A stretch of 63,826 nucleotides of DNA, the filler included, from Reclinomonas americana ATCC 50394 (taxonomy: Eukaryota): the NCBI GenBank assembly GCA_048213135.1. It is 12 parts of 12 records of this genome, joined end to end, with 100 filler letters (N's around TTAATTAATTAA, not from the genome) between each part and the next. Parts side by side here need not be neighbours in the genome. Positions count along the whole stretch, not along the records: positions 33,086 to 42,067 come from AFZH01018170.1; 11 more parts are not named here. One strand, given 5' to 3'. Shown here piece after piece: positions 1 through 63,826 of this stretch. The position numbers and the translations under genes were made by a program. Positions within the stretch are counted from its first letter, which is position 1; each line of letters begins with the position of its first letter. Below the pieces are notes generated by a model. It did no database searches, was not told where the DNA came from, and saw only the letters and a list, made by a program, of their open reading frames with translations.

Positions 1-1
1 A

Positions 2-390
2 TGCCAGTGCACGGGCGACTATACGAATGCCAGCTGCAACTGCAGTCCCACTACAACATGCTCCGGCCACGGAACGTGCAAGACGGGCGGCACATGCCAG
101 TGCACTGGCGACTACACCAATGCCAGCTGCAACTGCAGTCCCACTACGACGTGCTCTGGTCACGGAACGTGCAAGACGGACGGCACGTGCCAGTGCACCG
201 GCGACTACACCAATGCCAGCTGCAACTGCAGTCCCACCACCACTTGCTCCGGTAACGGAACGTGCAAGACTGACGGTACGTGCCAGTGCAACAGCAACTA
301 CTACGGTGCTTCGTGCAATGTGAACTGCGTGGCGGCCACCACGTGCTCTGGCAATGGAACTTGCAAGAGTGACGGCACTTGCCAGTGCAC
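2..390 (+). repeat. Coding tandem repeat, 93-nt unit (EGF-like)
   Basis: TGCCAGTGC recurs at 2, 95, 188, 281 (period 93) and 380 (99). Confidence 0.9.
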
Positions 391-1138
391 CGATCCCATG
401 AACCTCAGCAGCAACTGCTGTGTGCCCAACTGTTCTGGCAAGGCATGCGGTAGTGACGGTTGCGGCGGATCGTGTGGCACGTGTGGTTCCGGTCTGCAGT
501 GTAATGCGTCGTTCCAGTGCGAGTCGGCGTGCGTGCCCAGCTGTGTCGGCAAGACGTGCGGCAGTGACGGGTGCGGCGGATCGTGCGGCTCGTGCACCGT
601 CGGGGACTTGCTCATCTCCGAATACGTGGAGGGCACCAGCAACAACAAGTACCTGGAACTCTACAACAACAGTGCCTCTGCCTTGGACCTCAACGACTAC
701 GAAGTGCGATTGTTCTCCAACGGCTCCACCACCGCAGTAGTTCAGCAATTTTCAACCCTATCCGGCCTGCCCTCAACAACGCTGGCGTCGGGAGGAATCA
801 TCGTTCTGCGTAACGGGTCGGCCGCACTGACGTTGCCGGGCGGTGTTGTGACGTACACTAGTTCAGTCATCAATTACAACGGCGATGACGCCATTGGCAT
901 CTGGAAGAAGTCGACGTCGTCATACGTGGACATTTTTGGCGTCATTGGACAGGACCCCGGTAGTTCATGGACTTCCGGTTCATTCACCACGGTCGACAAG
1001 ACGCTGCGCCGCAAGTCGTCTGTCCTCTCGGGTGTCACGACGAATCCATCCTCGACATTCGCGACGCTGGGGACGGAGTGGGATCAGTTCAATGTCGACA
1101 CCGCATCTGGCCTCGGCTCGCACACAATCACTGGGTAG
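2..1138 (+). CDS. Cys-rich EGF-like repeat protein with CxPxCxGKxCGSDGCGGSCGxC motifs and C-terminal lamin-tail (LTD) domain; 5'-truncated by window edge
   Basis: The frame of ORF 320..1138 stays open back to position 2. It has 31-aa repeats CQCTGDYTNASCNCSPTTTCSGHGTCKTDGT, two CVPxCxGKxCGSDGCGGSCGxC units, then LLISEYVEGTSNNKYLELYN...NGDDAI...DKTLRRK, typical of LTD domains. No introns; stop TAG at 1136-1138. Confidence 0.8.
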   Translation, partial: CQCTGDYTNASCNCSPTTTCSGHGTCKTGGTCQCTGDYTNASCNCSPTTTCSGHGTCKTDGTCQCTGDYTNASCNCSPTTTCSGNGTCKTDGTCQCNSNYYGASCNVNCVAATTCSGNGTCKSDGTCQCTDPMNLSSNCCVPNCSGKACGSDGCGGSCGTCGSGLQCNASFQCESACVPSCVGKTCGSDGCGGSCGSCTVGDLLISEYVEGTSNNKYLELYNNSASALDLNDYEVRLFSNGSTTAVVQQFSTLSGLPSTTLASGGIIVLRNGSAALTLPGGVVTYTSSVINYNGDDAIGIWKKSTSSYVDIFGVIGQDPGSSWTSGSFTTVDKTLRRKSSVLSGVTTNPSSTFATLGTEWDQFNVDTASGLGSHTITG

Positions 1139-1831
1139 TCGGAGGGAATGCAAACGACGAGTTCGAAATAAATCAGGAATAAATTAAATCACTTTCCTGT
1201 TTATAGATATAATCCCAGATCGTGACAGCACCAACATTTATTAGTGCATTCGCTGCGCTTTGGAGGAGCTTTTACCAACTCGAGAAGATGCGGAATGCAA
1301 GCAATGCATGCAGCACACTACTTGCGTTTGCGCAATTGCTCGGCCCATCGATGTTGTGGAAGTAAAAGCGAGATCCGGAATTTGCACGGGACAGATGGAA
1401 GCGCTCAAGGATAGCATGCCCGCATGATCCAGCAGCATGGGCTATCTGAGTACGCGGCGCGGCAAAATAACGACAATGTCCATTGGTCAGCCACAAGAAA
1501 CCGGTTACCGGAATTACAGGAATTTGACGATTGCAATAATGCGTGGCCAACCAATCGCATTGCAGAGTGGCTGTCAATCCATCCATGCTAGTTTTCGAGT
1601 CGTGGTATTCTAGTGCACTTCAATCCCCTCTCAGTAGGTAGTCCCATTTGCGATCGCGATGCGCTCGCCGAACGAACGGAATCCACAACCGCATGTGACA
1701 CCAGAGGTGTCAAGACGCACATCATATTGCGTTTTTCCTCCGTCACCAGCGCGCGCACACACACACAGCTCCTCCACTCACTCACTCACACCACTCACCA
1801 CCTCCACCGCCGCCTGTTCGACTTTCCCAGT

Positions 1832-3489
1832 ATGTCCACTGGCCGCATTGCCGAGCTGGTGGCCACAGTCGAGCAAGCCAGCGCCGCAGTCGCCGCACCC
1901 CTCTCATCACCCAATGGACGACGCAGTCTGCAGCGCTCCGCCAACTCACCCAAGCGCATTCTAGTCGTCTCCGCCACACCTCCCTCTGCCGAGTTGCGCA
2001 CACAACGCGATCAAGAAAGTGTCTCCGATATCTCTCGACTGACTCTCTCTCATTTTTCTCTCACAGTGCCAAGGCCATCTTCCAGCAGCTGGTGCACCCG
2101 GAGCGCCGCGGCTCAGTCACCTCAACCACCACTCCTTCACAGACAGAGGCGGCACGTGTGCAGCTGCGCTCGCCGACCTCGCCCATGTCTGCGAGCTCCA
2201 AAACGTCACTGGAGTTGGCCGCGGATCGCCGTCGCGCGCGGAGTGTGTCGCCGAAGCGGAACAGCATTGAAGACTCGCAGCAGCTGCCGACAGAGACGAG
2301 TGTGCTGGCCTCCATGTCGAGCGAGTTCATGGACTTTGACTCGTTTTTGGTCGGCAGTCAACAGCAGCAGCAGCAGCAGGGACGCAGTTTCGTGAATGCT
2401 CATGCGTGGCTCGTTGTGCTGCGCTGCGTGTGGTGTGTCTAACACTACACACACACAGATGGTCGTTTGGGCCGCTCGGTGGGGGCGCACAGTGGGCCGT
2501 TCCGACGAGGCCGCAAGACGCCACCGCCCTTCAACATTGGCGAAAAGTGCAACTATCAGAAGCCGTGGCCGCGCCACGTCAGTGGCGACGCACTGTACTT
2601 TCCAGTCCCCAACACGTTCCAAGTGCGACCAGGGGTGCGTAGCGTTTGTGCAGTGGTAGTCAGTGCACTAGTGGTGGCATGGTGATTCTCACGAGTCAAT
2701 TCGATTTCAGACCATAAGTCGACCACCGTTTGGTGTGGGCGGCCGGCTACCGACACTGGAGCCGACCAAGCCACCAGAGTCCGGCGTGCAGCTGACGTAC
2801 CTGGACTCGCAGGAGGCAGAGGCGGCCGACAAACGGAAGGTGAGCCGAACGACTGCTTGTCGTTTCCTGCTTCTGACTAATAACCGCTGCTGCTGCTCAT
2901 TCGCCACCACCAGCCCTCGCCCAGTCGCCCGGGCTTTGGCAAGGGAGCGCCCATGGCCTACGAGGTGCCGACTCCACTGCCCGCTGCCGATGGCAAGACG
3001 TACGTCGAGCCGAACCTGTCTTGGTCGCCAGCAGTCAAGGTTTGCATTGTGTCGTGCGAGATTGTGCATGTCGGGTGATCTCTGACGACCTCCTGTGTGC
3101 GGCAGAGTGCCACGTCGCCACCCTTTGGTGTCAAGACGGCCATGGTACACCAGCTCAAGTCGCACATCCCCTCGCTGTACGATCCGTACCGCCACATCTC
3201 CAAGAACAAGCTGCGCCAAGTGGAAGTCGAGGTGAGCATATGCATGCATGATGCTCGAGCGCACGCCTCGCATGAGCCCTGACCATTGCTGCACCCACAG
3301 GCCGCCGAGGACCTTGCACGCTTGTCGGACTTGCACGAACCACCCAAGGCACGACCGCGAACATCGCCCGCGGAGATCTCCTCGCCAGAAATCACCGTCG
3401 CCGATCGCGACAACATGTCTCGACATCGCATCTCCCCGCTGAAGCAGCCGCCGAGCACCGCACAAGGCATCCGTCGCTCCCACTCATGA
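1832..3489 (+). CDS. Multi-exon Ser/Pro-rich hypothetical protein
   Basis: ATG 1832 (MSTGRIAELV). Short GT-AG introns (e.g. 1993-2066) join segments AKAIFQQLVHPERR, PPESGVQLTYLDSQEAEAADKRK, MVHQLKSHIPSLYDPYRHISKNKLRQVEVE and AAEDLARL...RRSHS* (TGA 3487-3489). No family recognised. Confidence 0.45.
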
Positions 3490-3581
3490 TGAGCCGAGCG
3501 AGAAAACAGAGAGTGTATAACAGCTTCGAGAAAACGGAAGTCCGCGTGTCCTCCACTTCTCTTCACTATCACATCGCCGCG

Positions 3582-5032
3582 ATGAGCACTGTGTGGACGT
3601 TTTCCACAGAGGTGGCCGACCCCACCACCCCGCCCACAGCCTTTATCCATTCCTCCACACAACCGCGCTCACAGCGACAAGCAGCAACTCTGTGGCAGCT
3701 CTTTCAGCACGCACGGCCCACAGGGTGAGTGAGAGAGAGAGAGAAAGAGAGCGCGCTTGCATTCTGTGACACTCAATGCTCTCTCTGTCTCAACAGTGCA
3801 CATGAGCTGGCACAACGCGCACGTACCGATCAATCACTGCGCATGCCCAGTGCGTATCTGAGCGCATTGCACGAGTCGCACTCTCCACTGGCGCCCTCTG
3901 CGCAGCAACAGAACGCAGTCACGCCCGCCATGATGGCGCCTTCACTCTCTGCGCGCCCTGTGGGTCCTCTCCCCACATTCACTCCGCACGCGGCCATGGG
4001 CGCCTCGGCGGCCTCGGGAGGCAACAGCAGCAGCAGCAGTGCATTCGCGTTTGATCGGCGACGCAAGTCGTTGCGTTTCTTCTCTTGATGCCTCACGACT
4101 TCTTCTGTTTGTGTCTCTCTTTACTTCTTCTTCTTCCTCTCATCCTCCTCTTATTGTTCTTCTTGTTGTTTTTTCTTGTTTTCTTTTCTTGTTGATTCTC
4201 CTTTTCCTTCTTCTTGTCCTCCTCCTTCCTCTTGTTCTTCTCCTCCTCCTTCTCCTTCTTCATGTTCTCTTCTTTCTTCTTCCTCTTCTTCTGTTCTTCT
4301 TTTCTTCTTCTTCCTCCTGTTCTTCTTCTTGTTGTCCTTCTCCATCTTTTTTCCTTTCCTTCTCCTCAGCTCCTTTCCCTCGCTCTCCCTGTTCTTCTTC
4401 TTCTTCTCCTCCTCCTCATCCTCCTTGTTCTTCTGTTCTTCTTCGTCGTTCTCCTTCTCTTCCTTCTCCTCCTTCTTCTTCTTCCCTTTGTGTACTTCTT
4501 TCGTCTCCTTCTTCTTCCCCCTTTCCCTCCTCCTTCACCCTCCATCTTTCCACTCACGTCGCACTCGCAGCACGGGCCCTCGCAAGCCGCTGCCGCCCGG
4601 CTCCACCATGGCACTCTCGCTCGGGCACATGAATCGACAGGCGCTGAAGAAGCTGGAGCAGTTCCGCATCGGGCAGGCGCTCTCCGTGGACGACTTGCGC
4701 GAGTTGCTGGGTGTGCGGCGGCGCAAGAATAAGGGACAGCCGACCGGTCATGCGTCGTTGCGTTATGAGTGTGGAGTGCCGTGTGCAGTTTTTTTTGGCA
4801 GTCGTGTGACGAGAGAATCGCATGCGCCAGTCTCATGGCCTTTACGGACGAGACGGTGGATGTGCTGTTCCGCACCTTGGTGCGCCTGGCGGCCGCCGGT
4901 CGCCAACCGTATCCGGAGGAGGATGTGATGGATTATCTGTTGAAGAGCACCGAGCTGACGGAGATGCAGATTCTCACGTGGTTCACCAACGCTCGTCGTC
5001 GTTACTTCCCCACGCTCGTGTATGTTGCGTAG
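3582..5032 (+). CDS. TALE-class homeodomain transcription factor (multi-exon)
   Basis: Last exon encodes FTDETVDVLFRTLVRLAAAGRQPYPEEDVMDYLLKSTELTEMQILTWFTNARRR with the TALE PYP loop and WFxNxRRR helix 3. Upstream exons join through GT-AG introns; start at ATG 3582 is tentative. Confidence 0.75.
4090..4550 (+). repeat. Intronic (TTC/TCC)n polypyrimidine tract
   Basis: About 450 nt almost purely C/T, ending shortly before the acceptor AG at ~4569-4570. Confidence 0.85.
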
Positions 5033-5166
5033 CGAGGCGCATTTGCAGAGAGGGGGGGTGGGGGGGGGGGCGGTGCGTGTACGGCCGAACGGACGGGAGT
5101 GTACGGTACGAGCAGACCACCAGCCCTCCGCCCACGTCGCCCGGGCCGTTTGGTCGAACGGGAGGC

Positions 5167-5266
5167 NNNNNNNNNNNNNNNNNNNNNNNNNNNNNNNNNN
5201 NNNNNNNNNNTTAATTAATTAANNNNNNNNNNNNNNNNNNNNNNNNNNNNNNNNNNNNNNNNNNNN
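5167..5266. other. Assembly gap with artificial six-frame stop linker (first of 11)
   Basis: N-run/TTAATTAATTAA/N-run, 100 nt. Identical blocks start at 22895, 27886, 32986, 42068, 45044, 53198, 55958, 57287, 59402 and 62578. Confidence 0.97.
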
Positions 5267-6038
5267 GGGGGGCGGGGGGATGATTCGTGAGCGACACATA
5301 CCACCACCACCACCGTCGATGGTTCTTGTCTCTCCGCTCTTGCACTTGTCATTGTTTCCACTGCCTATTCCGCCATTCACTATTTTTCCTCACTCGCGCA
5401 TTTTCCTCACGCTCTCTCTCAGCCGCCATTCCGTTACACGACCTTTTGCGTTGCGCCATACCTGTTTTTCCTTCCTCTCTCTCTCACACCGCCCACTGAT
5501 TCTCACGCGCCACGCTCCCTCGCATTCCATGCACCCTTTCACTTGTGTGTTTCCATACCACAATATCCTTCCACTCTCTTACTTTGTCCGTTGGTTCTCA
5601 CGCGCCACACTCTTCGAAATCCTTGCATCCTGTCGCGTATGTTCTCTTGTCACAATATCATTTCCCACTGATTACCGCGCTCGTCAATGTCACCCTCGCC
5701 TTTCCTTGCGCTATTGCGCTTCTGGTCTCGCACTACAAACTCCATCCCTCATTCACATCATCTTTTCCTTGTACTCTTCTCAGTCTCCCTTTTCGTCTTG
5801 CACATCATGCACTGGTCCTCTCGCGCCCCTCCACTCGCTCTTGCTCTTTTCAGCCTGTCGCGCTTCTGATCACGCACCACGATTTCCTTCCCCTCTGTTC
5901 ATCATCCACTAATTTCTCCTCTCCCCTCCCTTTGCCCTCCCCTTCCCCTCCCCTTCCCCTTCCCCTCCCCTTTCCCTCCCCTTCCCCTCCCCTTCCCCTC
6001 TCCTCTCCCTCCCCTTCCCCTTTCTTCCCTTCTCGCAG

Positions 6039-6710
6039 ATGCAAGCCTCGCTCATCGACGACGGCGGCCGGATCACCGACATTCACGGCATTCCGCTGGC
6101 CGACGAAGAATCGGCTCGTGCGGCAGCGCAGCGCCTGCGTGTGGAGAATTTCGGTTCGGCGGGCGAGAACATGTCAGGCATGGCTGGTGGTGGCGATGGC
6201 GGCATGGGGAGTGGAGGCGGTGGAGGCAGTTATGAGGACTTGGAGATGTTGGACGACGACGAAGATGGCGATGAGGACGACGGCATGGATGACGACGGGA
6301 TGATGGACGACGAGCTGGTGAGTGCGTCGAGCATGTCACGGCAGTCGAGTCGACAGGACCTCTACGAGGCGGCGGTCGTTGCCGCACCCAATCAGTTTCG
6401 TATGCTGCTCCTGGTCAGTCACTACCTTTCTCTTTGTTTTTCCTCACTCCGGGATGCAGGTCGGATGCAAAACCGGTTCGTCGCTTGGTGCTGCATAGCA
6501 GTTCGCTGGCGGCATCGGCGCCACGTGATGAACAGATGGGGGACGACGACGACGAGGACGATGATGATGGCGATGATGATGGCGACGAGGACGATGGTGG
6601 CAGTGCACCAATGTTGCGTCGCGGTGCCGAACGCTTGCTTGCAGCTGCTTGTGTTCTCTAAACATTTCTCCACAGGGATGGTTCCGGCGCTGCTCGTTGA
6701 CTCGGCCTGA
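6039..6710 (+). CDS. Partial acidic (Asp/Glu/Gly-rich) hypothetical protein, internal/3' exons
   Basis: Strong pyrimidine tract plus CAG before 6039, then GC-rich coding-like sequence QASLIDDGGRITDIHGIPLADEES...DDDEDGDEDD. 3' boundary uncertain. Confidence 0.4.
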   Translation: MQASLIDDGGRITDIHGIPLADEESARAAAQRLRVENFGSAGENMSGMAGGGDGGMGSGGGGGSYEDLEMLDDDEDGDEDDGMDDDGMMDDELVSASSMSRQSSRQDLYEAAVVAAPNQFRMLLLVSHYLSLCFSSLRDAGRMQNRFVAWCCIAVRWRHRRHVMNRWGTTTTRTMMMAMMMATRTMVAVHQCCVAVPNACLQLLVFSKHFSTGMVPALLVDSA

Positions 6711-7115
6711 CTATAGATATGTCGTAAGGCAAGTCGAACGAGGCTTCTTCTCGTCTGTCATGCTTTCCCTAAAAATGCAATTCTTTATGTTACAGCCTTG
6801 TGGGGCCAGTCCACTCGGTTGCATCGCGCGCTTGGTCACAGTTTCCCGTGTGTCCGGTGCGGTGCTTTTACATGGTCTTGCATGCCCCTTGCGTTTTCTC
6901 ATTTCGCATTCGTACAGAAAGTGAGTGGCGATGCTTCGTGTCGCCCGACGGCGCGATGTGCCGAATCAAGAACCGAACAGTCGCGCACGATGAACACATG
7001 AAGTCTCCTCAGCTGTACACTTGTTTCTGTGGATGGGAAAAATACTAACGTCGTCGGTGTCCCTTCTGACACACGGCTCAGCTAACTACCTGCACACTGC
7101 GCTGCCCCACTACTA

Positions 7116-10100
7116 CTACTTCCATCCACTCACTCCGACGGACTCGCGTGCCGATGTCGGCTGCGATGTCGACTGTGGTGTGCCCGGCGGTGCCGGGCTT
7201 CCCGGCACCTTGTTCTTGGTGATGGGTGCACGCTGCACCTGCCGTGAGCGCTTGCCGAACTCGAGCGTGTGCAGGCTCTCTGTCATGTTGCCGTGGCCAG
7301 GCGCCACGTTGACAAAGAGAAGCATCTTGGCGTTACCGCCCAGCGAGTCCTGCAGCAGGTGCGTCAACTTGGAGTTGCGATACGGAATGTGGCGGTTGCG
7401 CTTCTCGGCCAGGGCACCCAACACATCGCCGAGTGCCGACAAGGACTTGTTGACAAACGACGACTCGCGCAGAGCGGTACCAGTGACACCACTGCGCGAG
7501 ACACATTCGCTGCCGGCCAGATCCACCAGGTTCAGCTTGCTGTGCGTCACCTCGCCGTTGATCATCGAGGTGCATGTCAGGTAGTATGTCACCACACTGC
7601 GAGGAGGTTGCAGCGTGAGTGTCGATTTTTCCTTTCTCTTTCTTTTTCCCCTCTACTCACCAGTGCGACCGACTGCTGGTCTTGTTCATCAACGTCTCGG
7701 TGGTGGCGCGATCCGCCAATGCCGCATCCATCAGCTGCACTGCGCGCTCCGGGTGCGGCACAGCCTCCACAGCCAAGTTCTGCACGTACACATTGTCGTC
7801 GCGTGTCTGCAACTCGCACTTGTTGCGTGTGAGCAGATCGGTGAGCTTGTCGTTGTAAATCTCCAGCACCGACATCTGCGCGAGGAAGTGTCAGCTTCCA
7901 CTGCCCACTCATTGCGCACACAAGAATGCAGCTCACCGTCAGCTGGCACTCGTGCGTCTCGCGCTTGGACTGCAGCTGCTCCCACAGGCGGAAGACTGCG
8001 CGATATGAAATTCCTGGCTGCTCGGGTGACCCTTGCAGCGTGTGCGTCTTGCCAGAGCCCGTCTGGCCGCTGCACATTTGCGTGCGTGTCAACAAAGCGG
8101 CTCGTGCCACGTAGTAACATACACATACACACAGTCAGGCTGGCACGCAACTAGGCCATAATTGCCACATTGTACCCATCGACAAACGAGTCGATAAGAG
8201 GAACCACGTCCGCAAACACGCGCTCTACAATGCCCACACGTGAGTACCGACATTTTTGCAGTGCGGCATGCGTCACTCAAACCTTGTGCAGCGTGCGGCG
8301 GATAAACGTACTCGAACTCAAAGGAACGCGGTTTCGGTGCCGAGGACGACGATGACGTTGCTCCTGGTACCACCGACGACTGATGGCGAGCCTCGACCAG
8401 CACGTGCTCGTCGTCGGGTGCGCACACTGCCAGGGCGCTTCCGTCGCTCTCCATTGTCGGTCGAATGCGCGCATGCACTCGAATGCTGCCTCGCAGATCG
8501 ACCAGCTCGTTGTGCAACTGACGCCGGCGAGCGTGCTCCTCCGCAAACTTGTGCTGTAGTGACACAATCTTGTCGTCGAAGCGAGACTCTGCGCGCGTAC
8601 ACACGTGAGGACTGCAGCATTCACTTGACGGCCTCCTCATGATCACCGCCACTCACCAAAGCCGCCAATGTATTGACCCACATTGCGCTGCGCGTCGGTC
8701 AGGAACTCGGTGAATGACGACACCATTTGCTCAATAGTGTATGCAGTCTCGTGAGCGGCCACAGACAGGCTCTGCATGTGCGTCAGCAATTGTGCAGCGA
8801 GAGTGGAGGGGAGGAGCGACAGAATACGCAACAGAGCACGCGGCCTTGACCTTGCCGAGTGACGCCAGCTGCGCGGAATTCAATCTGCGCCAATGTTTCG
8901 TTGAGAAGGTGTGGTGAAATTGCGGCAATGCGGACACTGACCTCTGTCGTGTTTCGCGAGCGGCCTTGACTTGCTTCTCCGTGTCTGCGCGCAACTCGGC
9001 AGTTTCTTGCTTCTGTCGCTGCTTCTCGGCATGCACGCGGGCCATCCAGCACAGACGCTCGCGACGCACTTGTCGTCGATAGCCCTGCAGATTTGCAGAG
9101 GTTAGCGCACTGTGATAGAAGAAAAAAAGATTCACAAAAGCGAAAGTGCTCTTGTGTGATGGGGAGAAAAGAGAGAACCGTGCAGGAGAGAATACAAAGA
9201 GCGAAGCAGAATGTCACGTGGGTCAGATCTTTCTTCCATGCACTTCTGCCAATATAGTCAAGCTGCCTCTGCTTCTTCTTATCCGTGTATCACCTCTCTT
9301 CCTCTCCTCTCGCCTCTCTCCTTCATCTGTCTGCTCAGGTATCACTAGTTATCATTCTCTTTCTCTCTTCTCCTTCTCCCTCGCCCACCTGAATCATCGA
9401 GTCATACTGACGCCGCATACGCGTCTCATTGCGCAGAGCCAGTTTCAGCGACTCGTGACACTCGCGGAGATTGGCGTTCGACTGGCGCAGCGCCTCGCTC
9501 AGGGTGGCCACACGCTGCGGCAACGACAACATCACCGACTCGCCACCAATCGTATTGACGGCTGCGCGCTGCGCTTGTGACTCCTTCAGCACCTGTGCCA
9601 GTGACGGCGCCGTGTTCTCCTTTTGCACCGGCTCGAGACGGAACCGAGCCATGTCGCGCTGATGCTGCTGAAGCTGCTGCTGCTGCTGGTGCTGCTGCTG
9701 CTGATGTTGTTGCTGCTGATGGTTCTGCGGCGTGTTGATCGACGACGAAGACGAGGAGAGCGGCGTGATCGGACTGCTGACAGTGGAGAGCGCCGGCGAC
9801 GGTGAACGCACACTCGACAGCGAGTGACGGAACGATGACGACTTGCTGGCGGCGGTGTGCGCAGGCGGCGCTTGCACGGCCGGCGAGTCGACCGGCATTC
9901 CGCGATAATCGCCTTGCGGAGACGACATGTCATCGGAGAGCGGAGAGAGCACACTAGAGGCCGGCGACATGGCGGCGCTGTGATTGTGGTGGCGATGGTG
10001 GTGCGACGAAGGCGACGGCGAGCGCGTCGATCGCGACTCACGATGCCGTCTGTACTGCTTCGTGTCCACGTCGTGTCGCCTCTCCTGCGACTGCGACTCC

Positions 10101-10450
10101 ATGCTGCTGTTGATCGGCGACGCCATCTCAATGTGCGCCTCGGCCGCCGCCGCAGCTGCCGCAGCTGCCGCCGCCGCTCGAGCAATGCGCATGTGTTGTC
10201 TCGACGCGGGTCTCTGCACATGTGTGTGAGCTGATTGTGCACGGAAAAGTCACACACATACACCAGAATCTACACAGCACCTGCTTGGTGGAGGTCGGCG
10301 ACGCAGTAAGGTCGTCCACAAAGGACACGGCCGACACGCGACGCGAGCGTGCCACCTGCTCAACAATAATGAGAAATGATATGTTGTGCTCCTCGCTCTC
10401 ATTCTCTCCACACACTCCACCTTGGCAGCCACTCGCGGATCCATGTCCAT
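7116..10450 (-). CDS. Kinesin-14 family C-terminal motor protein
   Basis: Neck [24 protein letters not shown]-loop [65 protein letters not shown]-terminal exons [16 protein letters not shown]...[10 protein letters not shown] join in phase 0. Confidence 0.92.
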
Positions 10451-10626
10451 TCGCACCGGCGGCGCAGGCGATCGTCGTCGACTCGACATCTCTCGCGATT
10501 TGCTGCAAAACGGTCAACAAAGGCAGCGCGAGCCTGGTCGCGACTGTCCCACCACTTGTCTCGCTTGCTTGTTTCCGCGCGCGCAAAGCTCTCTCTTTAA
10601 CCCTCACAACTTTCTGTTGAAATAAC
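10451..10626. promoter_or_regulatory. Putative bidirectional promoter (kinesin-14 / PFK)
   Basis: About 176 nt between divergent start codons; inferred from geometry only. Confidence 0.45.
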
Positions 10627-12813
<2,187 letters not shown>

Positions 12814-13001
12814 AGGTTTTCCCCACACGCAGCAAGCAGCCCTCTCCTGCACACACAGCACATCATTCTGTATCTGTTGTTGATGTTGTTGTTGCTGTTG
12901 TTTTTGCATTCGGTTGTGCGCGTGGGAGAGAGAGTGATCAGTGTATATGCAGCGGTGACTAAACTTTGATTGCTATTATTCATTCCTCGCTCTAAAAAAT
13001 G

Positions 13002-31284: not shown

Positions 31285-32773
31285 TCACTCTTCCATCTCC
31301 TCATCTGGTGGTGGCACCGGCGGCTGCGCGACGCGAGTTATATTCCAGCCAGCAAATCAACTCAATCCCTCTTCCTCAATCTCACCAACACGAGTGGAGC
31401 GCCGAGTGACGATGAGAACCAAGGCGTCTGCGGGTATTCGAGTCCGGCTTGGTCCAATTCGCCGAGGAACTCCTGCACCCTGTATATCTTGTCCTCCAGA
31501 AGCTCAAGGTCCTCGTCGGCAGTCGTTTCGCGCTGCCCTTCCAGCTCGTGCAACAGCTCTTGCACCTCTGCTATCTTCTGCTTGTGAAACGCTACCGCAC
31601 GCTGTCGCACAGAGCGATTCACCGTCGTCATGATTGAGTGCAACTCGCCACCCTTCCGCAGTTGCCTCTCCAGCGCCTGCGCGTAGAATGACACTCGCAT
31701 GTATTCTGCGTCGACAGTCAGTGAGTGAATGAGTGAGAGTCTACCACAGTCATGGCCTGCAGGGCTCACGCACCAATCTCGTTGATGTTGCGCGGCGGTG
31801 CGAATGCCGGCTTGCCGTTGGCGGTGGCGTAGCCGATGAGACAGCCGTCGAAGAACTGTGGTGCGATTTGGCTGCTCAGCTGGCCCAGCGAGGAGCCCAT
31901 GCTGCCGGAACGGGGCACGGTTTTGCTGCATGGCGAGTCAGGGCGAGAGAGGAAAAAAAAAGGAGGGGGAGGAGAGGAGCAGACCGTGGTGGGGGCATCC
32001 AGCTGCGGCAGCAGTCGAGGAGTATGATGAGGGAAACGTCGCGCTCGTGAGTTGCATCTTGCAGGTCGCGGACGATGCTGCTGACGCTGACCCAGTGTTG
32101 CTTTTTCTAGAATGGGGAAGAGAGGGGAAGGGTGTGAAAAGAGATGCATGCACGAAGAATCGAGCTCAACAGGAAAGAAAGTGAAAAATGAGAGGAGATG
32201 CCAATCCGGATGTTTGAAGAGGCAAGAATGAAACAAACCGCAGGAATGACAGAAGGACAGGAGGTAAGGAGGTGCTATCGCAGTGAGGAAAAGGCGACAG
32301 GCAAAGGGAAAGAGGAAGTGAAAGTGTGATCGGAAGGAAGGCAGAACAAATCAGCGAGAGCAGAAGGGCGATGGAGTGCACCGACGAGAGGGAGAGAGAG
32401 AGAGGACGAGAGCGATCAGCCCCTTTCCCTCATCTTACCTGCACGTCGGACCAGTTGCCGTTGTGGCCATCACGCGGAATGAGATAGTTCTCGTTCATCA
32501 ACTGCGCGCGTGACAGTCCGAGTGAACCGCCCGCTCCACCGTCGGCGGAGCTCGAGAGGCTCTGACCGTGGCCGACGTAGTAGAAGAGCACGACGTGCTG
32601 GTGATCGGCGGCGGCGGCGGCGGCGGCGGCGGGGTCGCGGAAGGGAAAGGCGTGGTTGATGTGGGGAATGAGCGTGTCGGTCCACCACTCGTCAAAGTCG
32701 CCTTTTGTCTGGAATCTGTCGGTGGCGGGGAGGCACTCCCAGCCCGCGTCGTGGAAGTAGCCTTGAAGGAGCT
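31285..32773 (-). CDS. Caspase-family protease, copy A (first exon lost in gap)
   Basis: ELLQGYFHDAGW...VLFYYVGHG (32773-32439)|KKQHWVSV...IILLDCCRSW|...GCLIGYATANGKP|...SFYAQALERQL...QTPWFSSSLGAPL|PPVPPPDEEMEE*. Confidence 0.87.
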
Positions 32774-32911
32774 CTGTCATGGGGGGAGAGAGGGGGGGGG
32801 GAGGGAGGGGAAGAGAGAGAGATTCAGAGTGTGCATGTGTGTGCTTGTGTGTGTGCGTGTGTTGTGTTGTGTTGTGTTGTGTTGTGTTGTGTTGTGTTGT
32901 GTTGTGTTGTG

Positions 32912-32973
<62 letters not shown>

Positions 32974-33085
32974 AGAGAGAGGAGANNNNNNNNNNNNNNN
33001 NNNNNNNNNNNNNNNNNNNNNNNNNNNNNTTAATTAATTAANNNNNNNNNNNNNNNNNNNNNNNNNNNNNNNNNNNNNNNNNNNN

Positions 33086-33241
<156 letters not shown>

Positions 33242-33334
33242 CTCTGTGTCTGCATGCGCGCGTGTGATCCGTTTTGACAGAAACTCGCTTGCATTTTGAG
33301 TCGCCTCTCACTCTCCTCTCCACCTTTGTCGCAG

Positions 33335-36300
33335 AAAATACAAGCGTGTTGCTCTACTGATCGGGAACAAGTGCGAAGACATTCGTGAGGAAGAAAATCA
33401 CCTGCACTATCAACCTGCGTTTGGTCAGCTGAGGAACCCAGAGCGTGATGTTGGTGTGTGGTGTTAATTCAGCCTGTGCATGTGTGATCATGAGTGCATT
33501 TGTGCAGCTCTCTCTCCTTCTCTCTCTCTCTCTCTCTCTCTCTCTGTCCCCATCTCGCTGTTACACACGATCTCTCAGTCGTTCTCTCCTTCCCCTCCTG
33601 CAGCTGTGTTGCAGCCGGTTCTGGAGGAGTGTGGCTTTCACGTCAGATCATTTGTCGACGTGATGGCTGATGACATGCATACGGTGCTTGACGAATTTGT
33701 GCGGGATGAAGTGAACGCAAAGTGCGAATGCGTGCTGCTGTTCTTCTCTGGCCACGGGTTGGCGATTGATGGAGACCTATTGCTCCTCCCAAGTAACGTC
33801 AATAGAAAGAGTGTCTCCAGATCACGTGTGGTGAGTTCTACCTCTCTTGTGATCTGATAGTTTGGAAGCCGTTTTTCACACGGTGTGCATGTATGTAGCT
33901 GAGCGGTGAGAAATCGCTGAAGCTCGTCGAGTACTGTGTTGATCGACTGTGGCGGAAGTCATCAAGGCGTACGGTAGTGATGTTGTTGATGAATTGCTGC
34001 CGTTCCATCGACAGGTGAAGACAGAGTCATGACGCCGCGCACTTCGGGGCTTGCACTTTCTCATCCGTTACATGCGTGTGCGTTGGTACAGCTCACAGCC
34101 GCGGAATGTCACCCCGATTGACGAATGGACCCTGCCGAAGAATGTATTTGCTGGCTTTGCTTGTTATCACGGCTGGGAAGCTTACGAGGGTGGTGAGTAA
34201 TGTGGGAGAAATGTTTTTGTGCATATTGCGAACGTCCCACTCAATTTCGTCCCTGAATTGCAGACAACGAGTCTCCATATGTCTTGGCACTTGTGCGCGC
34301 CATCACGGAGCATGGGCACCTGCGACTTAGTGCGTGGCACGAGCAAGTGGGGTTCATCTTAGCAGAGGTCCAGGAACGGGGTCAAGTGCAAGAAGCAGTG
34401 CATCGTCATCGACTGATGGAAAAGGCGCTGAATGCATTCCGACTGAGTTTGCATCCAGGTGAGTAGCTCTGCATATCTCGTTTCGTGCATTTACTTGACG
34501 TCGCTCTGTTGTCTGTTCGTGTCTTCTCCACCATGCGTACGTTGGGAACTCTATCGTTTTTCGTAATCCGTGGTCGCGCCCGCGAAGTCTGCAGCTCACT
34601 CATTATTGTCATAGGCATCCTAGAGCATTGTCGCCGGGAGCTCTCCTTCTACCAACACGATGAGAGTGTGCAAAAGGACATGCACATGTATGTGTCACTT
34701 CTGTGCTCACGTGATCATGACGTCTCTGCGCGGGACAAGATGACGGACTTGTTCACGGAGGTGGACGTCTTCCTCTCCGACTCCAACGTCACGCAGCGTG
34801 TGCTGGTGCTCTTTGGCAACAGTGGAGCCGGCAAGACCACCACCATGTCGGTACTGGCCAAGCGAGCATGGCGACATTGGCAGACAAGGGAGAGTAGACG
34901 AGTGCCGGTGCGTGTGCCTCTTGGTGCACTGCGCAATGCCGATGAGCGACTGCTGGAGGAGGCACTCAAGCGATTGTCTCCCGAGAAGATTGATGTGCGA
35001 CGGTTAAAGGATGAGCCACTGCTGTTGTTGCTTGACGGATACGATGAGTTGTATCGTGGCGTGAATCTGTTTGTCAAGAACCAGTTGGATTTGTGTCGCG
35101 ATGTGAAGGTTATTGTCACCTGTCGAGGTGATTACGCACTGACGGCACTGGGTGGTGTGACACAATATCGACGACTGTTTGCACCGGTGGATGCACGAGG
35201 ACAGTTGTGCTTGCAGCAGCTGATGGAGCGACACATTGCGCCGTTCAACAAGGAGCAGATTGAGGAGTACTTCAAGCGTCTAGTGCGAGTTGGTGGTGAC
35301 GATGGTGACGGTGATGTGCGATGGTCGACTGCCGAGGAGTACATTCGTGCGCTGAAGAGTGTACACGGACTGGATGCATTGGTGTCGAATCCATTCCTAT
35401 TGACAGTGGTGGCTCGTGTATTGCCGCAGTTGGTGGCGAGTGGTGTGCAGCGACCGACTCGGTATGATGTGTTTGACCGATTCATTCGGCAGTGGATTGT
35501 GAGGGAGCAGGAGAGACAGACGCGTCTTGGTGCAGAGCGTGTGCCGAGTGAGGAGACTTGTCTGGCATTCTGTGAGGGCCTAGCGCGCCTGATGCATGAG
35601 AGAAATGTGGTGCGTGTGTCTGCGATGGCTGACAGGGAAGAGGATGAGGACTTTGGTGGTGCGCCACTCGCCTTGCGACGCGTGGAAGAGAGAGCGTTTG
35701 ACAAGTTTCTCGGTCACAAGAACCAACATGTACGAGTGTGCTGTCCGATTGTGCGACGGTATGGGACGACGCAGTGGGGATTCGTGCATCTGTCGTTGCT
35801 GGAGCACTGTGTGGCACGGCATGTGTTTGCGTGGGAAACGTGGGATGAAGCGAGGCGATTGACGGTGGAGGAAGTGCAGCAGCATGTGCTTGCAGTGCGA
35901 CTGCTGAACGACGGGCCGTCGTTGATGGAGCAAATGGCCGAGGTAGTGCGACGGTCTCCTCAATTGCAAGCGAGGCTGTGGGAAGTGATTGAGTTGTCAA
36001 GGGAGGTGGATGAGGAGAGAGTGGTGACGGCAGCGGCGAATGCAGCTACAGTGCTGTGTGTGGCACAAGTGTCGTTCAGTGGGCGCGATCTGTCTGGTGT
36101 GCGAGTGAGGGGTGCGGATTTGAGGGATGCGGTGATGCACAGGACGGTGTGGAGGGGAGCGGATTTGCGAGAGGTGAATGTGTGCATGGCGTATGCGAGG
36201 GAGGCGGATTTCAGAGGGGCGGATGTGACGGATGTGAAGTGGCCGAGGAAGCCGATGGTAGGGCACACAGGATCCGTATGGTCCGTCGCCATCACTCCCG

Positions 36301-38186
36301 ATGGACAGCGTGTTGTGAGTGGGGGTGAAGACAAGACTGTGCGGGTGTGGTCGCTGGCAAGTGGCGAGGAGGTGCGACGACTGGAAGGCCACACCGCGCA
36401 GGTGAAGTCTATTGCTGTCACTCCTGACGGTTGTCATGTTGTCAGTGGGGGGGAGGACAACACTGTGCGTATGTGGTCACTGACCAGTGGCAAGGAAACA
36501 CGGCTGTTGGAGGGACATACTGGTGGGGTACTAACTGTTGCTCTCACTCCTGATAGTCGGTACATTGTCAGCGGTAGTTGGGATAAAATGGTGCGTGTTT
36601 GGCCGCTGTCGCATGAAGAAGAAGTCCGTCGATTGGAAGGACACACAGAGTCGGTGATGTCTGTGACTGTCAGTCCCGATAGTCGCCATATTATAAGTGG
36701 AAGTTCTGATGCGACTGTGCGAGTGTGGGTGTTGGCAAGTGGGAAGGAAGAGCGTCGGTTGGAGGGACACGCCTGGGGGGTGCGGTCTGTTGCCATCACT
36801 CCCAATGGACAACACATTGTCAGCGGGAGCGAGGACATGACCGTGCGAGTGTGGTCGGTGGCAAGTGGAAAAGAAGTCCGGCAATTCCAAGGACATGCTG
36901 GTTGGGTGTCGTCTGTTGCCGTCACTTCTGATGGTCAGCACGTTGTGAGCGCCAGTTATGACAGAACTATACGCATCTGGTCACTGGAGAGTGGAGATGA
37001 AGTACGGCGCCTGGAGGGGCACACAAGTTGGGTGTACACTGTTGCTGTCACTTGCGACTGGCAGCACGTGGTGAGTGGAAGTTGGGACAAGACATTGCGC
37101 GTGTGGTCAGTGGCGAGTGACGAAGACGTGCGACGGTTTGTAGGACATAGCGAAAGAGTGCGTTCGCTGGCCACGATAATCGATGCTCAACACATTGTGA
37201 GTGGAAGTCATGACTATAGTATTCGAGAGTGGTCAGCAGTGAGCGGAGAAGAGGTGCGGCGGATGGAGGGACACACTGATTACGTTTTGTCTGTGGCTCT
37301 TTATCTGCCTAGCATGCAGCTTGGTAGCGGTAGTGATGACAAGACAGTGCGGATATGGTCACTGGCAAGTGGCGATGAAGTGCGACGGTTGGAGGGACAC
37401 ACTGGAGGAGTATTGTCCGTCGCCTTCGCTCCCGATGGCCAACATATCGTGAGTGGAAGTTCTGATAAAACTGTGCGTATCTGGTCACTGGCAAGTGGCG
37501 ATGAAGTGCGACGGTTGGAGGGACACACTGGCTACGTCTGTGCTGTTGCAGTCACTCCCGATGGCCAGCATATTGTGAGTGGTAGTGCTGATAAGAATGT
37601 GCGAGTTTGGTCACTGGCGAGTAGAGAGGAAGTGCGACCGTTGGAGGGACACACCGGTGCTGTGCTTTGTATTGCCGTCACTCCCGATAATCAACACGTT
37701 GTGAGTGGCAGTGCTGACATGACAATACGGGTGTGGTCATTGGCGAGTGGGGAGAAAGTGCTTCTAGTGGAGGGACATGTCTGGGATGTACGATCTGTCG
37801 CAATCAGTTGTGATGGTCAGCACATTTTGAGCGGCGGCGGAATGTTTGACAGGACTGTGCGATTGTGGTCACTGGCGACTGGGATTGAACTTGGACAGTT
37901 GCACGGACACACCGACTCCGTGAACTCAGTTGCTTTCGCATTCGACGGTCAGCATGTCGTGAGTGGGAGTGATGACAAGACAGTTCGACTGTGGTCACTA
38001 GCGACTGTTACGGGGATGCGCTGTAACACGGTAGCCGACGCAACCGGTGCATCTCGCACTTACCCCACTGCAACCAAAGATACTGTGCGAGCATCTGACT
38101 TGTCGGCACGGAGGTCGCAGCACGAAAACTTGCTCGAGCGAGTATATGGCTCATTCTTGCCAGATTTCACCGACGCTTTGTATTAG
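33335..38186 (+). CDS. NLR-like STAND protein: caspase (C14) - NACHT - pentapeptide repeats - 14x WD40; 5' exon(s) in gap
   Basis: Exons 33335-33453, 33604-33830, 33899-34014, 34092-34192, 34264-34458 and 34615-38186 splice in frame (all GT-AG). Motifs: KRVALLIGN...LRNPERD, LLFFSGHG, LLMNCCR, Walker A GNSGAGKT, Walker B LLLLDGYDE, VTCR, SNPFLL, pentapeptides GADLRDA/GADLREV/EADFRGAD, 14 GH...W repeats. Confidence 0.9.
36261..38005 (+). repeat. 14 tandem 126-nt WD40-coding repeats with high internal conservation
   Basis: 42-aa units GHxxxVxSVAxTPDGQHxVSGSxDxTVRxWSLASGxEVRRLE. A 50-nt block is identical at 37356-37405 and 37482-37531. Confidence 0.93.
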
Positions 38187-38487
38187 TAATGATGCACGTG
38201 AAATGCTTACGTGAGTAAATGCGACAAGGAGTGCTTACCATCATCAGCGGCAGCAAGGACAGAACGGAGTGCGCAGACTGACGTATCGTCGCAGCCACAG
38301 CCAAGCGGTCGGGATGAAATTCTTCATCAGTGATGTATTACTTGTGAAAAGCTCCCCGCCGTCACTTGCGATATCTCCGTCATGGAAAAGAGTAACGATT
38401 CTCCCCTCTTTGACTCCCGAGACTTCACTACAAGTCTAGTTGAATATTCGAACTACTTCAGTCATGTTATGAAGCGTTGTATTGCAA

Positions 38488-41400
38488 TCACCTCTCTCCT
38501 TCCGCCTCCTGCACCCCAAGCCAAGCATCTCCCTGCTCCCTCTCTGTCCCATCTCTTTCCCGGTCCCTCACACTTTCCCCCACCACCACCACCCCCACCG
38601 GCAACGGCGGCAACGGCGGCGGCATCTCCCCCACCCTCACCACCCCCACTCCCACCACCCCCACCCCCTCCTCCACCACCGGCGCATATAACTGCCCATG
38701 CAACTCCCGCAACCTCCTCTCAATATCCCCCACATCCGCCGCCGGATCCTCCGCCAACTTCTCCGCCCGCTCCAGCGCCAACAACTCCCGCATGGCACGA
38801 TACATGTCCAACGACGACGCCAGCCGCGGCACCACCGCCGCCGCCCCCTCACCGCCACCCAACGAATTCGGCATCTCCGCCTGCTCCAGCGGCGGCAGCA
38901 GCACCACATTGCGCCGCGGCTGAGCCGGCGGCGACACGTCGCCCAGCAGCTCGACCGTCACCGAGCTTTCGGAAGCACCGCCACCGTCGGGGCTAGGCAG
39001 CCGGTAGACGGCATCATCATCATCGTCACTGCTGCTGCAAGTGCTCGCGCTGCGGCTGCGATTAAGAGCGGGAGCTTCCTCGGCGCGTGGCGACCGCGGC
39101 GTGTTGAGCACACTGATGGTGGTGCGCGGCGGCGCCATCATCATCGGCTCCATCTCCCACGCCCGCGGCGAGCGGTCCACAGGAGTGGCCACAGGTGACG
39201 GAGAGCCGGGAGCGTGCGTGGCGTCGACCTCCAGCCTCGGCACCGTGTCCATCTGCAATCGCGGGGTTTGGCCGCCATCGGCGCGATACCAGGCGTTGCC
39301 GACGCGATTTGCGGCTGCAGGGCACAGTGAATTAGCTGCGCACAAAACACGCACGGATCTCGCTCCAAAACGCATTCTATACCACGGTGGATCATGCAGC
39401 TTAGTCTCTCTCTCCCTCCCCCTCCCCCTCCTCTTCTCCCGATCACAAACACTCCAGCTTCGTCATAAACATACGTCCAAAACACCACAGCATCACGATC
39501 TGCACTTCCATGATATCTCCCAATCTCTCTTCTCTCCTCTCTTCTCCGCTATCCTCCCTCCCCCTCCCCGTCCCCTGATCACACAGACTCGAGCTTCGTC
39601 GTAAATATACGTCAAACGACAACATCGCGATCAGCACTTCCATTCTGTCACCCATCTCTCCGCTCTCCCCCCCCTCTCCCCCCACTCACCCCTGCTCCTC
39701 CTCCCCCTCAACCACACAATCAGCAGCCTCAGCGAATTGAAAAACTTCCTCGCAATCGGATACGCCAGAATCGCCCCCACCACCGACACCACCACAATCG
39801 CGGCCTTGACCTGCGCGTCCGTCGACACTTGCGACGAGAACAGCGTGGAGATCACCACCAAGCCGAGAAGACCAATGGCCTGCAATGGCGATATATGAGA
39901 GAGAGTTCTTGACAGAGAGAGGGAGAGGGTGGGAGGGAAAGGGAGAGAGAGAGACAGCTGTGTGAGTGAGCAAGACATGGCGAAGCAATGAAACAAGATG
40001 GTCCATCGGAGCACTTGCTCTTCTCTTGTGTCGCTCTCTCCTCCTGTACGCTCTCTCCTCTCGTGTCGCTCTCTCCTCCTGTGTCGCTCTCTTCTCCTGT
40101 CTCGCTCTCTCCCCTTATATCTCGCTCTCTCCTCTTGCGCCGCTCTCTCCTCTCGCGTCGTTCCCTTCTCTTTTGTCGATGTCTCCTCTTGTGTTGCTCT
40201 CTCCTCCCGTGTCATCTCTCCTCCTGTGTCGCTCTCGTCTCCTGTGTCGCTCTCTCCTCTTGAGCTGCTGTCTCCTGTCGTGTCACTCTCTCCTCTCGCG
40301 TCACTGTCTCCTCCCGCGTCACTGTCTCCTCCTGTGTCGCTCTCTTGTCTCATATCACTCTCTCCTCCTGTATCGCTCCCTCCCTCAATGTCTCGCTCTC
40401 TCCTCCTGTGTCGCTCTCATCCTACATGTCTCGCTCTCTCCTCTTGAGTCGCTGTCTCCCTGTGTCGTTCCTTCCTAGCGTGTCGCGCGTAGAGGGTGAA
40501 GAAGAGGGGAGGGGAGAATGCGAGAGCTGACACGACACAAGAGGAGAGAGAGCCGGGACGAGAGCGACACGAGAGAAGAGAGCGAGACAAGAGGAGAATA
40601 AACGCAAATGAACATGCGAGACTAGGAGAGCAAGATGTGCAACTCTCTCCTTCCCCTCCTTCTCCCCTCCTTCTCCCTTCCTTCTCCCTTCCCCCTGTCC
40701 TCTTCTCTCCACAAACCTCCAGCACATTATCTTTCTGGTGATGATACGGATGGCAGATAAAGTGCACCACCACAAAGCCGACGCACACCATCCACAGCGC
40801 CAACGGAAGCACCTCGAGATTGTTGGTGGCCGCCAGCGGGAAGAGCACGCTGACCACAACCAGACGACGGGAGAGCTGGTAGCCTGTGAGAGGAGATGAG
40901 ATGCAAAAGAGAAACGCACCTCTACACGAATACGCACCCTGGAACCACACAAACTTTGGCTTGAACTGGTCGTACAGAGGGCCAAAGCGGCCCTTGATCT
41001 GTGCGCGAGAATTAGTTCGTCACTCCTTGCAGAAAGAGCTCAGTGCAGCACCCATGACCTTGTCCTCTTTCTCTCACTCTCTCACTCTGCGCACCTCCCA
41101 GGTCAAGTTTGCATATCTTCTGTGCACGTTCAGTGCACGCCCTTGGTCACACCTTATTTTCTTCCTTTCTCTCACCCGGAGCTCCTCAAGATGATGTTGA
41201 CGACTGCTCACTCAGAGCACACCCTTGTGTTTGTCTTCTTTTTTTCTTTCTCTCTTTCTCTCTCTCATCATCTGCTCCTCAGGGCCATGCTGATGGCCCC
41301 TCTGTGCTCTCTCTCTCTCTCTTTCACTCGTCGCCCTACCACACCAGCACCTCAAGCTCATACTGACAACTCCTCCGTGCACGCTCAGTGGACGGACCCT

Positions 41401-44400
41401 TCTTCTTCTTCTTCTTCTTCTTCTTCTTCTTCTTCTTCTTTTCTCTCTCTCTCTCTGCTCTCTGCTCTCTGCTCTCTGCAGAGAGCGCTCAGTGCACACC
41501 CTTGACCCTTATTTTTCTTTCTCTGGTCTATCTCGCTCTGTCGCACTCTGCCGCATCCTGAGCCCCTCAAGACAATGTTGACGGCCCACCTTTGCATGTT
41601 CACAACGGATCCTTGTCATTCTTTCTTCCTCTTCTTTATAAATCTCTCTCTCTCTCTCTTTTTCTCCACAAGTCCACGATCATGACCCCTCTGCGCACGC
41701 TCTGTGCACACTCTTGGCCTTCCTTCCACCTCTTTCTCTCTCTCTCGCTCGCTCTCTCGCACCCTGCACTCCTCAGGACCATGCAGACAACTCCTATGTG
41801 CACGGCAAGTGCACACCCTTGGCCTTGCTTTTTTCTCCTTCCTATCTCTCTCTCACACACATTGAGCACCTCAATGTCACGTCGACGACTCCTCTGTGCA
41901 CTCTCCGTGCACACCCTTGGCTCCGCCTTCTCTTTCTTCTGTCTCTCAAGGTCATACTGACAAACCCCTCTGAGCACACTCAGAGCACATCCTTGGCCTT
42001 GCCTTCCTCTTCTTGTCTCTCTTCTCGTTTCTCGTTTCTCCTTGTCTCCATTTCTCTTCCCTCTCTCNNNNNNNNNNNNNNNNNNNNNNNNNNNNNNNNN
42101 NNNNNNNNNNNTTAATTAATTAANNNNNNNNNNNNNNNNNNNNNNNNNNNNNNNNNNNNNNNNNNNNCCCCTCGCTGCATTCCGCCTACTCCTTCTCCTT
42201 CCCCTTCCCTCTCTCTCTCCCTGCACTTTGCCTTCTCCTCTCTTCCCCCCTTCCCCCTCCCCCACACCTTATGATCCTCCAAATCATGCCTCCCCCGCAA
42301 CCGAATCAACCACCAAACCAACAACAACGGCGTCGCCGCCGTCACAATCGCCAAAATCACAAACAACGGCAGCAGCCTGCTCCACCTACGTACCCACCAC
42401 CAAACTTAAGTCACATCCCCGCACCCTCTCACCCTCACCACACCACCAAAAAAAACGCAACTGCCCCTCAAAGCACACAATACTCGGCGAAAACAGCACC
42501 ACATGCTTCTCGCCCACTCGCGTGCACGTGAAGAATGTGACCACCGACTCCAGCACACCCTCGTACACACCAATCGCCAGTACCACCGTCGTCGACACGT
42601 ACCGATCGGCGTGCGACATGCGATCGAACCAGGCCACGAAGCGGTAACCGCGACCGACCACCCGTCGCGAGCGCTCACAAATGCGCGTGCGCAGAAACAG
42701 CATCGCCAGCAGGCGGTGCGCGAGGTACGTCACCCACAGAATGGAAATGTACACCACCGGCGACACAAAGTGCGCAATCAGATCGCCGACGCCATCCAAG
42801 TAGAACGGACAGCCGGTGTTGCCGGCGAAGCGCGGGAACCAGAAATTGAGCAGGCGCCCGACACTCAGCAGCTCCACGTTGGGGTAGAAGAGCAGCGTGG
42901 TTGTTTGGAGGAGGAAGAGGATCATCTCGGCGGAGGCTGCGGAGGGGGGATAGGAGAGAAGAAGTGTGTTAGCAGAATCGCGGTCTCCCTCCCTTCTCAC
43001 CCCTCCCCCTTCTCCCTCCCTCCCTTCCCCTTCCCTTCCCCCTTCACCTTCTCCTTCACCCTGAAACGCCACATGCGTAAACAACACAAACGCCCACATC
43101 GTCGCCAATACCCACACCAACGCCGCATTCGACCGCCGACCACACTCAATGCACTCGCCCTGCCACAACGAAAACCCCGCCTGACACGCGCCACACAACG
43201 GCGACTGCGGATCCCGATCCGTACTCGGATTGCAGTAGTTGCCACGCACCACCGGCTCAGACGCATCGCGCAAACAATAGTCGTACGGACACAGATAGGC
43301 GACAATCTCGCCCGAGCGCGGCGGCTCAATCGCGACCCCCGTGGCGCCCCCCGACAGCGCCGCCTGCGGCACCTTGTCGTCGCTGAGGGCGAACGTCCAG
43401 TACGACGAAATGACTTGCACATCCAGGCCGCCATTGCACTCGACGTGACTCGGACACGAGAGGCAGCGCTGATCAAACGCCGCCGTCGGCAGCGAGTAGT
43501 ACTTGGCCGGACACTGCTGGCACCCAATGCCCGCCTGGTACTCTTGCGACGCCGGGCACGAGTCGACGTCCAGCGACAGCACCGACGGCAGCTCGCCGAA
43601 GGCGACGGAGCTGCCGAGCACCACCACCATCGCATTATTGTTGTCGCCGTCCCGCGTCGTGTCGGTGGAGTTGGTGCGTGTCGAGTTGCCGCGGACGACA
43701 ATGGGCAGCAGGAATGTGGCCACGCCGTCAATGGTGCCACGTGATTGGTTCTTGGACTGCGGGGGTGGGAAAGGAGGGTGAGGGGCGGTGAATCGCACAG
43801 CAAGGGGGGGCGGCGGGAACGCAACGCCTTCCGAGCAGCCGGCGCAGTAAATCGAAAACACCGCCCCATCCAGCGTCGTCATGTGATGACCGAATACGTC
43901 GTAGGCCTTGAGGTAGAGCACGCGTGGCTCGGTGGTGGAGGGGTAGCGCGATATGGAGGAGGAGTCGAGCTCGGCGGCGGCGGTGAACAGACCTGAGGAG
44001 GTGATGGGTATAAGTCCGAAGGATGACTCTCTCTCCCTCTCTAACAGACACCCTTCGCCGTCGGCTCTTCCTCCTCGCTCTGAACCACTCAGTCTGAGAG
44101 GAACCTTACCATTTGCTCTTGCCACTCTTTCATTCTCTGAATCTCTTTCTCTCTCTCATTACACACACTGAGAGAATACCGTCACCATCCGTGCTTCTCC
44201 CACTCATCCTCTGAGAGACAACTCCCTGCCTCTGAATCTCTTTTTCTCTTTCTCTCTCACTTCACCATTTGCTCTCGCCTCTCCTCTCATCCTCTGAGAG
44301 ACAGCTCCTTGCTTCTGAGTCACTTTTCTCTTTCTCTCTCACTTCACCATTGCTCTCGCCTCTCCTCTCATCCTCTGAGAGACAGCTCCTTGCTTCTGAG

Positions 44401-47400
44401 TCACTTTTCTCTTTCTCTCTCACTTCACCACTGCTCTTGCCCTTCCTCTCATCCTCTGAGAGACAGCTCCTTGCTTCTGAGTCACTTTTCTCTTTCTCTC
44501 ACACTTCACCATTGCTCTTGCCTCTCCTCTCATCCTCTGACCTGCTTCTGAATCTCTTTTTCTCTTTCTCTCTCACTTCACCATTGCTCTTGCTTCTCCT
44601 CTCATCCTCCGAGAGACAACTCCCTGCTTCTCAATCTCTTTTTCTCTTTCGCTCTCACTGAGAGTAATCCTTCACTATCAACTCTTGCCTCTCCTCTCAT
44701 TCTCCGAGAGACAACTCCCTGCCTCTGAATCTCTTTTTCTCTTTCTCTCTCACTTCACTCTCAACTCATGCCCCTCCTCTCATTCTCTGAGAGACAACTC
44801 CCTGCCTCTGAATCTCTTCTTCTCTTTCTCTCTCACTTCACTATTGCTCTTGCCACTCCATCTCATCCTCCGAGAGACAACTCCCTGCTTCTGAATCTCT
44901 TCTTCTCTTTCTCTCTCACTTCACCATGTGCTCTTGCCACCCCTTCCCATCCTCTGACAGACAACTCCCTGCTTCTCAATCTCTTTTTCTCTTTGTCTCT
45001 CACTTCACCATTGCTCTTGCCACCCCTTCTCATCCTCCGAGAGNNNNNNNNNNNNNNNNNNNNNNNNNNNNNNNNNNNNNNNNNNNNTTAATTAATTAAN
45101 NNNNNNNNNNNNNNNNNNNNNNNNNNNNNNNNNNNNNNNNNNNGCATCTTGCCACTGGCTGCGACCGGAGATGAGGGCGTGCCCGCCCGACGTGCGCGCA
45201 CTATTGTCGGCAAACTCCGTCTGCTCGGTCGTCACGCGCGCCAGGTGCGACACAAAGAGAGCGCCGCCCGCGAGCTGCGCCTTGTTCGACAGCACCTTGC
45301 AGCGCAGCAGGTGCACCTGCGTGACACCGGCCGCGTACAGGCCGCCGCCATCGGCCGCGGTCGCCTCATTGTCGCGCAGCGTGCACTCGACAAACTCGTG
45401 CTGACTCTCGTCGTCCACGTACACACCGCTGCCGAACAGGGCGTGATTGCCGACAATCTCCGCGCCATTCCACACACTCTGCGACTGCGCCTCAGCAAAC
45501 ATGCCGCCGCCAAAGCGCCCGGCCGTGTTGCCGGCCACCGACGCCACGCCGCCGCCAGTCACAGTCAACTGCGACCGCGATGACAGATAGACGCCGCCGC
45601 CGTGGCGCGAGGCCGTGTTGAAGGCCACTGCCGTGGTGCCGGCGAGGAAGAGCTGCGTGCCGCTGGCCACCACGGCCACACCACCGCCGTACTCGGCCCG
45701 ATTGTTGACTGCCTGCAGATCGGTCGCCGTCGCCGTGGAGCCGCTGAGCACCAGCGCCACGCCGCCACCCGCACTCTCCAGCGACACATTGTCGGCTACC
45801 GTGCACCGCAGCAGCGTGACACCGGCATCCACGCACGACACACCGCCGCCACTCCAGCGCGCCGAGTTGCGCTCCACGCGCGTGTCTGACAGCGTGGAGC
45901 CGCGATGCATCACCACGCCTCCGCCACTGGCCAGCCCGCCGCCGGCATCCACGGTATTGTCGCGCACAATGCACGACGCGGCCGTGGCCTGCGACAGGAA
46001 CAGCGCTCCGCCGCCGCAATTCGTGCCCACCGGCACCGTCCACACGGCTGCATTGCGCGAAAAGACCGAGTTGAGGAGGCTGACTGGTCCGTTGGCAAAC
46101 ACCGCCCCTCCGCCCGTGGCACTGCCGGTGCGTGCGCCGGCCACGCCGCGGCCGCCCACATTCGCCACGCGATTGCCGTCGAAATCGCAGCCCGTCACGC
46201 GAATGCCAGGATTGAGCAGCAGCGCGGCGCCGCCGCCCGCATTCGAGCCGCCGTCAGCGTCGGCACTGGTCGTCGAGTTGCCGCCCGTGGCATCACCGCT
46301 GGCCACGTTCTCCGCAAACGATGAGCCGGAGACGAGGAAGATGGCGTCCATCTGCAATTGATTTTTAGAAAGGGTTGTGGGAGAAGAGAGGGTGGTGAAG
46401 CGAACCACTTGTTGTGAAGGGGCGGTGAGATGCATGGCGCCGCCGCCGTGGTAGAACCCGAAAACCGACGCCAGGCGATTGCCGGCGCCCGCACAACCGT
46501 TGCGTGACGATGCGTTGCGGAGGAACTTGGAGCGCGTGACATTCTGCGCAGAGTGGTGTCAGTGGCACAGGAGAGGGTCACTCACGCACGGACACGAACC
46601 AGTCGCGCCGACGTGAAATCGCTGGAAGAGTACACCAGGATGCCGCCGCCGCCGCATGAAAACGAGCTCGCGCTGCCTGAGAAGGCATTCGAGTCGCCAC
46701 CGTTGCCTGCAGTGGGAAGTGAGATAACGAACTGACGATGACAAACGATGACATCTCTTACCATTTCGAGAAGCGGTGTTTCCCGTGGCAACAGTGTCCG
46801 TCAGCTGCGTGGGAGGAGGTGAGCATCACCATTGTTAACTGAGCAAGGCACTTGTCTGCTTTCTCAATCACACTTGCCTGTGCAGTTCCACGCAGAGACA
46901 GGAGGACGGCACCACCGCCGGCGCCACTGACGGACGACTCGCCCGAGATGCCATTATGCGAACCGCCACACCCATTGCCGTCAGCCGTGTTGTTGACAAA
47001 CATGAGACGGTCGAGGAACTTGTCGTCGGCGCAGTGTGAGACACAACATCGACGAGATTCGACGGAGAAGGACTGTGACTCACCAGCGACGACCGCAGCT
47101 TGTTGCTAAAGGCGACCTCCTGGTCGATAAACAGCAGAGCTCCGCCGCCCAGCCACTTGCCGCTGGACGACCCCGACGTGTCAACGTGGCTCCCGCCTCG
47201 ACCGTTGGAGAGCGCCGCATTCTCGGTGAACGTGCAGTTCTGCACACGGGCAGTGGCCTGTCGCAGGGGCATGAGAAAGCACAGCCAGACTTGCGCGAGA
47301 GATGGACAGGCACGCACCGAAATCGCCACGTCTCGGAAACTGATCAAGACAGCTCCGCCGCCGACGCCACTACTGCTACTGTTGGAGGTGTGCGATTTGG

Positions 47401-50400
47401 AACCTGTGGGGGCGAAGAAAGGCGTGAGAAAGAAGAAAGGGAAAGAACGAAAGGGGAGTGCAAGAATGAGAAGTATGCGGAAAGGCGTGGGTGGCACAAT
47501 GTTTGTACTCACCGCCGTTGCCATTGCCCTGCGCAGTGTTTTGGAGGAACGAGCATCCGGCAATGTTCTGCGACGCCGAGATTGAGCCTTGACACAATAG
47601 CTTGCGCACAACAAATGGCACTGACCAAGTTGGACTTGCTGGAGCCACTGGTACTGAAGACTGAAATCAGCGCACCACCGCCGTGTGCCGTGCCCGATGA
47701 CGACGTGTCGCAAAAGACACGACCGCTCAGGTCGTTGTAGCACCCGTTGCCTGGTTCTCGTAAGTGAGCCTTCCAGTTGCACACAAGCAGTAGCAGGGGA
47801 AGCGACATACCACCAACACCATTGTCGATTGCTACATTGCCAACAAACGTGGAATTGAGGATTTGTTGATTCTGCGGGAGGTAGCCAACTGAGAACGCCA
47901 CGAATAACCCACAAAAACGACGAAGACTATGACAACACACCTGTATTGTTCCCACCGAGCCATAGATAAACGAAAGCACTGCCCCGCCTCCCAGATTATT
48001 GCCCGTCGCAGTGCCGACCGTTCGACTTGCCGACCCTGCACGCATACATGAGACATGAAAACAGCAATGAAGGCAGACGATCGTCATTTTGCCGTACCAC
48101 CGCGACCATTGTTGGTGGCCATATTATTCACAAACGAAGACTGGTCGATGACGTGCAGCTGCATGGAACACGTCAGCATGACGACACAATCGCAGAGAGA
48201 GCAATGGGAGAGGGAGTGACAGCACCATGCCAGCCTTGTTGCCACATTGCATATTCAGCAGCACTGCACCACCTCCGTTGAAATCACCGGTACTTGGTGC
48301 GGTATTCGCCGACGTTCCTGCAGAGTTGATTGTCAGTGACGTAGAGACAGAGAAGTGAGCAGGCAGACGGATACCTCCGACGCCGTTGTCATCCGCATGA
48401 TTACCGACGAACGAGCAACCGGTGATGATCTGCACATGCCCAGTCAGTGAGCACGAGACTAGTATTGCCATCAGAGGAGACACACGCAACCTGTGCCGAC
48501 TGCGAGTTTCCGTTATTACCCATCGAAGTCAACACAGCGCCGCCACCAGAATATTGGAGATGAGCCTCGCCGCTTTCGTCAGACATCCCGACTGCACACA
48601 ATGATCAGAACCAGGTGAAACAAGGTGACAGCGCGACAGTCGTCACTCACCAACGCCATTGCGCGAAGCCTCGTTGTTGGCGAAAACACAGGCGTGCAGA
48701 TTCTACGCAGTGGAGATGAGATATCAGAGAGAAAGCACAACTATTGTCTCTCAGTCACGAGGTGTGGGAGAGAGGCAGAGATTGAACACTCAACTCAGTC
48801 TACGTCACCGAGAAACGAGCACAACACAGTGTGCGACCAGTCTCTTGCCACACAAGAATCAAAGAGAAGCAGAGACGGAGCACAGTCCATCTCACGGAGA
48901 AACGAGCAACTGAAGATGCATCCTGTCTCCCACTCACACAAGAAAGTGAGGCAGAAAAAGAACGCAGTCTATCTCCCAGAGAAAAGAGCACAACTACATG
49001 TGCGCCCCGTCAGCGAAATGAGCACGACAACAGTCTCTCACTCACACAAGCATGAGAGAGGGGCACAACGAACACACAGTCAATATCACAGAGAAACAAG
49101 CACGACTACATGTAGGCCCTTTCTCTCATTCGCACAGGAATGAAAGAGAAGCAGAGACGGAACACAGTCCATCTCACAGAGAAACGAGCAACTGAAGATG
49201 CACCCTGTCTCCCACTCACATAAGAATGAAAGAGAAGCAGAAAGTGAACACAGTGTTTATCACAGAGAAACGAGCACAACAATATACGAGCCCTGTCCCT
49301 TGCCCACACAGGAAAAACTGAACCCACAATCCGCATCACAGAGAAACGAGCACAACTAAGTGGGCGCCCCCCTGTCTCTCTCGCACAGGTATGGAAGAGA
49401 GGCAGAGACTGAACACACAGTATATATCACAAAGAGCACAACTAAGTACGCGCTCTGTCTGTTGCCACACTTGTATGGAAAGAAAAGCAAAAATGAATTC
49501 AGAGGCGTGCAGGTTGCATACTATTGTGAGAAGATACAACTGCGAAACGAGCTCCGCTACATGCACCCGTCTTCTCTCACACAAGTGAAAAAGCATGGCG
49601 TGCCAGGTGCAGCGTTGCACACTGACCCCCCTGCCCTTTATCTCCCTCTCCCTCCCTCCCTCTCTCCCTCCCTTCCCTCTCCCCTCCCTCCCTCTTTCCC
49701 TCCTTTCCCTCTCCCCCCTTCTCTTCCCACCTGCGTGATTAACGACGCATCACTGTTGAAGGCGGTGAGCATTGCACCACCGCCCATGTAGGCAGCATTG
49801 ACCACAGACGTCGTCCCGAGCTCTGCCCGCAACACACACGTTAAGTCCCACCAACACCAGCAACGCAGCTGCTGCCCAGCACGCACGCACCACTTCCACC
49901 ATTGTCGTTCGCCGCATTGCCGGTAAACTCCGTGCCCGTCACATTCTGAATTGCGTCGCCGCCGTACGCCGCGAACGCCGTCCACATCGCGCCGCCACCC
50001 ACAGAGCCGCCGCTGACCGACGATGAGGGACAGTAGCTGCCGGCTCGTCCGAGACGGACGACGGAGTTGCCCGTGAAGACGCTGTCGCGAATTGTTTGAG
50101 ACTGCACCCACCGAGATGAGTCAAACAGGATCGTTTGCAAGGACGAGCGATCTTGGTGGCGCGCAACGTGAGTCGGCCACTCAAAGACGTCGCCCGTGAA
50201 CAGCGACCACATGGCACCGCCGCCAGCCGAACCACCTCTGGAGTCACATGAGGCCGAGCCAGCCAGGAATCCTGCAATACCTGTCAGCATCTCTACACAT
50301 CCTCGCAGTCTCGCACACGAACCACCAATGGCACTGTCTGTCGCCGTGTTGTTGGTAAACTCACAGTGATCCACCGTCTGCGTCTGCAACAGGCAAGGGG

Positions 50401-52570
50401 CGTGAGACCATCAGCGTTGAATGAAGAGCGCCGGTGAGTCACGAAACTGCCGACGTGAGAAAGACTGTGAACAGCGCTCCTCCACCGACTCCAGCGGCCG
50501 TCACCGAGGCCGAGTTCTTGCAACTTGTGCCACTGGTCGCCACGTTGCTCACCACGTTGGAGTGGAAAATGGAGCGCGAGAGCTGCGGGAGAGTGTGAGT
50601 CCTAGCAAGTCAAGCAATCCATCGGCAAATGAAGCGCAAACAAACCTCCATGGTCAGCGGCTCGGGCTCGTCAAATATTCTAAACGTGGCAAACACTGCG
50701 CCGCCGCCACTGGCCACGAACTTGTTGACGTCGGAAAGGGAGCTCGGAATGTCCGTGCCCACAATGTCGCACGACGCAGATGAGCCACTGTCACATGGCA
50801 AGTCAGCAGAAGAAGAGGAAGCCTCGACGCATACACACAGGCATCATCACGCAACTAGCCACCGCGACAGACACTGACGACGCTATTGTCTCTCACTTGC
50901 GAGTCGACAATCTGCGCCACACACCACGGTAAGGCCTTTCCCCCTCCTCCACCAAGCATGTCGCCCTCTCTCACCGTCAACGACAGTGCCGACTTGATAT
51001 ACACCGCACCTCCACCGCACTCGTAGCCAGAGCTGCCGTCGGTGTTGAAATCGCCGCCGTTGCACGAGCTGACAACCGAGTTGCCGACAAGGGTGCAATT
51101 AGAGAACTGCGAATAAGGGGGTGAGTGCGATCTCACACCCTTTACATCCACAAGTCATGCCCCACTCACCGAGTAACGGCCGCGTGCCACACTGCTGTAC
51201 AAGGCACCGCCTCCACTCTCCACTCCCCCCTGGCTCATCAGTTCACACGGACTGCCAAACTCGCACGAGTAGCCGTTGGCCGAGTCGGAGACGCGATTGT
51301 CGGCAAACACAGAGTCGCGCACGGTGACATTGACGGGCGCATCGGTGATCGTGCCTCCTGTGATTTGCAGTGCGCCACCACCGATTCCCGAGCGGCCGGC
51401 GGCGGCGTCCAGCGATCCATTGCCCGAGTGCACCACTCGATTGTGTCGAAACTCGGAAGCGCTAACCTCCACAAACCCATCGTACAGCACCACCGCAACC
51501 GCACCACCACCGGCATTATTAAAGGGCACGCCAGCGACCGTGTTGTTGGTGAATGTGCACTCCCGCAGCGTCACATTCAGCACACCGACCTCCCCCAGAT
51601 CGTTAATGTCGCCAGCAATGTACATGGCGCCGCCGGCGCCGCCAGCACCCTCCACACCGCTGTCAGCAGCGCCGCCCACCACCGCCACTGTGTTGTTGCT
51701 CATGGTGACACGCACGAGTTCCACCACCGTCACCACCGCCGCCGTCTGCTCCACATGCAGCGCGGCACCAAAGGCCTGCCACGGCGCACGCACCAAGCAG
51801 TTGAAAAACACCGAGTCCTGCACGCTCACGAGGCGCACATCACCAACAATCGACAGCGCCGATCCCCCATCGCTGACGGAGTGGAAGCCCGCAAACACCG
51901 AACCGAGCACCTCCACCACACCGCCCGCACTGCTGGCGAGCACCACCCCCGCAGCTGCGCCCGTGAATGTACAGTTGCTCAACCGCGCCACCGACTCCTC
52001 CTCCACAGCCATTGCCATTTCTTCCTGCTCCCACACCAGAAACGGCGCAGAGGTACTAATGACGTCCGCCACGGTCGTGACGGTGAGGCCCGAGATTGAC
52101 AGCTGCGTTGCATTGCGAAACAGCCACAGAGGGATATCTTCGTCAGCAGCAGCAGCAGCTGGCACCAGCAACTCCACCGCATCGGCCTCGACGTGCACAT
52201 CACGCCCTGCACGCACAATGAGCACAGAGGGAAGAAGGGAGATAGCGAGAAAAGACGGATTCGAACGCACCGAACACGCGCATCGCACAATCGACCTCGC
52301 CCACACAATCGTACACACCCGCCTCCATGTGCACCACCAGCGCCCACGACAGATCCTCACTCGCAAACTCCCACTGCTCACATCGCGAGAGGGCATCACG
52401 GAGTGCGCACGGTTGATCCGCAGTCGATCCGCATTCATCGGTGCCAGATCGCCAGCTCACAAACACTGATGTTGCTAATGAGAGAGAGAAGGGAAGCGCG
52501 AGATGGGGAGAAAGGAAGGGCGAATGACGAACCGTGACAATCGGGGCTCCCGTGTGCGCATAATGCAATC
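38488..52570 (-). CDS. Giant surface protein: pectin-lyase-like/Pmp beta-helix repeats, Cys-rich region, multi-pass TM domain, Pro/Ser-rich cytoplasmic tail
   Basis: N-terminal VFVSWRSGTDECGSTADQPCALRDAL...EAGVY. Many GGGA(V/L) and FxxNxA repeats. CPASQEY...CQQCP...CPYDYC...PLCGACQAGFS. Several hydrophobic helices with TFFTC...PSIVC, RFGPLYDQFKP, HPYHHQKDNVLE. Crosses gaps at 42068 and 45044; both ends approximate. Confidence 0.72.
40020..40470. repeat. Intronic ~18-nt minisatellite (TCTCTCCTCCTGTGTCGC-like)
   Basis: Repeated units visible; translate as repeated VSLSPP. Confidence 0.75.
44200..45043. repeat. Intronic ~81-nt tandem repeat, about 10 degenerate units
   Basis: CATCCTCTGAGAGACA(G/A)CTCC...CACTTCACCATTGCTC recurs; ORF track shows a 27-aa periodicity. 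Confidence 0.85.
48720..49590. repeat. Intronic degenerate tandem repeat
   Basis: AGAGAAGCAGAGACGG...CACAGTCCATCTCAC.GAGAAACGAGCAACTGAAGATGCA at ~48862 and ~49145, with shorter GAGAAACGAGCAC subunits. Confidence 0.7.
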
Positions 52571-53047
52571 ACTGGTGACACAGCAATGTGTGGTGAGATA
52601 CAGCGTGCAGGGAAAGGGAGACGGCAAGGGAAGAGGAGGGGGAGAGAGATGGAGGAGGAGAAGGAGGAACAGAGGGAGAGTTCGAAACGAGAAGACGAGA
52701 AACAGTGAAGAAAGCAAAAGATATGGAGGGAGAAGAAGAGAGCAAATGGAGAGGAAGAGGAGGAGAGGCATCAGTGAATAGAGAGGCAAGAGAAGAGACA
52801 GGAGAAGAGTGGACGAGATACGGAGAAGAACAAAGAAGATGGAGAGGTAAGAGAAGAGAGAAACGAGCTGCAGAGAAGCGAAGAGGATTAGGGAGAGGCA
52901 TCAGTGAACAGAGTGGCAACAGAAGAGAAGAACAAAGAGAAAACGAGAACGAGATACAGGGAAGAGATGAGAGGCAGAGGAGGTGATGAAGACAGACAGG
53001 CAGCAGTGGAACAGTGAGTAGGAAAGAGAACAGACGAAGAACAGCAT

Positions 53048-53087
<40 letters not shown>

Positions 53088-53754
53088 CGACTCAACAGAC
53101 AAGCAGCCACCACACGCATACGCAGAGGCGCATGCCTTCGCTTGCTCCTCTTCTTTATCGCTGTCTGTTGCATGCAGGACACCACTCTTTTTCACATNNN
53201 NNNNNNNNNNNNNNNNNNNNNNNNNNNNNNNNNNNNNNNNNTTAATTAATTAANNNNNNNNNNNNNNNNNNNNNNNNNNNNNNNNNNNNNNNNNNNNCAG
53301 AGAGTGCAGAAACAAGAGACCTCAGACGAAGACAGGGACTCTCTGTCTACCCTCTCTTCTCTTCTCCCTCTCTCTCCCTTCTCGCATTCTCTAGTTGCTT
53401 CTCACCCTCTCTCTCTCTCTCTCCGTCTCTCTCCGTCTCTCTCCCTTGTCTCCTTTGTATTCCACTCTCCACAGTGTCTCTCTTGCTGCCCATTGGTGCT
53501 GCTGATTGTGTTTGAGAGACAGAGGATGGCTGCTGTGCCCTCCTCCTGTCCTTCTGTCTTTCGCACTCAATCTCTTCTCCCTTTCTTTCATTCTCCCTCT
53601 CCTCTCTCTTGCCTTGTTCCTTCCTGCGCCCTCCTTTTCTCCCCATACCCTCTCATTTCTCCCTGTCCTCCCTCCTTCCCCATCCCCTTCTCCCCTCACC
53701 CTTCCCCTTTCTCCCCCCTTCTCCCTTCTCCTTTTCACTTCCCCTCCCACGCAG

Positions 53755-54482
53755 TGGTGGTTCACGCCTTTGTCAGCCCCCGCCGCGGCATCCCCTTCAA
53801 ACTCTGGCCCGCCGCCGCCGCCCTGTGCACCTTCATCGAACGCGAGGCAGTGCGCGAAGAACGCATCAGCGGGCGCATGGTGGTGGAGTTGGGTGCCGGC
53901 ACCGGGCTGGTGGGCTTGGTCGCCGGCGCGCTGGGAGCTGGATCGGTGCTGATTACTGATTTGGAGATTGGTGCTGTTCTGCCACCGCTCCATCCTTTCC
54001 CCCCATTTTGCTCATCATTCTCCCCAACAGTGGTACCGCACATGGAGCGCAACATTGAGGTGAATCGCGAGCACGGCACCGAGTGTGGCAACGTGCAGGC
54101 GCACGCGTTGCCGTGGGGACAGCCGCTGGCACCGCTGCCGAGTGCGATCGACACGGTGTTGCTGGCCGACTGCGTGTACTGGGAGACGTTGTTTGAGCCG
54201 CTCGTGAGCACCATGGTCGATCTGTGTCGGTGGAATCTGGAGGTGTGTGCTAAAATCTCCAACTATCTTTGTCTTCTTTGCTGACCCGAATGGTTGTGGC
54301 AGCGCGGAGCCGATCCACCCGTGTTCCTCATGTGCCAGGTGCGCCGACGGCGGCGCGTGGAGAATCGCTTCTTTGGCTTGCTGAAGAAGCGCGGTTTTGT
54401 GTATCCGATGGTGGATCGCATCGCCAGCGAGAACATTCGTGCCGGGTGTGCCTTGTATCGCATCGAGTACACGAAACGGTGA
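53755..54482 (+). CDS. METTL21/Methyltransf_16-family protein lysine methyltransferase (5' partial)
   Basis: KLWPAAAALC, VVELGAGTGLVGL, LITDL, LPWG, LLADCVY motifs; two short GT-AG introns; TGA at 54480-54482. Confidence 0.85.
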
Positions 54483-54792
54483 TGTGTTGCGAGGAGAGTC
54501 AGCATGCATGCATTCTCGCATGAAATGGTGGATCGCATCGCCAGCGAGCCGGATGTGCCTTGACGAAACGGTATGTGTTGAGAAGGCCAGCAGGCATGCA
54601 TTCGTGCATCCAGTGGCGGATCGCATCGCCTTTAAGTATGAGCAGAGTGTGCCTTGTATCGCATCGAGTTCACGAAACGATGATGTGTTCGAGACGAGTC
54701 AGCAGGCATGGTTGATTGTATCGCCAGCGAGAACATTCGAGCCGGGTGTGCCTTGACGAAATGGTGATGTGTGTCAGCAGGCATGCATTCAT
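54410..54792 (+). repeat. Four degenerate tandem copies of the methyltransferase 3' end
   Basis: GGATCGCATCGCC...GTGTGCCTTG...ACGAAA.G.TGATGTG..CAGCA.GCATG recurs at ~54412, 54529, 54618 and 54715. Confidence 0.8.
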
Positions 54793-54915
54793 TCATTCCG
54801 ATCACAAGCACGCACGTACACAGACAAGACTAGCTGGCATTCATATAGGAGAGGGGAAATAGAGAAACACACAAATTCATGGTTACACAGAAGAGAAAAG
54901 AGAGAGACAGGAGCA

Positions 54916-56057
54916 TTATGCGTACGCCTTGATTTCTTGCAGCAGCCGTCGACTTTCGGAGACAAAGTCGACCGGTGAGTGCTCCACCACCACGGCCTTG
55001 ATGCGCTTCTCGCCATTGACGTCCTCGGCCTTGACCCTCAACTTGACATTCAGTTGCTGGAAGAGTGCCTCATCGGCAATCGCCTTCTTGCCAGCGGGGT
55101 TGCCCTGCGCGATACACATAGACGATGAGAATCAAATGTCGACGCATACTGCCGCCTTCTTCTTTCTTCTGTCATCCTCCTCTTCTCGTCTTCTCTCTTC
55201 CTCCCGTTAGGCGGGTTCTCCTCGTCCTTTCCTCCCCTCTCTTCTCCTCGTCCCCTCTTCTCATCGTCTCATCTTCTCTGTTTTCTTTCTTATTCGTCCC
55301 CTTCTCTCCTCCTAACTTCCCCTCTCCTCTTCTCATCGTCTCGTCTTCTCTCCTCCCCCGTCTTCCTTCTTCTCTATCATCCTCTTGTTCTTCCCTTTCT
55401 GCTCTCATCTCCTCCTCCTCTTCTCGTCTTCTCTCTTCCCCCTTCTTCCTTCTTCTCTGCTATCCTCCAGTTCTTCCCCTTCAGCTCTTATCTCCTCTTC
55501 TCATCTTCCCATCTTCTCTCTTCCCCCTTCCTCCTTCTTCTCTGCCATCCTCGTATTCTTTCCCTTCTCCTCCCTTCCTTCTCTTCTCATTCAACCCCTT
55601 CTCTCCTCCTCCTCCTTCTCCCTCCATCCACACCTGCAAATCACACTCGGCCACCTCCGACGCCGGCGTGTTCAGCAGCTTCTGCGCCTGATCGTCAAAG
55701 AACGTCATCCACTTGACGGCGCTGGCGTCGGCCGTCAGCACCGAGATGATGTAGCGGTAGGTGCACGTGGGTGATGTGGTGGCGCAGCTCTCGCACGACC
55801 AGCTCTCGCCGCTCTGCGTGACCTTGCGCTTGCACTGTGTGCAGGCCGGGTAGTACATCATGCCGTCGGTCTTCATGTACATGACCCACACGCGGGACAT
55901 GATGTAGTCGGGCTGCGAGTGGGGGAGAAGTGAGCGAGGAGAGAGAGAGGGAGGGAANNNNNNNNNNNNNNNNNNNNNNNNNNNNNNNNNNNNNNNNNNN
56001 NTTAATTAATTAANNNNNNNNNNNNNNNNNNNNNNNNNNNNNNNNNNNNNNNNNNNN

Positions 56058-56095
<38 letters not shown>

Positions 56096-59087
56096 GAGAG
56101 AGAGAAAAGGAGAACATGAAAGAAGCACTGACCTTCTCGCAAAAAAGCCAGAGACACAGAGAGAAAGATAGAGAGTGAGAAGCAGAGTATGTGTGCATGA
56201 AACACCTCTCTCTCTTTATGGCTTAGTGGAAGCAACTCCACTTTCACTTTCCCCAATGCCTCTCTCCCTCCCCCTCTTCCCTTCTTCTCCCTCCCCCCTT
56301 CTCCTTCCCTCTCCCTCCCCCTCTCCCCCTTCTTCCCCCTCCTGACCTTCTCGCCAAAGCCCAGCTGCTCCCGATCAATCTGCAGCAGCATCTTGTGCGG
56401 AGTGCTGCGTGGACCACCCTGGCCGCCAAACGACGACGCCATGCCTTCGCCGACGGGCGAAAACGACTCGTGACGACCGGCGGAATCGTACCACGCGCGC
56501 AGGCGGTACACGTCGTCGTTCGGGGCGTTGATCAGCACCTGCGACGACATCATGCTGCTCAGCGAGCGGCCTGTGCAGGAGAGTGATGTGAGTGAGCGAC
56601 AAAACAAGACAGGCAAAGGAGAAGGCGATGAGGATGTTCGGGGAAAGAGGCGATGCAGGAGGCGAAGCAGACAATTCATGAGCCTTCTTTCACTCTTCCA
56701 ACCTCCACTCTCGTCACACTCCGCCTGGACTCCCCATTGAGCCACGACATGAGGGAGATCAAGAAGCAAAGCAGGATGCAAAGCGAAACTCAGGAGCTCC
56801 GTCATTCTCTCCTAGAGAGAGAGGGAGAGAACGAGAGACAGACAGACAGAGAGAGCGACAACAGGAAGACAGTGAGAGAGAGAGGAGAGAAATCATAGAT
56901 TTCCTCAGCGTGCACTTTTGACTGAGCTGTTCCTTTGTTATCTCGCAGAGAGAGGGAGAGAGAGACAGACAGACAGACAGACAGCCTCAACACGGCGAGG
57001 TCGTGTCGGACACTTCGACACAGATGCCGCGGCTGACAGTCTCCCATGAACTCGGCCAATTCATGTATCTCTCTCTCTTCCACTCTCTCCATCTCTCTCA
57101 CACGTGCCCTCCAACCTGCCGACTCTCCACTGAGCCACGATTTGAGAGAAAGCAAGAAGCAAAGCAGGATGCAAAGCGAAGGACTAACGTCGCTCACTAA
57201 CTCAAGAGCCCCTTCTTTCCATCTCTTCCCCCTCTCCCTCCCTCCCTCCCTCCCTCTTTCCCTCCCTTCCCTCCCCCCCACCCCCGNNNNNNNNNNNNNN
57301 NNNNNNNNNNNNNNNNNNNNNNNNNNNNNNTTAATTAATTAANNNNNNNNNNNNNNNNNNNNNNNNNNNNNNNNNNNNNNNNNNNNGATGTGAGGAGGAG
57401 GAAGGTAAGAGGATTGATAAGTCATCGACGAAAACGAGGAGATGCGGCACGCACCGAAGTGTCCTCGGCCACCAAATCAATGGTCGACTGTCGCTCGTCG
57501 AGCGTGATCTCGTAGTCGTTGCGGGTCGAGTTGAACTTGGCGTTGGCGTGCTTGATGGCGCCGCCGCTGATAATGTACACGCCGTTGACCTGGATCAGCG
57601 GCTCGAACTTGTCGACCGCGTCTTTGAAGCAGGTGAGACGGATCTCGCCGCCCTGCACACACTCTGAGGTGAGAGAGAGAAGGAGCAGGGAGAGAGAAAG
57701 GGGGAAAGAAAGCGCAACATAGTTGTCGACCACGTCAAAGCTGAAGAGGCGACCGGTGCCACGCTCGTTGGTCCACGTGCGCACCTGGCCCTTGTTGGTG
57801 ACGCGGCCCTTGATGGTCCAGCGCGTCGAGTACAGCGTGAGCGACTGGATCGGCATCACCGCCTGCTGCGACACGCGCTGCACGGGGCCCGAGGCGGAGC
57901 CGCCGTACGACGACATCGGTGGCGGTGGGGCCGCAGCCGACTGGTACGCCGGGCGCGATGGGGCGGCCGCCGTGACGGGCACGCTCGCTGCCGTGGCCGC
58001 CGACTGGGTGGTCTGTGGCGGAGGACATGAGTTTTGCGCAGGCAAGAGGTGGGCCAAGAACAGCACTCACCACCGACTTGAGCACATTCTCGTCGAGGCG
58101 AGTGGGGGTGCCGACGCGAGGGTACACGCCGAGGGGTTGCACGCCCATCACGAACAGGACGCTGTGGTGAGGCGGGGAGAAGGTAAGGGGAGGGGGAAGG
58201 CAAAGGGGAAGGGGGAGGGGAAAAGGAAAGAGGGAGGAGAAGGGGATAGGAGGAGAGGAAAAGGGGAGGAGAGTGGGGAAAGTGCAACGACGAAAAGGAG
58301 TGAGGTGAGGCAAGTGAGAAGAGACGAGAGAAGGAAAGCGTGCAGCGATCGAAATGCACGAAGCGAGAGGCCAACAGAAGAGAAGGCAGCAGGCACCCCA
58401 GTGAATGGCAAGTGCTGGGAAGATGAAAGAGAAGGGTCTCCTCGAACTCCAAAGAGAATGAGAGAGGAGAGAAAGCAGTTCGTGACAGAGGCGAGCGAGA
58501 GGAAGCGATGACAGCTCACATCACGCGCTGTCAGTCACAGAGAGGCAAGAAGAGAGAAGAGCACAGAAAGGTCGATTTGAGCTCTCCTTTCCCTCTCTCT
58601 CACGCCACACACATACACACCGACGACTGCCGACAGCCTCCAGCATGTAATCAGTGAGACCTACCACAGAGAGTGAGAGAGAGCGCACACACAAACACTC
58701 ACACACAAACACAAGAAAATCGCAACGAATGACAATGTCCTTGACCAGCGGCTGCGTGGATGCCTCTGCCGCATGCGGCGCAAGCATCGCCTGGTAGTAG
58801 TGCGCACCATCAGAGAGCACAACTCTGTGCACAAAAGAGAGAAGTGAGTGTGATGGCAAACCCCCCCACAAAACACACACACACGCTCTCTCCCTGTGTG
58901 TGCGTCTCTCTCTCCCTTCCTCTCCCTTCTCTCCTCCTTCCCCACACACACACCTCTGTCGCGGAGGGGCGCCGTCGTGCGTCTCCAACAACTTGATGTC
59001 CACCATCTGCACCACCGGGTTGGGCGGGTTCAACCCATTCAGAATATCCACCAAACACCCCGTGCTCAACGTCGGCGCGTCCATCAC
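54916..59087 (-). CDS. RPA1: Replication protein A 70 kDa subunit
   Basis: LSTGCL...PVVQMVDIK...LSDGAHYYQAML; PIQSLTLYSTRWTIKGRVTNKGQVRTWTNERGTGRLFS; GEIRLTCF; LRAWYD; C4 finger YPACTQCKRKV...CESC; YRYII..ADAS..WMTFF. Exons stay colinear across two gaps. Confidence 0.95.
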
Positions 59088-59341
59088 AAATCAACAAGAA
59101 CAAAGACAGAGAGAGAGTGTGTGTGCGCGCGCTTCAACTCGCGAGAAAGGCAAACGGGACAATACGAGTGCGGGAGACTCGAGCACCACCGGACAGATGC
59201 ATCTGTCCGCAGATTCTCGCACACAGATACTTTTCGCTGCCTTTCCGCACGCGATAACCTTTCACTTTCTCTCTCTTTTCTTGTTACTTTCTCTGTGTGC
59301 TGATTGTCGTGCGTGACTTTCTGGGGTTTTTCGAAAAAAAC
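59088..59341. promoter_or_regulatory. Putative bidirectional promoter (RPA1 / desaturase)
   Basis: About 250 nt between divergent ATGs (59087 minus, 59342 plus); contains CTCGCGAG palindrome. Geometric inference only. Confidence 0.35.
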
Positions 59342-62132
59342 ATGCCGTCTTTGGTCGCCGAATCTCACGCGGAGGTGTTGCCCTCGGCTGATGTTGCGTG
59401 CNNNNNNNNNNNNNNNNNNNNNNNNNNNNNNNNNNNNNNNNNNNNTTAATTAATTAANNNNNNNNNNNNNNNNNNNNNNNNNNNNNNNNNNNNNNNNNNN
59501 NTCTCTCCTTATCTCCGTCGCACACACGCACACACACACATGTTTTTTCGCGAGATGAAAGTGCATTCTCAACTCCGCATATAGGTGCCGAAGCACTTGT
59601 GGAGGATACACGGGAAGCACTATGACATGAGCGACTTTGTGAGCTCGCACCCGGGCGGAGAGGAGTTCATCGTGCTCGGCAAAGGTAAGCAGGAGCAATC
59701 ATTACCACTCTGCACAATGTATTGTCTGACTCAGGGTGTCGTTGTGTGTTTGTGTGTTAGGGCGTGACTGCACGGAGTTGTTTGAGAGTGTGCACGCGCT
59801 GGCGAATAAGAACGTGGCCGCCATTCTCTCCAAGTACGAGGTCAAGGAGGTGGCCGCGGAGAGTTGCGCTCACTCCTTGTGTGCGTGCGCATAAGATTCT
59901 CCACTGTCCGTGATTGTAACTTTTCTCGCTGCCGCCTCCAACACAGAGGACATGTTCTCGTGGGAGGAGAATGGATTCTATCGTACCCTGCAGCGTCGTG
60001 TGCGCGCATACTTTGCGCATGGTCAGCCGGCGGGCGTCGTTGGCAACTACAAGGCCACGCTGCTGTTTTGGACCAAGGTGGCGGTGATGGCCGTCATGTG
60101 GGCCTACTGTGTGGTGTACGGCGTCATTCTGGAGGGCTGCTGGTGGAAGGCGCTGCTGGCGGGCTTTTTCATCGAGTCCGTGGGCTTCAAGTTGCGTCCG
60201 CTTCTCATCTCCGTCAACCCCTTTTGTGGCCATTGAAGAATCTGGTCGGACATGGCGGATTCTCGCTGGTTTCTCCCCCCTCCTTTCCCCCCGAACCTCG
60301 TGCCTGAACTCCGTTCCTCTCACATACAGCCTGATGCACGATGGCTCGCACGGCGCGATCTCCAAGGACGCCGCCCTCAACCGCGCCGGCATGTACTGGG
60401 GCAACATGGCGCTGTGGGACGAGTGGCTGTGGCTGACGCACCACGTGTACGGCCACCACTCGTACACGGGCGTGAATCGCCGCGATCCCGACCTCAACAA
60501 CGCCAAGGCCTTTTTGCGCAAGCACCCCGAAGGCCGCTGGAAGAGCATCCTGCGCTACCAGCACCTCTACGTGTGGCTGGTGCTGATGGTGTTCCCCAAC
60601 CAGCACATTGGCCAGAGCATCCAGTACGTCATTGGTGCCTACCGCCGCCGCCTCTTTGGCGTGCCACTGGTGCACCAACGCCCGCTCAAGTCCTCCAAGA
60701 TCATCTTCCTCTCGCTGTGCGCCGCCAGCCTCACCGCCTACCTCCTCCTGCCCATGTACCTGCACGGGTTCTGGACGGGCGTCGTTTGCAACTGGTGCGT
60801 GTGGACGGCCGCCGGCGCCACCTACTTTATGACAGTGGCGCCGAACCACGACTCGCCCGAGTCGGCCATTCACAATGTGCCGCACCCGAAGGCCGGCGAG
60901 CGGGTCGATTGGGGGGAGCAGCAGGTGCGCTGCTCCGGCAATCACTCGACGGAGACCAGTAATCCGGTGAACTGGCTCATCACGCAGGTGTTTGGGGGGA
61001 TGAATTTCCAGGTCTGTAAGGGGGAAGGGTAATTAGGGGAAGGGGGTAGGGGGGGAAGGGGGAGGGGGGGAGGCCTAGGGGAGGATTAGGGGAGGGAGGT
61101 TGCTAGGCGTGTTCGTTAACACCGTGATCTGTGCTCTCTTAGTTTCTTCTTCGGGTCGGATTGACCTTTCCTCTCTTTTCTTCGACTTTGAGGTTCTCGT
61201 TAATCTTTTCTGATGATCATGCTGCGTTGGCATTGTCTGTGTGAGATTGTTTGCCGACTGCTCGTTGTTGGGCTGTATTCATTGGAAAGTTGTTTCTGTT
61301 TATGAGTGTGAGTGTGTGTGCTGCTGTTTTCCTTGTTTGTTTTCGTGACTGTCAGGCCATGCTCTGTCTTCCTGTATTCTGGCCTCTCAGTTTAGTGCTC
61401 GTGGTCGAAGACTGCGACCCGTTCTGCTTCACACAATTGTCTGCTTCGGGGTCTCTGATGTTCGTCGGGCTGTTGTCTCCTCTCTGTCATTGTTCGTTGT
61501 CGATGGCTGTCTTGCGTTCAGCTTCACGCACTGGCTGCTTCCGTGTCGCTTGCTCTTTTGGATTCTCTGTCTCCTCTCTGTTTGTGTCACTCGGTTACTG
61601 CTCTCTGTCGAAGGCGGTGTTGCACTCTACTTCAATCTCTTTCTGCTTTGGGATCTCTGATATTCGTCGGGCTGTTGTCTCCTCTCTGCCATCATTGTTC
61701 GTTGTCAAAGACTCTCTTCACGCACTGTCTGCTTCCGTGTCGATTGCTATTCGTTGGATCTCTGTCTACTCTACGTTTGTGTCACTCGGTTACTGCTCAC
61801 TGTCGAAGGCGGTGTTGCATTCTACTTCACGTCCGGGTTCTCTATTCTTCGTCCCGCTGTTGTCTCTTCCATCAGTTTGCAGCCTCCTCTTTGAGTGCTC
61901 ACTCCCTCCCCCTTCTTCCCCTTCTCTCTCCCCCCTTCTCCCCCTCTCACAGATCGAGCACCACCTGTTCCCCTCGGTGAACAACGTGCACTTCCCCGCC
62001 CTCTCCAAGATCGTCAAGGACACGGCGCGCGAGTTCGACATTCCCTACAACTGCAAGCCGACCTGGTTCGCCGCGATGAAGTCCTACTACACCCTGCTGC
62101 GCCAGATGGGCCGCAAGGAGCACTCAGAGTAG
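59342..62132 (+). CDS. Cytochrome b5-fused front-end fatty acid (or sterol) desaturase
   Basis: HPGG b5 motif and GRDCTELFESVH; His boxes HDGSH, HHVYGHH, QIEHHLFP; TAG at 62130-62132. First exon at 59342 is tentative; firm from 59585. Confidence 0.9.
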
Positions 62133-62213
62133 AAACGTCGAGAGAAGAACGAACGAGGAGAAGAAGGAAGTGAAATCAATGTGTCTGCGAGTCCTGTTGA
62201 GAAGAAAACGCGA

Positions 62214-62400
62214 ATGTCATTCAAGCAGGTGCGCGCTGGCAACTCGCTCACGTGTCAAGCATCTCTCTCTCTCTCTCTCAGTTGCTCACTCATTGTGTGA
62301 TTGCATGTCAGACACAAGCATTGCCAGTGGCCACTCTGAGTGAGCCTCCCGATTTCAGTGTTCCTCCGGCCACTGCAGAGGAGTACTTGGCGCGTGTGAG
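62214..62400 (+). CDS. GEMIN2: Gemin2/SIP1 (SMN-interacting protein) N-terminal exons; rest in gap
   Basis: MSFKQ|TQALPVATLSEPPDFSVPPATAEEYLARVR| (intron 62229-62311) matches the Gemin2 LPV...PPxTxxEYLxRV motif. Not in the ORF track. Confidence 0.65.
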
Positions 62401-62677
62401 GTGAGAGTCAGTGAGAGAGAGAGAGAGAGCGGGAGAGAGAGAGGGAGAGAGACAGCAGTGAGAGAGAAAGAGAGGAGGGCAACAGAGACAGCTGTGAGAG
62501 AGGGGAATGAGACAGAGAGAAGGAGGGAGAAGAGAGGGAGGAGAGAGAGAAGAGAGCGAGGGGGAACAAGACAAGGCNNNNNNNNNNNNNNNNNNNNNNN
62601 NNNNNNNNNNNNNNNNNNNNNTTAATTAATTAANNNNNNNNNNNNNNNNNNNNNNNNNNNNNNNNNNNNNNNNNNNN

Positions 62678-63472
62678 CACCGTGATGCAGTCAACTCTGT
62701 AGTTGTCACTCCTGACGGGCAGTACGTTGTCAGCGGGTGTTTAGACAAGACCGTGCGCGTGTGGTCACTTGCGAGTGGCAAGGAAGTGCGACGGTATAGA
62801 AGGCACACTGACTGGGTAATGTCTGTGGCTGTCACTCCCGATGGCCAGCACGTGGTGAGTGGAAGCTGGGACAAGACAGTGCGAGTGTGGTCACTCGCGA
62901 CTGGAAAACAGGTGCGACGGCTGGAGGGACACACCGGGTTCGTGGAGTCTGTTGCCGTCACTCCCGATGGTCAGCACCTCGTGAGTGGCAGCAGGGACTG
63001 CACAGTGCGGGTATGGTCACTGACGACTGGCGAGGAGGTGCGACGGCTGGAGGGGCACGGCGATATCGTGTTTTCTGTCGTCGTCACTCCCAACAGTCGG
63101 TATGTTATCAGTGGGAGTCGCGACCAGACAGTGGGGGTGTGGTCACTGGAGAGCGGTGAGGAAGTTCGACGACTGAAGGGACACGCTAGAGAGGTCTTGT
63201 GTGTTGCCGTCTCTTCCGATGGGCAACACATCGTCAGTGGCAGTGGGGACAACAAGATCCTCGTGTGGTCCACTCCATGCGGCCTCGCTCAGCTGGAACT
63301 CCTCACAGCGCGCTCGGCGATGCAGGCAGTGCGGGAGATGCAGCAGCGGAAGGAGGAGGAAGAAGAGCCGGACTCTCGGTGCTTGCCAGAGATGGTGCTG
63401 CGCTGCTTCATGGTGGAGGAGGCGGCTGTCGTGGTGCATCGATCTTTCGCTGACACTGAGTTGCATCTGTGA
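62678..63472 (+). CDS. 3' part of a second NLR-type WD40-repeat protein
   Basis: About five 42-aa repeats (VTPDGQHVVSGSWDKTVRVWSLATGKQVRRLEGH) with the same consensus as 36261-38005, followed by an unrelated helical tail; intronless. Confidence 0.8.
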   Translation, partial: HRDAVNSVVVTPDGQYVVSGCLDKTVRVWSLASGKEVRRYRRHTDWVMSVAVTPDGQHVVSGSWDKTVRVWSLATGKQVRRLEGHTGFVESVAVTPDGQHLVSGSRDCTVRVWSLTTGEEVRRLEGHGDIVFSVVVTPNSRYVISGSRDQTVGVWSLESGEEVRRLKGHAREVLCVAVSSDGQHIVSGSGDNKILVWSTPCGLAQLELLTARSAMQAVREMQQRKEEEEEPDSRCLPEMVLRCFMVEEAAVVVHRSFADTELHL

Positions 63473-63826
63473 GATGGGAGGACGGAGCTTTCAAGTCCTC
63501 TCTCATACTCTTCTGTGATATCCATCGCCTCCTACATGCACGGCAGACAACGCTGTTGTTTAGTTTAGTCAATGACAACAACAACAACAACCGCGCCCAC
63601 CACCAGCCACCACCGATATGAGCCTCACCAACAACATGACAAGCTCTCTTGTGTTTCAACCACGCCACCAACGTACGATCGCGACACCACCACTGTCTGC
63701 TTTTGCTTTGCCTGCTTCACGGATCCGGACCCGGCTTTGCTTTGTTTGCCTGGCTCATGGCCTTTTCCCGAATTCGATGTGCCGTGTACGATCGCAGAAA
63801 ACGCTATGGGGTCTATGCAAATGTAT

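Follow-up and report, generated by a model that had tools for sequence, protein, structure and literature searches.

Caspase-like proteases and nucleotide-binding sensors are brought together in death and immune receptors, and the origin of the effectors of such receptors is usually traced from domain trees alone. A locus of Reclinomonas americana ATCC 50394 raises the question of whether the structure of a gene can itself be the signal of how such a receptor was put together. An earlier note on this DNA held that the introns dividing the caspase domain of an NLR-like gene recur, despite low protein identity, in neighbouring stand-alone caspase (C14) genes, and that a resident intron-rich caspase gene had been fused to an incoming intronless sensor module by lateral transfer or retrocopy. 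These claims were followed up here by computation in the window, i.e., the whole analysed stretch of 63,826 nucleotides from assembly GCA_048213135.1, which consists of 12 parts joined by filler that need not be neighbours in the genome.

Structure of the predicted NLR-like gene

On the plus strand, a single gene of about 1,445 codons is predicted, which would encode an NLR-like STAND protein with C14, NACHT, pentapeptide and WD40 domains (Table 1). GT..AG is present at all predicted exon bounds, and a single open frame results. The phases (1, 0, 2 and 1) and places given in the earlier note for the protease introns were recovered in this model: they lie in helix 1 (..ERDV/A/VLQ..), 13 codons past the P of LLLLP, three codons past CCRS, and 13 codons past the G of GFA. 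The 3,572-nt exon was likewise found to be one unbroken ORF with continuous homology and without an intron. Intron density is strikingly uneven, with at least five introns in the 0.76 kb of the protease part versus none in the 3.57 kb of the sensor part. Housekeeping genes nearby are split too, namely those for a kinesin motor and PFK, each of which lies in several ORF pieces.

Table 1. Predicted features of the NLR-like gene and of the free C14 genes (FC0 to FC3), in positions of the window
Feature	Position	Strand	Remarks
NLR first coding exon, putative	33254-33261	+	ATG + 5 nt; inferred only
NLR 5' intron, putative	33262-33334	+	73 nt, phase 2, follows ATG exon
NLR caspase exon 1	33335(33330)-33453	+	strand 1 (KRVALLIGN), long loop, start of helix 1
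NLR intron 1	33454-33603	+	150 nt, phase 1
NLR caspase exon 2	33604-33830	+	helix 1 to catalytic His (FFSGHG), LLLLP strand
NLR intron 2	33831-33898	+	68 nt, phase 0
NLR caspase exon 3	33899-34014	+	helix and strand with catalytic Cys (LLMNCCRS)
NLR intron 3	34015-34091	+	77 nt, phase 2
NLR caspase exon 4	34092-34192	+	loop, GFA strand
NLR intron 4	34193-34263	+	71 nt, phase 1
NLR caspase exon 5	34264-34458	+	C-terminal helices, end of protease domain
NLR junction intron	34459-34614	+	156 nt, phase 1, donor GTGAGT, acceptor ..GTCATAG
NLR big sensor exon	34615-38186	+	single uninterrupted ORF of 3,572 nt, stop TAG
Pre-NACHT segment	start of the 34615-38186 exon	+	
NACHT	about 34797-35279	+	Walker A GNSGAGKTT, Walker B LLLLLDGYDE
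Pentapeptide repeats	about 36069-36170	+	Pfam Pentapeptide, E 3.9e-6
14 WD40 units	36255-38024	+	in register, 42 aa; WD40 E 8e-149; followed by tail and TAG
FC0, exons 1-2 only	23298-23734	-	23734-23677, 23611-23298; remainder lost at gap 22895-22994
FC1, complete	24396-26119	-	347 aa; 26119-26062, 25691-25339, 25214-25093, 25025-24874, 24812-24493, 24434-24396; phases 1,0,2,1,0
FC2, complete	26928-30629	-	344 aa; 30629-30557, 29194-28866, 27750-27629, 27555-27404, 27344-27025, 26966-26928; phases 1,0,2,1,0
FC3, exons 2-6	31285-32773	-	exon 1 lost in gap 32986-33085; head-to-head with NLR gene

Caspase exon 1 contains no in-frame ATG and is preceded by an in-frame stop, so that a further intron and exon are needed on the 5' side, a missing end to which the earlier note does not refer. 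Only one ATG/GT pair reaches the acceptor at 33334, giving a protein that starts with MRAKYKRVALL and a CDS of 4,338 nt. Alternatively, the true 5' exon may be hidden in the gap upstream (32986-33085).

The domain assignments are based on profile and structure-database searches. Exon 2 of the protease part alone matched Peptidase_C14 (PF00656) in Pfam with 39.9 bits versus a cut-off of 21.4 (E 4.9e-10), and 29 of the 30 Atlas matches of the NLR protease were Peptidase_C14 clusters. The same exon aligned with an ancestral effector caspase and with MALT1 in a PDB search, its His strand matching that of MALT1. In the spliced protein the His/Cys dyad is intact, FFSGHG being followed by LLMNCCRS in the order strand-His ... 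strand-Cys. The big exon matched NACHT (PF05729) in Pfam with 32.8 bits versus a cut-off of 26.7 (E 7.7e-8), while PADLOC and NCBIfam scans gave a weak caspase match (19.7 bits) and pentapeptide matches, and nothing further. The WD40 units are spaced by 42 aa in 12 cases and by 44 aa in one, with 51-79% nucleotide identity among them. A second WD40 paralogue is located at 62.7 kb of the window, its 5' part being lost at the assembly gap 62578-62677.

One gene or two

An NLR-type architecture in one polypeptide hinges on the predicted splice 34458/34615. Left unspliced, the caspase frame ends two codons past exon 5 (GGT GAG TAG). A stop only two codons inside the junction intron would suit an arrangement of two adjacent genes, in which a fifth stand-alone caspase gene ends at the TAG at 34462-34464 and a separate NACHT-pentapeptide-WD40 gene starts from an internal ATG; the long ORF indeed reaches upstream to 34467 and has an in-frame ATG near 34533. 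This arrangement is nevertheless considered rather unlikely. The donor is the consensus GTGAGT, as in three further introns of the NLR gene, the acceptor TCATAG is of a kind that FC2 uses as well, and splicing at the junction keeps the frame exactly. In addition, the alternative N-terminus shows no family homology, which begins right at the acceptor, and a gap of only about 70-150 nt would separate the two genes. If there were two genes, the shared intron pattern would be kept, without any caspase-NLR.

The free C14 genes

Four free C14 genes are arranged in tandem on the minus strand at 23.3-32.8 kb. They were located by motif; when the window was searched by tblastn with the NLR protease, only the query itself came back. 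Their models were built independently of the NLR gene, from uninterrupted reading frames and from comparison of the paralogues for conserved stretches. Introns 1 and 2 of FC2 are long and repeat-rich, and the second holds an assembly gap (27886-27985). Intron 1 of FC0 has phase 1 and lies at the codon identical to that of FC1 and FC2. The free copies also have a fifth intron, of phase 0 and unmentioned in the earlier note, which precedes a last exon of 12 codons.

The free copies are real genes: dN/dS of FC1 against the other copies is 0.23-0.38, and both the splice sites and the 12-codon last exon are conserved. They keep the motifs YY(V/A)GH(G/A) and LLLDCCRS. Single exons of the free copies scored 12.4 and 17.4 bits, below the Peptidase_C14 cut-off of 21.4 bits, a PDB profile search with exon 2 returned no caspase and two spurious matches only, and word-index protein searches with exon 2 of the NLR gene and exon 2 of FC1 returned no match. 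A metagenome scan with the free-copy profile yielded one locus (L044), which was rejected as a chance match to DFDEWWSD in a high-GC bacterial ORF.

Intron pattern shared by the NLR protease and the free copies

Intron phases are 1, 0, 2 and 1 in the NLR gene, FC1, and FC2, and 0, 2 and 1 for the introns kept in FC3. Measured from conserved anchors, the positions in the NLR gene and the free copies differ by 0, 0-1, 3 and 1-7 codons for introns 1 to 4, respectively. Intron 1 lies 11 codons before the aromatic residue ending helix 1 and 18 codons before the Asp ending strand 2 in the NLR gene as well as in FC1 and FC2. For intron 2, the anchor distances are 13 codons in the NLR gene versus 12-13 in the free copies, and 32 versus 31; for intron 3, 3 versus 6; and for intron 4, 4 versus 5, and 13 versus 20. 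Introns 3 and 4 are thus not at identical codons and sit in loops of unequal length. The match reported in the earlier note holds for the phases and the corresponding places, but it is inexact for these last two introns.

The note had further placed intron 1 at the identical codon. This is so in structural register, but in a blind MAFFT alignment the two introns are 33 columns apart, while introns 2, 3 and 4 come to lie 1, 4 and 2 columns apart. As protein similarity is barely detectable, the homology of intron 1 rests on the structural argument. The low identity noted earlier was seen again: BLASTP matches of the free copies to the NLR protease are marginal (E 0.004-0.053) and confined to the region around the LLxxCCRS strand, hhalign gives E 0.0064, and identity in a forced alignment is 22-27%, for which reason any duplication linking them would be old. 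Fragment folds of low confidence (pLDDT 41.7 for the free copy, 43.5 for the NLR), weak support only, let both second exons open with a helix at residues 2/3-8 and continue with a long helix from residue 21-23, and MALT1 aligns to NLR exon 2 in the register of these folds.

In a chance model with four introns placed at random in 254 codons, and a match defined as the same phase within 4 codons, the probability of at least three matches is ~2e-4 and that of all four about 5e-7 (by formula) to 2e-6 (0 and 1 of 500,000 trials under two phase models). Coincidence between two unrelated C14 genes, for which the marginal sequence similarity and the free alignment in the loops holding introns 3 and 4 might speak, can be practically dismissed against these probabilities, given that all four phases agree in unchanged order, that two positions are exact by anchors, and that the genes adjoin in the window and have the unusual CCRS motif in common. 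It is thus supported that the NLR protease and the free C14 genes nearby are linked by their intron pattern beyond what chance would give. With four intron positions and phases in common, their common ancestor would already have had those introns.

Relatives of the sensor exon and signals of transfer

Homology with P0001 spans 98% of the first 540 residues of the big exon, and that of the NACHT relatives reaches residues 1-14 in several matches. At E up to 0.001, 1,578 NACHT relatives were obtained. The best sequence relatives of the big exon, proteins of Mortierellaceae, Mycoavidus and other intracellular bacteria, are 25-36% identical to it over 400-480 residues, one 88% fragment excepted. 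Among the ten Atlas clusters listed for the sensor family, all are mainly bacterial. The 43 bacterial loci with relatives include Mycoavidus, Chlamydiae, Coxiellaceae, Myxococcota and Nitrospirae, and two Mortierellaceae proteins match the big exon as well. A metagenome scan with the NACHT part returned no relative. No caspase was detected in 164 NACHT relatives (the 150 best and 14 earlier matches) or in 783 ORFs of at least 80 aa from the 43 bacterial loci. The bacterial caspase-NACHT fusion that the earlier note had named as an argument against its reading was thus absent from these relatives and loci, yet the architecture is described for cyanobacteria in PMC3501461.

Of the separate trees suggested for the two domains, the NACHT tree was run. 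It contains 95 rows (the window, 33 bacterial loci, and 61 proteins, with 93 further matching proteins left out), and in it the window is a long branch (1.54) that joins near the midpoint root without a close partner. The smallest well-supported set that includes the window comprises 44 rows, and no donor can be named.

GC3 is 0.58 in the caspase exons versus 0.62 in NACHT, and RSCU correlates at r = 0.55 between the two, with r = 0.26-0.40 against the free copies. No A-rich tract that could be a poly(A) remnant occurs in the 330 nt past the stop of the big exon, which weighs little against an old retrocopy, whose traces of this kind would have decayed. The arrival of the sensor exon by lateral transfer or retrocopy is therefore not borne out: its codon usage is like that of the caspase exons, a poly(A) remnant is lacking, its relatives reach at most 36% identity, and its tree position is a long branch.

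Assembly of the gene

Confinement of the intron pattern to the protease part, where it is shared with the four free genes, suggests two pieces with different histories. The intron-rich part gives way to the intron-free part exactly at the domain boundary, where homology to the NACHT-pentapeptide-WD40 family also begins. On balance, the gene is slightly favoured to be a single caspase-NACHT-pentapeptide-WD40 mosaic, in which an intron-bearing protease and an intronless sensor were joined and which would act as a proximity-activated protease. The assembly from two pieces proposed earlier draws on the intron pattern, the uneven intron density and the position of the break, and is partly supported, an incoming sensor being one of several possibilities.

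In such a mosaic, the protease part would share its intron-bearing eukaryotic lineage with the four free C14 genes of the tandem, and the sensor part would be one exon without introns, whose family is otherwise known from bacteria and Mortierellaceae fungi. The sensor may have joined the protease gene at an intron where the protease domain ends on its 3' side. An intron lies at this edge in the free copies as well; as theirs is of phase 0 versus phase 1 at the NLR junction, reuse of the fifth intron is not demonstrated. The join is probably old, since the two parts no longer differ in codon usage, and the big exon may owe some of its length to 126-nt WD40 units that were duplicated within it. 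Lateral transfer, a retrocopy, or a resident intronless paralogue could each have supplied the sensor.

Loss of introns from the 3' part could leave a similar structure with nothing incoming, if the ancestral fused gene was intron-bearing throughout and recombination with a partial cDNA erased its 3' introns. A 5'-biased intron distribution is a known signature of cDNA-mediated intron loss, and both this bias and the uniform codon usage fit such a history. However, a cDNA ending at random would hardly stop just at the domain boundary and the start of NACHT homology, and the relatives of the sensor module are bacterial-type proteins, so that this course of events is judged unlikely.

It is less probable still that a bacterial-type metacaspase-NACHT-pentapeptide-WD40 gene was acquired entire, gained its 5' introns later, and gave rise to the free C14 genes as partial 5' duplicates. 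In its favour, PMC3501461 describes just this architecture as a variant of the widespread metacaspase-NACHT-WD40 proteins that is specific to cyanobacteria, and the free copies do adjoin the NLR gene. Against this, five or six introns would have been gained in 0.76 kb versus none in 3.57 kb, which is very uneven, and no caspase was detected in the 164 NACHT relatives or in the 43 bacterial loci.

Comparison with known systems

In the Apaf-1 apoptosome with caspase-9 and in inflammasomes, activation of the caspase by induced proximity is likewise the task of a STAND NTPase whose C-terminal repeats act as the sensor. These systems recruit the caspase via CARD or PYD adaptors, whereas the predicted protease of the NLR gene is in the same polypeptide. 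Unlike theirs, its NTPase is of the NACHT type and is accompanied by pentapeptide repeats, and its function is proposed by analogy only.

Among bacterial proteins, a cyanobacterial variant of metacaspase-NACHT-WD40 carries pentapeptide repeats after NACHT and before WD40 (Asplund-Samuelsson et al. 2012, PMC3501461); as described there, its four domains are in the same order as in the NLR gene. The bacterial metacaspase-NACHT-WD40 genes are intronless, whereas the NLR protease has eukaryotic introns common to local free paralogues. Also unlike these bacterial proteins, the closest NACHT relatives of the NLR were found without a protease. Proteins of Mortierellaceae, Mycoavidus and other intracellular bacteria have the NACHT-pentapeptide-WD40 order of the big exon, but their N-termini are ARM-like, OTU, HD-CE or unknown instead of C14. 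Possible transfer of NLR domains between Mortierella and Mycoavidus is discussed in PMC9815663.

Fungal NLR-like proteases, subtilisin-like or caspase-like (CHAT), are described as controlling gasdermin-like proteins (Clave et al., bioRxiv 10.1101/2021.06.03.446900; commentary PMC8915998). Like the gene predicted here, they combine a protease effector with a sensor of the NLR type, in the context of cell death; unlike them, the predicted gene has a C14 protease proper. A Pfam scan of 116 ORFs of the window revealed no gasdermin-like gene. Fungal HNWD/NWD NACHT-WD40 genes carry highly similar WD40 repeats of 42 aa (Paoletti et al. 2007, PMC1805685); strict 42-aa arrays with units alike at the DNA level are seen in both cases, but identity among the NLR units is moderate. 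A limited literature search yielded no account of shared caspase introns or of a eukaryotic gene with C14, NACHT, pentapeptide and WD40 parts, and such accounts may exist.

Possible function and implications

By analogy with apoptosomes and inflammasomes, the WD40 propellers may keep the protein off until a ligand binds, upon which NACHT would bind nucleotide and oligomerise. Crowding of the N-terminal proteases would then activate them by induced proximity, and their substrates could be proteins of cell death or immunity, among them perhaps the free C14 proteins encoded nearby.

Should the fusion transcript be confirmed, a eukaryotic caspase-like protease would be wired straight to a NACHT-WD40 sensor, which is simpler than the adaptor-based apoptosome or inflammasome, and the locus would offer a datable assembly history together with candidate partner proteases. 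As a tentative and somewhat doubtful extension, a eukaryote may have rebuilt the cyanobacterial-type protease-NACHT-pentapeptide-WD40 architecture by intron joining, from a bacterial-derived intronless sensor and a resident member of the caspase cluster, with the free paralogues perhaps serving as downstream proteases in a one-locus cascade. If this extension holds, the locus would have kept a record of the way in which a device resembling an apoptosome can be assembled.

NLR gene model and neighbouring sequence

The NLR gene was modelled by reading positions 32800-35200 and joining exons at predicted GT..AG sites into a single open frame. The intron coordinates and phases reported in the earlier note were reproduced exactly (150, 68, 77, 71, and 156 nt; phases 1, 0, 2, 1, and 1), and the long exon described there as intronless is one uninterrupted ORF. 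Peptidase_C14 scored above threshold with exon 2 alone (E 4.9e-10), which aligns with an ancestral effector caspase and MALT1 from helix 1 to the His strand, and FFSGHG and LLMNCCRS are present in the spliced protease domain. The big exon matched NACHT (7.7e-8), pentapeptide repeats (3.9e-6), and WD40 (8e-149). Its 14 WD40 units, spaced at 42 aa (12 times) or 44 aa (once), are 40-74% identical in residues and 51-79% in bases, and Tandem Repeats Finder detects the youngest 3.4 copies; half of the exon length is accounted for by in-place duplication of these units. Exon 1 has no ATG and an in-frame stop lies upstream. Locally, the 5' end can be completed in one way only, by a first exon with 8 coding nt (33254-33261) and a 73-nt phase-2 intron, giving a gene of 1,445 codons that starts MRAKYKRVALL..; otherwise, a 5' exon is concealed in the gap at 32986-33085. 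It is possible that two adjacent genes are present instead of one fusion, as the caspase frame ends two codons into the junction intron between exon 5 and the big exon, and the long ORF contains an internal ATG.

Coordinates of predicted features in the window
Feature	Position	Strand	Description
NLR caspase exon 1	33335(33330)-33453	+	predicted GT..AG exon
NLR caspase exon 2	33604-33830	+	predicted GT..AG exon
NLR caspase exon 3	33899-34014	+	predicted GT..AG exon
NLR caspase exon 4	34092-34192	+	predicted GT..AG exon
NLR caspase exon 5	34264-34458	+	predicted GT..AG exon
NLR big exon (NACHT, pentapeptide, WD40)	34615-38186	+	3,572 nt, uninterrupted ORF
FC0	23734-23298	-	without exons 3 onward, missing at gap
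FC1	26119-24396	-	complete, 347 aa
FC2	30629-26928	-	complete, 344 aa
FC3	32773-31285	-	without exon 1, missing at gap
Second WD40 array, C-terminal end	62678-63472	+	five 42-aa units, different tail, stop

The window has a G+C content of ~55% and is eukaryotic DNA, with short GT..AG introns and abundant CT and GT microsatellites. Its 11 assembly gaps (5167-62677) each consist of 44 N, TTAATTAATTAA, and 44 N, and those inspected (near 27.9 kb and 33.0 kb) are located at microsatellites; the contig order around them seems correct, because FC2, a stand-alone C14 gene, continues across one. A Pfam scan of 116 long ORFs further recognised an EGF/lamin-tail protein, a beta-helix protein, the RPA1 N-terminus, and a fatty-acid desaturase, as well as kinesin motor and phosphofructokinase genes, both in several ORF pieces. 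The second WD40 array, whose units show 53-63% identity to the NLR ones, starts directly 3' of the gap at 62578-62677, its NACHT part and N-terminal domain lying outside the assembly; it probably belongs to a paralogous NLR.

Free C14 genes

A motif scan of the window found three further CCRS strands on the minus strand, and six-frame reading with paralogue comparison gave four tandem free C14 genes (FC0-FC3). These share 63-69% pairwise identity and are under purifying selection (dN/dS 0.23-0.38). Their intron phases are 1, 0, 2, 1, then 0. In each of the three copies that retain a 3' end, the fifth intron, absent from the earlier note, is 58-62 nt long, and its GTGAG donor, following ..APL(V/Y)L, is conserved. 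So is the 12-codon last exon behind it (PPVP...; 24396-24434, 26928-26966, and 31285-31323, minus strand), which stops at the same TGA. Single free-copy exons scored below the Pfam threshold (12.4 and 17.4 bits), and relatives were undetected in protein, PDB, and metagenome searches. Introns 1 and 2 measure 370 and 124 nt in FC1 vs more than 1.1 kb each in FC2, where they (28000-30500, minus strand) are low-complexity CT-rich DNA containing several times a repeated stretch with the translation ...SISVSTCLPSMSSPFSF.... FC3 and the NLR gene lie head-to-head (32773-33335), with nothing but microsatellites and one gap between them; the gap must hide FC3 exon 1 and perhaps also a shared promoter region.

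Intron correspondence of NLR protease and free copies

At the protein level, the NLR protease and the free copies are marginally similar, as judged by BLASTP (E 0.004-0.053, Cys strand surroundings only), hhalign (E 0.0064), and a forced alignment (22-27% identity). Each intron was placed by its distance to conserved anchors. The split codon of intron 1 lies 11 residues before the aromatic residue ending helix 1 and 18 residues before the Asp ending strand 2 in NLR, FC1, and FC2 alike. Intron 2 lies 13 codons past the P of the LxP strand in NLR and FC1 and 12 in FC2 and FC3, and 32 codons before the first Cys in NLR vs 31 in the free copies. Intron 3 follows CCRS by three codons vs six. Intron 4 precedes the next helix by four vs five codons, and the G of G(F/Y)A lies 13 vs 20 codons ahead of it. 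When MAFFT was run blind, in three modes, introns 2, 3, and 4 were offset by one, four, and two columns, and intron 1 failed to align (33 columns apart), so that its register is a structural argument. The alignment of NLR exon 2 with MALT1 supports this register, and low-confidence predicted folds of fragments back it weakly: in these, both second exons open with one helix (residues 2/3-8), and a long helix begins in each at residue 21-23. The "identical codon" that the earlier note assigned to intron 1 holds by structural anchors and not by blind alignment, while the phases 1, 0, 2, 1 do recur at corresponding places by the anchors, with MAFFT supporting introns 2-4. With four introns placed at random in 254 codons, and a match defined as the same phase within four codons, at least three matches have a chance of ~2 in 10,000 and all four, calculated by formula, of ~5 in 10 million; in 500,000 trials, four matches occurred 0 times under one phase model and once under the other. 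It is concluded that the pattern was inherited rather than arising by chance, and that a single ancestral gene, with introns already in place, gave rise to both the NLR protease part and the free genes. The protease fold of the free copies also carries an intron at its 3' edge, the place of the junction intron; since the phases differ (0 vs 1 in NLR), its reuse as the junction intron is only a possibility.

Origin of the big exon

Intron density within the NLR gene is extremely uneven, with the break at the module boundary, and relatives align from big-exon residues 1-14 onward; one database protein (P0001) covers 98% of the first 540 residues. RT-mediated loss, which removes 3' introns, would be unlikely to end precisely at this boundary. 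The module family looks bacterial in character by its matches. All 10 Atlas clusters for the module are mainly bacterial, among the matches listed, and prokaryotes scanned at one genome per species yielded 43 loci (21-32% identity), mostly from Mycoavidus, an endobacterium of Mortierella, with Chlamydiae, Coxiellaceae, Myxococcota, and Nitrospirae also represented. The named eukaryotic matches are two Mortierellaceae proteins. Metagenome-assembled genomes labelled Mycoavidus cysteinexigens (L001-L032) carry many NACHT-pentapeptide genes akin to the module, at several loci per assembly, on contigs that may be bacterial or belong to the fungal host. A fungal NLR study raises possible NLR-domain transfer between Mortierella and Mycoavidus (PMC9815663).

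No caspase was found by phmmer or His/Cys motif in 164 fetched relatives or in 783 ORFs of at least 80 aa from the 43 loci. A bacterial origin of the whole gene is possible, given that metacaspase-NACHT-WD40 proteins are described as widespread in bacteria, with a cyanobacterial pentapeptide variant (PMC3501461), but it would require introns to have been gained five or six times in the protease part and never outside it.

An exhaustive search returned 1,578 relatives, all at most 36% identical except one 88% fragment. This 178-residue protein (P0015) matches NACHT residues 72-216 with both ends frame-shifted relative to the NLR gene, and is a degraded paralogue or else comes from a close relative assembled at low quality. 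In the NACHT tree, the NLR sits on a long branch without resolved placement. The caspase exons resemble the NACHT part of the same gene (GC3 0.58 vs 0.62; codon usage r 0.55) better than the free copies (GC3 0.65-0.77; r 0.26-0.40). Third-position G+C of the whole NLR (0.52-0.62) is below that of the free copies and of housekeeping neighbours (0.74-0.81), perhaps owing to low expression or to a different history. No poly(A) trace was found 3' of the NLR stop.

The observation in the earlier note is confirmed, with additions, and its interpretation, a resident intron-rich caspase gene fused to an incoming intronless sensor (lateral transfer or retrocopy), is supported in part: the intron break and the bacterial-looking relatives favour an incoming sensor, and codon usage, poly(A), and the tree are neutral or count against it. 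Any transfer or retroposition of the big exon would be old, since relatives are distant, the tree branch is long, codon usage is uniform within the gene, and a poly(A) trace is absent.

Proposed function and architecture

Apoptosomes, inflammasomes, and the NLR-proteases of bacteria and fungi, as treated in eLife 2020 (PMC7159879) and by Clave et al., suggest an analogous mechanism: once a ligand binds the WD40 propellers, NACHT would be freed to oligomerise, and the fused protease would then be activated by proximity. Compared by description, the cyanobacterial metacaspase variant likewise has its pentapeptide domain between NACHT and WD40 (PMC3501461). The predicted NLR gene of R. americana is a eukaryotic form of the C14-NACHT-pentapeptide-WD40 architecture, marked by introns.
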